Source: an uncultured Chloroflexia bacterium
GTDB lineage: Bacteria; Chloroflexota; Limnocylindria; Limnocylindrales; CSP1-4
Length of the DNA stretch: 64,000 bases
Direction: 5' to 3'
Assembly: GCA_963752475.1 (NCBI GenBank)
Contig: CAVVYR010000004.1
Location: 96,001 to 160,000 of the forward strand
Part shown: positions 1 to 64,000 of the stretch, in pieces
Layout of the letters: the number at the start of each line of letters is the position of its first letter
Numbering within the stretch: the first letter of the stretch is position 1
The notes under the pieces: model-generated
The model's database searches: none
Told to the model about the DNA's origin: nothing
Seen by the model: only the letters and a program-made list of their open reading frames with translations
Made by a program: the position numbers and the translations under genes

Positions 1-636
1 TTGCCAGGGGCGAGCGGCTCGAGCATCACGAACCAGCCCATCGTCTGCCACGTGGTTTCGCCTGCGGGCATGCCGAAGATGTTGTCCTCGGGCATCTCGA
101 GGGTGAAGGGATCATCCATGACCCAGGCCGAACCGCCGACCGGGATGTCCCTGCCGTCGACGTTGATGCGGGGATTCGTGATGAACATCGCTTCATCAAG
201 GGTCTGGGCGGTGAGTTCCTCGGCGGGCGTGTCCTGCGACCCGTTTCCGGCACCGCCGGGTGTCGATCAGCACGTACTGATCGGGCTGGATCTCACACTC
301 GTAGTGCGCGGTCGCGCCGAACATCCCGTTACTCAGGTGGAAGACCGGGCCACCCTGCAACGCCTGGCAATCATTCTGCGGCCCGTAGTGCTCGTCGAAC
401 GGCGTGCCCAAGAACCACTCGTCGCGCTTGCGCACCCAGTGCGAGATGGGCTCGCCAGCCACGAGCTCGCCCATGGGCACGACGCCGAAGTCTCCGGCGT
501 CGAGCACGTCGATGCAGTACAGGCAGGTGCCATCCTCCTCGGACCCCATCTCGTCGTCCTGGGCGAAGACGGCCGTGCTACCGACCATCGAAATCGCCGC
601 GACCAGCGCAGCACCCATGGCGAATCGCTTCTTCAC
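1..636 (-). CDS. Secreted hypothetical protein, frameshifted near 265, runs off the window edge
   Basis: Signal peptide MKKRFAMGAALVAAISMVGSTAVFA|QDD and upstream GGAGG. After a shift near 265 the protein-like reading continues TPGGAGNGSQDTPAEEL...GWFVMLEPLAPG to position 1. Confidence 0.65.
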
Positions 637-760
637 GCGTAGTTACCTCCCGCCCCCCACAGTCGAACTCTTCTGTTGCCGCGGCGAGGCGACCACTGAG
701 GCCGCTCTCACCTGTATGGGTACTGGGCGTCCGGAATGGTTCCCGATTCGCGCAAGAGGA

Positions 761-787
761 CCGGGCCGGCCGCGCTGGCCGACCCGG
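761..787 (-). terminator. GC-rich hairpin downstream of the beta-helix gene, possible intrinsic terminator
   Basis: CCGGGCCGGCC-GCGCT-GGCCGACCCGG inverted repeat followed on the minus strand by TCCTCTT. Confidence 0.4.
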
Positions 788-810
788 CAGAGTCGCGGTG
801 ACTGGTGCTG

Positions 811-2229
811 CTACTCGGAGGTCGCGTCGTCGCAGGACAGGTCGCTGCTACGGTCCGGCAGCTCATCGCGGCTGGATGTGACATCGAACTCGTTGGAGCA
901 GTAGGTATTGCTGATGAAGGTGGGCTCGGTTGTGCCGATGAGGCTGACGCCGATGACGTTGCCCTCGATGTCGTTGGAGTCCAGCGTCGGCGCGCCGCTC
1001 ACGATGTGGATACCTGTCTCGTTGCGCGAGAGCCCATTGCGCTCGAGCAACGAGTCGTTGGCGGCGAGGTCGATACCGACCTCGCTCAATGCCACGGTGT
1101 TCTGGACGACAGAGGCGTTCACGGTGCGAGGGATGTAGATCCCCAGGCGAGCGCTCTCGATGCTGTTGCTGGCGATGTTTAGGGTGGACTCCGAGGTGAG
1201 CGAGACTCCGTCGCCCGGAGCGATCGCCTTCTTGCGGTCGGCGATGGTGTTGTCCGAGATGGTCACCGCCGAATCGCCGAGCAGTATGATGCCCAGGTCG
1301 CCCTTGCCGTGGATGTGGTTGGCCGTGATGCTGGAGCCAGGCCCGAAGACGCCAGCGATGGAGGCGCCGTCAGTGAGCTCGTTGCGCTCGATGGTGGCCG
1401 CGCCGAAGACGCACAGCCCGGCGCCTGCCTCGAAGAGGCTGTCGCTGACCGATACCGTCGTCTCATCGTTGATGACGACTCCGCAGGTGTCCTCTGGGCC
1501 TGTGTCGCCGTACTGGAGCCCGATACCGTCGAACAGGACGTTCTCCACGACCGACGAGCCGGTGTCGACGAAGAGATGAGACGTCACGCCCGCCAACGTG
1601 AGGTCACGCAGTTGCACGTCGGCCCCACTGATGGCGATCGCATATGGCGACCGGGACATCCACGAGTAGTCGACCTCCCACTCGGGCCCGTCCTCGGGCG
1701 CGGTGACGACGATCTCATCTCTCGGGCCTTCGCCGTGGATGGTGAGGTCCTTGTCGACGACCACGGCCTCGTTGTAGGTGCCAGGCAGGATCGCGATGGT
1801 GTCTCCATCGACGGCGGCAGCCACGGCCTCGCCGATGGTGGTGAAGTGCCCGCTTCCGTCGGCGGCCACGGTGTGGTCGGCATCGGCGACCGCGCCAGGA
1901 GGTGGTGCCGGGCTGGTGTCGATGACGTTCACCGACAGGGCGATGATGGCAAGGGCGGCGGTGATGCCGGTCGCGCTGAGCATGAGTCTGGTCCTCCGGT
2001 TCGTGTTCAGGGGGTGGTCGTGCTCGGTGGTGCGGCGTCCCGCACCCTCGTCACGGTCGAGCCACCGCCCCAGGAGCCGGCGCCTGGTCTGGGGGGTCAC
2101 TGGGAATTCGTTTAGCAGTCGGTCGAGGCCGGCGTTGGCCTCATCGGGCGCGAGGTCGGTATCGGTCAGCCACGTGCTGACGCGGCCATCCATCTCGTGG
2201 TCCGGCCGGAGATCGCGTTCATCGGTCAT
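811..2229 (-). CDS. Putative anti-sigma membrane protein with extracellular right-handed beta-helix (pectin lyase-like/NosD) domain
   Basis: Short cytoplasmic N-terminus, one TM segment (LMLSATGITAALAIIALSV), HTVAADGSGHFTTIGEAVAAAVDGDTIAILPGTYNE motif, PbH1-like repeats; overlaps the sigma stop codon (ATGA). Confidence 0.7.
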   Translation of the reverse strand: MTDERDLRPDHEMDGRVSTWLTDTDLAPDEANAGLDRLLNEFPVTPQTRRRLLGRWLDRDEGAGRRTTEHDHPLNTNRRTRLMLSATGITAALAIIALSVNVIDTSPAPPPGAVADADHTVAADGSGHFTTIGEAVAAAVDGDTIAILPGTYNEAVVVDKDLTIHGEGPRDEIVVTAPEDGPEWEVDYSWMSRSPYAIAISGADVQLRDLTLAGVTSHLFVDTGSSVVENVLFDGIGLQYGDTGPEDTCGVVINDETTVSVSDSLFEAGAGLCVFGAATIERNELTDGASIAGVFGPGSSITANHIHGKGDLGIILLGDSAVTISDNTIADRKKAIAPGDGVSLTSESTLNIASNSIESARLGIYIPRTVNASVVQNTVALSEVGIDLAANDSLLERNGLSRNETGIHIVSGAPTLDSNDIEGNVIGVSLIGTTEPTFISNTYCSNEFDVTSSRDELPDRSSDLSCDDATSE

Positions 2230-2810
2230 GACGGTGCCCCCGTGCTGATCTCGTTCATGGCCGCGGAGCCACCGGTGGGCGGCCGCGTGTCAGCATCGAT
2301 CGAGGCGCGCATCGTCTGGAGCGCGCGGTAGAGGCGAGAGCGGGCGGTGCCCGGTGGGATATCGAGCGTGGCGGCCACCTCCTCGAGCGGCAGGCCCACC
2401 AGGTGGCGCAGCACCAGCACGGCCCGCTGGTCCACGGACAGCAGCCGAAACCCGCGGTCGATCAGCTCTCGGTCGGCGACCGGACCGATCTCGTCGGGCG
2501 CGACGGGCTCGCGCGGTGAGTCGATGGGCATGTTCGGCAGCCAGCGCTTGGCGCGCTTCGCTTCGGCGTAGCAGGCGTTGACCGTCAGGCGGTACGTCCA
2601 GGCCTCGAAGCGGGCAGGGTCGCGCAGCTTGGGCAGGTTGCGCCAGGCATCGAGCATGGCCTGCTGGACGGCGTCCTCGGCCAGGGCACGGTCGCGCAGG
2701 ATGCCGAACGCGAGCGAGTGCAGCCGGCCGTAGGTGGCCGCCGCGATCTCGGCGAACGCTGCCTGGTCCCCCCTCTGGGCCCTGTTGACGAGCTCTGCGT
2801 CCATATCCAT
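2226..2810 (-). CDS. ECF RNA polymerase sigma-70 factor
   Basis: Region 2 AEDAVQQAMLDAWRNLPKLRDPARFEAWTYR; region 4 EEVAATLDIPPGTARSRLYRA. Confidence 0.92.
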   Translation of the reverse strand: MDMDAELVNRAQRGDQAAFAEIAAATYGRLHSLAFGILRDRALAEDAVQQAMLDAWRNLPKLRDPARFEAWTYRLTVNACYAEAKRAKRWLPNMPIDSPREPVAPDEIGPVADRELIDRGFRLLSVDQRAVLVLRHLVGLPLEEVAATLDIPPGTARSRLYRALQTMRASIDADTRPPTGGSAAMNEISTGAPS

Positions 2811-2915
2811 GCCTTGCTGGCGCCAGCGGGTGTTGGCGCTTCACAGGGTATGAGCCCGACACAAGTCGAGACGACTCCATTTCCGCCATGTCTCACCGGT
2901 GATACACTGCACGAC

Positions 2916-3152
2916 ATGGCCGACGTGACGATCCGAGAGCTCCGCAACAAGGGTGGTGAGGTCATCGAACGCGTGATCGGAGGCGAGGTGCTGACGGTGA
3001 CCCGAGACGGGGTTCCGGTCGCTCAGCTGGTTCCACTGCCGCGCAAGCCATTGACCGCGGAAGCACTGCTGGAACGCCATCGCGGACTGCCTGCGCTCGA
3101 CCTGGATGAGATCCGGCGGGAGCTCGATTCGATCATCGACCCCACGCTGTGA
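2916..3152 (+). CDS. vapB: Phd/YefM family antitoxin (VapB-type)
   Basis: MADVTIRELRNKGGEVIERV...VTRDGVPVAQLVP; GTGA overlap with the PIN toxin. Confidence 0.85.
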   Translation: MADVTIRELRNKGGEVIERVIGGEVLTVTRDGVPVAQLVPLPRKPLTAEALLERHRGLPALDLDEIRRELDSIIDPTL

Positions 3153-3562
3153 CGCGCCCCGCGGTCGGCCTGCTGGACACGAGCGTGGTCATCCACCTGG
3201 AGGGGATCGATGAAGCAGGAACACTGCCTCGTCAGCCGCTGGTCTCCGCCATCACCCTGGCGGAGCTGTCGGTCGGGCCGCTGGTTGCGCCACCGGAGCA
3301 ACGCCCGGCGCGCCTGCGCCACATCCAGACGGTGGAGTCCGACGTCGACCCACTGCCATTCGACTCTCGTGCGGCGCGGGCCTTCGGCCACGTCGCGGCC
3401 TCCATGCGGCACCTCGGACGCAAGACGTCTGCCCGCACGTACGACGCCATGATCGCAGCGATCGCACTTGCCAATGGGCTACCGCTGTACACGTGCAATC
3501 CCCGCGACTTCGAGGGCATCGATGGCCTCGAAGTCATCGCTGTGCCGGTGCCGGGCCGATGA
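3149..3562 (+). CDS. vapC: PIN-domain toxin VapC
   Basis: LLDTSVVI, SAITLAEL, DAMIAAIA, LYTCNPRDF acidic PIN motifs. Confidence 0.9.
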   Translation: MTRPAVGLLDTSVVIHLEGIDEAGTLPRQPLVSAITLAELSVGPLVAPPEQRPARLRHIQTVESDVDPLPFDSRAARAFGHVAASMRHLGRKTSARTYDAMIAAIALANGLPLYTCNPRDFEGIDGLEVIAVPVPGR

Positions 3563-4608
3563 CCAGACGCAGGCTCATCGGGGCGCGGCGCGATCAGGGC
3601 CCGCAGTACCTGCTCATCACCATCGCCAGCTTCGCGGTCACGGTCGCCGCAACCCGCTGGTACCTGGACCTGTCCGGCTACCCCACGGTCGGCGGCGGTG
3701 AGCTCCACGTCGCCCACGCGCTGTGGGGCGGGCTGGCGCTCGTGGTCGCAGCGATCCTGCCCCTGCTCTGGGTCGGGCACCGCTCGCTGGTGCTCTCGGC
3801 CCTGCTCGCGGGCCTCGGCGTGGGGCTCTTCATCGATGAGATCGGCAAGTTCCTGACCACATCGACCGATTACTTCTTCGCACCCGCGGCGCCGATCATC
3901 TACGGCGCCCTCCTGTTGCTCGTCCTGCTCTGGCTGCTGCTCAGGCGCTCGAGTGGTGATGCCCTCGACGCCACGCATGCGGTCATCGACTCCCTCGGTC
4001 ACGCGGTCGATGGTCGCCTCACCGCAGGAGAGCGCGATCGAGTGATCCAGCTGCGGCACGACGCGGGCGAGCCGATCCCCGGCGGGATCCATGCCCAGCT
4101 GCTGGCATTGCTGGAGTCGCAGGCCATCGAGAACCGGCTGGTCACAGCCGGGCCGCTCGCCAGCGGGAAGGCCCGGCGCTGGCTCGAGCGCTGGCTGCCG
4201 ATCCGGCTCGAACGTTTGGTGGTCTACGCCGGCCTCACGCTCTCGGTCCTGACGGCGCTCGTCTCAGGGCTCGGCTTGGTCGCGCTCACCACGATGCCTG
4301 ACGCGAACTTGCTACAGGACATCGACGCCGGGCGCATCGAGTTCCCGGACGATCTGCGTTGGATACTCGTGATGCTGGGCATCTACGTGGTTACCGGCGT
4401 CACGGCCATGATCGCCCTGGCGCTCCGAGTGCGCGGCTCGAGACGCTGGCTGGATGCGGCGCTCGCAGCGGTGCTCCTCGACCTCGTGGTGGGCGAACTG
4501 GTGGCCTTCTACGCGGCCCAGTTCACCGCCCTCGCGAGCGCGGTCTGGGGCGTGATCCTGCTCGGGCTGATCGTCGACCTTCGGATCCGCGAACGCTCCA
4601 ACTGGTAG
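3559..4608 (+). CDS. Multi-pass membrane protein of unknown function
   Basis: About 8-9 hydrophobic segments; ELHVAHALWGG and GLFIDEIGKF motifs; ATGA overlap with vapC. Confidence 0.75.
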   Translation: MTRRRLIGARRDQGPQYLLITIASFAVTVAATRWYLDLSGYPTVGGGELHVAHALWGGLALVVAAILPLLWVGHRSLVLSALLAGLGVGLFIDEIGKFLTTSTDYFFAPAAPIIYGALLLLVLLWLLLRRSSGDALDATHAVIDSLGHAVDGRLTAGERDRVIQLRHDAGEPIPGGIHAQLLALLESQAIENRLVTAGPLASGKARRWLERWLPIRLERLVVYAGLTLSVLTALVSGLGLVALTTMPDANLLQDIDAGRIEFPDDLRWILVMLGIYVVTGVTAMIALALRVRGSRRWLDAALAAVLLDLVVGELVAFYAAQFTALASAVWGVILLGLIVDLRIRERSNW

Positions 4609-4663
4609 TGGCGACGATCCAGCTGCGTTGACGAGTCGGTCGGCACAGCCCTACGCTCGCGGC

Positions 4664-5995
4664 ATGTCGTCGGTCGTCTTCCCTGCGCAGCCGCCGTTCA
4701 CGCTGCGAGCCCGCCTGCTGAGCCCCCTGCAGGACGGGGACTACCTGTGGCTGGCCGATGGAGTCATCGAGGTCGACGATGCCGGGCGCATCCGTTCGGT
4801 GCGGGCAGCTGCCGATGCCCCGCGTGCCGCCGAGACCGCCATCGACCTGCGCCCTCTCGTGGTCATGCCCGGCCTCGTCGACACGCACGTGCATCTCCCG
4901 CAGGTGCCGGCGGCCGGTCTCGGCGCGGGCATGGATCTGCTGAGCTGGCTGGAGCGCTACGTCTTCTCGCTCGAGCACGACTTCGACATCGCCGCGGCAC
5001 AGGAGCTGGCGCCGCAGGTATACGAGGCCATGGCCGCGGCCGGGACGACGACGTTCTCCGGCTACGCCGCGATCTGGCCCGAGTCCACGGACGCCTGCTT
5101 CCACGCCGCCGAGGAACACGGTATCCGGGCCACCATCGGCAACGTGCTCATGGACCGCGTCACCTACGACGACCGCACGCCACCGGCCCATATCCTGCAG
5201 AACGCCATCCGCGCGTCCGGCGAGCTCTGCGAGCGCTGGCATGGCGCCGCCGAGGGCCGCCTTCGCTACGCCTTCACGCCCCGCTTCGCGGTCGCCTGCA
5301 CCGCGGACATGCTGCGCGAGTCGGCCTCACTCGCCGAGCACTACGGCGCCACCTGGCAAACGCACCTCTCGGAGGACGCGCGCGAGATGGCCACGGTAGC
5401 GGAGCACTTTCCCGAGGCGAGCGACTACCTCGACGTGTACGACCAGGCGGGCGGCCTCGGGCGCAAGGCGCTTCTTGCCCACTCCATCCACCTCTCGGAC
5501 CGGGAGGTCGAGCGGATGGTCGAGACCGACTCGGCCGTGGCCCACTGTCCGGTCAGCAACATGTACATCCGCAGCGGCGTGATGCCCATCGGTCGTTACC
5601 TCGACGAAGGCCTGCGCGTGGGCCTGGGCACCGACGTGGCCGGCGCGCCGGAGCTCTCGGTCATCACTCAGATGCGCCTGGGCTTCTTCCAGCACAACTC
5701 CAGGGCCGTGGTCGTCGGCGATGAACGCTCGGCGCCCGATCCGCTCGAGTGGATCCGGCTGGGCACGCTCGGTGGTGCGGAGGCCCTGGGGCTCGAAGAC
5801 ATCATCGGCTCCATCGAGCCCGGCAAGGAGGCCGACATCATCGCGGTCGATCCGGAGCTGGGCCGCCCGCCGATGGCCAAACCGTGTCGCGACGTGGACG
5901 AGGTCGCCAGCCGCCTCATCTTCCGCGAGCGTGCCGGCATGGTTCGTGCCGCCTGGGTGCGCGGACGCCGGCTCGAGGGACCCCCGCAGGCGTAG
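4664..5995 (+). CDS. guaD: Amidohydrolase, guanine deaminase-like
   Basis: PGLVDTHVHLPQ, YAFTPRFAVAC, QTHLSE, AHSIHL, HCPVSN, GLGTDVAG motifs. Confidence 0.8.
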   Translation: MSSVVFPAQPPFTLRARLLSPLQDGDYLWLADGVIEVDDAGRIRSVRAAADAPRAAETAIDLRPLVVMPGLVDTHVHLPQVPAAGLGAGMDLLSWLERYVFSLEHDFDIAAAQELAPQVYEAMAAAGTTTFSGYAAIWPESTDACFHAAEEHGIRATIGNVLMDRVTYDDRTPPAHILQNAIRASGELCERWHGAAEGRLRYAFTPRFAVACTADMLRESASLAEHYGATWQTHLSEDAREMATVAEHFPEASDYLDVYDQAGGLGRKALLAHSIHLSDREVERMVETDSAVAHCPVSNMYIRSGVMPIGRYLDEGLRVGLGTDVAGAPELSVITQMRLGFFQHNSRAVVVGDERSAPDPLEWIRLGTLGGAEALGLEDIIGSIEPGKEADIIAVDPELGRPPMAKPCRDVDEVASRLIFRERAGMVRAAWVRGRRLEGPPQA

Positions 5996-6004
5996 CATCC
6001 CGAC

Positions 6005-7484
6005 ATGGCACTGCTGGGCATCGACCTGGGCACCTCGGGGGTGAAGGCCGTCGTCATCGACGAGTCCGCCCAGGTGTTGGGTATCGGCTTTCGTGAGATC
6101 CCCATGGAAGTGCCCCAACCCGGTCGTGCCGAGCAGGATCCCGCGGCCTGGTGGTCGAACACCGTCATGGCCGTGCGCCAGGCACTCCACGAGGCGGGCA
6201 ACCCCGAGATCGCCGGGGTCGGCTGCGATGGCCATATGCACGGCGGCGTGCTGCTCGATGCCTCGGCCAGGCCGGTCGGCCGCGCCATCACCTGGGCCGA
6301 CCAGCGGGCCGCGGAGCTGATCCCCGAGCTCGAGTCCGACATCGGGATCGAGACCTTCCTGGCGGTCGCGGGGACGCGACCCGCGGCCGGCTTCATGGGC
6401 CCCACGATGGCCTGGCTTCGACGCCACGAGCCAGAGCGACTCGATGCCGCAGCCACGTTCGTCCTGCCCAAGGACTACCTGCGGCTCCACCTCACGGGCA
6501 GCGTCGGGACCGACATCAGCGATGCCTCGGGTACGGCCATGTTCGACGTCGGCGCGCGCACCTGGTCGGCCGAGCTGACCGAACGCCAGGGAGCACCCAC
6601 CTCCATCCTGCCGCCGCTCCTCGAGTCGGCCGACCGGGCCGGGACGTTGACGCCGAAGGCTGCCATCGAGCTGGGCCTGTCAGCGGGGATCCCGGTCGCG
6701 GCCGGCTGCTCGGACCAATGCGCCCAGGCCGCCGCGAACGGGCTGGTCGACCGCACCACCGGCTCGGTCGCGCTGGGTACCGGGAGCACGATCGTGGTCG
6801 TCACGACCGAGCCCATGCCCGACCCCGCGGGCCGTATCCACACCTTCTGCCATGCCGCCCCACAGCGCTGGTATCAGCTCGGTGCGACGCTCTCGGCCGG
6901 GCTCTCGCTGCGCTGGCTGCGCGACCGATCTGCGGCTGACCTCGAGCAACCCCTACGCCGCCATGGGGACGTCTGCGGCGAAGGTCGCGCCAGGCTCGGA
7001 CGGACTCGTCTTCATCCCCTACCTCGTCGGCGAGCGCTCACCGATCATGGAGCCGGAGGCAACGGGCGCGTTCGTGGGCCTCAAGTACAGCCATCGGCGC
7101 GCCCACCTCACTCGCGCAGTGATGGAGGGCGTGGCCTGCTCGTTGCGCGCGACGCGTGATGCGGTGGTGGCAGCCGGTGGCGACTGCGAACGCTGGCTGG
7201 CGGTCGGCAACGGCCTCTCATCACCGATCTGGCGCAGCATCGTTGCCGACGTCTACGACGAGCCGCTCCACTTCGTGGCCGCTCCCGAGCGAACGGCCGT
7301 AGGCGCAGCCCTCATCGGCGGCATCGCGGCTGGCGCCTATGGCGGCTACGAGGAGGTGGCGGATGTGGCGCGGCCGCCGCTGCACACGACGGAGCCCGAC
7401 CCCGAGCGCGTGCGCATCTACGAGGACGTGTACGGGCGCTACTCGCGACTCGCGAAGCTGCTGCTGGAGGAAGGGCGCGCCTAG
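6005..7484 (+). CDS. xylB: Xylulokinase/FGGY carbohydrate kinase, frameshift near 6930
   Basis: LGIDLGTSGVK, GHMHG, SDASGT in 6005..7159; FIPYLVGERSP and RAVMEGVA in the 6852..7484 frame. Confidence 0.75.
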
Positions 7485-7488
7485 GGCG

Positions 7489-7953
7489 CTACTGGCCGAG
7501 AGCCGGCTTCCAAACCATCAGCGCCAGCACCGCCAGCACCAGGAGCAGCAGGGCTGCGCCGGCGAACATCATGCGCGTCACAGCGGAGGTGAGCTCCGGG
7601 GGCGGGCCGTCAGGGCCGGCCGGCTGCTCGGTGAACGCGATGATCCTGTTGACCGCGGGCCGCTGCACGAAGAAGACGACGCCGAGGGCGATGAAGTAGA
7701 GCAGCATGGCGATCGAGAGCCAGCGGGCGGACCACTCGGTGCCACCGGTCTGCACGAGCATCGCACCAGTGATGAATATCAGGATCGCGAACGGGATGAT
7801 GATGAGGTTGGTGACACGCTTGGCGGCCTTGGTGAACCAGTGGCTGTGCTGTGGCTCTCGTGCGCTGGCCATGCCGAAGATGGGTGCATAGAAGCCGTAG
7901 CCGAAAGCCGCGATAGCGCAGAGGACATGCAGGAACATCCACAGTTGGAACAT
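7489..7953 (-). CDS. DUF2269-like four-TM membrane protein
   Basis: LFLHVLCAI-type start, ITGAML, WL, C-terminal LMVWKP. Confidence 0.7.
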   Translation of the reverse strand: MFQLWMFLHVLCAIAAFGYGFYAPIFGMASAREPQHSHWFTKAAKRVTNLIIIPFAILIFITGAMLVQTGGTEWSARWLSIAMLLYFIALGVVFFVQRPAVNRIIAFTEQPAGPDGPPPELTSAVTRMMFAGAALLLLVLAVLALMVWKPALGQ

Positions 7954-8088
7954 GCCCTCGATGGTAGCGCCGAGGGAAAGCCCGGTGTGGCTGGTCCCGC
8001 GTTGGTGTGAGTGGCCCCGTGTCGGCGTGGGTGGTACTACGTCGGCGAGGCTCGTCCGCGAGCATCGGCTCCTCGTGGTCTGGCCACC

Positions 8089-8718
8089 CTAGTCGTCGTG
8101 GACTTCGCCGCTCAGGGCCTCCCGACCTTCCCGAACGAGCAGGACGACGATGGCCAGTGCCGCGACCGGGTCAGCCCACCACCAACCGAGAAGCGCGTTG
8201 AGCGCGAGGCCGGCCAAGGCCACGGCGGACAGATACCAGCAGGCGCGGGTCTGGTGCGAGTCCGCGATCAGCGCTCGACTGCCCAGCGCCTCCCCGACGC
8301 GGAGCTTGGCATTGGCCAGCCAGAGCATGACGCCGATCGACACTGCGGTGAGGACGATGCCGACCGGGCTGGCGTCCGGCGCCTCGGCCGTGATGAGCGT
8401 TCTGACCGACTCGAAGGCGACGTAGGCCGCGAGGATCATGAACGAGACGCCGACGAGCAGCTCCGCTCGTCGTTCGACGCGTTCGATGCCCTCTTCGTCG
8501 AGGCGGCCCTGCTCTTCGGTCCGCAACCGCCAGATGAGCACGACGCCGGAGATGGTCTCGACGATGCTGTCGACGCCGAAGGCGATGAGGGCGATCGATC
8601 CGCTGGCCAGGCCGGCGAGGATGGCCACCAGCCCCTCGATGACGTTCCAGCCGACGGTCAGGTATTCGAGCAGCAGCCCACGCCGGATGAGCGACGGGCG
8701 TGCCAAGGACGGGTCCAT
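8089..8718 (-). CDS. Cation efflux (CDF/TMEM163-like) transporter
   Basis: LEYLTVGWNVIEG, IAFGVDSIVE, ALIADS, GWWWADPVAAL. Confidence 0.8.
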   Translation of the reverse strand: MDPSLARPSLIRRGLLLEYLTVGWNVIEGLVAILAGLASGSIALIAFGVDSIVETISGVVLIWRLRTEEQGRLDEEGIERVERRAELLVGVSFMILAAYVAFESVRTLITAEAPDASPVGIVLTAVSIGVMLWLANAKLRVGEALGSRALIADSHQTRACWYLSAVALAGLALNALLGWWWADPVAALAIVVLLVREGREALSGEVHDD

Positions 8719-8737
8719 CGGCATTACGATACGCGGC

Positions 8738-11044
8738 ATGACGGATCGAGCCCCACAGCAACACGCCTCCGCCGAGAGCCCGGTCGTGCTCACGCCACCC
8801 GCTCCCGGCGAGGCCGCGGCGCCCACGCTCGGCATCGCGACCACGCTGCCGTTGCGACGCGAAGGCCGCGAGAAGCTCACCGGTGAGGCCAAGTACACCG
8901 ACGACCTCGTCTTCCCCGGCGCCTGGTACGGCGCGGCCATCCGGTCGACCGACGCGCACGCCAAGCTGCTCGGTCTGGAGCAGGACCCCGACTTCGACTG
9001 GTCGAGGGTCGTGGTCATGACGGCTGCCGACATCCCCGGCGAGAACACCGTCAGCATCATCATCGAGGACATGCCGGCGCTGGCCGAGGGCGAGATCGCC
9101 CACCATGCACAGCCGGTCGCGCTGGTGGCGGCGCCGGACAAGGCCACCCTGCGCGAGGCCAGGAAGCGCATCCGCCCGCTGACCGAGCCATTGGCGCCGG
9201 TCTTCGATCCCGAGGAGTCGGAGCACCAGTTCGCGGCCTACGAGATCACCAAGGGGGACCCGGACGCCGCCTTCGAGCAGGCCACGCTCATCGTGCAGGG
9301 CGAGTACCGCGTCGGCCACCAGGAGCAGCTCTACATCGAGAACCAGGCCATGATCGCCGAGCCCCGAGAGGACGGCGGCATCACCATCACGGGGTCTATG
9401 CAGTGTCCGTACTACGTGCATAGCGCGCTCAAGCGAGCCCTCGACCTGACCGACGAGCAGGCCGTGATCACGCAGGCCGAGACCGGCGGCGGCTTCGGGG
9501 GCAAGGAGGACTACCCCTCGGTCCTGGCTATCCACGCGGCATTGCTGGCGCAACGCGTGGGGAAGCCGGTGCGCATGATCTACGACCGCCACGAGGACAT
9601 CGCCGCGACGACGAAGCGACACCCGGCGCTGGTGCGCTACAAGTCGGGCGTGTCGGCTGCGGGCGAGCTCATCGCCCAGGAGATCGAGGTCGTGATGGAC
9701 GGCGGCGCGTACTGCACGCTCTCGCCGGTGGTGCTCTCGCGCGGCGTGCTTCACTCCGGTGGCCCGTACGAGTGCCCCAACGTCCACATCAAGGGCCGCT
9801 CGATGGCCACCAACACGCCGCCCAACGGCGCCTTCCGCGGCTTCGGCGCGCCGCAGGTCGGGTTCGCTCACGAGGTCCAGCTGTCACGTATCGCGCATGA
9901 GCTGGACGTCTCGCCGGCCGAGCTCCGGCAGCGCTGGATCTACCGCGAGGGCGGCACCACGCCGTCCGGCCAGGTGCTGCGCGAGTCGGTCGCAGCGGAT
10001 GAGGTCCTGCGCGAGGCCACGGAGGCCGCCGACTACGCAGGCGTGCTCGAGGTCAGCCGACAGACTCGCGGCGTGCGCTGGGGCCAGGCCGAGGAGGCTG
10101 GCGCAAGCTTCAACTCGACGCGCGTGCGATCCGCCTCAGGCATCGGCATCGCCATGGGTTGGCACGGCGCCGGCTTCACGGGCAGCGGCGAGCAGCGGAT
10201 GGGCAGCACCGCTGGCGTCGAGCTGGGGGCCGACGGCGTCGTCCGGCTGCTCATCGCCAACACCGAGATCGGCCAGGGCACCAACACCGTCATGCCCATG
10301 ATCGTGGCCGAGGTGCTGGGTGTGGAACCGTCGGAGGTCGAGCTCGCCCCGGTCGACACCTCGGTGGTCCCCAACAGCGGCCCGACCGTCGCCTCCCGGA
10401 CCGTGATGGTCGTGGGCGGGCTCGTCTCGAAGGCCGCGGCCAGGCTTCGGACGATCGTGGAAGAGCGCTCCGGGGGCTCGTTCGCTGACGTGTACAAGGC
10501 GGATGCCGCCGCGAATGGCGCCACGCGCATCGACCAGCAGTACGAGTCGGAGGTGGAGGTCGAGTTCGACGAGGAGACCCACACCGGCGATGCCTATCCC
10601 GCCTTCGGCTGGGCCTGCGCTGTGGCCAAGGTGGACGTGGACCTCGACACCGGAGAGGTGCGGGTGCGCTCGGTCGTCTCGGCCGACGATGTCGGGCGGG
10701 TCATCCATCCCCTGCTGGCCGAGGGCCAGGTCGAGGGCGGCACGCTCCAGGCGGTCGGATACGGCACCATCGAGGAGATGAAGGTGCAGGACGGACGCTA
10801 TCTCAACGACCGGCTCGCGACGTACATCATCCCGACCTCGATGGACGCGCCGGATATCACCGCCATCCTCGTGGAGGCGCCGTTCAGCGGCTCGCCACAC
10901 GGGGCCAAGGGCGTCGGAGAGCTGCCCATGAACGTGGCAGCACCGGCGGTCGTCGACGCCATCCACGACGCGGTCGGTGTGTGGATCACCGAGCTGCCGG
11001 CGACGGCAGAGAAGATCCTCGCGGCCATGGAGTCGGAAGCATGA
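8738..11044 (+). CDS. Xanthine dehydrogenase family molybdopterin-binding subunit
   Basis: EKLTGEAKYTDD, GGGFGGK, AFRGFG, EIGQG, ASR, GQVEGG, AKGVGE. Confidence 0.9.
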   Translation: MTDRAPQQHASAESPVVLTPPAPGEAAAPTLGIATTLPLRREGREKLTGEAKYTDDLVFPGAWYGAAIRSTDAHAKLLGLEQDPDFDWSRVVVMTAADIPGENTVSIIIEDMPALAEGEIAHHAQPVALVAAPDKATLREARKRIRPLTEPLAPVFDPEESEHQFAAYEITKGDPDAAFEQATLIVQGEYRVGHQEQLYIENQAMIAEPREDGGITITGSMQCPYYVHSALKRALDLTDEQAVITQAETGGGFGGKEDYPSVLAIHAALLAQRVGKPVRMIYDRHEDIAATTKRHPALVRYKSGVSAAGELIAQEIEVVMDGGAYCTLSPVVLSRGVLHSGGPYECPNVHIKGRSMATNTPPNGAFRGFGAPQVGFAHEVQLSRIAHELDVSPAELRQRWIYREGGTTPSGQVLRESVAADEVLREATEAADYAGVLEVSRQTRGVRWGQAEEAGASFNSTRVRSASGIGIAMGWHGAGFTGSGEQRMGSTAGVELGADGVVRLLIANTEIGQGTNTVMPMIVAEVLGVEPSEVELAPVDTSVVPNSGPTVASRTVMVVGGLVSKAAARLRTIVEERSGGSFADVYKADAAANGATRIDQQYESEVEVEFDEETHTGDAYPAFGWACAVAKVDVDLDTGEVRVRSVVSADDVGRVIHPLLAEGQVEGGTLQAVGYGTIEEMKVQDGRYLNDRLATYIIPTSMDAPDITAILVEAPFSGSPHGAKGVGELPMNVAAPAVVDAIHDAVGVWITELPATAEKILAAMESEA

Positions 11045-11552
11045 CCGCCGTGCGCGAGGGTTCGGCGGGGAATGGCAGTACGTACCGCTTCACGCTGAAT
11101 GGTGAGCCTCGCGAAGTATCGGTGCCGGGTATGCGCCGACTGCTCGATGTCGTGCGCGAGGAGCTCGGGTTGACCGGCACCAAGGAAGGCTGCGGTGAGG
11201 GCGAGTGCGGCGCTTGCACGATCATCCTCGACGGCATGGTCGTGGACAGCTGCCTGGTGCCGGTGTGTCAGGCCGATGGCTCGGAGATCCGTACGGTCGA
11301 GGGCCTGTCCGAAGCGCAGGCAGAGGCCTTGAACCCGCTGCAGCAGGCTTTCCTGGAGTACGGCGGAGCCCAGTGCGGCATCTGTACGCCGGGCATGCTG
11401 ATGTCGGCGCAGGCGTACCTCGAAGATGGCGGCTCAGCCGATGAGGACGACATCCGCGAGGCCATCGCCGGCAATCTTTGTCGCTGCACCGGCTATACCA
11501 AGATCATCGACGCCATCGAGGCCGCGGCCCTGGCGCGTGAGGGCGACGCCTG

Positions 11553-11553
<1 letters not shown>
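11041..11553 (+). CDS. Xanthine dehydrogenase family [2Fe-2S] subunit
   Basis: GTKEGCGEGECGACT, QCGICTPG, GNLCRCTGY. Confidence 0.93.
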
Positions 11554-12404
<851 letters not shown>

Positions 12405-13026
12405 TCAGTCCTGACCGAGCCTGGCGAGTTCGTCGGGCGTGTCGACATCGGGCATCTTTCCGCCGACCTTGACCTCCAGGACCGCGTCCGCACGCTGGGC
12501 GAGCGTCGAGCCCAGGCCGCGGTCGCCTTCGATCTCGTCGACCCAAGCCCAGGCCGGACGGAGCAGCAGCACCGGGTTGCGCGAGCCGGGCGCGTCGTAG
12601 CGGGGTACGACGGCCGCTGGGTCAGCCGGTCGGGCCGTGGCCGCCGCAGCCTCGAGCGCACGCATCGTGTCGGCCCGCAGCAGCGGCTGATCCCCGAGCA
12701 CGATGAAGGCGCCATCGAACGCATCTGGCAGTGCGCGCAGCGCATCGATAGCCACCTGCAGCGACGAAGCCAGGCCACGCTCCGGAGCATGGTTGCGCAC
12801 GCGCAACTCATCGGCCCAGGTGAGGGCATCCTCGATCGCCGGCGGCGCCTTCACCAAGCACGACGACGGTCACCGCGGGCCCATAGGCACGCACCTCCTC
12901 GAGCACGTGCTGCAGCACCGGCCGACCATCCAGCCGTGCGACCAACTTGGCCCCAGGCTCGTCGGAGAAGCGCGACCCGGCACCAGCCGCGAGCACGATC
13001 ACCCCAAGACGTAGTCGACGTTGCAC
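12405..13026 (-). CDS. mocA: MocA-like molybdenum cofactor nucleotidyltransferase, frameshift near 12855
   Basis: VLAAGAGSRFS...KL in the 12808..13050 frame; GLASSL, LGDQP, GDRG, DVDTPDE in the 12405..12857 frame; adjacent to XDH genes. Confidence 0.7.
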
Positions 13027-13117
13027 GAACCCGACCCTACACGCGAGCAAAGCTTGAGTGAAGCGTCGCGCAACGCACGATAAGCGGGGTCGAAGCGCGC
13101 GCGGTCATCCTGCAGGC

Positions 13118-13804
13118 ATGGCGACTTGGGAATCAGCCCGAGCGATGGGCAATCGACGCGCGCGGTCGCTCGCGCATGCGATCGGCCGGGAGTTGCTCGA
13201 CGCTCGATTGGCCGCGGGGCTCAGCCAGGGCTCGGTCGCACGCGCCGCGGGCCTGCACCAGTCGCGCATCAGTCGGACCGAGCGCAGCGTCGCACCGCTC
13301 CCTCGGCTGGACGAACTGGCGCGTCATTGTGCTGTGCTCGGTCAAGAGCTCGGCGCACGCTCCTTTCCCGTCGGCTCGCCGGTTCGCGACGCAGCACAGC
13401 GAGACCTGCTCACGGCGCTGCAGGCAATGGTCACCGGACTGTTCCGCTGGCGCTTCGAGGTCGGACTCGACATCCCGGGTGACAAGCGCGCCTGGGATGC
13501 GTGGCTGGACGGCCCCGGGGACATCGCCATCGACGCTGAGACGAGGCTCCGCGACGTGCAGGATCTACAACGCAAGCTCGAGCTGAAGTTGCGTGACAGC
13601 GGCTCGCCAAGGCTGGTCCTCTTGGTCTCGGCCACCAGACACAACCGGCGTGTCGTCCGTGAGCATCGAGAAGCGCTCAGGAGCACCCTGCCCTTGGACT
13701 CGCGTGACGTGCTCGCCGCCCTCCGGGCCGGCAAGGTACCGTCCGCCAACGGCATCGCTTTCGTGCGGCCGGCATCCTGGGATCGCTCATCCCTCCGGGC
13801 CTAG
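13118..13804 (+). CDS. XRE-family HTH protein fused to a restriction-endonuclease-like C-terminal domain
   Basis: RLAAGLSQGSVARAAGLHQSRISRTE HTH; C-terminal FEV...WDAW...IDAETRL acidic pattern reminiscent of a PD-(D/E)XK fold. Confidence 0.6.
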   Translation: MATWESARAMGNRRARSLAHAIGRELLDARLAAGLSQGSVARAAGLHQSRISRTERSVAPLPRLDELARHCAVLGQELGARSFPVGSPVRDAAQRDLLTALQAMVTGLFRWRFEVGLDIPGDKRAWDAWLDGPGDIAIDAETRLRDVQDLQRKLELKLRDSGSPRLVLLVSATRHNRRVVREHREALRSTLPLDSRDVLAALRAGKVPSANGIAFVRPASWDRSSLRA

Positions 13805-13943
13805 GCTGACGCTCGGGGGTGCCATTCGAGCCTATTTCGGGCGTCATGCCAACCCGCGGAGCCTCAACGGCGTTTGGGGAGACGATCGAGTACCCGCAGG
13901 ATGGCCTGACGCTGGAGAGCGGGTCTCGAGCGTCAGCCTAGGC
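13799..13943. mobile_element. MITE/REP-like long hairpin element with perfect 17-bp terminal inverted repeats
   Basis: GCCTAGGCTGACGCTCG (13799-13815) and its exact reverse complement CGAGCGTCAGCCTAGGC (13927-13943); inner stem GCGTCATGCCA/TGGCCTGACGC; CTAG at both ends. Confidence 0.55.
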
Positions 13944-13989
13944 TGGGGAGGATGGTGGGAGGTGGTGGCAGCCGGGCTTCGGCCGCAGG

Positions 13990-14115
13990 CGGGCAGCGGG
14001 AGGGTGGTGGCAGCGGCAGCCGGGCAGCGGGAGGATGGTGGCAGCGGCAGCCGGGCAGCGGGAGGGTGGTGGCAGCACTCGGCTGCTCGGGCAGCGGCAG
14101 CCGGGCAGCGGGAGG
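13990..14115. repeat. 31-bp GC-rich tandem repeat, about 3.5 copies
   Basis: Unit CGGGCAGCGGGAGG(G/A)TGGTGGCAGCGGCAGC starting at 13990, 14021 and 14052, with a partial copy at 14102. Confidence 0.85.
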
Positions 14116-14201
14116 TCGGCGGCTCGGGCTGCGGCACTCGGCGGCACACCGTGGGCAGCCAGTGCCTCTGTCCGATGGCACCCGACCGCGAGCTACGCCG
14201 C

Positions 14202-15200
14202 TCAGTTCAGGTCGATGGCGATGATGGAGGGGCCGTGCTTGACGGTCCCCTCAGGGCCGATGGCCTGGTTGCTGACGTACGCCACCAGGCCCTCTTCGCC
14301 CTCATACAGGGCCACGCTCGATGGGCCGGAGAGACCGTCGTCCACGTCTGCCACTGCCGAGATCTCGCCCTCGGGGTCGACCTTCCAGAGGGTGTGGTTG
14401 GACGGGTCAGCCACGTACAGGTAGCCGGCCTCGTCGAAGGCGATGCCATCGGGTGAGGTGCCGGGCAGCTCGGCGTAGACGAACGGCTCGCCGGCAGCAC
14501 CACCCCCGAGGATCGGGACACCGACCACGGTTCCCTGCTCGGTCACGGCGACGAAGACCGTGCCGTCGCGGACCGCCACACCGTTCGCTCCGACCGGGAA
14601 CGGGAAGGGCAACGCACCCGTTCCCTCAAGGAGTGGATCGTCGATCCACACCTCGGGCTCGGCGTAGCCGACGAACCCAAAGAGCTTCAGGCGCCAGATC
14701 TGACCCGTGGCCGAGTCAGACACGTACATGTGTTCGGCCGACTCATCGAAAGCGATGGCGTTGGCCATGGCCATCTGCTCCGTGCCTTCGATATGCCACC
14801 ACTCGTTGCCCGGATCGGAGCGCCCGTACGGGTCAAGCACGTGCACGCCGTTGAGCGCCGGGTCGGACGACACCACCGCTGTATACAGCCCGTGCATGTA
14901 TTGGTCCCGGTCACCGTTCAGCGCCATCCCGGTAAGACCGAAGTCGCCCTCTTGGAGCCCATCGAGTACGAAGAATGACTCGGCTTCGTCACTACCCCTC
15001 GCCAGCTTCAGGAAGCGGCCCTGGCTGGAGATGCCCGTGAAGACGTTGCCCTCCAGATCCACCGCTACGCCCTCGGCCACCTCGCCCGCTTCCAGATCGA
15101 ACGGGATGACCACGCGCGCGTGATCGTCGCCCGCGACGGCCCCGGCCAACGCCAGGGTCGCCGCCATGCCTACAGCAAGACCGTGGATCAGGCGCTTCAT
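14202..15200 (-). CDS. Secreted SMP-30/gluconolactonase-like beta-propeller protein
   Basis: Signal peptide [24 protein letters not shown]; AEGVAVD, ANAIAFD, GANGVAV, PDGIAFD blades; GGAGG RBS. Confidence 0.75.
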
Positions 15201-15312
15201 CTCAACCTCCTCGCGCAGCGCGCGGTCGTCGAGCACCCTCGTGCCCCCTGTCGACTTAGTGGGGACAGACGCGGACACGGGTTCCAAATCCGCGGACGGC
15301 TACCATGCAGCG

Positions 15313-16779
15313 GTGACCGAAGCGCCGAAGTACACGAACCGCCTCATCCACGAGACCAGCCCCTACCTGCTCCAACACGCTCACAACCCGGTGAACTGGT
15401 ATCCGTGGGGCGAGGAGGCGCTGGCTCGGGCCAAGGAGCTCGACCAGCCCATCTTCCTCAGCATCGGCTACGCCGCCTGTCATTGGTGCCACGTGATGGA
15501 GCGCGAGTCGTTCGAGGACGAGGACACCGCTGCCGAGCTCAACGCCGCCTTCGTGCCGGTGAAGGTCGACCGCGAGGAGCGGCCCGACCTCGACAGCATC
15601 TACATGGACGCGCTGCAGGCGCTCACCGGCCAAGGCGGCTGGCCCATGAGCATGTTCCTTACGCCTGAAGGTCTCCCCTTCTACGGCGGTACCTACTTCC
15701 CCGACAAGCCCCGTCACGGCATGCCCGCCTTCCGCGTGCTCCTCGCTCGCATCGCCGACGTCTGGGACGACCGACGCGAGTGGGTCGAGTCGACCGCGAC
15801 GAAGCTGGCCGACCGCGTCCGAGAGGGCCAGGACGCCCCTGCCCGACTCCTCGCGGCCCTCTCCGAGCTCCCCGAGGTGGACCCGGCCCACCGCCTCGAC
15901 GACGCCACCAAGGGCATGCTCAAGTCGTTCGATCCTGTGAACGGCGGCTGGGGCGAAGCGCCGAAGTTCCCGCAGGCGATGTCGATCGAGTACCTCCTGC
16001 GCGAACACCTGCGGACCGGCGCCAAGGAGCCCCGACTGGTGGCTGAACGCACGCTCGACGCCATGGCCGCGGGCGGTATCTATGACCACCTCGGTGGCGG
16101 CTTCGCGCGCTACTCCACGGACGCCGCCTGGCTCGTGCCGCACTTCGAGAAGATGCTCTACGACAACGCCCTGCTCGCCCGTGCCTACGCCCATGCCGCA
16201 GAGCTCAGCGGTGACGCGAGCTATGGCTACTACGCGCGCGAAACGCTCGACTTCGTAGCCCACGAGATGCGCAACCCTCCCGGCGGTGCGTTCGCAGCCT
16301 CCCTCGACGCCGACACCGAAGGGATCGAGGGCGCGACGTACACCTGGGACGCCACCGAGGTGCGCGAGCTCCTGGGCGATGCTGCACCGCTGTTCGAGGA
16401 TGCCTACGGTGTGACCGACGGAGGTAACTGGGAGGGCCGCACGATCCTCAACCGTGTTCGCGGCGACACCGACCTCGCGGTCGAGCACGAACGGCCTCGC
16501 GATGAGATCGCCGAGGAGCTGGCCGAGGCGCGGACCCAGCTGCTTCGAGCCCGCGACGAACGACCGCAGCCCGCGCGCGATGACAAGGTGCTGACCAGTT
16601 GGAACGGGCTGATGATCGCCGCCTTCGCCGACGCCGGCCAAGCCCTCGCTGAGCCCTCCTTCGTGCGTATCGCGACCGAAGCGGCCGACTTCATCCTCGA
16701 CCAGCTCCGAGCGCCGGGTCCGGACGCAGAGACCGAGCCAGAGCACACGCCAGAGCCAGAGCCGGAGCACGAGGCGTGA
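15313..16779 (+). CDS. YyaL/SPATA20-like thioredoxin-domain protein, N-terminal part
   Basis: [72 protein letters not shown]. Confidence 0.9.
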
Positions 16780-17471
16780 CCCAGGCCACCGAGCTCATCG
16801 TCTCGATCCACGTGCCCAAGACCGGCGGCGAGACCTTCCGCGACATCCTCGAAGCGCTCACCGAAGGCCACCTGCAGCGAGACTACGGTGACCGGCCGCT
16901 GGCGCCCATGACCATCCGGCAGCGCATCCGCCTGGCCACGGCCCGGCCGCAGCTGGAGCCCGGCACGCGCGCGGTCCACGGTCACTTCATCGCCACCAAG
17001 TACTGGCGGCGCTACCCCGAGGCCCGCTACATGGCCTGGTTCCGCGAGCCGATCGAGCGCCTGGCCTCGCACTACCACTACTGGAAGCGCAAGCCCGATC
17101 GCAAGAACCCGACCTGCCGGAAGCTCATCGAAGAGGATCTCTCACTGTCGGGCTTCGCGGGGCTGCCCGAGATGCGTGACGTGCAGGCTCGCTTCCTCGG
17201 CGAGGTCCCGCCCGAGCGCCTGGCCTTCGTCGGCATCACCGAGCGCTACGGCGAATCGATCGACCTCTTCCGCCGCGCCTTCTACCCGGCCATGCCGTCG
17301 ACCGCGGAGCACGTCAACGCCAACCCCGAGCGCGATGGTGAGCGCTACCAGCTCGACCCCGCCGTCCGCGGCGAGATCGAACGACTCAACGCCGCCGATA
17401 CGAAGCTCTACGAGGCGGCGCTGGTCCGCTTCGAGACGCTCCTCGCGACGCATCCGGAGCCCAGCGCATGA
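16776..17471 (+). CDS. Sulfotransferase family protein (Sulfotransfer_2-like)
   Basis: 5'-PSB-like [14 protein letters not shown], 3'-PB-like [31 protein letters not shown]. Confidence 0.8.
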
Positions 17472-18160
17472 GCCGCCGAACGCTGCGTTCCTGGAAAGAC
17501 GGTCGGGCCCAGCACGACGGCACGCTGGAGGACTACGCCAACCTCGCCGAGGGGTTGCTCACGCTCTATCAGACCACGTTCGAGGAGCGCTTCTTCACCG
17601 CTGCGAGGGAGCTGGCAGACGCCATCCTCGACCACTTCGAAGCTCCCGAAGGCGGCTTCTTCGACACGGCCGACGACGCCGAGGAGTTGATGGCCCGACC
17701 GCGCAACCTGCAGGACAACGCGGTGCCCTCGGGTGGCGCCATGGCCACGACGGTGCTGCTGAAGCTGGCCGCCTTCACCGGCGACGCTCGCTATCGCGAT
17801 GCGGCCGAACGTGCCCTCGCGCCGATCGTCGGCATCGCCGCCCAGCACCCCACCGGCTTCGCCCAGTGGCTCCAGGCCTACCAGCTCGCGAGCAGTCCCA
17901 TCGACGAGATCGCCATCGTCGGTGATCCCGCCGCGGAGGACACCGGGGCCCTGCTCGCGATGGCCCGTGATGGCTTCCGGCCGAACCAGGTCATCGCCGT
18001 CTCAGCGGACCCCGCCGGCAGCGCCGTCCCGCTGCTCCACGACCGCCTCATGCTCGACGGTGCCGCCACCGCCTACCTCTGCCGCGGCTTCGCCTGCCAG
18101 CGCCCCACGACCGACCCGACCGAGCTGGCCAGCCAACTCAAGGCGGCTCGCTCGTCGTAG
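17468..18160 (+). CDS. YyaL/SPATA20-like protein, C-terminal part
   Basis: LRSWKDGRA, LEDYA, GGFFDT, QDNAVPSG, ATAYLCRGFACQRP are the typical C-terminal motifs of this family. Confidence 0.85.
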   Translation: MSRRTLRSWKDGRAQHDGTLEDYANLAEGLLTLYQTTFEERFFTAARELADAILDHFEAPEGGFFDTADDAEELMARPRNLQDNAVPSGGAMATTVLLKLAAFTGDARYRDAAERALAPIVGIAAQHPTGFAQWLQAYQLASSPIDEIAIVGDPAAEDTGALLAMARDGFRPNQVIAVSADPAGSAVPLLHDRLMLDGAATAYLCRGFACQRPTTDPTELASQLKAARSS

Positions 18161-18189
18161 GCTAGGGACATGCACTCCCACTGCGTCGC

Positions 18190-18858
18190 ATGACGACTTC
18201 CCGCGCCCCACGCGCCATCATCTTCGACCTCGACGGCACCCTCGTGGACACGGTCGGCACCCGCGTCGACTCATGGATGGCCGTCTTCCCCAAGTTCGGC
18301 ATCGATCCCGAACCGGAGTTCCTGGCACCGCTCATGGGCTCCGACGGCAAGTACCTCGCGCGCATGGTGGCCGAGGAGTACGGCGTCGAGTTGCAGCCTG
18401 GCGATGACGCCGAGATCGACATCCAGGCCGGCGCCGAGTTCCGCGTGCTCAACGCCGACCCGCGCGTCCTGCCGGCGGTCGCGGAGACGCTCGAAGGCCT
18501 GACCGATCGCGGCATGCCCTGGGCGGTCGCCACCTCCAGCCTGCCCGACGACGCACGCGAATCGGTCCAGGCCATCGGGCTGCGCTCGATGCCCATCATC
18601 TGCGACGGGGCCGATGTCGAACACGCCAAGCCCGCGCCGGACCTGCTGATCAAGGCCGCCGGACTGCTGAACGTGGAGCCCGCCGAGACCTGGTACGTGG
18701 GCGACTCCAAGTGGGACATGGTCGCGGCCAAGGCCGCCGGCATGCGCGCTATCGCGGTGCTCACCGGAGCCACCAGCGCCGAGGTCCTGGCCGACTCCGG
18801 CGCTGACGTCGTCTACGCCACGATGGCCGAGTTCCAGGCAGAGATCCCGCCGGCCTAG
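18190..18858 (+). CDS. HAD family hydrolase/phosphatase
   Basis: IFDLDGTLVDT, VATSS, KPAPD, VGDSKWD. Confidence 0.9.
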   Translation: MTTSRAPRAIIFDLDGTLVDTVGTRVDSWMAVFPKFGIDPEPEFLAPLMGSDGKYLARMVAEEYGVELQPGDDAEIDIQAGAEFRVLNADPRVLPAVAETLEGLTDRGMPWAVATSSLPDDARESVQAIGLRSMPIICDGADVEHAKPAPDLLIKAAGLLNVEPAETWYVGDSKWDMVAAKAAGMRAIAVLTGATSAEVLADSGADVVYATMAEFQAEIPPA

Positions 18859-18861
18859 AGC

Positions 18862-19566
18862 CTAGAGGCGCTCGTCACCGGCCAGGATGTCGGCAGCCTC
18901 CTTCACCGACGAGCGGATCTTCGGCGTCACCGCGTCACGCCGTCCGTGAGCCGAGTCGTGTGCCAAGTCCTCGAGCCGACCCTCGATCTCGCGCATCTGG
19001 GCCAGCTGCCGCTCGCGCAGCTCGGACAACGTGCCGCGACCCGAGTCGGCCGCGGCAGCCAGCACATGGCCCAGGTGCGCCAGGCACCACGGAGCCCTGG
19101 TGACCCACTCGCGCCAGACGTCGTCACTGCGCGCGAGATCGACCAACCGCTTGGCCGCTGCCGCGGCCAGGGTCAGCTCGTTCTCGCAGACCGGACAGTC
19201 CCACGCCGTCCGAGTAGCGTCACGGATCCGCTTGGCGGCCCGGAAGCCACCAGCGCCCTCGAGCCCTCGCCGTCGAGCGGCCAGCTGGGAGCGCAGGAAG
19301 ATGCCGCCACCGACACCGTCACCATTGCCCGCGGTATCGGCCACCACGGCGGCGCGGACGTGCCGCCCGCAGAACCCGCCGCCAGCGAGGAAGCGGTCCC
19401 GGTAGGCCCGATCGGTGGTGTGCTGGTAGAGGAGCGAGTCGAGGTACTGCGGCGCGACGCAGGACACGTGCGCACACATCGGACAGCCCGGTCCGGTGAT
19501 GGCGTCGACGAGCCCGTCGTCGCCCATCGACCGCGCACGTGGCCGCTCGCGACGCTCTGCTTCCAT
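18862..19566 (-). CDS. Hypothetical protein with two CxxC...CxxH metal-binding repeats (DUF6062-like)
   Basis: GCPMC...GFCGRH and DCPVC...WCLAH. Confidence 0.6.
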   Translation of the reverse strand: MEAERRERPRARSMGDDGLVDAITGPGCPMCAHVSCVAPQYLDSLLYQHTTDRAYRDRFLAGGGFCGRHVRAAVVADTAGNGDGVGGGIFLRSQLAARRRGLEGAGGFRAAKRIRDATRTAWDCPVCENELTLAAAAAKRLVDLARSDDVWREWVTRAPWCLAHLGHVLAAAADSGRGTLSELRERQLAQMREIEGRLEDLAHDSAHGRRDAVTPKIRSSVKEAADILAGDERL

Positions 19567-19620
19567 GGTTCCGCAGTCTAGGGCCAGGCCGCGGGTGGGG
19601 CCCAGGCCTCGCCCCTGCCG

Positions 19621-20672
19621 CTACTCGGTGACGATGAAGTCGCCCTGCATGGTGTAGTAGTGGCCCGGGACGGTGCAGGCGAAGCGGATATCGGTCAGAT
19701 CCTCGGGCACGACCCACTCGAGTTCCTGAACGCCGAGGTTCCAGTCCGGGATGCCCACGTCGGTGACGCCACCCATCACCTGCAGCTCATCGTCGCTGCC
19801 GATGTAGAGGTTATGCGGGAAGCCGGCGGTGTTGTCGACGCGGAAGATGACCGTCTCGCCTGGCGTGACCTCCAGCTCGCGGATCTGCTCCCCGCCCTGG
19901 AGGAAGCGGATGGCTGCGTCGGCCTCGAGCTCGATGACCCGGGCTTCGCCGCTCGGCTCCGCAGGCTCGGCCGGCTCGTCTGGTTCGGCGGGCTCGGCGG
20001 GCTCCTCGGGCTCGGCGGGCTCGGCTCGCGGGCTCGGCCGGCTCCTCGGGCTCGGCCGGTTCCGCGGGCTCGGCGGGTTCCTCGGGCTCGGCCGGCGCGC
20101 CATCGGCGACCGAGAACGTGCCCGACATCGTGTAGTAGTGGCCGGGGACGGTACAGGCGAACTTCAAGTCGGTCAGATCCTCGGGTACGACCCACTCGAG
20201 TTCCTGGACGCCCGTCGACCAGTCGGCGATGCCGATATCGGTCGTGGCTGAGGGTACCGACAGCTCCGCGTCCGTGCCGATCCAGAAGTTGTGCCCGAAG
20301 CCGGCGGTATTGTCGATGCGGAAGATGACGGTCTCGCCGGGCGTGACGGGGATGTCGGGAACGGGCTGACCGCTGGCGTCGGTGAAGCGCAACGCGCTGT
20401 CAGCCTGCAGGTCGATGACCCGGGCCTCTCCGCTCGGCTCGATGGGCTCGGCCGGCTCTTCGGGTGCCGTGGGCTCGGCCGGCTCTTCGGGCGCCGTGGG
20501 TCTCGGCGGGCTCCTCGGGCTCGGTCGGCTCGGCGGGCTCGGTCGGCGTGTCGGCGAGATCCGAACCGTTGTCGGGTGCGGGTGTCCAACTGCTATCCGA
20601 ACCACTCGAACAGGCAGCCAGCACGAAGGCAAGGGCGAACAGGGCCACGACGACCCTTGGGAGACTCTTCAT
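19621..20672 (-). CDS. Lipoprotein with two tandem auracyanin-like cupredoxin domains; several frameshifts in the Pro/Glu linkers
   Basis: Lipobox LAAC; two copies of HN...FACTVPGHYYTM(S/Q)G type-1 copper motif; (PAE/PEE)n linkers broken near 20500 and 20030-20100. Confidence 0.75.
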
Positions 20673-20687
20673 AGAGTGGATGCTAGA

Positions 20688-23600
20688 TCAGTCGGCGGAA
20701 TTGGATGTCGCCGACTCGGAGGTGCCCTCCGGCACCAGGCCCTGGCGGATGGCCACGCCCGCTGCCTCGGTCCGGCTGGAGACCCCGAGCTTGGCCAGGA
20801 TCCGTCGCACATGGACGTGCACCGTGCGCTCGCTGATGAAGAGGCGAGAGGCGATGTCGCGGTCGGTGCGACCCTCGGCGAGGATGTTGAGCACCTCGCT
20901 CTCGCGGGGACTGAGGCCGTAGGTCTGGGCCGGGCCCTTGCGCAGTGAGGCGATGACCTGCTCATCGATAGCGCGGGCGATGTCCGGACTTCCGGCGCCG
21001 CTCGTCCCTGGTCCCACCGCGACGGCCTCCGGCTGACCGGGACCCACGGCCACGACCTCCATCTCGCCATCGGGCTCAGGCAGCGTCACGCGGGCTCGCT
21101 TGCCCAGGTCGACGACGGCTCCCAGCAGTGGCCGTGCGCCCAATCGGCGGGCCAGCAGGTAGGCCTCTGCGAGCGGTGCGCGCGCCTCGATGCGAGCAGA
21201 CTCGCGGTCGTCCTCGGGGGCCGCGGCGAGGATCGCGAGGGCCTGCCACCAACGCGCCTTGGCTTCGCGATAGGGCATCTTCCGCCAGCCCCAGGCCTCG
21301 GCGATCGAGGCCCATGTCTCGGGTTCGGACGTGCCACGGACCCTGTCAGCATGCGCGCGTGCCGTCCTGAGCTTGAGCTCGGCCTCGTGGCGCGCTCCGA
21401 GCTCCGGCCCGAACGACGAACGCTGGATCTGCTCCTGCGCCTCAGGGATGACCTGCTCGACGAGGGCGCGGGCGCGGGCGATGAGGCCGGCGTCGTTGGA
21501 GGCGCGACCATGCTCCGCGGCCGCGGCGGCTGCCTCCGCACAGGTGGATGCGGCCCAGGCGACGTCGTCGAGCTCCTCCGTCTCGAGCGCGCGCGGCCAC
21601 TCGCGCTCGGCCACCGACAAGGCGCCCTCGGGATCGTCCGACCACAACGCCAGGCTGACCACCGCACGCAGCTTGGTCGAGGTCCACTGCCCGGAGGGAA
21701 CGGTCTCGAGGCTCAAGACGCCCTGGCCGACCTCGCTCGAGGCTTCGGCGTCGGCGCGGGACTCGGTCAGGATCAGGCCCAGCACCAGGTGCGGCCACCA
21801 CGCGGCCTCCTGGGCACCCCAGTCCATGGCCGTTCGCACCTCCGCCTCGGCTTCCTCCCAGCGACCGAGCTGGAAGAGGACATCAGCAGCGTTGATGCGG
21901 AGGAAGGCGCCGTATGAGACCGCCAGGCCACCCACGGCGGCGTCCTCCAGGAACTGGTGCGTGGCCTCCACGGCCTCCTCACGACGTGAGTCGAGGTCCA
22001 GCAGCGTCGTGCGGTTGGCAGCCACGCGCATGAGATCGTCGAGGCGACCGGCCTTGCGCGCGATGTCTGATGACTCGGTCAGGAGCTTCAGGCCACGCTC
22101 GAGGTCGCCGAGGTAGGCCACGTCCATGGCCAGCGTGCAGGTGGCATGGCCGTACTCGGCGATCGATCGTTCGTCCGGCGCATCGGCAGCCTTGGCGATG
22201 GTTCTCGCCAGCTCGGCGTACTCCGAGCTCTCCTTGAACCGCCCGGCGATCATCAGATGCTGCGCCAGGGCTGCCAAGGCACGGGCGCGGATCCGGCTCG
22301 GTGTGTCGGGGATGACGCCGAGGGCCCGCTCCATCGACTCGATGGCGCCGGAGAGCTCGCCGGCGTGCCACTGGTAACGACCAAGATCGGCGATCATCTC
22401 GCCCAGCACGGCGCGGGAGGCATCGTCGCGGGCGCCACGATCGGCCGAGGCCCGACGTGCGGCGCGGCTGTCGATGGCTTGGCGCTGCAAGGCGACAGCG
22501 TGGCGATAGCGGCCCGCGACCGCAGATGCTGCGGCAGCGCCGGCGAGCACACTCACGCGCATCTCGGGCGTGACCTCACCTTCCCACGGCAGTTCCAGGG
22601 CCGCCTCGTAGTGCAGCAGGACCGACTCAGCCGGGTCGAGCTGCATGGCTTCGGTAGCGGCACGCACGTGCGCATCGCGAGCTTCGTGCGGACGGGCTGC
22701 CACATTCCAGAACCAGGCGGCCACCGCCGGCGCCACCTCCAGCTGCTCGGCCAGGGCGGCGGCCATGGCCTGCCGTTCAAGGGTCAGTTCCAACGCCTCC
22801 ACGGCTTCGGCACAGAGGACATGGGAGATGGCCAGGCGCTCGCCCACCTCGACGATGAAGCCGCTCTTGATGGCGTCGTCTACGGCGCGGCTCGTCAGGC
22901 GGCCTCCCGGCGGGTCCAGGCCCAGGATGGTGGAGCGTCGAAGCGGACCGCGGGCGATGGCCATGATGCGCACGGCCCGGGCGGCGTCGCGACCCATGGC
23001 TTCGAGGTGTGCGCTACAAAGCTGGTCGAAGGTGTCAGAGAGCCGCACGCCCTCCAGCACCCTCACGCCCTGGGCCAGGCTGAGGGCGACGAGCGCGTTG
23101 CCACGGGCACCTTCGACGATGGCCGTGAGCACGCTGGCCGAGGGCCGCTCCCCGAGCGCGTCGGTCACGAGCTGGCCGATGGCCTTGTTCTCGAGCGGCC
23201 CCAGCTCAAGGCGCTGGACATCGGGCTCGCGCACCAGTTGCTCGGCCAGCTCGCGCATCGGATGGCGCCGGTGGAGTTCGTCGGGCTGATAGGAGATGAC
23301 CAGGCAGACGGGCAGGTCACGGCCGACACCGTCGAGCGCTTCGATGAGACCGCGGGTGGCTGGGTCGGCGAAGTGGAGGTCCTCGAGCATGAGCAACAGC
23401 ACGCCGTCACCGGCGAGCCGGCGCAACGTACCCAGGATCGACTCCAGCACGCGCCGGCCGAGCTGATCGGGGGCGATGAGCGCCGGAGCTTCGTGGGGGA
23501 TGCCCAGGCCGTCGAGTCGTTCAGCGAGCGAAGGGACGAGGACACACTGGTCATGGCCGACCCTGCCGACGACATCCGCCAGCCGCTCGTCGGGGACTTG

Positions 23601-23849
23601 GCCGAGGGCTTCCTCGAGCGCTTCCGACATGGCATGGTAGGGCACGCCCTGGGCAGGTTCGTACGCCCGGCCGCGGCAGGCGAGGACGCCCGGCACGTTC
23701 GAGACACGGGTCGAAAGCTCGTCGAGGAGACGCGAGCAGCCGATACCGGCCGGCCCGGTGAGCACGACTCGACCGAGCCGCCCCTCCGCGACTCGACGTA
23801 CGGCCTCGGCCAGCTGGGCCAACTCGCGCTCTCGGCCCAAGAACGCCAT
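20688..23849 (-). CDS. Large STAND (AAA_16)-LuxR transcriptional regulator, MalT-like
   Basis: FLGRERELAQL, P-loop GPAGIGCS, LMLEDLHFAD, TPR-like middle, C-terminal LSPRESEVL...IASRLFISERTVHVHVRRILAKLGV. Confidence 0.88.
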   Translation of the reverse strand: MAFLGRERELAQLAEAVRRVAEGRLGRVVLTGPAGIGCSRLLDELSTRVSNVPGVLACRGRAYEPAQGVPYHAMSEALEEALGQVPDERLADVVGRVGHDQCVLVPSLAERLDGLGIPHEAPALIAPDQLGRRVLESILGTLRRLAGDGVLLLMLEDLHFADPATRGLIEALDGVGRDLPVCLVISYQPDELHRRHPMRELAEQLVREPDVQRLELGPLENKAIGQLVTDALGERPSASVLTAIVEGARGNALVALSLAQGVRVLEGVRLSDTFDQLCSAHLEAMGRDAARAVRIMAIARGPLRRSTILGLDPPGGRLTSRAVDDAIKSGFIVEVGERLAISHVLCAEAVEALELTLERQAMAAALAEQLEVAPAVAAWFWNVAARPHEARDAHVRAATEAMQLDPAESVLLHYEAALELPWEGEVTPEMRVSVLAGAAAASAVAGRYRHAVALQRQAIDSRAARRASADRGARDDASRAVLGEMIADLGRYQWHAGELSGAIESMERALGVIPDTPSRIRARALAALAQHLMIAGRFKESSEYAELARTIAKAADAPDERSIAEYGHATCTLAMDVAYLGDLERGLKLLTESSDIARKAGRLDDLMRVAANRTTLLDLDSRREEAVEATHQFLEDAAVGGLAVSYGAFLRINAADVLFQLGRWEEAEAEVRTAMDWGAQEAAWWPHLVLGLILTESRADAEASSEVGQGVLSLETVPSGQWTSTKLRAVVSLALWSDDPEGALSVAEREWPRALETEELDDVAWAASTCAEAAAAAAEHGRASNDAGLIARARALVEQVIPEAQEQIQRSSFGPELGARHEAELKLRTARAHADRVRGTSEPETWASIAEAWGWRKMPYREAKARWWQALAILAAAPEDDRESARIEARAPLAEAYLLARRLGARPLLGAVVDLGKRARVTLPEPDGEMEVVAVGPGQPEAVAVGPGTSGAGSPDIARAIDEQVIASLRKGPAQTYGLSPRESEVLNILAEGRTDRDIASRLFISERTVHVHVRRILAKLGVSSRTEAAGVAIRQGLVPEGTSESATSNSAD

Positions 23850-23910
23850 AGGCCAGAAGCATAGACGCCTCGCGCCACGGCCTGACGTCCCGTGCCACAT
23901 ACTTCCGCAC

Positions 23911-24795
23911 GTGCCGGTGCATCCCAACAACACACTCAACGAGCTGAGTGGCGACGAATGGCTCTACTTCACCAAGTCCCTGCTGACGACGGCCTATCCG
24001 TCGGAGCTCGGCCATGGCGATCGCAAGGCCCACGGCGCCAACAAGCCGCCGCGCCTGATGGCGCGGCTCATCGAGTTCTTCACCAAGGGCGGTGAGCTGG
24101 TGCTCGATCCATTCGCCGGGGTGGGCGGGACGCTGCTGGGTGCCGCCATCGCGCGCACGCCGCGCCGGGCCATCGGCTTCGAGATCGAGCCACGCTGGGC
24201 CACGGTCTACGACGCGGTCGTGGCGGCCGCCTCTGCCGAGGGCGTCGAGCTGCGCGACCTGGGCGATGCCGATCCCGGCGGCGTTCGGAGGTTCGACCCC
24301 TCGGGCTCCGAGCTGCGCATCGGCGACGCGCTCGAGCTCATCACCGAGCTCGACGACGACACGGTGGACATGATCGCGACCGACCCGCCGTACAACCCAC
24401 AGCTGAAGATCACGATGTCCGGCGGTGAGCTGGCCAAGGACCACGCCAACCGACGCACCGACTACGCCATGGTCACCGACGATCCGGCCGACTTCGCCAA
24501 CAGCCGGTCATACGGGCAATACCTCGAGCGCATGGGGAGGCTCTTCGGGGAGCTGGCCCGCGTGCTGCGGCCCAAGGGCTACGCGGTGGTCATCGTGCGC
24601 GATGCCTACCAGGACGGGGCCTACCGCTTCGTGTCCGCGGACCTCGCGGCTCGAGCCTCGGCGCACGCGTTCGTGCCCAAGGGCGACCTCATCTGGTACC
24701 AGGCCGGGACACGGCTTCGTCCGTACGGGTATCCCCATGCGTTCGTGCCCAACATCGTGCACCAGCACATCCTGGTCCTGCGCAACGGGAACTAG
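23911..24795 (+). CDS. Orphan N4/N6 DNA (or RNA) methyltransferase
   Basis: Motif I VLDPFAGVGGT precedes motif IV TDPPY; RVLRPKG. Confidence 0.75.
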   Translation: MPVHPNNTLNELSGDEWLYFTKSLLTTAYPSELGHGDRKAHGANKPPRLMARLIEFFTKGGELVLDPFAGVGGTLLGAAIARTPRRAIGFEIEPRWATVYDAVVAAASAEGVELRDLGDADPGGVRRFDPSGSELRIGDALELITELDDDTVDMIATDPPYNPQLKITMSGGELAKDHANRRTDYAMVTDDPADFANSRSYGQYLERMGRLFGELARVLRPKGYAVVIVRDAYQDGAYRFVSADLAARASAHAFVPKGDLIWYQAGTRLRPYGYPHAFVPNIVHQHILVLRNGN

Positions 24796-24849
24796 GCCGG
24801 CTCGCTCGCTTGCACCGGCTGCAAGCCGTGAAGGACCCCGGCCTGGCGG

Positions 24850-25989
24850 CTACTTGTCGAGGAGGCGGTTCCTCAGGGCGTCGTCGCCGGCGGCCTCGAT
24901 GACCGTGTAGGCCATGCCCAGCGCGCCGTCGAAGATGGCCTGGTCAGCCGATGGGGTGGCGCAGGCGTCAGCGAACTCCTTCTGGTGGTTCACCGCGCCA
25001 TGCGTCTCGATACCCAGCATGGGATGGATCGAAGGCACCTCGTACGAGATATTGCCCATGTCCGTCGACACCGGAGGGGCCTCGGGCTCGAACTCCCGTC
25101 CCAGCGACTGGGCGTGCTTCTGATAGATGGCCGCCAGCTCGGAGTCGTGGCGCATGTCCTTGTAGGCCACGTCCTTCTCGAACTCCAGCGTGGCGCCGGT
25201 CGCCAGCGCACCGGCCTCGAAGATGCGCACGACCTGGGCTGTCAGCTCCTCGAGGCGATCCGCGGACGAAGCGCGGACCATGTACTCGGCCGTCGTACGC
25301 TCAGGGATGATGTTGGCCGCGTCGCCGCCCTTGGTCACGAAGCCATGGACGCGGTCGGTGGGCAGGAGCTGCTGACGCATGAGGCCGATGGCGGTCTGGG
25401 CCACCACCAGCGCATCTGCCGCGTTGATGCCCTGCCACGGGAAGCCGGAAGCGTGCGCAGCGCGACCGACGTAGGTCACCTTCAGCTGTTGCACCGCGAT
25501 GATGTCGGGCTCGGCCACGTCGGTCGGGAACGGGTGGACCATCATCGAGGCGTGGACGTCCTCGAAGAAGCCGGCGTCGATGAACTGGATCTTGCCGCCG
25601 CCACCCTCCTCCGCGGGCGTGCCGATGACGCTGACCCTGAGGCCCAACTCATCGGCCACCGGCTGGAGCGCGAGGGCGGCCCCGAGCGTGGCGGTGCAGA
25701 TGACGTTGTGGCCACAAGCGTGGCCCACGGTCGGCAGCGCGTCGTACTCGGCGCAGATGGCGACGTGGAGCGGGCCCGGACCGGTCGAGGCCACGAAGGC
25801 CGTGGGCATATCGCCGAAACCGCGCCGGACGTCGAAACCGGCGGTCTCGAGGACGTCGGTCAACCACTCGGCGGCCTGGACCTCCTCGTAGCCCAGCTCG
25901 GGGTTCTCATAGATGCGGTGCGAGAGCTCGACGAGACCAGGATGGGCAGCCTCGAGTGCCGCTCGCGCCGTAGCGTTGGCGTCTGTCAT
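24850..25989 (-). CDS. M20 family amidohydrolase (PM20D2/AbgB-like)
   Basis: NPELGYEE, AEYDALP, GHACGHN, GTPAEEGGGGK, STDMGNIS. Confidence 0.9.
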   Translation of the reverse strand: MTDANATARAALEAAHPGLVELSHRIYENPELGYEEVQAAEWLTDVLETAGFDVRRGFGDMPTAFVASTGPGPLHVAICAEYDALPTVGHACGHNVICTATLGAALALQPVADELGLRVSVIGTPAEEGGGGKIQFIDAGFFEDVHASMMVHPFPTDVAEPDIIAVQQLKVTYVGRAAHASGFPWQGINAADALVVAQTAIGLMRQQLLPTDRVHGFVTKGGDAANIIPERTTAEYMVRASSADRLEELTAQVVRIFEAGALATGATLEFEKDVAYKDMRHDSELAAIYQKHAQSLGREFEPEAPPVSTDMGNISYEVPSIHPMLGIETHGAVNHQKEFADACATPSADQAIFDGALGMAYTVIEAAGDDALRNRLLDK

Positions 25990-26040
25990 GTGCTCGAGTC
26001 TACGCCGGGCGCAGGGTCTCGGTTCGACGGGGCCTGAGGG

Positions 26041-26859
26041 CTAGAAGCCGGTCGTTCCCTTGCTCTCGCCCTTGCCGCTGGCGGTGCTGGACTTGGTGCC
26101 TGAGTAGCCGTAGCCACGGGTGGTCGTGGTCGTACGCGGGGCCACCACGCGGGTGCTCTCGGCCTTCAGCGTGTCGACGACCGAAGAGCGGACGGCGTCG
26201 GCGCTGCCCGACTCACCGGCCGTGCTCGACCCGACGGCCGAGGCAGGCTTGACGTTCGGTGCCGGTGCTGGCTTGGCAGCTGGGGCGGCGGGCGCGGCGG
26301 GCCTGCGAGGCTCGTCCGTGTCGCCACGTAGCGAGGCCGTGCCGCGGATGGTCTCGGCCGCGTCCTTGGGGGCTTCGGTGAGCATGTGCATCTCGCCCTC
26401 CACCGATGCGCCCTCGTGGAGCATCAACTTGAAGGTCTCGACACGGCCGGAGATGCGGCCACTGGCGCGGGCCTCCAGGCGTTCACGGCAGGTGAGGTTG
26501 CCGGTGAACTCGCCGGCGATGATGGCCTCGTCCACGATGACGTCGGCGTCAACCGTGGCGCCATCCTCGATGCGGATCTGGACGGCTTCGATACGGCCCT
26601 TGACGGAACCCTTGACCACGACCGTGCCGCGAGAGGTGAAGGTGCCCTCGAGGTGATCGTCGACCGCGACGACCGAGTCATCCGGACCCGGAGCGTCATC
26701 GGCCACGACAGGCTCTGTCTCGGGTGCCATCGGGGTGGCAGGAACGGTCGGGGTGTAGCCCGGCATCACCGGCTTGGCCGGCTGTGGCGGCAGCTCACGC
26801 ATGCCGGCAGGCGCGTCGGGCTGGTCGGCAGCTGGCTTGTCCCCGGACTGACTGAACAT
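26041..26859 (-). CDS. Bactofilin (polymer-forming cytoskeletal protein) with disordered termini
   Basis: LEGTFTSRGTVVVKGSVKGRIEA...GEFTGNL...GRISGRV...EGASVEGEM; GGAGG RBS. Confidence 0.8.
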   Translation of the reverse strand: MFSQSGDKPAADQPDAPAGMRELPPQPAKPVMPGYTPTVPATPMAPETEPVVADDAPGPDDSVVAVDDHLEGTFTSRGTVVVKGSVKGRIEAVQIRIEDGATVDADVIVDEAIIAGEFTGNLTCRERLEARASGRISGRVETFKLMLHEGASVEGEMHMLTEAPKDAAETIRGTASLRGDTDEPRRPAAPAAPAAKPAPAPNVKPASAVGSSTAGESGSADAVRSSVVDTLKAESTRVVAPRTTTTTRGYGYSGTKSSTASGKGESKGTTGF

Positions 26860-27159
26860 GGTTCCTCCAAGACGATCGGACGGCCAAGTGTAGGTCCGCG
26901 AATCGCTGATTCCGGTCGGCCACTCGGCCGCGGAACCCCTTCTGGTGCACGAAGGCCACACTTCTGGTCCGTGACTACACCCTGCCACTCAGGAGCGCCA
27001 ACGCGAATGGGACGATTGGCCCACTGACCGCCCGGGACCACCTGCGAAGGCGCGGACGGTGCCCTGTCGTACGAATCGGACGATGTCCGCCTGCTCGTGC
27101 GCTGCTAGGCTGACGTGGTTGGGGGAGATTTCTGCACGCCACATAGAGAGGGAACACGA

Positions 27160-27663
27160 ATGAAACGACCGATCGGGGTCATGCTGCTGGCGGCCGGTGC
27201 CGGCCTTGCGGCGCTCTATCAGATCTATCTGATGCTTGTCTACATGGGCATCGTCAACTTCAGCATCGTCGGGCAGGACGTCGCCTTCCCCGAAGCCCAG
27301 TGGGGCGCCGCATTGTGGTCGCTGCTCATCGCGGCCATCTGGGCCTGGGTTGCTATCGGCTTCTGGAACGTGCGAGCCTACGCCGTCCAATTCGGCCTGT
27401 TCATCAGCCTCTTCACGCTGATCTGGGGCTTCTTCGCGCTCCTCTTCGGCAACACCTACGAGGCGCAGACGATCCCCTGGCTGCTGGCCGGCGCGATCTA
27501 CCTGTACCTGAGCTACCCGGGAGTGCAGCAGCACTTCGTCGAGAACGAGCGTGCGCAGCTGACACAGGAACAGCTTGACGCCATCGATGCCCTCGAGCAG
27601 GCCAACGCCAAGGCCGCCAAGCAGAAGGCGCCGGGCATGGGCGGAGACCAGCAGGACTCCTAG
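27160..27663 (+). CDS. Four-TM membrane protein of unknown function
   Basis: MKRPIGV start, four hydrophobic segments, YLSYPGVQQHF. Confidence 0.7.
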   Translation: MKRPIGVMLLAAGAGLAALYQIYLMLVYMGIVNFSIVGQDVAFPEAQWGAALWSLLIAAIWAWVAIGFWNVRAYAVQFGLFISLFTLIWGFFALLFGNTYEAQTIPWLLAGAIYLYLSYPGVQQHFVENERAQLTQEQLDAIDALEQANAKAAKQKAPGMGGDQQDS

Positions 27664-27697
27664 TCGCCCGCGGCCAGATTGCCGCACCGAACGTCAC

Positions 27698-27731
27698 GAC
27701 GCCCGTCAGGCCCTGAGGCCCGGCGGGCGTC
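27698..27731. terminator. Hairpin between convergent genes
   Basis: GACGCCCGTCAGG...CCCGGCGGGCGTC inverted repeat. Confidence 0.5.
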
Positions 27732-27744
27732 TTCGATCCTGGGC

Positions 27745-28581
27745 CTAGCCGCCGAGAGCCTTGATCATCACCTTGAGGGGCGCCTTCTCGCCGGTCCAGG
27801 CCTCGAAGCCCGCGGCACCCTGACGAGCAAGCATGCCCAGCCCGTCGAGCGTCCGGTGCCCACCAGCGGCAGCGATGCGCAGGAAGGCCGACTCCGACGT
27901 CTCGGGGTTGAGATCGCAGACGACGGTGTCGGTCGAGAGCGCGGACAGGTCGACATCGACGTGCGCCTCAGCGGCAGCACCTGAGCCCATCCCCACGGGC
28001 GTACAGTCGACCAGCACGTCGCAGGGCGGCACGGCCAGCGTGCCTTCCCATGGCAAGGCCACCGCCTCCACCTCCGTCTTGGTGTCGAGGATCCCGACCA
28101 ACTCTTCGCGATGCGGCGCGGTCCGGTTGGCGATGGTCACCCGCTTGGCCCCAGCCAGCGCCAGTGACACCGCCACCGCACGGGCGGCTCCACCGGCACC
28201 GAGGATGACGACATCGAGCCCAGCCGGGTCGTACCCAGAGTCCCGGATGGACCAGACGAAGCCCGAGCCGTCGGTGTTGGAGCCGATGAGACGGCCACCC
28301 GGCCCCCGCACGACGGTGTTGCAGGCGCCGCTGATCTGGGCCGAGGGCTCAAGTTCGTCGAGCAGCGGGATGACCGCGATCTTGTGCGGGATGGTGCAGT
28401 TGAAGCCGCCGAACTCGAAGAGCCGTGCCGCGTCCACGGCCGCCTCGAGGTCCTCGGCGCGCACACGGATGTCGAGGTAGCGCCAATCGAGCCGGGCGTG
28501 CTCGAAGGCCGCGTTCTGCATGATCGAGGTCGGGTTGCCCTCGACTGGATCGCCAAAGACGGCGACGTACTGTGTGGTCAT
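27745..28581 (-). CDS. aroE: Shikimate dehydrogenase
   Basis: GFNCTIPHK, GACNT, NTDGSGF, GAGGAARA, ANRT, DGLGML. Confidence 0.88.
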   Translation of the reverse strand: MTTQYVAVFGDPVEGNPTSIMQNAAFEHARLDWRYLDIRVRAEDLEAAVDAARLFEFGGFNCTIPHKIAVIPLLDELEPSAQISGACNTVVRGPGGRLIGSNTDGSGFVWSIRDSGYDPAGLDVVILGAGGAARAVAVSLALAGAKRVTIANRTAPHREELVGILDTKTEVEAVALPWEGTLAVPPCDVLVDCTPVGMGSGAAAEAHVDVDLSALSTDTVVCDLNPETSESAFLRIAAAGGHRTLDGLGMLARQGAAGFEAWTGEKAPLKVMIKALGG

Positions 28582-28662
28582 CGGTCGATGCTCCTCCTCG
28601 TGAGCCAGCGGTCGTGGCACCACCCTACGACGGCGCCGCGCCGCGCGTATCCTCGATTCACT

Positions 28663-30145
28663 ATGCCCAACGAACCGCTCATCCTGGCCATCGACCAGGG
28701 CACCACCAACACCAAGGCCATTCTCGTGGACCACGAGGGCTCGGTCGTGGCACAGGCCTCACGACCGATGGATATCGAGTACCCCCGGCCGGGCTGGGTG
28801 CAGCAGGACGCCGCTGCCATCTGGACTGCCGTGCGCGAATGTGTCGACGAGGTCCTCCGATCGGCCGGCTCCCCTACCCTGGCCGGTATCGGTATCTCCA
28901 ACCAGCGCGAGTCGGGCGTGGCCTGGGACGCCACCACGGGCGACCCCGTCGGCCCGGTCGTCACCTGGCAGTGCCGCCGGTCGGCGGAGCTGTGCGACTG
29001 GCTGCGCGGCGCCGGACGTGCGACCGAGATCCAGGAGCGGACGGGCTTGCCGCTCGACCCCGGGTTCACCGCGGGCAAGTGGCGCTGGCTCCTCGATGAG
29101 GCATCCGATGGTGCAGCACGGGCGGCGGCCGGCGAGATCCGGCTGGGCACGGTCGACAGTTGGGTGCTCTGGAACCTGACCGGTGGCGCGATCCACGCGA
29201 CCGATGCCAGCAACGCCTCGCGCACGCAGCTGATGGACCTCGCAGGCGTGGCCTGGGATCCATGGCTGGCGGAGGCGTTCGGTGTCCCGTCGCCGCTCTG
29301 CCCGGAGATCCGCCCGTCGAGGCGCCGATTTCGGGGAGACCGTGGCCGTCGGAGCGCTGTCGGCTGGGGTGGCGGTGGGTTCGCTGGTCGGTGACTCACA
29401 TGCCGCACTCTTCGGCCATGCCGGGTTCGAGCCCGGAGCGATCAAGGCCACCTACGGCACCGGCTCGTCGCTGATGATGCCCACGCCGATGATGCTCAGG
29501 TCCGATACCGGTCTCGCCGCCACCGTGGCCTGGGGTCTCGATGCGACGACCTACGCCCTCGAGGGCAACATCAACGTCACCGGGGCCGCCCTGCAATGGG
29601 CGGCCGACTTCCTGGGGCTGGAGGGATCGGCCGCGGTGGCGGCCCTGGCCGAGGGCGTCGAGTCAAACGAGGGCGTCTACCTTGTGCCGGCCTTCACCGG
29701 CCTGGGCGCGCCGCACTGGGACGACCAGGCGCGTGGCCTCGTGAGCGGACTGACCCGCGGCACGTCGGGCGGCCACCTGGCGCGTGCAGCTATCGAGTCG
29801 GTGGCCTACCAGGTGCGTGACGTCTTCGAGGCCATGCAGTCATCGGCCGGGGGCGCACTGACGGTGTTGATGGCCGATGGTGGCCCAACGCGGAACGAAC
29901 AGCTGATGCAGTTCCAGGCGGACATCGTCGGTGTGCCGGTGCAGCGCAACGACACAGCCGAGCTGTCAGGCATGGGCGCGGCCTACCTGGCCGGCCTGGC
30001 GACGGGCGTCTGGTCCTCTACGGACGAGCTCGCGGCCCTGCCGCGCTCGATCAAGCGCTTCGAGCCGATCATGGAGTCGGCCAAGCGTGACGAGCTCGTG
30101 GCCGGTTGGCAGGACGCAGTCGCTCGTACGACGTTGCACCCGTAG
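28663..30145 (+). CDS. FGGY kinase, glycerol kinase-like (probable apulose kinase); frameshift near 29290-29325
   Basis: LAIDQGTTNTK, SNQRES, WQCRR, GTVDSW, TDASNASRT; then GDSHAALFG, KATYGTG, PAFTGLGAPHWD, ADGG; adjacent to split transketolase. Confidence 0.75.
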
Positions 30146-30218
30146 CTCCTGTCGCGGTCGATGCTCCGGCGACCGCTGGCCTCGGGCGCGCAGCGCCGTC
30201 GCCGGACAGGTGCGCCGG

Positions 30219-30276
30219 TTGACATATGCAGTGCTGCATCGCTATGCTGATTGCGTGTTCATGCGATAGTGAATAG
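30219..30276 (+). promoter_or_regulatory. Sigma-70 promoter with overlapping palindromic operator candidates
   Basis: TTGACA (30219)-N18-TATGCT (30243); ATGCAG-TG-CTGCAT palindrome in the spacer; TGTTCA...TGAATA just downstream. Confidence 0.65.
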
Positions 30277-30318
30277 ACATGCGGCCACACCAGCGCCACC
30301 ATCATCGCAGGGAGAGGG

Positions 30319-31179
30319 ATGAGGACGGAGACCACGTCCGGGGCCGACCCGGCCGGACTCGCAGACGAGCTGCGGCAACGCGCCATCGACGTGCGCCTGC
30401 GTGACCTACGCATGGTCAAGAGCGCGGGCCTCGGGCACGTCGGCGGTGAGTTCAGTGCGATCGACATCCTCGTCACGCTCTACTTCGGAGGGGTCCTGCG
30501 ACACGACCCCAGTAACCCGAACGACCCTGATCGCGACCGCTTCGTGCTCTCCAAGGGCCACTCCGCGGCCGCGCTCTACACCACGCTGGCCATGGCCGGC
30601 TACTTCGACGAATCGGAACTCGAAACATTCCTCGCGCCGATGTCGCGGCTCAACGGTCATCCCGACCGCAACAAGGTCCCGGGCGTCGAGACCAACACGG
30701 GCCCGCTGGGCCACGGCTTCCCGGTGGCGGTCGGTATCGCGATCTCGGGCGCCATGGACGGAGCCGACCGACGGACGTTCGTGCTCACCGGCGACGGTGA
30801 GCTGCAGGAGGGCTCGATGTGGGAGGCCGCCATGTCCGCGGCCCACTACGAGCTCGCCAAGCTCACCTGCATCGTCGATCGCAACCGTCTGCAGCAGGGC
30901 GACCGCACAGAGACCACGATGGGCCTGGACCCGCTGCCCGAGAAGTTCGAGGCCTTCGGCTGGGCCGTGCGTGAGGTCGACGGCAACGATCCCGCAGCGC
31001 TGCTGGACGTGTTCGCTGCCCTCCCCTTCGAGCCGGACAAGCCCAACTGCATCATCGCCAACACGACCAAGGGCAAGGGCGTGTCCTTCATCGAAGACCG
31101 CGCCGCCTGGCATCACCGTATCCCGAGCGACGAGGAGTTCGAGCAGGCCGTGGCCGAGCTGGAAGGGAGCCGGGCATGA
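30319..31179 (+). CDS. Transketolase N-terminal subunit (probable apulose-4-phosphate transketolase subunit)
   Basis: GHVGGEFS, DRFVLSKGH, LNGHP, TGPLGHG, GDGELQEG, WHH. Confidence 0.9.
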   Translation: MRTETTSGADPAGLADELRQRAIDVRLRDLRMVKSAGLGHVGGEFSAIDILVTLYFGGVLRHDPSNPNDPDRDRFVLSKGHSAAALYTTLAMAGYFDESELETFLAPMSRLNGHPDRNKVPGVETNTGPLGHGFPVAVGIAISGAMDGADRRTFVLTGDGELQEGSMWEAAMSAAHYELAKLTCIVDRNRLQQGDRTETTMGLDPLPEKFEAFGWAVREVDGNDPAALLDVFAALPFEPDKPNCIIANTTKGKGVSFIEDRAAWHHRIPSDEEFEQAVAELEGSRA

Positions 31180-32120
31180 CCGCAGAAGCCACCGTGAAGC
31201 TGTACGACTGCCGCGATGCCTTCGCCGACACGCTCGTCCAGCTGGCCCAGGCGGACCCGCGCGTGGTCGCGGTGGTCAACGATTCGCTGGGCTCGACCAA
31301 GGTCGGCAAGCTCGACAAGGTCCTGCCCGGGCAGGTCGTCAACGTCGGAATCGCCGAGCAGAACATGGTCGGCATCGGTGCGGGCCTGGCCAATGGCGGC
31401 AAGATCCCCTTCGTCAGCGGCGCCAGCCCCTTCCTCACCGCTCGCGCGCTGGAGCAGATCAAGGTCGATGCCGCCTACAGCGGCGCCAACGTGAAGCTCG
31501 TCGGCGTGAGCAGCGGCGTGGCCTACGGCGAGCTGGGCCCGACCCATCACTCCATCGAGGACATCGCCTGGACCCGCGCCATCGACCGGCTCGTGGTCAT
31601 CGTGCCCGCCGACCCGGTCGAGACGGCGCAAGCCATCCGCGCCGCCTACGAGTACGACGGCCCCGTCTTCGTGCGCACCAGCCGCATCGGCGTGCCCATC
31701 GTCCACGCCGAGGACTATCGCTTCGAGATCGGGAGATCCGTACGTCTGCGTGACGGCGTTGACGTGACCATCATCGCCAATGGCGTCGTCGTGACCCGTG
31801 CGCTGGCAGCCGCCGACAGACTCGCAGCCGAGGGGATCGAGGCACGGGTCATCAACATGGCCACCGTCGCACCCATCGATCGCGAGGCCATCGTGGCGGC
31901 CGCCAGCGAGACCCGGGGCATCGTCACCGTCGAGGAGGCCATCGTGCACGGCGGTCTCGGCGGCGCCGTGGCGGAGGTCGTGGTGGAGGAAGTCCCGGTA
32001 CGCATGCGCCGGCTGGGTTTCCCTGGCTTCTGCCCTACCGGCTCGCCGACCTTTCTGCTCGACCGCTACGGCATGAGCCCCGAGGGCATCGCCGACGCCG
32101 CCCGCGAGGTCATGGGCTAG
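31176..32120 (+). CDS. Transketolase C-terminal subunit
   Basis: NVGIAEQNM, RALEQIK, GPTHHSIED, TVEE. Confidence 0.9.
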   Translation: MTAEATVKLYDCRDAFADTLVQLAQADPRVVAVVNDSLGSTKVGKLDKVLPGQVVNVGIAEQNMVGIGAGLANGGKIPFVSGASPFLTARALEQIKVDAAYSGANVKLVGVSSGVAYGELGPTHHSIEDIAWTRAIDRLVVIVPADPVETAQAIRAAYEYDGPVFVRTSRIGVPIVHAEDYRFEIGRSVRLRDGVDVTIIANGVVVTRALAAADRLAAEGIEARVINMATVAPIDREAIVAAASETRGIVTVEEAIVHGGLGGAVAEVVVEEVPVRMRRLGFPGFCPTGSPTFLLDRYGMSPEGIADAAREVMG

Positions 32121-33146
32121 ATGGGCCGGGCGGACGAGCTGCGCCTGATGACCCGCGTCGCGAGGCTCTACTACGACATGGGCCTCAAGCAGCCCGAGAT
32201 CGCCACCCGGCTGCGCCTTTCCCAACCCAAGGTCAGCCGCCTGCTCAAGGGCGCCCAAGACGAGGGCATCGTGCGCATCAGCGTGCGCGCGCCGAGCGGC
32301 ACCAACCCCGAGCTCGAGGATGCGCTCGAGGGCCGCTTCGGCCTGACCGAGGTCGAGATCGTGGACATCTCTCGTGATGACGATGACGTGGCGGTGCGCG
32401 AGCTGGGCTCCGCCGCCGCCTTCCTGATGGAGACGACGGTGCGCTCCGGCGACGTCATCGGCGTCAGCTCCTGGAGCGCGACGCTGCTGGCGATGGTGGA
32501 TGCCATGCACCCCGTCAGCGGCGTCAAGGACGTGCGCGTGGTGCAGATCCTCGGCGGCGGCGGGGACCCCGCGGCCGAAGGCCACGCCACCCACCTCGTG
32601 CGACGGCTCACGGACCTGCTGCACGGCGAGGGCACGTTCCTGCCGGCACCCAGCAGCGTCGGCAGCCGGGATGCTCGCGACGTGCTCGTGCAGGATCCCT
32701 TCGTGGCACGCGCGATGGCGCTGTGGGATCGGCTCGACGTAGCCTTCGTGGGCATCGGCGGCCAGGAGCCGTCCGGCCTGCTCGCGAGCAGCGGCAACGT
32801 CTTCTCACCCGACGAGCTGCGCACGGTGCGTGAGGCCGGCGGCGTCGGAGACATCGGCCTGCGCTACCTCTGCGCCGACGGCTCGCCTGTCGACACACCG
32901 CTCGACGAGCGCGTCATCGGCATCGAGCTGGAACAGCTCCGGCGCGCACCCCGCTCGATCGCCGTGGCCGGCGGACCGGACAAGACCGAGGCCATCCACG
33001 CCGCTCTCGTCGGCGGCTGGATCAACTGCCTCGTCACCGACAGCTACACCGGGGAACGCCTGATGCAGATGGACGCCGCTCCGGACAAGACGAACGGACT
33101 CGAGGAGAAGGTCGTGCAAGGACTCATGAGGACACAGACGGCATGA
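32121..33146 (+). CDS. SorC/LsrR/DeoR family sugar-binding transcriptional regulator
   Basis: VARLYY...KQPEIA...SQPKVSRLL HTH; GVSSWSATL; VGIG; AVAGGPDK; LVTD. Confidence 0.88.
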   Translation: MGRADELRLMTRVARLYYDMGLKQPEIATRLRLSQPKVSRLLKGAQDEGIVRISVRAPSGTNPELEDALEGRFGLTEVEIVDISRDDDDVAVRELGSAAAFLMETTVRSGDVIGVSSWSATLLAMVDAMHPVSGVKDVRVVQILGGGGDPAAEGHATHLVRRLTDLLHGEGTFLPAPSSVGSRDARDVLVQDPFVARAMALWDRLDVAFVGIGGQEPSGLLASSGNVFSPDELRTVREAGGVGDIGLRYLCADGSPVDTPLDERVIGIELEQLRRAPRSIAVAGGPDKTEAIHAALVGGWINCLVTDSYTGERLMQMDAAPDKTNGLEEKVVQGLMRTQTA

Positions 33147-33835
33147 ACGGCAAGCTGAGCACTGGCGCCATCATCGGCATCGCCGCGGTCGGCGCCTTTC
33201 TGGTCGTGTCGCTGCTGTTCGGATTCACGGTCGTCTCGGTCGAGGAGGAAGAGGCGCTGACGGTCGAGTTCGATCCCGTCACCTACGTCGAAGAGAACTG
33301 GGAGATGGTCCAGGGAGCCATCGTCGAGGACGCTGTCCCGCTGGCTGACATCCTCAACGACATCGAGCCCGGCGCGGACGGCATGGTCGCCACCGAGGAC
33401 CTGACGCCGGTGGCCGAGGCGTTGGGGCTCATCACCACCGGTGAAGCGCATGTCTACAGTGTCACCGGCAGCGGTACCGTCACCGATGTCGATGTCGAGT
33501 CCAGCAAGGGCAGCATCGGCCTCGATGTCGACGGCTACGACGGACCCATCGAGGTCCGCCTCTGGGTGGGCACCCGCATCCCAAGCGACGAGTCCTCGGT
33601 CCGTGACGCGACGGGCCTCATCTCGTTCGGTGACTTCCGCGACCAGACCGAGTACGGCAAGGTCGCCAAGGAGATCAACAAGAAGGTAGCGACCGACCTT
33701 GAGGCGCTCGACAAGGAGAGCCTTCAGGGCAAGCACATCGACTTCACCGGCGCCTTCACCACTCGCACCTTCAACCAGCCCACCATCGATATCAGCGAGA
33801 TCAACGTCGTGCCCATCGAGGTGACCGAGTCGTGA
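33143..33835 (+). CDS. DUF2291-like sugar ABC accessory protein
   Basis: FDPVTYV..NW, VRDATGLISFGDFRDQTEYG, FTGAF; position ahead of the ABC ATPase. Confidence 0.7.
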   Translation: MNGKLSTGAIIGIAAVGAFLVVSLLFGFTVVSVEEEEALTVEFDPVTYVEENWEMVQGAIVEDAVPLADILNDIEPGADGMVATEDLTPVAEALGLITTGEAHVYSVTGSGTVTDVDVESSKGSIGLDVDGYDGPIEVRLWVGTRIPSDESSVRDATGLISFGDFRDQTEYGKVAKEINKKVATDLEALDKESLQGKHIDFTGAFTTRTFNQPTIDISEINVVPIEVTES

Positions 33836-35421
33836 CCCTGGCTCGAACCCCTGAAACCGCGATGTCCCTGCGAGTGCCCATGCGCGCGGAGCACATCACC
33901 AAGGTCTTCCCGGGTACGACAGCGCTCGATGACGTCACATTCGACGTTCACGAAGGCCGCGTCAACGTGCTCGTGGGCGAGAACGGCGCGGGCAAGTCGA
34001 CGCTGATGAAGGTGCTCGCCGGCGTGGAGCAGCCCACCGACGGACGCATCCTCATGGACGGTGAACCGGTCCACCTTCCGACCGTCACAGCGGCACAGGA
34101 GCACGGCGTCGGCATCATCTTCCAGGAGCTCAACCTGTGCACCAACCTGACGGTGCTGGACAACCTGTTCCTGGCCCAGGAGATCACCCGCGGCGGCGCT
34201 GTCATCGACAAGGGCGCGCAGCGCAAGCTGGCGGTGGAGCTCTTCGAGCGGCTGGGACAGGACATCGACCCCGACGAGATCGTGACCAATCTGCCCATCG
34301 GCCAGCAGCAGATCGTCGAGATCGCCAAGGCGCTCACCCATGACGTTCGTGTGCTCATCATGGATGAGCCCACCTCGGCGCTGAGCCAGGCGGAGGTCAA
34401 GGGCCTGTTCCGCATCATCGAGGACCTCAAGTCCCGGGGCGTGGCCATCGTCTACATCAGCCACAAGCTCGAGGAGCTGCTGCAGGTCGGCGACCGCATC
34501 ACGGTGATGCGCGACGGGCGCATCGTGGCCCACGCGGAAGCCGCCGAGGTGGACGTTGCCTGGATCATCGAACAGATGGTCGGGCGCTCGCCGGCCTCGC
34601 TCTTCAGCCGCAGCGCGCACGAGATCGGCGAGACGCTGCTCGAGGTCAAGGACGTGACGCTGCCGCGGGTCGGTGGCGGCTACCTCGTGAACCACGTCTC
34701 GCTGGAGGTGCACGCGGGCGAGATCCTGGGCCTCTACGGGCTCATGGGCGCCGGCCGCACCGAGCTGATGGAGGTATTGGCGGGCGTGCGCCCCGAGGCC
34801 GATGGCGAGGTCCTACTCGAGGGACGGGAACTCATGGGTGCCGCCGTGTCAGACCGCATCGAAGCGGGCCTGGTGCTCGTGCCCGAGGACCGCAAGACGG
34901 TGGGCCTGATCCCCACGCTCTCGGTCGCTCACAACATGGTCCTCGCGAGCCTGCGGCGCTACCTGAACAACATCTACCTCTCTGGTGGCAAGGAGAAGGT
35001 CGCGGTCGACCAGATGATCAAGGACCTCTCGGTCCGCGTGGCCGACCCGCGCAACAACATCGATTCGCTTAGCGGCGGTAACCAGCAGAAGGTCGTCGTG
35101 GCCAAGGGCCTGCTCACCGAGCCACGGGTCCTGCTCCTCGACGAGCCCACTCGCGGCATCGACGTGGGCGCCAAGAGCGAGATCTTCCAGATCATGAGCC
35201 GCCTCGCGAGCGAGGGCTTCGGCATCGTCTTCGTCAGCTCCGAGCTCAAGGAGGTCATGGCCATGTCCGATCGCATCCTTGTGCTCAGCAAGGGTGAGGT
35301 CGTGGCCGAGTTCCAGGCTGACCGGGCGACGGAGAAGGAGCTGGTCGACGCATCAGCCGTGGGCCATGGACCCGCGACCAGGAGAGAGGGAGAGACAGCG
35401 ACCGTGGAGGTGATCCAGTGA
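33832..35421 (+). CDS. CUT2 sugar ABC transporter ATP-binding protein (RbsA-like)
   Basis: GENGAGKST, MDEPTS, LSGGNQQK, LDEPTRGIDVGAK. Confidence 0.95.
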   Translation: MTLARTPETAMSLRVPMRAEHITKVFPGTTALDDVTFDVHEGRVNVLVGENGAGKSTLMKVLAGVEQPTDGRILMDGEPVHLPTVTAAQEHGVGIIFQELNLCTNLTVLDNLFLAQEITRGGAVIDKGAQRKLAVELFERLGQDIDPDEIVTNLPIGQQQIVEIAKALTHDVRVLIMDEPTSALSQAEVKGLFRIIEDLKSRGVAIVYISHKLEELLQVGDRITVMRDGRIVAHAEAAEVDVAWIIEQMVGRSPASLFSRSAHEIGETLLEVKDVTLPRVGGGYLVNHVSLEVHAGEILGLYGLMGAGRTELMEVLAGVRPEADGEVLLEGRELMGAAVSDRIEAGLVLVPEDRKTVGLIPTLSVAHNMVLASLRRYLNNIYLSGGKEKVAVDQMIKDLSVRVADPRNNIDSLSGGNQQKVVVAKGLLTEPRVLLLDEPTRGIDVGAKSEIFQIMSRLASEGFGIVFVSSELKEVMAMSDRILVLSKGEVVAEFQADRATEKELVDASAVGHGPATRREGETATVEVIQ

Positions 35422-36491
35422 CGGCCAACGCGCAGGCCGGGGGAACGCGCGGCATGGGAAGAACCGAACTGGCACAGCTGCTGCTACGTGGCCGGGCCTT
35501 CATCGCTCTCATCGTGCTGGCCGTCTTCTTCGCGCTCGTCGAGGACGCGTTCCTCACCGGCGCCAACATCGAGATTCTCATCAAGCAGACGGCGCTCAAC
35601 GGCATCCTCGCCATCGGCATGACCTTCGTCATCCTGACCGGCGGCATCGACCTCTCCGTCGGCTCGATCGTGGGCTTCACCGGCATCGTCGCGGGCCTGC
35701 TCATCAACGAGGGCCTGCAGGCGGCCGACTGGGTCGTCTTCCCGCACACCTGGATGGTGCTGGTCCTCTCGCTGGCGGCGGGCACGTTCCTGGGCGGGGT
35801 CAGCGGCTTCATCATCACCCGCTTCAACGTGGCCCCGTTCATCGCCACGTTAGGGATGTTGATGGTGGCGCGTGGATTAGCCGGCCTCATCAACGGCGGC
35901 AGGACGTTCCCCAACCTCGTGGGCAAGGAGGAGCTGGGCAACACCGGCTTCCGCGAGCTGGGCACGGGCGAGCTCTTCGGCGTCGTGCCGTGGGCCATCG
36001 TCATCCTCATCGTCTTCGCGGTGATCGCGTGGTTCGTGACCACGCGCACGCCGTTCGGGCGCGCCGTCTACGCGGTCGGCGGCAACGAACGCTCGGCGGA
36101 GCTGTCGGGCGTCCGCGTCATGCGCACCAAGATGATCGTCTACATGATCAGCGCCTTCTGCGCCGCGACCGTGGGCCTGATCATCGCCAGCCAGCTGGTC
36201 GCGGCCCACCCGGCCACAGGCAACTACTTCGAGCTCTACGCCATCGCCGCGGTCGTGCTCGGCGGCACCTCGCTCTCAGGCGGCCGCGGCACGATCGTGG
36301 GCACGATGATCGGCGCCTTCGTCATCGGCACGCTCAACAACGGCCTGACGCTGCTGGGCATCTCCAGCTTCCTCGAGCAGGTCATCACCGGCTCGGTGAT
36401 CGTCATCGCCCTCATCATCGACCAGCTCCAGCAGCGCGCCGAGCGGCGTCTGGCCCTGCAGCAGCAGGCCGCCACCGTCGGCGACGACTGA
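35418..36491 (+). CDS. CUT2 sugar ABC transporter permease (RbsC-like)
   Basis: GGIDLSVGS, PFIATLG, YAVGGNE, IAAVVLGGTSLSGGRG. Confidence 0.95.
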   Translation: MTANAQAGGTRGMGRTELAQLLLRGRAFIALIVLAVFFALVEDAFLTGANIEILIKQTALNGILAIGMTFVILTGGIDLSVGSIVGFTGIVAGLLINEGLQAADWVVFPHTWMVLVLSLAAGTFLGGVSGFIITRFNVAPFIATLGMLMVARGLAGLINGGRTFPNLVGKEELGNTGFRELGTGELFGVVPWAIVILIVFAVIAWFVTTRTPFGRAVYAVGGNERSAELSGVRVMRTKMIVYMISAFCAATVGLIIASQLVAAHPATGNYFELYAIAAVVLGGTSLSGGRGTIVGTMIGAFVIGTLNNGLTLLGISSFLEQVITGSVIVIALIIDQLQQRAERRLALQQQAATVGDD

Positions 36492-36628
36492 CCGGACGAC
36501 ACATCACCACCAGACACGCGACAGAGCGAAAGGAGGAACGAGGAGGAGGACCCAGACAGCACGACACGAGGTGTGAGCTGACGCACTGGACAGTCCGGCG
36601 CGCAGCGTGAAGAGAGTGGAGGAACTCG

Positions 36629-37609
36629 ATGTTCAAGAAGAAGCAGACCGCGCTGGCGCTCAGCGCAGCCCTCGCCATCTCCGCCGCCGGCGGGGCCGTG
36701 GCGACGGCACAGGACGAGGGCGGCATGATGTGCGTCATCGTCCCGCCGGTGGAGAACCCGTTCTTCGGTGCCATGCAGCAGATCGCTGCGGACAAGGCCG
36801 AGGAGCTCGGCTACACCACCGACCGCCTGGTCCACAACGACGACGCCAACATGCAGCTGGAGCTCTTCGAGAGCTGCATCGCGCAGGGCGCGGTCGCCAT
36901 CATCCTCGACAACGCGGGCGCTGACGCCACCGTGGCTGCGGTCCAGGCCGCCGCCGACGCGGGCATCCCCAGCTTCCTCGTCGACCGCGAGATCACGCAG
37001 GACGGCGTGGCCGTCGCGCAGATCGTCTCCAACAACTACCAGGGCGCCACCATCCTCGCCGAGTACTTCGCCGAGCTGATGGATGAGGAAGGCACCTACA
37101 TCGAGCTGACCGGTCGCGACACGGACACCAACGCACAGGTCCGCAGCCAGGGCTATCACGACGTGCTGGACGAGATCCCCGAGATGGAGATGGTCGCCCA
37201 GGAGACCGCGAACTGGAGCCAGGACGAAGGCTTCCAGGTCACCGAGGCCCTCCTGCAGGCGAACCCCGACGTCAAGGGCATCATCGCCGGCAACGACACC
37301 ATGGCGCTGGGCGCCCAGGCCGCGATCATGGCCGCGGGCATGGACGACGTCATCGTGGTGGGCTTCGACGGCTCTGACGACGCCATCATCAGCATCGCCG
37401 CTGGCGAGCTGAAGGCCACCTCGCTCCAGCCGGTCGCCGAGATGGCGCTGCAGGCTGCGATCCAGGCCGATGAGTACATCAAGGCCGGCGGCATGACCGA
37501 CATGGAGGAGCGGCAGTCCATCGACATGGTCCTGCTGACCCCCGAGAACGCATGCGACTACTACCAGTTCGCTCCGGTCGAGCCCGGCACGAGCCCGAAC
37601 TGCCAGTAG
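36629..37609 (+). CDS. Sugar ABC substrate-binding protein, D-apiose-binding-like
   Basis: NPFF, IILDNAGADA, LVDREI, QIVSNNYQGA, DTNAQVRSQGYHDV, ANWSQ, GNDTMA, GFDGS resemble recalled sequences of characterised apiose-binding proteins. Confidence 0.8.
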   Translation: MFKKKQTALALSAALAISAAGGAVATAQDEGGMMCVIVPPVENPFFGAMQQIAADKAEELGYTTDRLVHNDDANMQLELFESCIAQGAVAIILDNAGADATVAAVQAAADAGIPSFLVDREITQDGVAVAQIVSNNYQGATILAEYFAELMDEEGTYIELTGRDTDTNAQVRSQGYHDVLDEIPEMEMVAQETANWSQDEGFQVTEALLQANPDVKGIIAGNDTMALGAQAAIMAAGMDDVIVVGFDGSDDAIISIAAGELKATSLQPVAEMALQAAIQADEYIKAGGMTDMEERQSIDMVLLTPENACDYYQFAPVEPGTSPNCQ

Positions 37610-37627
37610 CAGCACTCACATGAGCCT

Positions 37628-37655
37628 CGGCCGGCGCTCCTGAGGGTGTCGGCCG
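37628..37655 (+). terminator. Hairpin after the substrate-binding protein gene
   Basis: CGGCCGGCGC-TCCTGAGG-GTGTCGGCCG inverted repeat. Confidence 0.4.
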
Positions 37656-37727
37656 GCGCTCCTCCTTCACGGCCGCGCGCACTGCCCAGCACGGCAGGGC
37701 GCGCGGTCTTCTTGTGTCTCGAAGGGG

Positions 37728-37803
37728 TGGTAGGGGAGCCAGGACTCGAACCTGGAACCAGTCGGATATAAGCCGACCGCTCTAACCGTTGAGCTACTCC
37801 CCC
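37728..37803 (-). tRNA. tRNA-Ile with UAU anticodon
   Basis: GGGGGAG TA GCTC AACGGTTA GAGC G GTCGG CTTATAT CCGAC TGGTT CCAGG TTCGAGT CCTGG CTCCCCT A CCA; full 76-nt cloverleaf, encoded CCA; upstream extended -10 TGCTAGCAT (37825-37833). Confidence 0.92.
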
Positions 37804-37846
37804 ATGGCATCGAGGTCGCCGCCGATGCTAGCAGGGCAGCTGCCGT

Positions 37847-38260
37847 CTACGGCAGGAGCGGGCGCAGCACCTGGTAGACCACGACCAGCGCGAGGTAGCA
37901 GATGGGGATCGCGGCGAACAGGCCGAGCATCCCGGCCCACGCTGAACGGCGCTTCTCCCCCGGTACGCCCGTGGGCAGCTCCACCCAGAGATAGGTGAAG
38001 ATCGTGCCGCTGAGGATGACCACGACCACGTAGATGGCCGTGGGCCCGATGCCCGCGAAGAACGCCGGCAGCTCCCCGTGGTCGGCGAGCCAGTCGATGA
38101 GCAGCAGGATGACCCCGCCGATACCGGCCACGAGCAGGTTGGCAACCACCGCTCGTACCACCGGCTGCGGGGCGTTCGTCGCCTGCCGCCAACGGACCTC
38201 CAGCTCCGATCGTTGTTTGACCTCACGTGGCGGCGGCTGCTGCTCAGGCGCGTCGGTCAC
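37847..38260 (-). CDS. Small three-TM membrane protein
   Basis: VTDAPEQ...VVANLLVAGIGGVILLLI...; GTGA overlap with the upstream gene. Confidence 0.65.
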   Translation of the reverse strand: MTDAPEQQPPPREVKQRSELEVRWRQATNAPQPVVRAVVANLLVAGIGGVILLLIDWLADHGELPAFFAGIGPTAIYVVVVILSGTIFTYLWVELPTGVPGEKRRSAWAGMLGLFAAIPICYLALVVVYQVLRPLLP

Positions 38261-39411
38261 TGGTCCTCCTCGGGGTCGATGGGTCCGCTGATGACCGTCA
38301 GGCTCGGTCGGCGGGGCAGGGTCTCGGGCGTGTGGACCGCCAGCTCGGCGACACGCGCCACGAAGCGGTCGATCTCGCTCTCGCGGTTCCAGGCACCGAC
38401 GCTGACCCGGATGAGATCGGCCTCGGTGTCGGTCTCGACCATAGCGAAGATGCTGCGACCGAGCTCCTGCGCGACCGACTCGGCGCTCCAGCCCTCGATG
38501 CGGAAGGCCGCGATGGCAGCGTGAGCCACAGGATCGGCGACGAGCTCGAGGCCATCGATCGCGCCGAGGTCCTCGTAGAGCTGGTCGGCCAGGGCCAGCG
38601 TGCGGTCGAGCGCCCACGGCAGCTCCACGAACATGAGCAGCCAACCGACGCTCCGAGCGAGGGCCAGCAACGTTCCACGTGCGAACGGCGCCGACGCCTG
38701 CCGCAGCCACTCGGGCAGCTCGCGATCGAGCCCAGGCGTGATCCACAGCGCCGCCACCGCGTCCGGTCCCAGCAGCCAGCGATGGCTCTCGGTGACGACG
38801 AAATCGGCCCCGATGTCGTCGACGTCGAGTGGCATCACACCGGCGGAGCGGGAGACGTCCAGGAGCAGCCGGGCATCAGCCCCGCGCGACGAGGCAGCGA
38901 TGACCGCAGGATCAGCCAGACGACCATCGGCATCCACGTGCGTCATCACCACCAGCGCCGTGGCAGCATCGAAGACGTCTGGGGGCTCGGTGAAAGCGTC
39001 GACCTCTGCTCCGGCGACCTCGGCAACGTCACGGACGGCAGCCGCGATGGCTCGATCGACACCGGGGAGCAATGCCACCCGCTGTCGGGCGCCGGACTCG
39101 AGCACCTCGATGGCCACCAGGCGCGCGGCCTCCGCTGCCCCGTGGGTGAGGATGATGCGCTCGGGCGCCGCGCTGAGTACCGCCGCGATCACGGCCACCG
39201 CCTCACGCTCGCGCTGTCGCAGGTCCTCGTCCCTGTCGGGGCCGACCCGTCCCACCCGCAGCTCCATGTCGTCCGACTCGTGGACCGCAGCCATCGTCTC
39301 GGCCGGCAGCGGCCCGGACTGATGCGTGGCGAGGTAGATGCCGGCGCCGGTCGCGCTCAGCACCTCCCGCAGCCCGCGGACGCGGTCGAAGCGGGATGGG
39401 GGCTTGCTCAT
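38257..39411 (-). CDS. Aminotransferase class V fold protein with degenerate active site
   Basis: IYLATHQSGPLP, THGAAEA, LLDVSRSAG, ESHRWLLGP, IRVSVGAWNRESEIDRF. Confidence 0.75.
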   Translation of the reverse strand: MSKPPSRFDRVRGLREVLSATGAGIYLATHQSGPLPAETMAAVHESDDMELRVGRVGPDRDEDLRQREREAVAVIAAVLSAAPERIILTHGAAEAARLVAIEVLESGARQRVALLPGVDRAIAAAVRDVAEVAGAEVDAFTEPPDVFDAATALVVMTHVDADGRLADPAVIAASSRGADARLLLDVSRSAGVMPLDVDDIGADFVVTESHRWLLGPDAVAALWITPGLDRELPEWLRQASAPFARGTLLALARSVGWLLMFVELPWALDRTLALADQLYEDLGAIDGLELVADPVAHAAIAAFRIEGWSAESVAQELGRSIFAMVETDTEADLIRVSVGAWNRESEIDRFVARVAELAVHTPETLPRRPSLTVISGPIDPEEDQ

Positions 39412-41130
39412 GTGCCCATGGTGCCATCGGTGAGGATGCCGAATCGCCCGGCGACCTGTAGACGCTCGTGCAGCGTGGCCACCGTGCTCAGGCGGTCGAC
39501 CTCCGAGGGTGGCTTGTCGTCGCGGATGCGCACGATGCGCGGGAAGCGCAGCGCGAACCCCGACTTGTGCCGTGAGCTGGCATGGACGACATCGAAGGCG
39601 ATCTCGACCACGACCGTCGGCTCCACCGACCGGTAGCGCCCGAACCGCTCGACCGTATGCGCCTCGAACCACTTCGTCATCTCGGCGATCTCGGCATCGG
39701 TCAGGCCGCTGTAGGCCTTGCCCACGTTGACCAGCGCTCCTTCGGCCGTGCCGGGCCGGTCGTCGATGACCGCGAAGGTGTAGTCCGAGAGCACGCCGTG
39801 CCGTCGGCCATGCCCGACCTCCACGCCCACGACCACGCAGTCGAGCGTGGTCAGCGCCTTCTTCAGCTTCAGCCAGGCGTAGCCACGCCGGCCGGGAGCG
39901 TAGATCGACTCGGGGTCCTTCAGCATCAGCCCCTCGTTGCCTCGCTCCTGGGCCTCGTTGAAGATCCGCTCCAGCTCGGCCTCGTCGGCGGCATCGACGA
40001 GCGCGGCCAGACCGAACCCGGGCGTCGTGGGCAGGTCCAGTGCCTCCAATCGACGTCGACGCTCGCGCAGCGGTTCCCGGAGCAGCGGCTCGGACGGGCT
40101 CCCCTCCCCCAGCGCGAGTGCGTCGAAGGCCACGTAGATGACCGGCACGTCCGCGAGCACCTGCGCGGACGGTTTCTTGCGGCCGATGCGGGTCTGGAGC
40201 TGCAGGAAGGGCAGGACCAGGCCGTCCTTCCAGGCCAGGATCTCGCCGTCGAGGATGCCCTCCCAGGCCGCGGCACGAGCCGCGTCCACGATCTCGGGGA
40301 AGCCGCCGGTGATGTCGTTGAGGTCACGGCTGAAGAGACGCACCTCGTCGCCCTGGCGGTGGAGCTGTGCGCGGATGCCGTCGTACTTGTCCTCCACCCA
40401 CACCGGCGGTGCCAGTCGCTCAAGCGCCTCCGCCTCGTCGGCGACCGGGCTGGCCAACATCGACTTGAGCGGGTGAAAGAGGGAGAGTCGCACCGTGTCG
40501 AGAGCATCGTCGCCTGCCAGCTGCGCGGTGCGGCCGATATCGCCGGTGAGCATGCCCGCCCACTGCACGGCAGGCCAGGTCCTGCTCGAAGGCCCGGGCG
40601 ATGCCCTTCTCGAGGTGCCCGTCGCGGAGCCCGATGCGCAGCTCGCCACCGAGGATGGCGGTGAGGTAGCGCGCGCTCAGCGGATCGGCGCGTCTCAGTA
40701 GCCGGGCGAAGACCTCAGCCTTGGCGTCGCGCCCGCGGGTGGTGGCCAGGCGATCGTAGGCCTCGGCGACCTCGGCCAAGGCCAGGGGCCGGCCGTCGGG
40801 TTCGTGGCCGGCCTCGGCGAGCAGGTCGCCCACGGCGGTGCCCACGTCGGACGAACGGTCGTAGGCGCGGCCCATGGCGCCGGCATCAGCGCCAGCCACC
40901 TCCTGCACCACGGTCGTGATGGCTCGCCAACCGAGTCCGGTCTTGCGCTGGTCCCGCTCCGGGAATGGCCGCCCGCTCAGGAAGACGGCCGCGATGGGCA
41001 GAGCGGCCTCGTCGAGCGCACGCAGGTACTCGGCCACGATGGCCGATTTCTCCGTCGTCTTGGGCGTAGCCCGGATGGCCTCGGCGGTCTCCGCCCAGCG
41101 GAGCATGGTCCCGGTATCCTTCGGCGTCAT
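39408..41130 (-). CDS. ATP-dependent DNA ligase, frameshift near 40570
   Basis: N-terminal DNA-binding domain (GELRIG); EDKYDGIRAQ, LDGEI, AFD, EGLMLK, WLKLK, LRFPRIVRIRDDK. Confidence 0.88.
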
Positions 41131-41192
41131 CGGCCCATCCTAGGCGGCCGACACCCTTCCCAGCGTCCCGGCCTGGGTTAGCATCGGCGACC

Positions 41193-41774
41193 ATGGTCAC
41201 CGTCGAGCGTCAGGTCTGGCACCCATCCTCCATCAAAGGGCAACGGGTGGCGCTGCGGCATCACGCCTACGACGATCTGGGCGCGGTGCGGCGGTGGTAT
41301 CGCGACCCCGAGCTGGCGCGCCTCACACGCTACTCGCTGCGCCCGATGAGCGACGAGGACATCGACCGCTTCTTCCACACCCGCCTGATGTCGCCCGAGC
41401 AGGTGGGCTACGCCATCACCGTGCGCGACACGGGCCGGCTCATCGGTTCGACGACGTTCAGCAACCTCGATGCCGACAACGGCTCCACGCTGTTCCACAT
41501 CAGCATCGGCGAGCCCGATGCCTGGGACTACGGCTACGGCACCGAGGCCACCGAGCTGATGCTCTGGCTGGCCTTCGAGCGCATCGGGTTGCACCGTGTG
41601 GCGCTGTCGGTCTTCGGCTTCAACGAACGCGCTATCCGCAGCTACGAGAAGGCGGGGTTCGTCATCGAGGGACGTCACCGTGAGGCCATCGTCCGCGACG
41701 GCGAGCGGCATGACGAGCTGACGATGGGCATCCTCGCCGCTGAGTGGCGAGCGCGGCGCCCGGACGAGGGCTAG
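41193..41774 (+). CDS. RimJ/RimL family GNAT acetyltransferase
   Basis: GYGTEA, LHRVAL, NERAIRSYEKAGFVIEG. Confidence 0.88.
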   Translation: MVTVERQVWHPSSIKGQRVALRHHAYDDLGAVRRWYRDPELARLTRYSLRPMSDEDIDRFFHTRLMSPEQVGYAITVRDTGRLIGSTTFSNLDADNGSTLFHISIGEPDAWDYGYGTEATELMLWLAFERIGLHRVALSVFGFNERAIRSYEKAGFVIEGRHREAIVRDGERHDELTMGILAAEWRARRPDEG

Positions 41775-42391
41775 CCGAGGAGGAGCAACAGGCCCAACGC
41801 GACCATCACCAGTCCGCCGGCCACCGAGGTCCAGACAAGCCGCCGAGGGTCGCGGGCGAGGAAGAGGCGTGCACGCGCAGCCAGCACGGCCCAGGCGCCG
41901 TCGCTGACGATGGCGATGAGGCAGAAGAGGGCACCGAGCGCGATCATCTGGACGGCAACCGGGCCCGCGCCAGGCTCGACGTATCGCGGCAGCAGCGCGG
42001 CCAGGAAGACGACCGTCTTGGGGTTGGTGACACCGACCACGAAGCCATCGCGCCAGGGCCTGGTCGTCGGTGGCGGCGCGCTGATGTCCACTGCCCGCGC
42101 CGCATCGCCCCGATGGCGGATGGCCTGAAGCCCCAGCCATACGAGATAGGCGGCGCCGACGATCCTGAGCGACGCATAGACGAGATCGGAGCCGATGACG
42201 ATGACGCCGAGGCCGAGCGCGATGAAGACGGTCTGGACGAACACGCCGCTGGCGTTGCCCAGCACGGTCATCAGCGCGTTGTGCCGACCAGCGGCGATGG
42301 CCCGGCTGACCGCGAAGAGGACGCTGGGGCCGGGGACGACGATGACCGCGAACGAGACGGCGGCGAATCCGAGGACGGCGCTGACGTGCAT
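41771..42391 (-). CDS. LysE/RhtB family translocator
   Basis: VPGPS, GAAYLVWLG, GFVVGVTNPK. Confidence 0.9.
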   Translation of the reverse strand: MHVSAVLGFAAVSFAVIVVPGPSVLFAVSRAIAAGRHNALMTVLGNASGVFVQTVFIALGLGVIVIGSDLVYASLRIVGAAYLVWLGLQAIRHRGDAARAVDISAPPPTTRPWRDGFVVGVTNPKTVVFLAALLPRYVEPGAGPVAVQMIALGALFCLIAIVSDGAWAVLAARARLFLARDPRRLVWTSVAGGLVMVALGLLLLLG

Positions 42392-42472
42392 GTCACCATC
42401 CTCGCAGTCGATAGGGTGCGGATGCGCCGGTCTCGCTAGCCGCTTCGTCTTGGGGCTGCGATAATCTCTGAG

Positions 42473-42907
42473 ATGGACTCTATCGACCGCGATATCCTCC
42501 GTGAGCTCGAACGGGATGGACGCATGCGCTGGGGGGTGCTGGCCGCGCGCGTGCATCTCTCGCCCAATGCCGTCGCCGAGCGGGTGCGTCGCCTCCAACG
42601 CAGTGGCGTCATCGCCGGTTTCTCCGTGCGGCGCGATTGGACCACGCTGGGTCAGCCCATCCACGCCTACATCGACATCAAGCTCGTGCCCGGTGCCCAC
42701 CACGCGGCCTTCGAGGCCGAGCTCGGCTTGCACGAAGCGATCACGGAAGCCCACCACGTGACCGGCCGCTATGACTACCTCCTGAGCGGTCACTTCGCCG
42801 ATCTGCAGGCCGTGGACGGGCTGCTCGAAGCGTTGAAGCGTGATGGCTTGGTGGCCGAGTCCGAGACCCGTTTTGTCCTGCGCTCGGTCGAAGCGGCCTC
42901 GCTGTAG
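42473..42907 (+). CDS. Lrp/AsnC family regulator
   Basis: MDSIDRDILRELERDGR...HLSPNAVAERVRRL; VTGRYDYL; divergent from the LysE gene. Confidence 0.9.
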   Translation: MDSIDRDILRELERDGRMRWGVLAARVHLSPNAVAERVRRLQRSGVIAGFSVRRDWTTLGQPIHAYIDIKLVPGAHHAAFEAELGLHEAITEAHHVTGRYDYLLSGHFADLQAVDGLLEALKRDGLVAESETRFVLRSVEAASL

Positions 42908-42912
42908 TCATC

Positions 42913-43061
42913 CGTCGCCACCATCGACCGTAGTCGACCTCGTAGTCACCGACGCAGGTCATTTCGGCGCCGAAATCGGTCTGCTCGATAGTCAGGCGTC
43001 GACCGGGGCGACGCGTGACGACGACCGGCGATCGGATGGCGGACTACGGTCGACTCCGACG
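42913..43061. repeat. Long hairpin element (REP/MITE-like)
   Basis: TCGACCGTAGTC (42924-42935) / GACTACGGTCGA (43042-43053) perfect 12-bp inverted repeat; internal perfect palindrome ATTTCGGCGCCGAAAT (42961-42976). Confidence 0.55.
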
Positions 43062-43092
43062 ACAGGTGTCCACCGGAAGACGCCAGACGGAA

Positions 43093-43210
43093 CGGGAGCG
43101 TCGGTGGGGGCGACGGGTGACCACGAGCCTGCGGGAGCGTCGGTGGGGGCGACGGGTGACCACGAGCCTGCGGGAGCGTCGGTGGGGGCGACGGGTGACC
43201 ATGAGCCTGC
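43093..43210. repeat. 39-bp tandem repeat, 3 copies
   Basis: CGGGAGCGTCGGTGGGGGCGACGGGTGACCACGAGCCTG at 43093, 43132 and 43171; no spacers. Confidence 0.92.
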
Positions 43211-43325
43211 CGTCGGAAGCATGCCCGACCCAAGTCGAGTGCCACGCCGGGGCATTGCGACCGCCGGAATCAGAACGGGCGCCCGGCTCGAGGCCGGACG
43301 CCCGCGGAGTTGCGGGGTGGGGTGA

Positions 43326-44350
43326 CTACGCGGTCGGCGTGAGGTTCGCCGGAGCACTCCACGAGTGCAGCGTGCGGATGTACTGGGCGCGCTCGAACGT
43401 GCCCGGATCCTCGACGCTGCCCTGGCTGGCGGAACCGCGCAGCTGGGTCACGGAGCTGTACTCGTTCTCCACGAGCCAGGTCCGCATCTCGGACTCGATA
43501 TCCGCGATCTTGCCGGGGCCGTCACGGAGGACCGCAGAGGCCAGCATGGCCACATCAGCGCCGACCATCACGGCCTTCACCGCATCGCTGCCGCTGTGGA
43601 TGCCCGACGTGGCCGCGATGGACACGTCCGGACCAAGCTGCGGCCGCAGGATGGCGGTCCAGCGCATCGGCAGGCGGAGCTCCGAGGGATGGCTCAGGCT
43701 CACCCGCGGCACGACCGCGAGCTCCTCGAGGTCGATATCCGGCTGGTAGAAGCGGTTGAACAGGACAAGCCCGTTGGCACCCGCCTCGATGACCTTGCCG
43801 GCGAAATTGGAGAGCGACGAGTAGTACGGGCTCAGCTTCACCGCCAGCGGGATGGCCACGGCCGAGCGCACGGCCGCGATGAGCTCGAGGTCTTCATCCT
43901 CGATCTCGACCGCGTTCTTGGTGCGGTCGACGCTGATGCGATAGAGGTTCAGCTCCAGTGCGTCGGCGCCCGAGTCGGCCATGAGCTTGGCGAAGCGGAC
44001 CCAGCCACCCACCGAGTTGGCGTTGAGGCTGGCGATGATAGGCACTGACGCCTGCTTCTTCAGGGTCTCGAGCGAGCGCAGGTAGCGGTCACCCTCACCG
44101 ATGAACGTGTCGACCTCGGGGAAGTAGTCGAGCGCTTCAGCGAAGCCCTCGGTGCCCTGGTCGAGCGAGGCCGCGAGCTCGAGCTCCTCGTTCTCGATCT
44201 CCTCCTCGAAGAGGCTGGGCATGACGATCGCACCAGCGCCGGCCTCCTCGAACTTGGCGACCGCGTCCGGCTCACGCGTCAGCGGGTTGGCCGAGACCAC
44301 GAGCGGCGAACGAAGCTCGAGCCCCAAGTAGCGGGTGCTGAGATCGACGG

Positions 44351-44354
<4 letters not shown>
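43326..44354 (-). CDS. Dihydroorotate dehydrogenase-like flavoprotein
   Basis: YLGLELRSPL, SLFEE, ALELN, AVKLSP, VLFNRFYQPDID, SGIH; coupled to PFOR. Confidence 0.85.
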
Positions 44355-47992
<3,638 letters not shown>

Positions 47993-48347
47993 GTGCCGGG
48001 CCTCCTTGGTGAAATGGATTGTGGGCACCCGTTGTCTGTGGGTGGACTCAGGGTCAGCGTCGTACCCGCGGCCAAGGGGGAGGTCGCGGGTCGAGACCAA
48101 GTGTGCACGGCAACCCGACACCAGAGCAGGGCCACTAGGCCCCCACTCGAGCGGGTGAGCGGTCATCTCTATCGCGGACCACCGGCCCCTGCGCGGTGAG
48201 GGGTGCTGGGGGGCGGTGTGGTGCGTTGACGCCTACACGACGTGCGCATGTCGGGCTAGCCCTACCTCAGAATGGGGGTCTGCCGGCTTGGACCCGCCGC
48301 CGGGCGACGGGTACGCTTCAGGTCCAGAAACGAGAGGACGAGGAGTA

Positions 48348-49412
48348 ATGGAACGAAACGTATTGCGAGCGCTCTTGCTCGCCATGACCGTGCTGCTGAT
48401 CGGCGCGCTGCCGGCAGCAGCCCAATCCGAGGATCAGGGCTGGCTGCTGGCCAACCAGGACGACACCGTCACCATCGCCATCGAGCGTGACGTCTTCGTC
48501 GGTCCTGCAGAGCAGGCCGACTTCATCCTGGTGACCGAGGGCGAGGCCCTCATCGAGGGCAGTGTCGAGAGCCTCATCGGTGCTGAGGCTGACATCACCG
48601 TCAGCGGCTCCACCGCGCGCGTTGAGAACCTCTTCGCCTTCAGCGGCACGCTCACGCTGGAGGACGGCGCCACCATCGGTGAGGGCTACTTCTCGGACAC
48701 CGAGCCCGTGGTGGACGAGACGGTCATCATCGAGAGCGGCGAGCTCAGCGACATCCGCGAGGACGTCGCTGGCTGGCTCGCGGCCGTGGCCGTGCTGCTG
48801 ATCGTCGTGCTCATCTTCCTGGCCGTCGGCGGCATCATCGCGATGCTCTTCATGACGCTCCTGGTCATCGCCTTCGGCACCGACCAGACCCGTCGTGCCG
48901 GCTCGATGATCAGCAATGACGTGCTCAAGACCATCGTCGTGGGCCTGTTGATGCTGGTCGTACCCAGCATCGTCATCGGCCTCCTCTTCGCCACCATCGT
49001 GGGCATCCCGCTGGCGCTGGTGCTGGCGATCATGTGGGGCGTCGTCGTCTTCCTCGGCCAGGTCGTCGTGGCCACCTGGATCGGCGAGCGCATCCTGCCC
49101 CGGGCCCGCACGGCCGGGCGTCCCTACGGCGCCGCCTTCCTGGGCATGCTGATCCTGATCCTGCTCTGGTGGACCGGTATCGTGCCGCTCCTCGCCGGGA
49201 TCTTCGGCACCGGTGCGGTGACCCTCGCCGGCTGGCGCATGCTGCGCGGTGGCGGTACCCCGCCGGTGCCTCCGGGCTACGGCGATCAGTACGGCCAGCC
49301 CATGCAGGTCGCGCCGCCGCCCTACGCTCCTCCGCCCTACGCGCCGCCTCCGCCGCAGGGCAACTGGCCGCCGCAGGGTGGGCAGCCGCCCGGCAGCTGG
49401 CCCCAGGGTTAG
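48348..49412 (+). CDS. Membrane protein with signal peptide, acidic extracellular domain, TM bundle and Pro-rich tail
   Basis: AAA|QSED signal; TIVGIPLALV TM region; PPPYAPPPYAPPP tail; AGGAG RBS. Confidence 0.7.
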   Translation: MERNVLRALLLAMTVLLIGALPAAAQSEDQGWLLANQDDTVTIAIERDVFVGPAEQADFILVTEGEALIEGSVESLIGAEADITVSGSTARVENLFAFSGTLTLEDGATIGEGYFSDTEPVVDETVIIESGELSDIREDVAGWLAAVAVLLIVVLIFLAVGGIIAMLFMTLLVIAFGTDQTRRAGSMISNDVLKTIVVGLLMLVVPSIVIGLLFATIVGIPLALVLAIMWGVVVFLGQVVVATWIGERILPRARTAGRPYGAAFLGMLILILLWWTGIVPLLAGIFGTGAVTLAGWRMLRGGGTPPVPPGYGDQYGQPMQVAPPPYAPPPYAPPPPQGNWPPQGGQPPGSWPQG

Positions 49413-49425
49413 GCCATAACGGAAC

Positions 49426-49468
49426 GGCCCCGTCGCTCGGTCACCAGACCGGACGGCGGGGCTTCTTC
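49426..49468. terminator. Hairpin terminator between convergent genes
   Basis: GCCCCGTCG..CGGT-CACCAG-ACCG..CGGCGGGGC followed by TTCTT. Confidence 0.55.
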
Positions 49469-49479
49469 GTGGGTCGACC

Positions 49480-50352
49480 TCAGCCGCGCTGGGTCAAGGA
49501 GCCCCCGGGATCGACGATGATCGGCCGCAGCCCCTGTCGCAGGAACCAGCTCTCACGCGTGAGCAGGCCGTCGATGCGAGCCAGGCGGTCGACCGTGTCC
49601 GGCGCTTCGAGCAACTCCTGGCGAGCGGCCAGGTCGACCTGGATGAGCGCGGTGAGCACGTAGGACAGCGCTGTCGGATCGTCCGTCCCCGTCAGCCGAC
49701 GAGCCGCGGCCATGAGCAGCTCGCGCCGCTGCTCGGGCGAGAGGTCGGACGCGTCCAACTCCTGGACCAGGGCATCGGTGGCCTCGCCCAGGACACCATC
49801 GTCCCCTTCGGCCGACGCCGCCGGGGGCTCCGCGACCGCGGCATCGGGCGGCTCGCCGGACTCGTCCGCGTCGTCGTCCACCTCTACCTCGAACTCGATC
49901 TCGATCTCCGGGCCGTCCTCGGCGCCCTCGGGCTGGAGCAGCTCGAGGTATTCGATGAAGCGCCGGCCCACCCGCTCGGCGCGGTCGCTGGCCTCTGCCT
50001 CCGATCCGGTGGGCTCATCGAGCAGGCTGACCCTGCCGACGAGGTACGGCTCCGAGACGGTGTCCACATCCTCCAGGCGGAAGCGCTGCTGGCCCACGGT
50101 CAGGACGTCCAGCCGGCCGTCCGGGTAGGTGCCGGCACGGCGGATGGCGGCGGTGGTGCCGACGGCCGCGACCTGACCCTTGAGCGGACCGACCTCGCGG
50201 CCCTCACGCAGGAGCACCACACCGAACGGCTCTCCGCGCTCGATGCAGCGGTTGATCATCAGGCGGTAGCGCTCCTCGAAGATGTGCAGCGGGAGGGCCA
50301 CACCAGGGCAGAGCACGGAGCGGAGCGGGAACAGCGGAATCTCGATCACCAT
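49480..50352 (-). CDS. LON peptidase substrate-binding domain protein
   Basis: IPLFPL, LPLHIFEERYRLMI, FGVV, VGT, GQQRFR. Confidence 0.85.
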   Translation of the reverse strand: MVIEIPLFPLRSVLCPGVALPLHIFEERYRLMINRCIERGEPFGVVLLREGREVGPLKGQVAAVGTTAAIRRAGTYPDGRLDVLTVGQQRFRLEDVDTVSEPYLVGRVSLLDEPTGSEAEASDRAERVGRRFIEYLELLQPEGAEDGPEIEIEFEVEVDDDADESGEPPDAAVAEPPAASAEGDDGVLGEATDALVQELDASDLSPEQRRELLMAAARRLTGTDDPTALSYVLTALIQVDLAARQELLEAPDTVDRLARIDGLLTRESWFLRQGLRPIIVDPGGSLTQRG

Positions 50353-50422
50353 CGAATCCTTGCAGGAATCAGAAAGGCGAGCCCGGCGGGCCCGCCTCTG
50401 GCTGGGAAGTCGGGTCAGCCGA

Positions 50423-50842
50423 TCAGTGGCCGCAGGCGCCCGGTGCACCGGCCGACTCCTCGGTGCGGAAGCTGCTGCCGCAGCCGCAACCGGAGACGGC
50501 GTTGGGATTGTTGACCGTGAAGCCGGCGCCCATGAGCGTGTCGACGTAGTCGATCTCCGAGCCCGTGAGCAGCTGCGTGGACTGCGGGTCGACGTAGACG
50601 TTGATGCCCTTCGACTCGACCTTGATGTCCTCGGCGGCCGGCTGGTCCTCGAGCATCATGCCGTAGCGGTAGCCGCTGCAGCCGCCGCTGTAGACGTACA
50701 CGCGCAGGCCGACGTTCGGGTCGGCCTCTTCCTTGGTCAGCTCGGTGAGCTTCTCGACGGCCGCGTCGGAGAGCGTGACGAGCGGAGTCTCGGTCTCGGT
50801 GGACGGGACGTTCTCTGGGGTCTGGGGCTGCGTCTCGAGCAT
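50423..50842 (-). CDS. HesB/IscA/ErpA Fe-S carrier protein
   Basis: GGCSGYRY, NPNAVSGCGCGSSF. Confidence 0.92.
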   Translation of the reverse strand: MLETQPQTPENVPSTETETPLVTLSDAAVEKLTELTKEEADPNVGLRVYVYSGGCSGYRYGMMLEDQPAAEDIKVESKGINVYVDPQSTQLLTGSEIDYVDTLMGAGFTVNNPNAVSGCGCGSSFRTEESAGAPGACGH

Positions 50843-51029
50843 CGAGGGGACCTCCGGGGGTGAGTCAGACTGCGGACGATCCGTGTGGATCACGGGCTTA
50901 AATCCTACCCGCACGGTAAGGATTGGGCAAGCACCGGGGCCAGAGGTTCGAGCAGGTGCGGTCCGCGCCAGAGGGATGCCGTACGCCCGGGTGGTGGGTT
51001 CTACCGTCCGCGGGGGGCACGCTTCGACC

Positions 51030-51608
51030 ATGCCCCGCGCTGTCCCTCGCACCGTCGCGTTCGCCACCATCTTGGCCATGCTGCTCGCGCTCGTGGCCGT
51101 GGGCCCCACGTCGGCCGGCTCGGTCAAGCGCGACCCTGGTGCCGAGGCCTATGCGCTGCAGCTGCTCAACTGCACCCGGACCGGAGGCTTCGTGCGGGCG
51201 AACGGCACCTGTGCCGGTCGGGGTAGCGGCAAGTATTCGGTCAAGCGCAGGCCACTGCGGATGCATCGGAACATCAGGGCCACGGTGGCCTGGCCGTGGG
51301 CCCGCACGATGGTCGTCCACGACGCCTGCGCCCACGCCATCACGGGCAAGCCGAACCTGACGAGGCGATTGCGTAGCAGGGGCTTCCGCGCCGGGACCTA
51401 CGGGGAGAACGTGGGCTGTGGCTGGGGCTCCGGCGACACGCGGGCGATCGTCCTGGCCACGCATCGTGCCATGCAGGCCGAGAAGAAAGCCAACGGCGGC
51501 CACTGGCAGAACATCAAGAACCCCGCCTACAAGAGCGTGGGCATCGGCGTGGCCAAGGGCAACGGCCGCGTGATGGTCGTGTGGGATTTCTACAGCAGGC
51601 GCTCCTAG
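51030..51608 (+). CDS. Secreted CAP/SCP domain protein
   Basis: Signal peptide; GENVG, GHWQNIKNP, VGIGVA, VVWDF. Confidence 0.75.
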   Translation: MPRAVPRTVAFATILAMLLALVAVGPTSAGSVKRDPGAEAYALQLLNCTRTGGFVRANGTCAGRGSGKYSVKRRPLRMHRNIRATVAWPWARTMVVHDACAHAITGKPNLTRRLRSRGFRAGTYGENVGCGWGSGDTRAIVLATHRAMQAEKKANGGHWQNIKNPAYKSVGIGVAKGNGRVMVVWDFYSRRS

Positions 51609-52844
51609 TCACTCCGCCACGTTCTCCACGATCGTGGCGATGCCCTGCCCCACCCCGATGCACATCGTGGCCAGGCCGTAGCGAGCGTGACGACGTCGCA
51701 GCTCGTGCACCAGCATCGTCATCAGCCGCGCGCCGCTCATGCCCAGCGGGTGTCCGAGCGCGATGGCGCCACCGTTGACGTTCACGCGCTCGGGGTCCAG
51801 ACCGAGCTCACGCATGCAGGCGACCGACTGGCTGGCGAAGGCCTCGTTGAGCTCGATGAGGTCGATCCGATCGATCTCCAGATCAGCGCGGGCGAGCGCC
51901 TTCTGCGTCGCCGGGACCGGACCCATGCCCATGACCGAAGGGTGCACGCCGGCCACGGCGGTGCTCACGATGCGCGCCAGCGGCCGCAGCCCGAGCGCCC
52001 GAGCGCGCTCAGCCTCGGCCATCACCAGCGCGGCCGCGCCGTCGTTGATGCCCGAGGCATTGCCGGCGGTCACGGTCCCGCTGCCATCGTCGCGGAAGAC
52101 CGGCTTGAGCCCGGCCAGGACTTCGGAGGTGGTGCCGGGTCGCGGGTGCTCGTCCCGGTCGATGGTGCTGGTGCTGCCGTCCGGCTCGGGCACGGTCACC
52201 GGGACCAGTTGTCCGTCGAAGCGACCGGCCTCGATGGCGGCTGCGGCACGCGCCTGGCTGCGAGCCGCGAACTCATCCTGCTCGGCACGGCTGACCCCGA
52301 ATCGCTCGGCCACGATCTCGGCCGTCTCGCCCAGCGTGACCACGGGGTAGGCCTCGTCGAGGCGCGGGTTCACGAAGCGCCAGCCGAGCTTGGAATCGGC
52401 ACGCTGTGGCGGCGCTGTGGGATCGTCCGGATCGGGCCTGAGCTCGACGAACGGAGCTCGCGACATCGACTCCACGCCGCCGGCCACGACCACCTCCGCG
52501 TCGCCGGCCATGATCGCATGAGCCGCAGTGTTGACCGCCTGAAGGCCCGAGCCGCAGAGCCGGTTGACCGTCTGCCCGGCGACCTCCACCGGCAGGCCCG
52601 CCAGCAGCACCGCCATCCGCGCGACGTTGCGGTTCTCTTCGCCGGCACCATTGGCATTGCCCAGGACCACGTCATCGACAGCCGACGGGTCCACTCCCGA
52701 GCGCTCGACGGCCGCGGCTACGACGAGCGCTGCGAGGTCGTCGGGTCGGGCCCGTGCGAGCGCACCACCGAAGCGCCCGATGGGCGTCCGCACCGCCTCG
52801 GTGATCCAGACCTCGCGCAGCGGTCGCGTCAGATCGCGGGTCAT
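51609..52844 (-). CDS. Acetyl-CoA C-acyltransferase (thiolase, PcaF/PaaJ-like)
   Basis: [48 protein letters not shown]. Confidence 0.93.
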
Positions 52845-53611
52845 GGCGCGGCCGACCGTGCGCGGCGGAAGAACTGGGTCATGGCCGGGTTGAAGATGCC
52901 TGGCCGTTCGGCCTCGACGACATGGCCGCAGTCGGGCACCACCAGCAGCTTGCCCTGGGGCAGCTGTCGCTTGACCCGAACGGCCTCGTCGAGCGGCATC
53001 CAGGGGTCGTCGTCGCCGACCGCCAGCAGCACCGGCAGCCGGATCCTCCGCAGCTCCTCGGGCATGACCTCGGTCAGGTGCTGGCTGTCCTCACCGATGG
53101 CCTCGAGCAAGCGGCGCCAGGCGCCCTCACCCTGGTGTGGGTCGTGGCGCTGCTGCAGCTCGGCTGCCCAGACCGGGTCCTCAGCCAGGATCTTGTCGGG
53201 GTCCATGCGCACACGCGCCACGCTGGCAGCCGGTTCCGGTCGCAGCGCCGGTCCGATGACCAGCATCGAGTCCACGCGCTCAGGCTCACGAGCGGCCAGT
53301 TCGACGGCGGTCCGGGCGCCCATCGAGAGGCCCATGATGTGGAACCGCTCGAGGCCAAGGGCATCGACGAAGGCGAGGGCATCGTCGACGAGCGCGGTGC
53401 GAGACCAGCCCTCGCGGACGTCGAAGACCGTACGGTGATGGGCGCGCGCATCGGGCATGAAGAGCGTGAAGTCCGGGCGCAGCAGCGGCCGCTGGGCACC
53501 CCAGTCGTGGACCCCCATCGAGGTCGCGCCGTGGAGCATGAGCAGGGGCGGTCCCTGCCCCTCGGTGACGTAATGGATGTCGAGCCCGTTGGCCCGGACG
53601 GTGGCGCTCAT
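52841..53611 (-). CDS. Alpha/beta fold hydrolase
   Basis: LHG, GLSMG nucleophile elbow, GDDD, CGH. Confidence 0.88.
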
Positions 53612-53661
53612 CGACGCTGATGTTCGCACGTCCGCGCGGCCGCCTCGCGTAGGCTGTGCCG

Positions 53662-54306
53662 ATGACCAGCGAGGAGCTCCGCATCCGACGGGTGCCGGCC
53701 CGGGCCCACTACGACCGCGCCACCATCGACGACATCGTCGACGCGGCCCTCATCGCCCACGTGGGCACGGTGCATGACGGACGGCCGGTGGTCATCCCCA
53801 TGCTGGCCGTGCGCGACGGCGACTGGCTGCTCCTGCACGGCGCTCACGCGTCGGGCACGTTCCGCCGCGGCCGAGGCCAACCGGTCTGCGTGGAGATGAC
53901 GCTGCTCGATGGACTGGTGCTCGCGCGCTCGGCCTTCCATCACTCCTTGAACTACCGCTCGGTGGTCATCCACGGCGAAGCGGAGTCCATCACCGATGAG
54001 GCGGCGCGGCGCCGGGCGCTCGACCTGTTCGTGGAGCGGCTTACCCCCGGCCGCAACGAGCAGCTCCGACCGATGAGTCACGCGGAGCTGCGGCAGACGG
54101 GGGTCATGCGCGTCTCGCTCGAGCGTGCCTCCGCCAAGGTCCGCACCGGTGCGCCGGTCGACGAGGACGAGGACTACGACTGGCCGGTGTGGGCCGGTGT
54201 GCTGCCGGTGGCGACCGCCATCGGCCAGCCGCAGCCCGATCCGAAGCTGAGCGATGGCATCGGGGTCCCGCCGCACGTGCGCGATCTGGCGGACACCACG
54301 CGCTAG
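53662..54306 (+). CDS. Pyridoxamine 5'-phosphate oxidase-like (NimA-like) flavin-binding protein
   Basis: DGLVLARSAFHHSLNYRSVV, SAKVRTG, WAGVLP. Confidence 0.88.
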   Translation: MTSEELRIRRVPARAHYDRATIDDIVDAALIAHVGTVHDGRPVVIPMLAVRDGDWLLLHGAHASGTFRRGRGQPVCVEMTLLDGLVLARSAFHHSLNYRSVVIHGEAESITDEAARRRALDLFVERLTPGRNEQLRPMSHAELRQTGVMRVSLERASAKVRTGAPVDEDEDYDWPVWAGVLPVATAIGQPQPDPKLSDGIGVPPHVRDLADTTR

Positions 54307-54659
54307 GCCGTCGAGGGCTCGTCCGGCCCGGGCGCCTCCAGCGGCTGGAGCAGGACATCGTGCTGCTCGGGATGCTTCTGCAGCCAGGCCACGATGAAGG
54401 GGCACTTGGGGATGACCCGGACCCCTCGCTCACGCAGATCCTCGAGCACCGCTCGCACGAGCCGGCTGCCGATGCCCTTGCCTTCGAAGCCGACGAGGAC
54501 CTCGGTGTGCGTGAGCACGATGAACTCCTCGCTCACGCGATAGTCGATCAGGCCTGCCAGCTCTCGCTCGTCCCCGAGCCGAGCTTCATAGCGCTCGAGG
54601 TCAGGCACGTCGAGGACGTGCAGGTCGGGTCGCGGGGGCATCTGCTGTGGCGCGTTCAT
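54303..54659 (-). CDS. YjdJ-like small GNAT acetyltransferase
   Basis: THTEV, GKGIGS, PKCPFI. Confidence 0.85.
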   Translation of the reverse strand: MNAPQQMPPRPDLHVLDVPDLERYEARLGDERELAGLIDYRVSEEFIVLTHTEVLVGFEGKGIGSRLVRAVLEDLRERGVRVIPKCPFIVAWLQKHPEQHDVLLQPLEAPGPDEPSTA

Positions 54660-55891
54660 CGGCCCTCCTTGAAGGCAGCGTAGAGGCTCGGCAGCGCCGC
54701 TGCCGGATCACGGTAGAAGGCCGTTGCGTCGACCTCGATACGGGCGCGCGGGGAGGGCTCGCTGATGACCGGGGCGCTGGCGATGAACTCACGGATGACC
54801 TCGGCATGGGGCTTGAGCGAACCATCGGGTCGGACCAGGCCGAAGTGGCGCTCGTGTCGCTGGTGATCACACGGCGCTCGATCCCAGAGGTCCTCGTGGT
54901 AGTCCGCGAAGCACCAGACCATGGCGCCCGTGGCCCCGACCTCGACGAGCCGCGGGAAGACCTCGGCCAGGTGGTCCGCCAGCACCCGCTCCGAGAGCAT
55001 GATCTGGTCGTGCTGCCGATAGGGCGAGCGCCAACTCCAGTCCACCGTGTCCGAGCCGGGCGGCGCGGTGCAGGCACCGAACTCCTCCATCATCGTCGGT
55101 CGCCCCGAGAGCGCCGCGGTCAGCGCGGTCGCGAAGGGCACGGTGTCGGGATCGAGCGCGCCCACGCCGAAGTTCGCGTAGATGGGATAGGTGTGCATGA
55201 CCGCGAAGTCGGCGCCGGCGAAGACCTGGTCCGCTCGCAGGTGATTGCGCGTGCTCAACGATGGCGAGTGCAGCCCGATCGTCCGATGCCGCTCCGGATC
55301 GATCCCGACGATGACCTCGAACATCCGTGACGCCCACGCCGCGCCGGTGTCGTCATCGGGTGGAACCGCAAAGTTGTCGGGCTCGTTGCCCAGGTTCCAG
55401 GCCCAGACGCCCGGGTGATCCTTGAGCCGGCCGACGACCTCGCGTAGTAGGAGTTCGGCGGCAGCGATCGCCGTGGGGTCGCTGAATGGGTTGCGGTATC
55501 TGCCGGCATCCTCGTTAGCACCACTAACGACCTGCCGGCCCTCCGGGATCTCCATGTCCCCACCGAGCAGCCAGGCGGGGGCCCAGTTGGGGCCGCTCAT
55601 GTGGCCGGTGAAGAACGTGACGTCGAGCCCGAGGCCCCGTTCGGCCGCGATGTCGGCCACGACCTCGAGATCGTCGAGCGCCTCCCCTGAGACCGAGTCG
55701 GGCGTGGGCCCGAAGTCCTCCCACAGCAGGAAGATGCGGACGAGCCGCATGCCGAGGCTGGCGATGAGGTCGAACTCTTCGGCCACCTCATCGCGCTCGA
55801 AGTCCTTCCACCAGTACATCGCCTTACGTCTGGGCCAGTAGTTGACCCCGACCGGGAAGGGCTGGCCCACGGCCAGGTCATTCGCGCTCAT
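54656..55891 (-). CDS. GH5-like glycoside hydrolase (possible beta-mannosidase/mannanase)
   Basis: GVNYWP, WNLGNEP acid/base, HTYP, MEEFG nucleophile, WC. Confidence 0.8.
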   Translation of the reverse strand: MSANDLAVGQPFPVGVNYWPRRKAMYWWKDFERDEVAEEFDLIASLGMRLVRIFLLWEDFGPTPDSVSGEALDDLEVVADIAAERGLGLDVTFFTGHMSGPNWAPAWLLGGDMEIPEGRQVVSGANEDAGRYRNPFSDPTAIAAAELLLREVVGRLKDHPGVWAWNLGNEPDNFAVPPDDDTGAAWASRMFEVIVGIDPERHRTIGLHSPSLSTRNHLRADQVFAGADFAVMHTYPIYANFGVGALDPDTVPFATALTAALSGRPTMMEEFGACTAPPGSDTVDWSWRSPYRQHDQIMLSERVLADHLAEVFPRLVEVGATGAMVWCFADYHEDLWDRAPCDHQRHERHFGLVRPDGSLKPHAEVIREFIASAPVISEPSPRARIEVDATAFYRDPAAALPSLYAAFKEGR

Positions 55892-58116
55892 GCGCTCAGT
55901 TTCCGCAGCTCGAAGATACGAGCCTGGAAGTCACCGCGGGCCTGCGCTTCCCAGGCGAAGTCATCCAGGAACAGGCCTTGCAGCATGAGTTCGTCACCTC
56001 CCCGCTCGAGGGTGTTGGCCCGAGTCAGCGCGTCCTCCGTCTCCGGCCACACGCTGACCTCGTAGCGCGCCTCCGGATCGAGGCCTCGCAGTCGCAGCAG
56101 CGATGGGCCCGGCAGCGGTCGCGTGAGCGTGCGGTACCAGCCCACGAGCGCGCGGCCGGCTGTGTCGTCGACGACCATCCAGGCGGTCTCGTTGCCGTCG
56201 CTGTCGAACGGGCTCCGCAGCCGGTGGAAGCGACCCTGGTGAATCAGCTCACGGCGCTCCTTGTACCAGGCGATCTGCGCTCGCACGTCGTTCGCCTCGG
56301 CCTCGTCGAGCGCACGAGGGTCGAGCTCGTAGCCGAGGTTGCCGAAGAAGGCCACGGCCGCACGGGTCGACAGCGGCGTCGCCCGGTGCAGCTGGTGGTT
56401 GGGTGAGGCCGAGACGTGCGCGCCCATCGCGACCAGCGGGTAGACCATCGAGCTGCCGTACTGGATCCGCTGGCGTTCGATCGCATCGGTGTCGTCGCTG
56501 GTCCAGGCCTGTGGAGCGAAGGCCAACAGGCCCGGATCGTTGCGCCCGCCACCGCCGGCACAGGACTCGAAGAGGATCTCCGGGAAGCGCTCGGTCAGCC
56601 GGGAGTAGAGGTCGTAGAGCCCCAGCATGTAGCGGTGGAAGAACTCACCCTGCCGCTCGGTTGGCAACGAGGCCCCGAAGGGCTCGGTCATGACCCGGTT
56701 GTAGTCCCACTTGACGTAGTCGATGGGTGCGCTCGAGAGGACGTTGCCGATGACCCGCTCGAGGTAGTCGATGACATCCTCGTTGGAGAGGTCGAGCACG
56801 TACTGGTTGCGCTGCTCGGAACGAGGCCTGCCGGAGATGCCCACGGCCCACTCGGGATGCTGGTCGAAGAGACGGCTGCGCGGGCTGACCATCTCCGGCT
56901 CGATCCAGATGCCGAAGAGGAGACCCAGGTCCTTCACGCGGCTGACCAGGTCGGGCAGGCCCGAGGGCAGCTTCCGCAGATCCACGGTCCAGTCGCCTAG
57001 CGACGAGTCGTCGCTGTCACGCTGGCCGAACCAGCCATCATCGAGCACGAACAGTTCCGCGCCCAGGTCCTTCGTGGCGGCAGCCATCTCGACGAGGGTG
57101 TCCTCGTCGAAGTCGAAGTAGACGCCCTCCCAGCTGTTGAGCAGGACCGGGCGCGGCTTGTCGCGCCACGTCCCGCTCGACAGCCGCTCCCGGTAGTGGC
57201 GGTGGTACGCGTCGGATACGCCGCCGAGTCCCTCGTCCGACCAGACCAGTACGGCTTCGGGGATCTGCAGATCCATGCCCGGCTCGATGCGCCAGCTGAT
57301 GGACTCTGGGTCCATGCCGATGCGTGCGCGCACGGTGTCATACGGGTCGACCTCGACCTCAGCGAGGAAGTTGCCCGAGTACACCAGCGACATGCCGATG
57401 GCCTCACCCGAGGCCTCGGTCGTCGACGGGCGTCGGAGCAGGAGGAACGGGTTCTGCTGGTGACCGGACGATCCGCGCTGGCTGCGCAGCGCTCGCGTCC
57501 CACGCACCAGCGGCGCGTCGATGATCTGCGTCTCGCGCGCCCATTCGCCCGCGAGCTGCAGCAGGTTCCAGTCACGGTCGGGCAGGTCCAGCACCGCGCT
57601 CATGGCCGTGGTCAGCTGGATATCGCCGCTGCCGCCGTTGACGACGCGCATGCTGCGGGTGATCAGCGGCCGGTCGGCGTAGACGGTCAGCAGCAGCCGG
57701 ACCCGGAGGCCGGAATGACGATCGAGGAGCACGACCTCCACCGACTCGGCCTCTGACGGGTCGTCCACATACGTCGAGGGAAGTCCATCGAGATGAGGCT
57801 TGCCGGCGCTGATGACATGGTCCTGGTAGCCGAGCTGGAGCACGGTGCTGCCGTCGGGATGGCGCACGCCGATGCCGGGAATGCGGAAGTCGCCGCTACC
57901 GACGCTGGGCAACTCACGTGGAAGCGGGTCCCCGATCTGGTTGAAACGCGTCGTGTACGAATGCCGCAGGAAGTGCCCGTAGTCGCGCTCGGTCGCAAGC
58001 CGGGGCCCGAAGTAGAGGTGCGACAGAAGGCCGTCCTCGGGAACACTGATCACGTAGCTGATGAGCTCGTTGTGCAGGTGCAGCTGCCGACCCTGCTCCC
58101 GCCATTCGATGGGCAT
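55888..58116 (-). CDS. Alpha-galactosidase, GH36
   Basis: LNSWE, FVLDDGWFG, FGIWIEPEM, YVKWDYNR, ESCAGGGGR, WTSDDTD. Confidence 0.93.
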   Translation of the reverse strand: MPIEWREQGRQLHLHNELISYVISVPEDGLLSHLYFGPRLATERDYGHFLRHSYTTRFNQIGDPLPRELPSVGSGDFRIPGIGVRHPDGSTVLQLGYQDHVISAGKPHLDGLPSTYVDDPSEAESVEVVLLDRHSGLRVRLLLTVYADRPLITRSMRVVNGGSGDIQLTTAMSAVLDLPDRDWNLLQLAGEWARETQIIDAPLVRGTRALRSQRGSSGHQQNPFLLLRRPSTTEASGEAIGMSLVYSGNFLAEVEVDPYDTVRARIGMDPESISWRIEPGMDLQIPEAVLVWSDEGLGGVSDAYHRHYRERLSSGTWRDKPRPVLLNSWEGVYFDFDEDTLVEMAAATKDLGAELFVLDDGWFGQRDSDDSSLGDWTVDLRKLPSGLPDLVSRVKDLGLLFGIWIEPEMVSPRSRLFDQHPEWAVGISGRPRSEQRNQYVLDLSNEDVIDYLERVIGNVLSSAPIDYVKWDYNRVMTEPFGASLPTERQGEFFHRYMLGLYDLYSRLTERFPEILFESCAGGGGRNDPGLLAFAPQAWTSDDTDAIERQRIQYGSSMVYPLVAMGAHVSASPNHQLHRATPLSTRAAVAFFGNLGYELDPRALDEAEANDVRAQIAWYKERRELIHQGRFHRLRSPFDSDGNETAWMVVDDTAGRALVGWYRTLTRPLPGPSLLRLRGLDPEARYEVSVWPETEDALTRANTLERGGDELMLQGLFLDDFAWEAQARGDFQARIFELRKLSA

Positions 58117-58286
58117 CCCCGGCCTTCTCCTTCGACTGTGGCACACGCATCGGCGACGTTCACCGATCGTGCGCCGGGCGATGGTACGACGGCAGCCAGG
58201 CGCGGACACGACGTTCGAACCACTTCTCGCCTACGATACGGAGCGTCTTCGAACAAGCCCAAGTTACGTTAAGAGGAACGCCGTCC

Positions 58287-58558
58287 GTGAAGAAGACCCT
58301 GATCACTGCTGCGCTGGTCGCCAGCCTGAGCCTCGTCGCTGTCGCCTGCGACAATGACGAAGACCCCACCGCAGGAGCCCACCGCCGAGCCGGCAGCGAC
58401 CGAGGTGGAGGACGCCGAGGCGACCGATGGCCGGCCGAGGTGGAAGACGCCGAGGCGACCGAGGAGGAGAGGCCGAGGAGGAGATGGCTGACGCCGAGGA
58501 GATGGCCGAGGAGGCGACGCCGAGGAGGACGTCGCTGACGAGGAGAGCCGAGGCCTAG
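58287..58558 (+). CDS. Small acidic low-complexity lipoprotein, apparently frameshifted
   Basis: MKKTLITAALVASLSLVAVAC lipobox; Glu/Ala-rich repeats (EVEDAEAT) broken across frames; true stop uncertain. Confidence 0.5.
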
Positions 58559-58576
58559 CGCCACTCCCTACACGAC

Positions 58577-58607
58577 GAAGGCCGTCCGGGTGACCGGACG
58601 GCCTTTT
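58577..58607 (+). terminator. Intrinsic terminator
   Basis: GAAGGCCGTCCGG-GTGA-CCGGACGGCCTTTT. Confidence 0.8.
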
Positions 58608-58627
58608 CGATTCGGTGGCCTACCGCT

Positions 58628-59042
58628 TCAGATCGCCCGCATGCGGTTGTTGCGCTTCTCATGCGTCAGCTCTGCCAAGCCGAGCGCTTCCAGCAGCGGC
58701 GGCACGTACATGCCGAAGCGACCGCGATAGCCCTGGCGCAAGCCGTAGAAGCCGCCGACCGGGTTGTCGGCGGACCGTCCCCAGGCCTCGACGGTGTCCG
58801 GCTTGGGGTCCTTCTTCTCGTCCGCGGCGCCAAGGTCCATCCATTCACCACGCGCTTCGAGCATGGCCTGGAGGTCCTCGATGCAGCGCAAGCTGGTACG
58901 AGAGCTTGGTCGAGCCGACCTGGCAGACGAGCGCGGGCGGATCGGCCTCCTCGTCGCTGGTACATCGTGTACTCGGACGAGCCCGGGTGGGGTCTGAAGG
59001 ACCCAGGGATCGTCCTTGGTGCCGGTGCCGGTAGCCTGCCAT
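58628..59042 (-). CDS. Conserved hypothetical protein (DUF6855-like) with several frameshifts
   Basis: Pieces GTKDDPWVLQTPPG / SSEYTMY / ALVCQVGSTKLSYQL / RCIEDL...GFYGLRQGYRGRFGMYVPPLLEALGLAELTHEKRNNRMRAI. Confidence 0.55.
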
Positions 59043-59094
59043 GCGCCTGCCTCCTGTGAGGGGATGGGCGCCAGAGCCTAGCGAGTCCCGGCGC

Positions 59095-60274
59095 TCAACT
59101 CCAGTCCGGCTCGTAGGGCAGTTGCGCCAGCACCCAGTAGCCACCTCCGTCACGGGGGCCGGCGTCGAGGGTGCCACCCAGAGCCGCGACCTCCTTGCGC
59201 ACGGCTTCGAGACCAGCCGTTTGCTGCTTGGCGTCACCGGTGGCGACGCCATCGTCGGAGACCTCGATCTCGAGCGCGTCGGGCTCGAAGCGCACGAGCA
59301 CGCTCGCCGTCGCCTGAGTGGTGCCGTCGAGCGTGGCCATCAGCGACTCCTCTACGACGCGATAGGCCACCGCGTCGAGCTCCGATGTCAGGGGTACAGG
59401 CCGGCCTGTCACCTGCAGGCCCACGGGCAGCCCGGCCTTGGTGACCTCGTCGACGAGGTAGTCGAGGTCGCCCAGTCCGGGGCCGGCTTCGGGCAGGGGC
59501 GTCCCGTCGGGCGCGAGCAAGCAGGCCGATCAGGCGCTGCGACTCCTCGAGCGCTTCGGTGCCCGCGGTGTCGACCACCACGAGCGCCTCGTGCGCCGAG
59601 CGGGGGTCCTTGTCCAGCGTCCGGCGGGCCTCGCGGGCCTGCAGGACGATCGTGCTGAACGCCCGCTCGAGGACATCGCGCAGCTCGCGCACGGTGTCAT
59701 CGCGACCGGCCGAATCCGGGGTGGCGTAGCCGTGCGACCAGGCCCACTCGCGATCGTCAGCACCGACGCGCTCATCACGGCGGGCGAGGCGCACTCGCCT
59801 GACGGCCTGGCCCAGCAGCCAGGGCGCCCACAGCAGCAGTACCGGCCCGGCGATCTCGCGCGCCTCGAGGGGGTCGCCGCCGCCACGCAACACGAGCAGC
59901 CCGGTGAGGACGCCGAGGCCGAGGGCACCGATGGTGGCGGCTCGGCCGCCACTCCAGGCGCCGATGGAGTAGGAGCTCAAGGCCAGGCCGATAGCGATGG
60001 TCACCACGGACTCGAGCTGTCCTCGACCCATCAGCGCGAGGGCCACGACCGCGGCCACCAGGGGCACGATGGGCATGCGCGAGCGGAGCGCCAAGGTCGA
60101 CAAGAAGACGGCGCCCGCGATCACGGCCGCATCCTCGGTGACATCGAGGCCGGCAACGAAGGGCTCACCCAGGACGACGACGTCGGTGAGATAGACCTCG
60201 GCGATGTAGGCCGCGGTCAGGACCAGGGCGGTGAGCGCATCGAGGTGCGCGCGGATGAAGCGAAGGACTCCCAC
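59095..60274 (-). CDS. HisKA_3 (NarX/DesK-type) sensor kinase-like protein, degenerate; frameshift near 59520
   Basis: About 5 TM segments; RELRDVL in the H-box position; AYRVVEESL, VSDDG, GL...LGG remnants of the HATPase domain. Confidence 0.65.
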
Positions 60275-60388
60275 GGCTCGAGGCTACCGCGCCTTGGGGT
60301 CAGGCGTGCACGGAGTGAGCCCGATACGAACGACCGCCTGCTACCGTGGCTTCGTATCAGCCAGAAGGGGCTGGAAGGAGGAGGTCTC

Positions 60389-62740
60389 ATGGGTCTCAAG
60401 GAATACCAGCCCGGAACGCGGTTCTCAGGCGTCGTCGGTCGCACGTTCGATACCTCGGAGCCGGCCTGGCCGGCGCCGCGGCGCGCGAAGGAGGGCATGC
60501 CCAACGTGCTCTTCATCGTCCTCGACGACACGGGCTTCGGGCAGCTCGGCTGCTACGGCAGCCCCATCCGCACGCCTAACCTGGACAAGCTCGCAGGCAA
60601 CGGCCTGCGCTACAGCAACATGCACACGACGGCGCTGTGCTCGCCCACGCGCTCGTGCATCCTGACCGGCCGCAACCACCACTCGAACCACCTCGCCGGA
60701 ATCACCGAGATCAGCACCGGTTTTCCCGGCTACGACGGCTACATCCCCTTCGAGAACGGGTTCCTCGGCGAGATCCTCCAGCGCGAGGGCTACAACACCT
60801 TCGCCGTGGGCAAGTGGCACCTCACACCGGCCGATCAGGTCTCGGCCGCCGGACCCTACGACCGCTGGCCGCTGGGCCGTGGCTTCGAGCGCTACTACGG
60901 CTTCCTCGGCGGCGACACACACCAGTACTACCCCGAGCTGACACACGACAACCATCGCGTCGAGCCCGAGAAGACACCCGAGGAGGGCTACCACCTGACC
61001 GAGGACCTGGCCGACCACGCCATCGGCATGATCGCCGACTCGAAGCAGGTGGCGCCCAACAAGCCCTTCTTCATGTACTTCGCCACCGGCGCCATGCACG
61101 CGCCACATCACGTGGCCAGGGAGTGGGCCGACAAGTACAAGGGCGTCTTCGACGATGGCTGGGACGCGTACCGCGAAAAGGTCTTTGCGCGTCAGAAGGA
61201 GCTGGGCGTCGTGCCGCAGGAGGCGGTGCTCTCACGCCACGATCCCGATGTCCAGGAGTGGGACAGCCTGTCGGACGACGAGCGCAAGGTCTATGCCCGA
61301 ATGATGGAGGTCTACGCCGGCTTCCTCGAGCACACCGACCACCACATCGGCCGGATCGTCGACTTCCTCGAGAAGATCGGCGAACTCGAGAACACGCTGG
61401 TCATGGCCATCAGCGACAACGGCGCCAGCTCGGAGGGCGGCCCCACCGGCTCGATCAACGAGAACCGCTTCTTCAACTACATCGAGGACACCGTCGAGGA
61501 GAACCTTGCGGCTCTCGACGAGCTTGGCGGCCCCAAGTACTTCAACCACTACCCCTGGGGCTGGACCTGGGCAGGCAACACGCCCTTCCGCCGCTGGAAG
61601 CGGGAGACGTACCGCGGCGGCATCAGCGATCCCTTCATCGTCCACTGGCCCGCGGGCATCGAGGCCAAGGGCGAGATCCGCTCACAATACGGCCACGCCA
61701 TCGACATGGTCCCGACCGTGCTCGAGGCCCTGGGCATCGAGCCGCCCGGCGACATCCGTGGCGTGCAGCAGTCCCCGATCGAGGGCGTCAGCATGGCGCA
61801 GAGCTTCGACGACGCCGCGGCCGAGACGGAGCACGTCACGCAGTACTTCGAGATGCTCGGGCACCGCTCCATCTATCACGACGGCTGGCGGGCGGTCTGC
61901 CCCTGGCCGGGAACATCCTTCGCCGAAGGCCAGCCGTTCAGCACGCCCATCACGGCCGAGGCGCTCATCGAGCTCGATGCCAACGGCTGGGAGCTCTACC
62001 ACGTGGCCGAGGACTGGGCCGAGAACGAGAACGTCGCGGGCCAGCACCCCGCGAAGCTGACCGAGCTCATCTCGCTCTGGTACGTCGAGGCCGGCAAGTA
62101 CAACGTGCTACCGATCGACGGCCGCGCCCAGCAGCGCTTCGCTGATGAGCGACCGGTCATCGCCCAGGACCGCTCACGCTACGTCTTCTACAACGACACC
62201 CAGGAGGTGCCGCCCAACGCGGCGCCGCGCATCCTCAACCGCCACCACACCATCCACGCGGCCGTCGAGATCCCGGAGGGCGGCGCCGAGGGCGTGCTCG
62301 TCTCACAGGGCGGTGTGGACGGCGGCTTCACCTTCTTCGTCAAGGACGGAAAGCTGCGCTACACGTACAACTACTGCGCGGTCGACTACTACCACCTCAC
62401 CTCAGACGCGGACGTCCCGACCGGCAAGCACATCCTGAGCCTGGAGTGGGAACCGACTGGCGAGGCGGATCCGATGAGGGGCAAGGGCGTGCCGGCGAAG
62501 GTGACGCTGTTCGTCGACAGCGAGCCCATCGGAGGCGGCGATCTGCCGGTCACGATCCCGCTGTCACTGGGCCTGGCCGGCGGCGTGTCGATCGGTCGCG
62601 ATGCCGGTGCGCCCGTGACCGATGACTACGTCGGTCCGTTCGTCTTCTCGGGCGCGCTCGATCGGCTCGTCTACGACGTTTCGGGCGAGAGCGTGGTCGA
62701 CCACGAGACGGAGATCCGCGTCGCCCTCGCCCGCCAGTAG
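60389..62740 (+). CDS. Arylsulfatase (Cys-type, cytoplasmic)
   Basis: PNVLFIVLDD, CSPTR formylglycine motif, LTGR, GKWHL, HAPH, SDNG; GGAGG RBS. Confidence 0.93.
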   Translation: MGLKEYQPGTRFSGVVGRTFDTSEPAWPAPRRAKEGMPNVLFIVLDDTGFGQLGCYGSPIRTPNLDKLAGNGLRYSNMHTTALCSPTRSCILTGRNHHSNHLAGITEISTGFPGYDGYIPFENGFLGEILQREGYNTFAVGKWHLTPADQVSAAGPYDRWPLGRGFERYYGFLGGDTHQYYPELTHDNHRVEPEKTPEEGYHLTEDLADHAIGMIADSKQVAPNKPFFMYFATGAMHAPHHVAREWADKYKGVFDDGWDAYREKVFARQKELGVVPQEAVLSRHDPDVQEWDSLSDDERKVYARMMEVYAGFLEHTDHHIGRIVDFLEKIGELENTLVMAISDNGASSEGGPTGSINENRFFNYIEDTVEENLAALDELGGPKYFNHYPWGWTWAGNTPFRRWKRETYRGGISDPFIVHWPAGIEAKGEIRSQYGHAIDMVPTVLEALGIEPPGDIRGVQQSPIEGVSMAQSFDDAAAETEHVTQYFEMLGHRSIYHDGWRAVCPWPGTSFAEGQPFSTPITAEALIELDANGWELYHVAEDWAENENVAGQHPAKLTELISLWYVEAGKYNVLPIDGRAQQRFADERPVIAQDRSRYVFYNDTQEVPPNAAPRILNRHHTIHAAVEIPEGGAEGVLVSQGGVDGGFTFFVKDGKLRYTYNYCAVDYYHLTSDADVPTGKHILSLEWEPTGEADPMRGKGVPAKVTLFVDSEPIGGGDLPVTIPLSLGLAGGVSIGRDAGAPVTDDYVGPFVFSGALDRLVYDVSGESVVDHETEIRVALARQ

Positions 62741-62765
62741 GCCGGATACCGGACGGGCTGCCCGG

Positions 62766-64000
62766 TCAGCCGCGCGCCGTCCCGTCCCAGTAGGTCTGCG
62801 CCAGGGCCCACGCGTCCCGGCCGCACTGCGCGCCCATGACCCGACCACGCAGGTCGTCGGCCTCGACGTGGATGCCACCGTAGAGGCGTGAGAGCCCGGC
62901 CTGATCGGCCGCGTCGTAGTACGTGGCCCAAGCCAGCGGCACGTCGACGCTGGGCCCGAGCTCGAACTCGAGCGAACCCGCCGGCACCGTCCAGGTGCCG
63001 AGCCCACCGGGGAAGTACGCCGAACCGGTCATCTCGGTGAGCACCTCCGCGGCCGCTCGGCTGAAGGTGGAGTGGCCGCTGACGTAGCCCGCGAAGCTGG
63101 GCGTCACGAAGGTCGAGAGCTGGTAGGGCACCCACTCGACCGCCCGGATCCAGTCGACCCCGCCGAGCTCCGACTCGGTCTCGCGGGGGTTCCCGCTCCA
63201 GGCCCGCACCGCGATCTCCCCGACGAAGTCATCGAGGTGCTCGTGGCGCTCGCCGGCGGCGGCCGAGGCCGCGGTGATGAGCTCGACCTGGCCCTCGATG
63301 AGCGGCAGTCCGTCGGGGTGATACGCGGGCAGTGCCGGATCGCTCGACTGACCGAGGCCGCCCATGTAGCCGGATCATGCTGATCGGCCGCACGTAGTCG
63401 TAGTGGCCCTTGGCGCCCCAGGCGGCCACGGCCGCATCGTGCACCGCGCCGTTGAGCGCGAGGTACAGCTTCACATCCCATTCGAGCGGGTCGAGCACGG
63501 GGCCGCGGCCGGCGATGCGGCGTTCGAACGCGGGGTGGTCGACGACGCTGTTGGCGAGCGTGTTCCAGTGGCCCGGCGGGGTCTCCGAGTCGGGACCGTC
63601 GGCCCAGAACTCGGCCAGCACGCGCCCGAAGTCCGCGCGCGGTACCTCGACCGGCGCATACGGCAGGCTGGTCCAGGGGTTGAACGCGTGGCCGGCCCGA
63701 TCGTTCGTCCCCAGCGGCGCGTTGCCCCAGGTGGCCGGGCCGATGTCGACGGTCACGCCGTCGCGCGGGTCCAGCAGCGCGCTGTACGCGACGACCTCCA
63801 CGGCCTTGGCCTTGAACTCGGCATCGGTGGCGGGGTCACCGAGATGGGGCGGGCCGCCGGGGTCGATGGGCATGCCGTGCTCGAGCGGCTCGGGCAGGGC
63901 GAAGGAGGTGACCTCGCCCCAGTGCGGCCCGATGAACTCCTGCGGCCCGATCGGCAGCAGCTGGCCGTTCTGGGTGTAGCTGATCTCGAGCGCCAGCGGC
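62766..64000 (-). CDS. Vanadium-dependent haloperoxidase/PAP2-like protein, C-terminal part; frameshift near 63370
   Basis: KGHYDYVRP, TPSFAGYVSGHSTFS, SRLYGGIH vanadate-binding motifs; start lies outside the window. Confidence 0.8.

Follow-up and report, generated by a model that had tools for sequence, protein, structure and literature searches.

In the 64 000-nucleotide stretch of DNA analysed here (hereafter the window), which comes from an uncultured bacterium of the Chloroflexota, the gene of a YyaL-family protein is present as two open reading frames, and a complete sulfotransferase-like gene (ST) lies between them. We consider, at a probability of about three in four, that yyaL has been stably split here by an insertion, as a gene fission, and that the resulting cistrons, in the order yyaL-N, ST, yyaL-C, are translationally coupled. 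The first-pass annotation had proposed a stabilised gene-within-gene arrangement that encodes YyaL in two chains together with a PAPS-type sulfotransferase, and this proposal is strengthened by the finding of the arrangement in six species, by purifying selection and by the retention of the invariant YyaL columns.

According to this reading, an ancestor of one subclade of a Chloroflexota genus would have acquired, within yyaL, a short gene for a PAPS-type sulfotransferase, at the loop that joins a barrel helix to a β-hairpin (after LRxPDG and before RLLRSWKDG). The outcome would be a three-cistron unit on one strand, in which each downstream start overlaps the upstream stop (RTGA), so that ribosomes finishing one cistron could re-initiate on the next. 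Such coupling should yield roughly matched amounts of both YyaL chains, and the three cistrons are presumably transcribed together. As each of the N and C chains carries only part of the barrel, neither could be expected to fold as a barrel alone, and a working YyaL would form by non-covalent association of the two.

The three reading frames and their products

The frames, their positions and both 4-nt stop/start overlaps (table 1) agree with those first annotated. The N part, ST and the C part occupy three different frames of one strand, both frame changes being −1, and the inserted gene that separates the YyaL frames amounts to 693 nt. The stop codon of the N part (16777–16779) overlaps the ST start. 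A second possible start of the N part, an ATG at 15166, lies upstream and is also open.

Table 1. Features of the split yyaL locus (positions are those of the window).
Feature	Position	Strand	Description
yyaL N chain	15313–16779	+	488 aa; GTG start; thioredoxin-like DUF255 domain with CHWC motif, and most of the (α/α)6 barrel
N-chain tail	16708–16776	+	23 aa; acidic, Pro/Glu-rich, low complexity
Junction 1, GTGA	16776–16779	+	N-chain stop overlaps ST start
Nested sulfotransferase-like gene (ST)	16776–17471	+	231 aa; GTG start
5'-PSB loop PKTGG of ST	16815–16829	+	invariant motif
3'-PB motif RxPxxRxxS of ST	17043–17069	+	invariant motif
Junction 2, ATGA	17468–17471	+	ST stop overlaps C-chain start
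yyaL C chain	17468–18160	+	230 aa; ATG start; β-hairpin (RSWKDG), last barrel helices, C-terminal subdomain

The N part matches Pfam PF03190 (Thioredox_DsbH/DUF255) over residues 8–168 at 253.9 bits, the cut-off being 27 (E = 8.4e-76). For the C part, Pfam returned weak matches of the (α/α)6 type (GH47, 23.2 bits), and NCBIfam gave nothing useful for either the C part or ST; GH127 and mannosidase matches were also obtained for the YyaL barrel. The two parts together tile the solved single-chain protein 7tkv, the N part aligning to residues 7–442 of 7tkv_A (E = 3e-124) and the C part to residues 462–659 (E = 1.6e-5). Moreover, the split YyaL keeps every column found to be invariant among 24 sequences of the N part and 25 of the C part, intact relatives included, and C56, H57, W58 and C59 of the CHWC motif are among those of the N part. 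The departure from the family lies in the chain itself, which is encoded by two open reading frames in different frames, where intact relatives have open frames of approximately 700 aa.

At the break site, intact relatives read ...AADFILxxLRxxDGRLLRSWKDG..., and the C chain starts at most four residues ahead of the conserved LRSWKDG. The break falls in the loop named above, which in an AlphaFold model of an intact relative lies between helix 442–458 and strands 466–471/474–478. The acidic tail of the N chain is without counterpart in intact YyaL. In the six species that carry the split, the tails following ADFIL measure 11–44 aa and are variable in sequence and mostly acidic; the GGAG/GAGG motifs that precede the ST start fall in GAG/GCG codons of the tail. 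Such a tail may provide the site at which ribosomes bind to translate ST, may help the chains to assemble, or may do both.

Six neighbouring open reading frames were assigned by Pfam to HTH, SMP-30/gluconolactonase-like, HAD or DUF6062 families or to nothing, so the statement that no transposase is present holds as far as these six frames reach. Neither an endonuclease nor an integrase was found among them or in the insert, and no target-site duplication and no flanking direct, inverted or terminal repeat was found around the insert. The sole long repeat (44 nt, 70%; 16672–16715 versus 17603–17646) codes for two homologous barrel helices. A promoter/terminator consensus scan of positions 15000–18400 returned 0 and 0 sites, such a consensus being uninformative for a GC-rich host.

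As regards ST, its Pfam match to Sulfotransfer_2 (PF03567) scores 18.2 bits, below the gathering cut-off of 22, and the assignment is thus weak on Pfam alone; it was then confirmed by family profile and predicted fold. PAPS sulfotransferases carry a 5'-phosphosulfate-binding loop of the PKxGxT type and a 3'-phosphate-binding motif RxPxxRxxS. The corresponding residues of ST (P14, K15, T16, G18, R90, P92, R95 and S98) are invariant in 15 diverse homologues, and the motifs align with those of the heparan-sulfate sulfotransferases HS6ST and HS2ST, which were also matched by the family profile (HS6ST 5t03, E = 1.3e-8; HS2ST 4ndz, E = 2.2e-5). An AF2 model of ST (pLDDT 86.4, pTM 0.85) gave 10 Foldseek matches in the PDB with E ≤ 0.001; all among the matches listed were sulfotransferases, the top ones being HS2ST 4ndz and 3f5f (E ~ 1e-5, TM 0.56–0.59). 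The heparan-sulfate 2-O/6-O enzymes (3f5f, 4ndz, 5t03) resemble ST in the PKTGG loop, in the RDPxxRxxS motif and in predicted fold (TM 0.55–0.59, normalised to the query), whereas ST differs from them in its low identity (15–19%), smaller size (231 aa), bacterial origin and sub-threshold Pfam score. On the supply side of PAPS, the genome contains an APS kinase gene (PF01583, 201 bits). ST would be an active and probably carbohydrate-directed sulfotransferase.

Conservation, selection and history

The order N–ST–C was found in six species of the genus, namely that of the window and five others (G005, G056, G009, G049 and G013). Four of these (G005, G056, G009 and G049) share the −1/−1 frames and the RTGA overlaps of the window, the N part of G049 being cut off by the contig end. 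In G013, the order and junction 2 are as in the window, and the N part and ST lie in a single 723-aa open frame, the upstream frame running into the GTG. In all six ST-bearing species, RTGA is present at both junctions, with ATG or GTG placed exactly at the overlap, and the sequence directly upstream of both junctions varies between species. This recurrence of the three-frame layout with RTGA is far beyond chance. According to PMC3711429, translational coupling is supported where the stop of one gene and the start of the next are co-located and this is conserved; the co-location seen here at both junctions in 6/6 species is that expected of a coupled operon.

The first-pass annotation had also stressed the similar GGAG contexts of the two junctions, GGAG standing 12 nt upstream of both GTGA and ATGA in the window. 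This holds for junction 1, where GGAG/GAGG is found 11–14 nt upstream of the ST start in all six species. At junction 2, GGAG is present in two of the six and is thus not conserved, so that the likeness of the two contexts of the window is partly coincidence.

Further assemblies are consistent with this layout. Among the first 51 clusters of each protein, gene calls are exactly 231 aa for ST in 38 and exactly 230 aa for the C part in 47 (ENA, JGI, NCBI and Logan assemblies). Support for the junctions outside the present assembly was obtained from contigs of other studies, which bridge both junctions without frame change: junction 2 is bridged gap-free (X2 records 13 and 14; X4 record 23), and junction 1 with in-frame changes of tail length only (X4 record 19, −6 nt; X2 joint, −42 nt). 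This read-level evidence consists of low-depth Logan contigs rather than raw reads, and none of the pieces listed covers the stretch from end to end; those of the best-matching run (X1) bridge neither junction and leave the bin 17337–17433 without cover. The 20 runs listed included no RNA run. All genomes compared are metagenome-assembled, several with evident indel errors.

Pairwise Nei–Gojobori estimates of dN/dS between split species are 0.08–0.21 for the N part, 0.11–0.34 for ST and 0.14–0.28 for the C part, and those for eight pairs of intact relatives are 0.12–0.23 (N) and 0.13–0.21 (C). As judged from these ratios, all three parts are under purifying selection, the YyaL halves at the level of intact relatives. 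With every invariant column retained as well, the halves are indeed undecayed, as they had first appeared. The two outcomes that would have told against a stabilised split, misassembled junctions and halves under relaxed selection beside intact relatives, did not materialise: the junctions occur elsewhere and, although relatives with an intact yyaL do exist, the split halves are not relaxed.

The history of the insertion seems less straightforward. One genome, G006, in which yyaL is intact and ST absent, nevertheless falls inside the ST-bearing clade in the gene tree, where it groups with the ST-bearing G009 and G049 (SH-aLRT 95) and has the derived LAEM motif in common with both. This position indicates a history other than a simple single gain, even though the AU test does not reject a single clade of ST bearers (p = 0.109).

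Splits were also sought in other lineages. Among 12 fetched loci of the family, the N and C parts are in one frame in nine and show contiguous frameshifts in three, with ST in none. Short proteins resembling the C part and located on long contigs have varied start positions; two of them (P0211 and P0221) start in or beside the break loop, and the best match of either in the genomes searched is at 79%.

Other readings of the locus

Unlikely, but the best placed of the alternatives, is a functional tie between ST and YyaL: ST would be a third subunit, or would act next on a substrate common to both, possibly a glycan, and the nesting would have been selected for co-expression. The layout kept in six species, the predicted coupling at both junctions and the purifying selection on ST would all fit such a tie. 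So would the resemblance of the YyaL barrel to glycan-acting (α/α)6 enzymes (the GH47, GH127 and mannosidase matches), and the nearest solved relatives of ST act on glycans. Some ST homologues also adjoin glycan genes: their 107 neighbouring open reading frames include four GT2, three GDP-mannose dehydratase, three DegT and three Wzt_C. However, this context is inconsistent, the most frequent neighbours being MFS transporters (10/107). The ST family is, moreover, widespread as a stand-alone gene: no YyaL was found within approximately 4 kb at 76 of the 80 ST loci fetched, the remaining four belonging to the same genus. The nearest stand-alone ST outside the genus (locus L059, a Myxococcota record) is 57% identical, and its flanks gave no usable Pfam assignment. 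Conversely, an orthologous ST is absent from 41 of the 47 genomes of the genus that carry the YyaL C part, and the bearer of the intact gene, G006, apparently manages without it.

As ST mostly occurs without YyaL and most of the genus has an intact YyaL and no ST, the association is lineage-specific; it may be a historical accident. The link between ST and YyaL is positional, not demonstrably functional, and the earlier suggestion that the nesting hints at the function of YyaL is not borne out by these distributions. To our knowledge, no biochemical function is known for the YyaL/SSP411/SPATA20 family, and our search of the literature on YyaL, SPATA20, DUF255 and 7TKV retrieved, among the papers listed, association or expression studies of SPATA20 or unrelated work, and no biochemistry of the bacterial protein. 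We regard as still less likely the stronger form in which the nesting is adaptive, ST being an obligate partner of the two-chain YyaL at 1:1:1 by double coupling, with the barrel binding a glycan or sugar-like substrate that ST would modify. If true, this would offer a first biochemical handle on the function of a widespread family; likewise, a functional partnership with ST, which the present evidence does not favour, would indicate a substrate class for YyaL/SPATA20. In a three-chain complex prediction (N, C and ST, with ST as the partner), the score was 0.00, below the mark, a value that counts neither for nor against.

It is improbable that ST is instead a neutral or selfish passenger, moving between related species by homologous recombination through the yyaL flanks (allele replacement) and persisting because only exact excision restores yyaL. 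The gene tree, with the grouping of G006 described above, needs two changes, and the association is limited to one subclade, both of which a passenger could explain. However, the dN/dS of ST and its invariant catalytic motifs point to selection on the ST protein itself. In addition, its divergence tracks that of the YyaL halves, as co-inheritance predicts (dS between the two subgroups of 0.66–0.95 for ST versus 0.55–0.78 for the N and C parts), monophyly of the bearers is not rejected, and neither endonuclease, integrase nor bounding repeat was found at the locus.

A −1/−1 read-through fusion had been put forward as an alternative: the three frames would then be expressed as a single polypeptide, either by programmed −1 frameshifting at two sites or by transcriptional slippage, with ST as a domain in a YyaL loop. 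Both frame changes are indeed −1, a surface loop would tolerate a domain insertion, and the N part and ST share a frame in G013. Nevertheless, this alternative now appears very improbable. No X_XXY_YYZ slippery heptamer occurs within 60 nt upstream of any of the 12 junctions, and the start codons sit exactly at the overlap in every species in spite of the variable sequence before them, with the GGAG/GAGG motif ahead of ST equally constant. Nor did the database contain a clean fused protein: the 2800 longer-protein candidates yielded one match (P0121), in which the N part and ST are joined via out-of-frame junk. As for G013, one C fewer in a CCC run would give the usual tail, ending in AEADA and a stop, with the GTGA overlap. 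The open frame of G013 and P0121 nonetheless make a real N–ST fusion conceivable, and such a fusion may exist in some lineages.

Finally, that the locus is an assembly or sequencing artefact or a freshly broken pseudogene is barely credible: the genomes are metagenome-assembled, and in G001, G002, G008, G014, G022, G378 and G350 YyaL does occur as contiguous pieces with frameshifts, a pattern typical of indel errors, but the same junctions recur in six species and dozens of independent assemblies, contigs from other studies bridge them, an indel error cannot create a 693-nt foreign gene, and dN/dS is about that of intact relatives.

Comparison with known systems

Whole-gene insertions that leave a gene stably in pieces have been described chiefly in phages, with a selfish endonuclease as the inserted gene. 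A bacterial gene stably split by a metabolic gene is a rare case: here, the insert in a bacterial chromosome is an ordinary enzyme gene, and the host gene survives in several species as two selected chains. Insertional fission with coupling would make the locus a natural experiment on the sites at which an (α/α)6 barrel tolerates a cut without loss of function, as well as a clean example of double translational coupling arising after insertion. Caution is also due in annotation, where the halves appear as ‘hypothetical’ or ‘partial YyaL’.

The closest parallel is found in Aeromonas phage Aeh1, in which the insertion of mobE, a free-standing homing endonuclease gene, has divided nrdA into nrdA-a and nrdA-b; as described by Crona et al. 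(2011, PMC3045599), the fragments assemble, and neither RNA nor protein splicing is involved in restoring function. As in yyaL, a whole foreign gene lies inside a conserved enzyme gene, the halves are separate genes and new tail sequence is present at the break. Compared with the Aeh1 system as described there, the split yyaL lies in a bacterial chromosome and not in a phage, its insert codes for a sulfotransferase-like metabolic enzyme and not for an endonuclease, stop and start overlap by 4 nt at both junctions, and the assembly of the halves and any role of the tail are predicted. A gene in pieces through a homing endonuclease was considered and rejected, the inserted frame being sulfotransferase-like by motifs and fold.

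The fractured gene with a split intein reported in 2009 (PMC2677866) similarly presents a half, an inserted gene and a half on one strand. Unlike that gene as reported, the yyaL break leaves no room for intein halves, given the low-complexity tail of 11–44 aa and a C chain that begins at extein sequence, and its insert is not an endonuclease; Pfam detected no intein or Hint family in the reading frames of the locus. Ordinary prokaryotic gene fission, as treated together with coupled neighbours in PMC3711429, gives adjacent cistrons that are parts of one ancestral protein and have co-located stops and starts, as in yyaL, whereas the yyaL halves are parted by an unrelated third gene that is coupled on both sides. 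With respect to the YyaL/SSP411/SPATA20 family itself, represented by the single chain 7tkv_A, the split version covers the same protein and keeps its invariant residues, in two chains.

Organization of the split yyaL locus

The yyaL gene is divided in two by a nested sulfotransferase gene (hereafter ST), and this arrangement is real, conserved and tidy. Three consecutive plus-strand ORFs, each in its own frame, correspond to the N part, ST and the C part (see table), and meet at two stop/start overlaps, GTGA at 16776 (junction 1) and ATGA at 17468 (junction 2), with a GGAG motif 12 nt 5′ of both. The N part is a Thioredox_DsbH/DUF255 protein (Pfam, 253.9 bits versus a cut-off of 27), the C part displays weak (alpha/alpha)6-type Pfam matches only, and ST matches Sulfotransfer_2 at 18.2 bits, under the cut-off of 22. 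Together, the N part (residues 7-442) and the C part (462-659) tile 7tkv_A, a solved single-chain protein of 668 aa. The first-pass annotation, which had described a yyaL gene broken by a complete ORF, is thus accurate, as the three-frame ORFs, the RTGA (ATGA or GTGA) junctions, the Pfam matches and the tiling were all found. The frame of the N part also contains an ATG at 15166; the gene call of a near relative begins MTDAPQYTNRL, which is compatible with the later start (15313).

Features of the split yyaL locus and its surroundings (window positions)
Feature	Position	Strand	Description
yyaL N part	15313-16779	+	488 aa, GTG start
Nested ST gene	16776-17471	+	231 aa, GTG start
yyaL C part	17468-18160	+	230 aa, ATG start
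HAD-family hydrolase gene	18190-18858	+	begins 29 nt after yyaL C part
44-nt direct repeat, first copy	16672-16715		immediately 5′ of the break
44-nt direct repeat, second copy	17603-17646		in the C chain
Two adjacent similar ORFs	19621-20632	-	long Pro/Glu-rich (PAEPEEP) repeats

Mapped on an AlphaFold model built for the intact relative G054 from a 26-row alignment (pLDDT 80.8), the break falls between helix 442-458 and a hairpin (strands 466-471 and 474-478), near the invariant residues G464, L466, R468 and W470. The N chain thus comprises most helices of the barrel together with the thioredoxin-like domain, leaving the hairpin, the final barrel helices and the C-terminal subdomain to the C chain. 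All ancestral residues at the break were kept: N chains retain LRAP../TAPDGG and then gain a low-complexity acidic tail that varies in length (11-44 aa beyond ADFIL), and C chains start with M or V plus one to three residues, followed by LRSWKDG.

The two copies of the direct repeat, 70% identical, each encode a helix-to-loop unit of the barrel, and these two units are homologous; one encoded segment is ARELADAILDHFEAP. The HAD-family hydrolase gene occupies the same position in the split relatives G005, G056, G013, G009 and G049. The two minus-strand ORFs have a common C-terminal motif (...FACTVPGHYYTM...) and matched no Pfam family at E <= 0.001; to judge by the overlap of their frames, they may stem from a tandem duplication that has a frame problem.

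Conservation, selection and history

The distribution of the split was surveyed in 49 genomes of the genus, with that of the window (G000) amounting to 4.25 Mb in 38 contigs (estimated completeness 89%) and relatives recorded as Chloroflexota, Chloroflexia or Candidatus Limnocylindrales. The C part was detected in 47 of the 49, and a close ST orthologue (E <= 1e-104, identity 67-82%) in six: G000, G005, G013, G056, G009 and G049. ST lies directly between the YyaL parts in all six, i.e. the N-ST-C order recurs in five further species, and RTGA is kept at both junctions with variable neighbouring letters. The frames of the window (N to ST -1, ST to C -1) are repeated in G005, G056 and G009, and its arrangement in G049, whose contig starts within the N part. 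G013 matches the window at the ST-to-C junction, but its N part and ST share a 723-aa open frame, which may reflect a true fusion or a misassembly. This frame hinges on a single base of a CCC run (locus L018, approx. 1440-1500 on the gene's strand): by our reading of the letters, one C fewer in this run, just upstream, would bring back the GTGA overlap of the other species and a tail ending ...AEADA*. Most remaining genus members possess a single open frame of approximately 700 aa, with the sequence ...AADFILxxLRTPDGRLLRSWKDG... spanning the break site.

Independent assemblies repeat these lengths: 38 of the first 51 protein clusters matching ST are exactly 231 aa long, and 47 of the first 51 matching the C part (75-100% identity; ENA, JGI, NCBI and Logan) exactly 230 aa, two more (73-74% identity) beginning V/MSRR(V/L)LRSWKDG. 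Misassembly had been raised as a possible source of the junctions, and both are reproduced in contigs of other studies, these being low-depth contigs of public sequencing runs (X2, X4) and not raw reads. Junction 2 is gap-free in X2 records 13 and 14 (17355-17585) and X4 record 23 (17424-17574), and junction 1 is bridged by X4 record 19 (-6 nt) and by an X2 joint that has 15 nt in place of 57, the length changes being confined to the acidic tail with the frame kept. Neither junction is bridged by the listed pieces of X1, the best holder.

Other irregularities of YyaL occur in the clade. The gene is broken into two to four directly adjoining pieces, which differ in frame and are free of any insert, in the few-contig assemblies G001, G002, G008, G014 and G022, and likewise in G378, G350 and G263 (loci L141, L145 and L142). 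Such pieces in few-contig assemblies look like long-read indel errors, or true pseudogenes, and call for caution with any frame-based finding in this clade. Approximately 100 (G007:C30:51142-52785) and 40 (G012:C49:5828-7369) extra in-frame codons separate the thioredoxin-like domain from the barrel in two genomes, near residues 185-204 of the N part and inside one long open frame.

Pairwise dN/dS (Nei-Gojobori on codon alignments, own script) among split species was 0.08-0.21 for the N part (10 pairs), 0.11-0.34 for ST and 0.14-0.28 for the C part (15 pairs each), versus 0.12-0.23 (N) and 0.13-0.21 (C) in eight pairs of intact relatives hand-picked from sister pairs on the tree. These similar values, obtained at dS of 0.2-1.0, indicate purifying selection of ordinary strength on both halves. 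As every column invariant across split and intact YyaL is also retained, the CHWC motif among them, a recent disruption is ruled out.

A maximum-likelihood tree of concatenated N and C parts was built from 28 genomes, leaving out G001, G002, G007, G008 and G022, where the gene is in several pieces, and 16 other genus genomes for which no suitable locus was fetched. The six ST bearers fall into one clade together with the intact G006 (SH-aLRT 99), within which G006 clusters with G009 and G049 (SH-aLRT 95); these three have a derived LAEM motif in common, where others read xxLR. At face value, this tree needs either two gains, or a gain and an exact loss, or recombination across the yyaL arms that replaced the allele. 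Monophyly of the six ST bearers was not rejected (AU p = 0.109), and dS between the two ST-bearing subgroups is close for ST (0.66-0.95) and the YyaL parts (0.55-0.78), as expected under joint inheritance.

Other readings of the locus and the nested enzyme

ALTERNATIVES examined were -1 frameshifting, fused proteins, a split intein or homing endonuclease, mobile-element ends and other split lineages. A search for fused proteins returned one match among 2800 longer database candidates, its junction being frameshifted junk; P0121 (714 aa) joins the YyaL N part to ST via approximately 45 out-of-frame residues, and P0096 joins ST and C parts similarly. The read-through fusion offered as an alternative in the first-pass annotation, and programmed -1 frameshifting with it, is not supported: none of 12 junctions contains a slippery heptamer, the RTGA start codons are conserved in 6/6 species and GGAG/GAGG precedes the ST start in all six. 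No mobile-element ends were found around the insert; the earlier statement that transposases are absent holds, integrases included, for the six neighbouring ORFs checked. A split intein or homing endonuclease was discarded, such domains being absent (Pfam) and the junctions leaving no room for them.

A same-site split was not found among the other lineages searched, the 12 fetched family loci comprising nine single frames, three contiguous frameshifts and none with an insert. Two distant relatives on long contigs (P0211 and P0221, approx. 60% identity) have C-part gene calls whose starts fall within or next to the loop that is split in yyaL (MDEDGRLGRSWKDG, MARFGRSWKDG); these may be independent splits or frameshift artefacts.

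ST belongs to a widespread family of approximately 225-240 aa annotated as ‘hypothetical’ (153 matches), in which S-x-H-x-PKTGG, HGHF and R-x-P-x-x-R-x-x-S are invariant across 15 diverse members. The profile of these 15 matches heparan-sulfate 6-O-sulfotransferase 5t03 (E 1.3e-8) and 2-O-sulfotransferase 4ndz (E 2.2e-5), and the PAPS-binding motifs coincide in these alignments. The PDB matches listed for the ST AlphaFold model (pLDDT 86.4) are all sulfotransferases (best HS2ST, TM 0.56-0.59). The window's genome encodes an APS kinase, so PAPS can be made. It also holds three weak ST paralogues (27-32% identity; G000:C1:68953-69510 and G000:C20:30572-31605), two of them adjacent on contig 20.

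That the nesting reveals the function of YyaL, as hinted initially, is a minority reading. Among the best 80 of 460 ST loci from representative genomes, YyaL was found in the flanks of four, all known genus members, and not in those of the other 76; YyaL-free loci belong to Myxococcota (57% identity), Verrucomicrobiota, Gammaproteobacteria and others. The neighbours, taken as the longest ORF within approximately 1.8 kb on each side (56 loci, 107 ORFs), are mixed with a minor glycan flavour: MFS_1 (10), Acatn (8), ABC_tran (5), GT2 (4) and methyltransferases (4) lead, and O-antigen-type genes include GDP-mannose dehydratase (3), DegT (3) and Wzt_C (3). The nesting is probably not a general functional clue.

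Proposed expression of the split gene, and known systems

The layout, together with the way overlapping stop/start pairs generally behave (PMC3711429), suggests a single transcript that would carry yyaL-N, ST and yyaL-C. Ribosomes ending at the N-chain stop could re-initiate at the overlapping GTG, aided by GGAG motifs encoded in the tail, and those ending at the ST stop at the overlapping ATG; a Shine-Dalgarno-like motif exists at junction 2 in only two of the six species, which fits re-initiation and not independent initiation. Once made, the two YyaL chains would come together to form the barrel. The tail, conserved in acidity and variable in sequence, may have a GAG-rich ribosome-binding role, assist assembly electrostatically, or both. 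In the split NrdA of phage Aeh1, insertion-created tails are described as essential for activity and proposed as protein interaction domains (PMC3045599).

The nearest known systems are the phage ‘genes-in-pieces’ and ‘fractured genes’, where an enzyme gene is interrupted by that of a homing endonuclease (PMC3045599, PMC2677866). The split-gene architecture is alike, and a non-covalent rescue is presumed for YyaL. However, the insert in yyaL is a metabolic enzyme gene rather than a homing endonuclease gene, the split gene resides in a bacterial chromosome, and both of its junctions are now stop/start overlaps, probably coupled.

Follow-up and report, generated by a model that had tools for sequence, protein, structure and literature searches.

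A tRNA-Ile(UAU) as the probable AUA reader of a Chloroflexota order without detectable TilS

TilS has been reported in 98.18% of bacteria, is described as 'evolutionarily stable' and is treated as essential and near-universal (PMC6063277), and tRNA-Ile(UAU) has been called a rare case (PMC13752280). The tilS-minus genomes listed in Table S1 of PMC3575796 number nine and belong to three clades, seven being mycoplasmas or Neorickettsia and two bifidobacteria. The stretch of DNA analysed here, 64 kb long and referred to below as the window, carries a gene for a tRNA-Ile with a UAU anticodon and belongs to a draft genome of an uncultured member of the Chloroflexota (4.25 Mb in 38 contigs, 68% GC, 88.8% complete, 5.8% contaminated). 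The locus raises the question of which tRNA reads AUA in this bacterium, and a first-pass annotation of the window had proposed a route independent of TilS. Our analysis leads us to conclude that tRNA-Ile(UAU) is very probably the sole AUA reader of an order that has given up TilS together with tRNA-Ile2(CAU), the substrate of this enzyme.

The tRNA-Ile(UAU) gene and its locus

ARAGORN called a single tRNA gene in the 64-kb window, a 76-nt tRNA-Ile with anticodon TAT at positions 37728-37803 on the minus strand, a strand that the first-pass annotation had left unstated. The Rfam tRNA model RF00005 matched the same interval over its full span with 70.4 bits, compared to a gathering threshold of 29 (E 9.7e-15). 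In the sequence, the acceptor stem GGGGGAG/CUCCCCU gives the pairs G1.U72, G4-C69 and G5-C68, the discriminator A73 is followed by a CCA present in the gene, pairs U12-A23 and C29-G41 are formed, and the anticodon loop reads C32 U33 U34 A35 U36 A37 U38 (CUUAUAU). The anticodon occupies positions 37768-37770 of the minus strand, with U34 at 37770, and U38, the 3' loop base facing C32, lies at 37766 on the same strand. ARAGORN, Rfam and the sequence itself therefore bear out the full cloverleaf with UAU anticodon, A73 and encoded CCA described in the first-pass annotation. Its other readings of this copy also hold: the IleRS elements U12-A23, C29-G41 and A73 are present, the C4-G69 and C5-G68 pairs are missing, with G4-C69 and G5-C68 in their place, and U38 stands where A38 would be usual.

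Base 34 was checked against public sequencing runs and against the copies of relatives. Contigs from three runs of three different studies (X1, freshwater sediment; X4, salt marsh; X15, an RNA library from sediment) showed a single letter at each position of the loop (37766-37772) and no other letter at base 34; the contigs of a further run, X17, left the gene uncovered. Run X4 provided both an exact 79-nt contig over the tRNA gene and a second, variant contig with a compensatory change of pair 30-40. Contigs of an oligo-dT RNA library covered the gene at a depth of 2.5; they derive from a relative and constitute no proof of transcription. Furthermore, ARAGORN called TAT at 32 of 32 loci, 22 of the window's own genus (window genome included) and 10 belonging to another genus of the order, whose genomes measure 1.0-1.4 Mb with about 63% GC, as well as in the copies of 24 further relatives.

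Of 24 relatives within the genus, 21 gave a BLAST match to the tRNA, with identities of 92-100%; no match was obtained in G003 (74% complete), G006 (64% complete) and G010 (91% complete, 3 contigs). Our alignment took in 34 distinct copies, drawn from 10 genera within the order. C32, U33, U34, A35, U36, A37 and A73-CCA were invariant, U12-A23 was kept in all 34 copies and G1.U72 in 33, and 99.7% of the cells of the cloverleaf stems were paired, with both sides changed in 10 of the 21 pairs. None of 500 shuffles reached the observed covariation, and slid controls were 38-58% paired. Pair 29-41 varied within the order (CG in 17 copies, GC in 16, AU in one). Hence, among the IleRS elements that the tRNA had been said to keep, U12-A23 and A73 stand across the order, while C29-G41 is not conserved. 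Judged from this alignment, the gene is under purifying selection, with compensatory changes in its stems. Its divergence follows relatedness, and the gene is nearly always single-copy and is found throughout the order.

The gene lies among ordinary genes encoding a sugar-binding protein, an aminotransferase and a DNA ligase. Upstream of it is a class-V aminotransferase-like gene (38257-39672, minus strand; Pfam PF00266, E 2.6e-19), which tblastn located beside the tRNA in loci of both the genus and the family. This shared upstream neighbour argues for vertical descent of the tRNA.

An extended -10 element had also been proposed for this gene. The motif TGcTAGCAT is indeed present at 37825-37833 (minus strand), 21 nt upstream of the mature 5' end, and its core TAGCAT recurs in the upstream 90 nt of 27 of 54 relatives at 6 to 54 nt from the mature 5' end, although a simple sigma-70 consensus scan made no call there. 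TAGCAT was found in none of the 54 downstream regions and not on the opposite strand, and shuffles gave 0.3 on average (maximum 2). This recurrence suggests that the element is probably the promoter of the tRNA. On the other side of the gene, a GC-rich hairpin (37672-37706, minus strand; -37 kcal/mol, z -3.07) begins 22 nt downstream of the CCA end. It lacks a T-run and was not called by a terminator scan; its predicted fold would make it a possible terminator or processing signal, common to the tRNA and the convergent gene at 36629-37609.

Distribution of TilS and of the CAT tRNAs

A search of the window genome for tilS using TIGR02432 and PF01171 yielded nothing, while each of 14 control genomes gave a match. 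MnmA, a related enzyme of the PP-loop type, scored 318.8 bits in the window genome, indicating that PP-loop enzymes are detectable there. None of 41 relatives had a TilS match over the cut-off.

We then drew 151 genomes of the class at 80% completeness or more, 51 of which belong to the order of the window genome (the window genome itself, 44 of one family and 6 of another). TilS exceeded the curated cut-off in 90 of the 151 genomes, all 90 in the three sister families (f3, f4 and f5), where matches at E<=0.001 were obtained in 46 of 49, 48 of 50 and 1 of 1 genomes, respectively. No genome of the own order had TilS over the cut-off (0/51), the order giving only weak matches, below 25 bits, to other PP-loop genes. 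The search for tilS suggested by the first-pass annotation thus came back empty for the window genome and gave nothing over the cut-off in the 51 genomes of its order. In a draw from the phylum comprising 301 genomes, 300 of them at least 90% complete and the other being the window genome (88.8%), TilS was found in 275, that is, in 0 of the 20 genomes of the own order and in 275 of the remaining 281. The sister-family and phylum tallies take in the unpublished genomes G136, G103, G168, G158, G132, G123, G208, G417, G328, G325 and G409; none of these belongs to the own order, and the conclusions are unchanged on their removal.

Conversely, a sequence pattern for the TAT tRNA, allowing any base at position 38, matched 45 of the 51 genomes of the order (the window genome, 39 of 44 and 5 of 6 in the two families) and none of the 100 genomes of the sister families (0/49, 0/50 and 0/1). 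The six genomes of the order without a match to the pattern are G085, G096, G125, G131, G154 and G029. The tRNA is also present, with C38, in each of five genera that a pattern limited to A38 or U38 had missed.

The CAT tRNAs followed the same boundary. Among 50 ARAGORN calls in the window genome, a few of which are spurious, GAT is represented once, TAT once and CAT twice. One of the two CAT genes has an anticodon stem with three G-C pairs and is of the initiator type; the other, with the acceptor strand GGCUGGG, is of an elongator type. Five TilS-bearing genomes of the class had 3, 3, 3, 3 and 2 CAT tRNAs, which fall into an initiator class, a class with GGCUGGG or GGCGGAG located immediately 5' of tilS, and a GGGCCC class that has the pairs C4-G69 and C5-G68. 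In the window's family, five genomes lacking TilS had 2, 2, 2, 2 and 1 CAT tRNAs, and none had the GGGCCC class. We used the C4-G69/C5-G68 rule, which describes determinants of E. coli TilS, to label that class. From the distribution and these determinants, we infer that the GGGCCC class is tRNA-Ile2(CAU) and that the GGCUGGG class is elongator tRNA-Met. A search for tRNA-Ile2(CAU), the other gene that would have spoken for ordinary AUA decoding in the first-pass annotation, accordingly returned only the initiator and the elongator-Met-type CAT genes of the window genome. One GAT, one TAT and two CAT genes is also the gene set published for tilS-minus species (PMC3575796, Suppl. Table S1).

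Regarding the ancestry of tRNA-Ile(UAU), identities of 70-75% to tRNA-Ile1 and to the CAU classes singled out none of them as its source, being no higher than those to unrelated tRNAs; the GGGCCC-class CAU tRNAs of the sister families gave 70-74%.

The meaning of AUA and the competing explanations

AUA had been described as rare in this DNA but used, on the basis of one codon at 4363-4365. This codon is in frame in an ORF at 3493-4608 (plus strand) that has no Pfam family, and the description holds genome-wide. In a set of 3187 genes obtained with a home-made codon-log-odds ORF scorer, ATA was used 421 times in 358 genes, which corresponds to 0.38 per 1000 codons and to 0.8% of isoleucine codons. 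Among the sense codons, only TTA is rarer.

To learn how these codons behave between species, we took from 10 genomes of the same genus the 40 kb flanking the tRNA to either side (less at contig ends) and aligned orthologues, keeping the best match per genome, dropping matches below 55% identity or 100 residues, and excluding first codons. Of 81 ATA codons, 22 had at least three orthologues; their columns were isoleucine-majority in 8 cases, ATG-majority in 5 and other in 9. Some columns were otherwise wholly ATC, such as 7 of 7 in the QRQRVA-I-ARA motif of an ABC transporter. In each of the five ATG-majority columns, another species had an isoleucine codon (5/5), compared to 150 of 2471 ordinary ATG codons (6.1%); the chance of five in five is about 8e-7 if sites are independent. 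Pairwise, ATA was matched with ATG 25 times and with ATC 21 times. ATA was almost never kept between species, which marks it as a short-lived codon, and it occurred on methionine sites only where isoleucine is tolerated, as predicted if AUA means isoleucine. The excess of ATG partners fits G-to-A transitions at such isoleucine-tolerant methionine sites and does not speak for reassignment. In these orthologue columns, AUA thus behaves as a codon still read as isoleucine.

Could AUA nevertheless have been reassigned, for example to methionine, or have become effectively unassigned, the tRNA not being an isoleucine acceptor? The slightly greater number of ATG than ATC partners (25 vs 21), the rarity of the codon and its near lack of conservation could be read in favour of this. 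We consider it highly improbable, because ATA occurs in all-ATC columns such as the 7/7 of the transporter motif, because all five ATG-majority columns also hold an isoleucine codon, against 6.1% of ordinary ATG columns, because the surplus of ATG fits mutation at tolerant sites, and because A73 and the UAU anticodon are those of known isoleucine tRNAs of the UAU type. Nor do we expect that a C34-modifying enzyme non-homologous to TilS, either TiaS-like or novel, makes a CAT tRNA the main AUA reader and leaves UAU a secondary role. Archaea did solve AUA with an unrelated enzyme, and homology searches are blind to novel ones. However, the archaeal TiaS domain PF08489 had no match in the window genome, whereas four archaeal controls were positive; the genome retains only the initiator and one elongator CAT class, both needed for methionine; and the class that vanishes along with TilS is the one carrying C4-G69/C5-G68. 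Such an enzyme is therefore a very unlikely answer.

The same holds for two explanations that would deny tRNA-Ile(UAU) an essential part. TilS and tRNA-Ile2(CAU) might be present and simply missed in an incomplete bin, leaving the UAU tRNA redundant as in Lactobacillus casei or Ktedonobacter. The bin is 88.8% complete and 5.8% contaminated, tRNA genes often remain unassembled, and redundant TAT genes beside tilS are on record, including in one member of the Chloroflexi, Ktedonobacter (Taniguchi Suppl. Table S1). Incompleteness of one bin does not account for 0 of 51 genomes of the order over the cut-off when all 90 strong matches are in sister families, nor for 0 of 20 in the phylum draw, 19 of these being relatives at least 90% complete, against 275 of 281 elsewhere in the phylum. 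Moreover, two CAT classes were found in four of the five TilS-minus genomes and one in the fifth, compared to three in four of the five TilS-plus genomes, and the distributions of the TAT tRNA and of TilS are exactly complementary; an overlooked TilS is thus scarcely credible. Equally slim is the chance that this is an accessory tRNA, brought in recently by a mobile element or phage, rather than a part of core decoding. Two mycobacteria do carry a tRNA-Ile(TAT) that is not needed for AUA, TilS being present. In the order studied here, though, the same neighbour gene accompanies the tRNA across genus and family among ordinary flanking genes, divergence tracks relatedness with compensatory changes, and the gene is mostly single-copy and order-wide. 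The reading that we prefer remains that of tRNA-Ile(UAU) as sole AUA reader after the loss of TilS and tRNA-Ile2(CAU).

A proposed decoding route and the base at position 38

The TilS-independent route to AUA proposed in the first-pass annotation is supported by the combination of these observations, namely no TilS, no GGGCCC class, a covarying tRNA-Ile(UAU) and ATA codons that behave as isoleucine codons. Two features of the genetic background bear on how such a route could operate. The IleRS of the window genome (1186 aa) comprises the tRNA-synt_1 and Anticodon_1 domains and a C-terminal DUF5915, without a Zn-finger C-terminus, and its best NCBIfam matches after ileS are the MupA and MupB models. 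These properties identify it as a type-2, eukaryote-like IleRS. Its best ESM-Atlas cluster has most of its occurrences in Chloroflexota. DUF5915 was found in 150 of the 151 class genomes, TilS-bearing families included, which makes the type-2 IleRS older than the switch from CAU and TilS to UAU. Furthermore, MnmG was found neither in the window genome nor in any other of 61 class genomes (60 at 90% completeness or more, plus the window genome), nine controls being positive. As MnmG is missing class-wide, U34 cannot carry (c)mnm5/xm5, a conclusion that concerns this type of modification only. Both of these background features are shared by the class and look like pre-adaptations.

We propose that tRNA-Ile(UAU) would be transcribed from its own TAGCAT -10-like promoter and would be charged with isoleucine by the type-2 IleRS, as the published pattern in Bifidobacterium and Neorickettsia leads us to expect. 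U34 would pair directly with the A of AUA. Misreading of AUG would presumably be limited because U34, when unmodified, binds G weakly, and by competition from tRNA-Met; an unmodified U34 in UAU has been described as reading AUA, and AUG only weakly (PMC3575796; PMC3919564). The lineage-specific pyrimidine at position 38 may also limit AUG misreading, which is the least supported step of the scheme. The switch from CAU and TilS to UAU would be placed at the stem of the order; the IleRS type and the absence of MnmG would come earlier, since both are class-wide.

The route resembles several known systems. As described in PMC3575796, Mycoplasma mobile likewise has no tilS, carries one GAT, one TAT and two CAT genes, uses its UAU tRNA as sole AUA reader and shares C32, U33 and A37. 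It differs by a type-1 IleRS adapted by Arg865, compared to type 2 here, and by A38 with t6A37, compared to U38 or C38 here. M. mobile is also a reduced-genome parasite, whereas the lineage of the window has genomes of 2-4 Mb with 68% GC, recovered from metagenomes of sediment and soil. Bifidobacterium and Neorickettsia, in the account of the same paper (PMC3575796), share the lack of TilS, the TAT tRNA, the two CAT genes and the type-2 IleRS; they belong to a different phylum, and the loss described here is order-wide (TilS in 0/51). In Bacillus subtilis, a suppressor of a tilS deletion, the G34U mutant of tRNA-Ile1, is reported to read AUA strongly and AUG weakly with an unmodified U34 and without TilS (Kohrer 2014, PMC3919564). 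This suppressor is a laboratory mutant of tRNA-Ile1, while the tRNA described here is no closer to tRNA-Ile1 than to unrelated tRNAs. The canonical TilS/tRNA-Ile2(LAU) system, in use by the sister families, does the same job of reading AUA as isoleucine; its enzyme and substrate tRNA are both absent here, and G4-C69/G5-C68 of tRNA-Ile(UAU) contrasts with C4-G69/C5-G68 of the sister GGGCCC class. Finally, Ktedonobacter racemifer, the only member of the Chloroflexi in the TAT list of PMC3575796, has a TAT gene but keeps tilS and four CAT genes, so that its TAT gene is redundant and replaces nothing.

The order therefore represents a new lineage of a known mechanism, which its lineage-specific loop feature might make a variant. 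Our literature search, with most subscription journals lying outside it, turned up no paper describing a loss of TilS in either Chloroflexota or Saccharibacteria. Here, a whole order of free-living, high-GC bacteria has switched, with a sharp phylogenetic boundary. The TilS-bearing sister families provide natural controls, and two pre-adaptations, an IleRS of type 2 and a missing MnmG, can be seen across the class. In practice, a missing TilS should not be counted as genome incompleteness in TilS-less lineages, and neither antibacterial strategies targeting TilS nor the annotation rule that turns a CAU tRNA into Ile2 apply to them.

Position 38 sets this tRNA apart from the other tRNAs of its genome. 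Of the 13 tRNAs with U36 in the window genome, 12 have A38, and the only exception is tRNA-Ile(UAU), with U38. Across the order, 46 pattern matches counted by eye had C38 in 25 cases, U38 in 20, G38 in one and A38 in none. Each genus was uniformly U38 or C38 in the copies seen, except for a single G38 copy in one genus (g5). By comparison, tRNA-Ile2(UAU) of M. mobile, the only bacterial tRNA of this kind known to have been characterised biochemically, is listed with A38 and t6A37 (PMC3575796, Table S2).

The 32-38 pair is reported to tune affinity for the A site, with a strong C32.A38 raising both affinity and misreading (PMC4238358). Because a strong C32.A38 raises misreading, its replacement is a plausible way to disfavour the pairing of U34 with G on AUG. 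We raise, as a tentative idea that is more likely wrong than right, that the pyrimidine at position 38, giving C32.Y38 in place of C32.A38, is a selected fidelity device. Y38 would then lower A-site affinity, perhaps alter or abolish t6A37, and let an unmodified U34 read AUA and not AUG on an ordinary ribosome. The lack of A38 in all 46 copies of the order supports this idea; A38 in 53 of 123 TAT tRNAs of Saccharibacteria and in M. mobile weakens it, as does the one G38 copy within the order. If it were true, it could account for the loss of TilS in free-living bacteria whose genomes are large, Y38 would have arisen independently in Saccharibacteria (70 of 123 TAT tRNAs), and TilS-free AUA decoding would be a widespread alternative state of the code machinery, beyond a few parasites. 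The conserved loop change in any case offers a concrete, laboratory-testable hypothesis for the avoidance of AUG misreading.

TAT tRNAs were also observed outside the phylum. Two records of Candidatus Saccharibacteria contained TAT tRNAs, with U38 and C38, in genomes without TilS. In a draw of 151 genomes of the Saccharibacteria class, the TAT pattern matched 117 genomes with 123 matches, in which position 38, counted by eye, was C in 58, A in 53 and U in 12. TilS was over the cut-off in 10 of the 151 genomes, and the TAT pattern was missing from 9 of these 10. Going by these gene counts, at least one more uncultured lineage commonly reads AUA without TilS, and Y38 is frequent there without being obligatory. 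The tRNA-Ile(TAT) of the two TilS-positive mycobacteria (L043 and L045) has A38 and does not resemble the tRNA of the order.

TilS and TAT tRNAs in Saccharibacteria

Outside the window's own class, we surveyed 151 genomes (G450-G604) of the class that includes the genome of locus L040, Candidatus Saccharibacteria. TilS, the lysidine enzyme used for AUA reading via a CAT tRNA, scored over the cut-off in 10 of the 151 genomes, and the sequence pattern for tRNA-Ile(UAU), the TAT pattern, was present in 117. Furthermore, the TAT pattern was missing from nine of the 10 TilS-positive genomes. The Saccharibacteria class is largely devoid of TilS, and no prior report of a TilS-poor Saccharibacteria class was found in the literature searched.

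CAT tRNAs and modification background in the window's class

Sister families that possess TilS have tilS immediately 3' of an elongator-Met-type CAT tRNA gene, as observed at loci L047-L049 (genomes G084, G076 and G093) and on contigs G043:C1, G054:C4, G126:C1 and G153:C50. In one of these families, f3, an initiator tRNA gene is also present about 600 nt further upstream of this pair. The f3 elongator CAT tRNA (L047-L049) has the T-loop GTCCGAA, with a C at the position of the near-universal U55 (pseudouridine).

Comparison of the initiator-type tRNA of the window's own genome, G000 (G000:C6:28462-28536), with those of relatives (L096, L097, L100 and L107) revealed that position 1 is variable (C, G, A or U) and that A72 opposite it is fixed. 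The G000 tRNA carries G1 opposite A72 instead of the usual C1.

MnmG (GidA) was found in none of the 61 genomes searched from the window's class, and the xm5U34 pathway thus seems to be missing throughout this class.

Surroundings and copy number of tRNA genes

Two long ORFs with matches in relatives lie upstream of the tRNA-Ile(UAU) gene on the minus strand, at 37847-38746 and 38257-39672. They are in different frames and overlap by about 490 nt; the overlap could be genuine, or it could stem from a frameshift or from a start that was mis-called. Downstream, two copies of a 14-nt direct repeat, GGAGCGCCGGCCGA (minus-strand reading), sit at 37624-37670, in the interval that separates the hairpin following the tRNA from the stop codon of the convergent gene for a sugar-binding protein. 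In one relative, G004 (L012, G004:C183), the tRNA leader region contains four tandem repeats of the 9-nt unit CAAGGCAGC, downstream of the TAGCAT motif and ahead of the tRNA itself.

The TAT tRNA is single-copy in all genomes of the order that have it except G059, a member of the window's family, which bears two identical core copies on separate contigs (G059:C1:192864 and G059:C2:2849). In G000, two identical tRNA-Pro(CGG) genes are found on separate contigs (G000:C5:71768-71844 and G000:C32:16385-16461); given the 5.8% contamination estimate, this pair may represent a duplicated or contaminating contig. Finally, three ARAGORN calls within 5 kb of the same genome (G000:C10:18947-24010), one of them a chimeric 'tRNA-Leu', share the 3' half of tRNA-Gln(CTG), and these repeats look like attachment-site copies from integrating elements.
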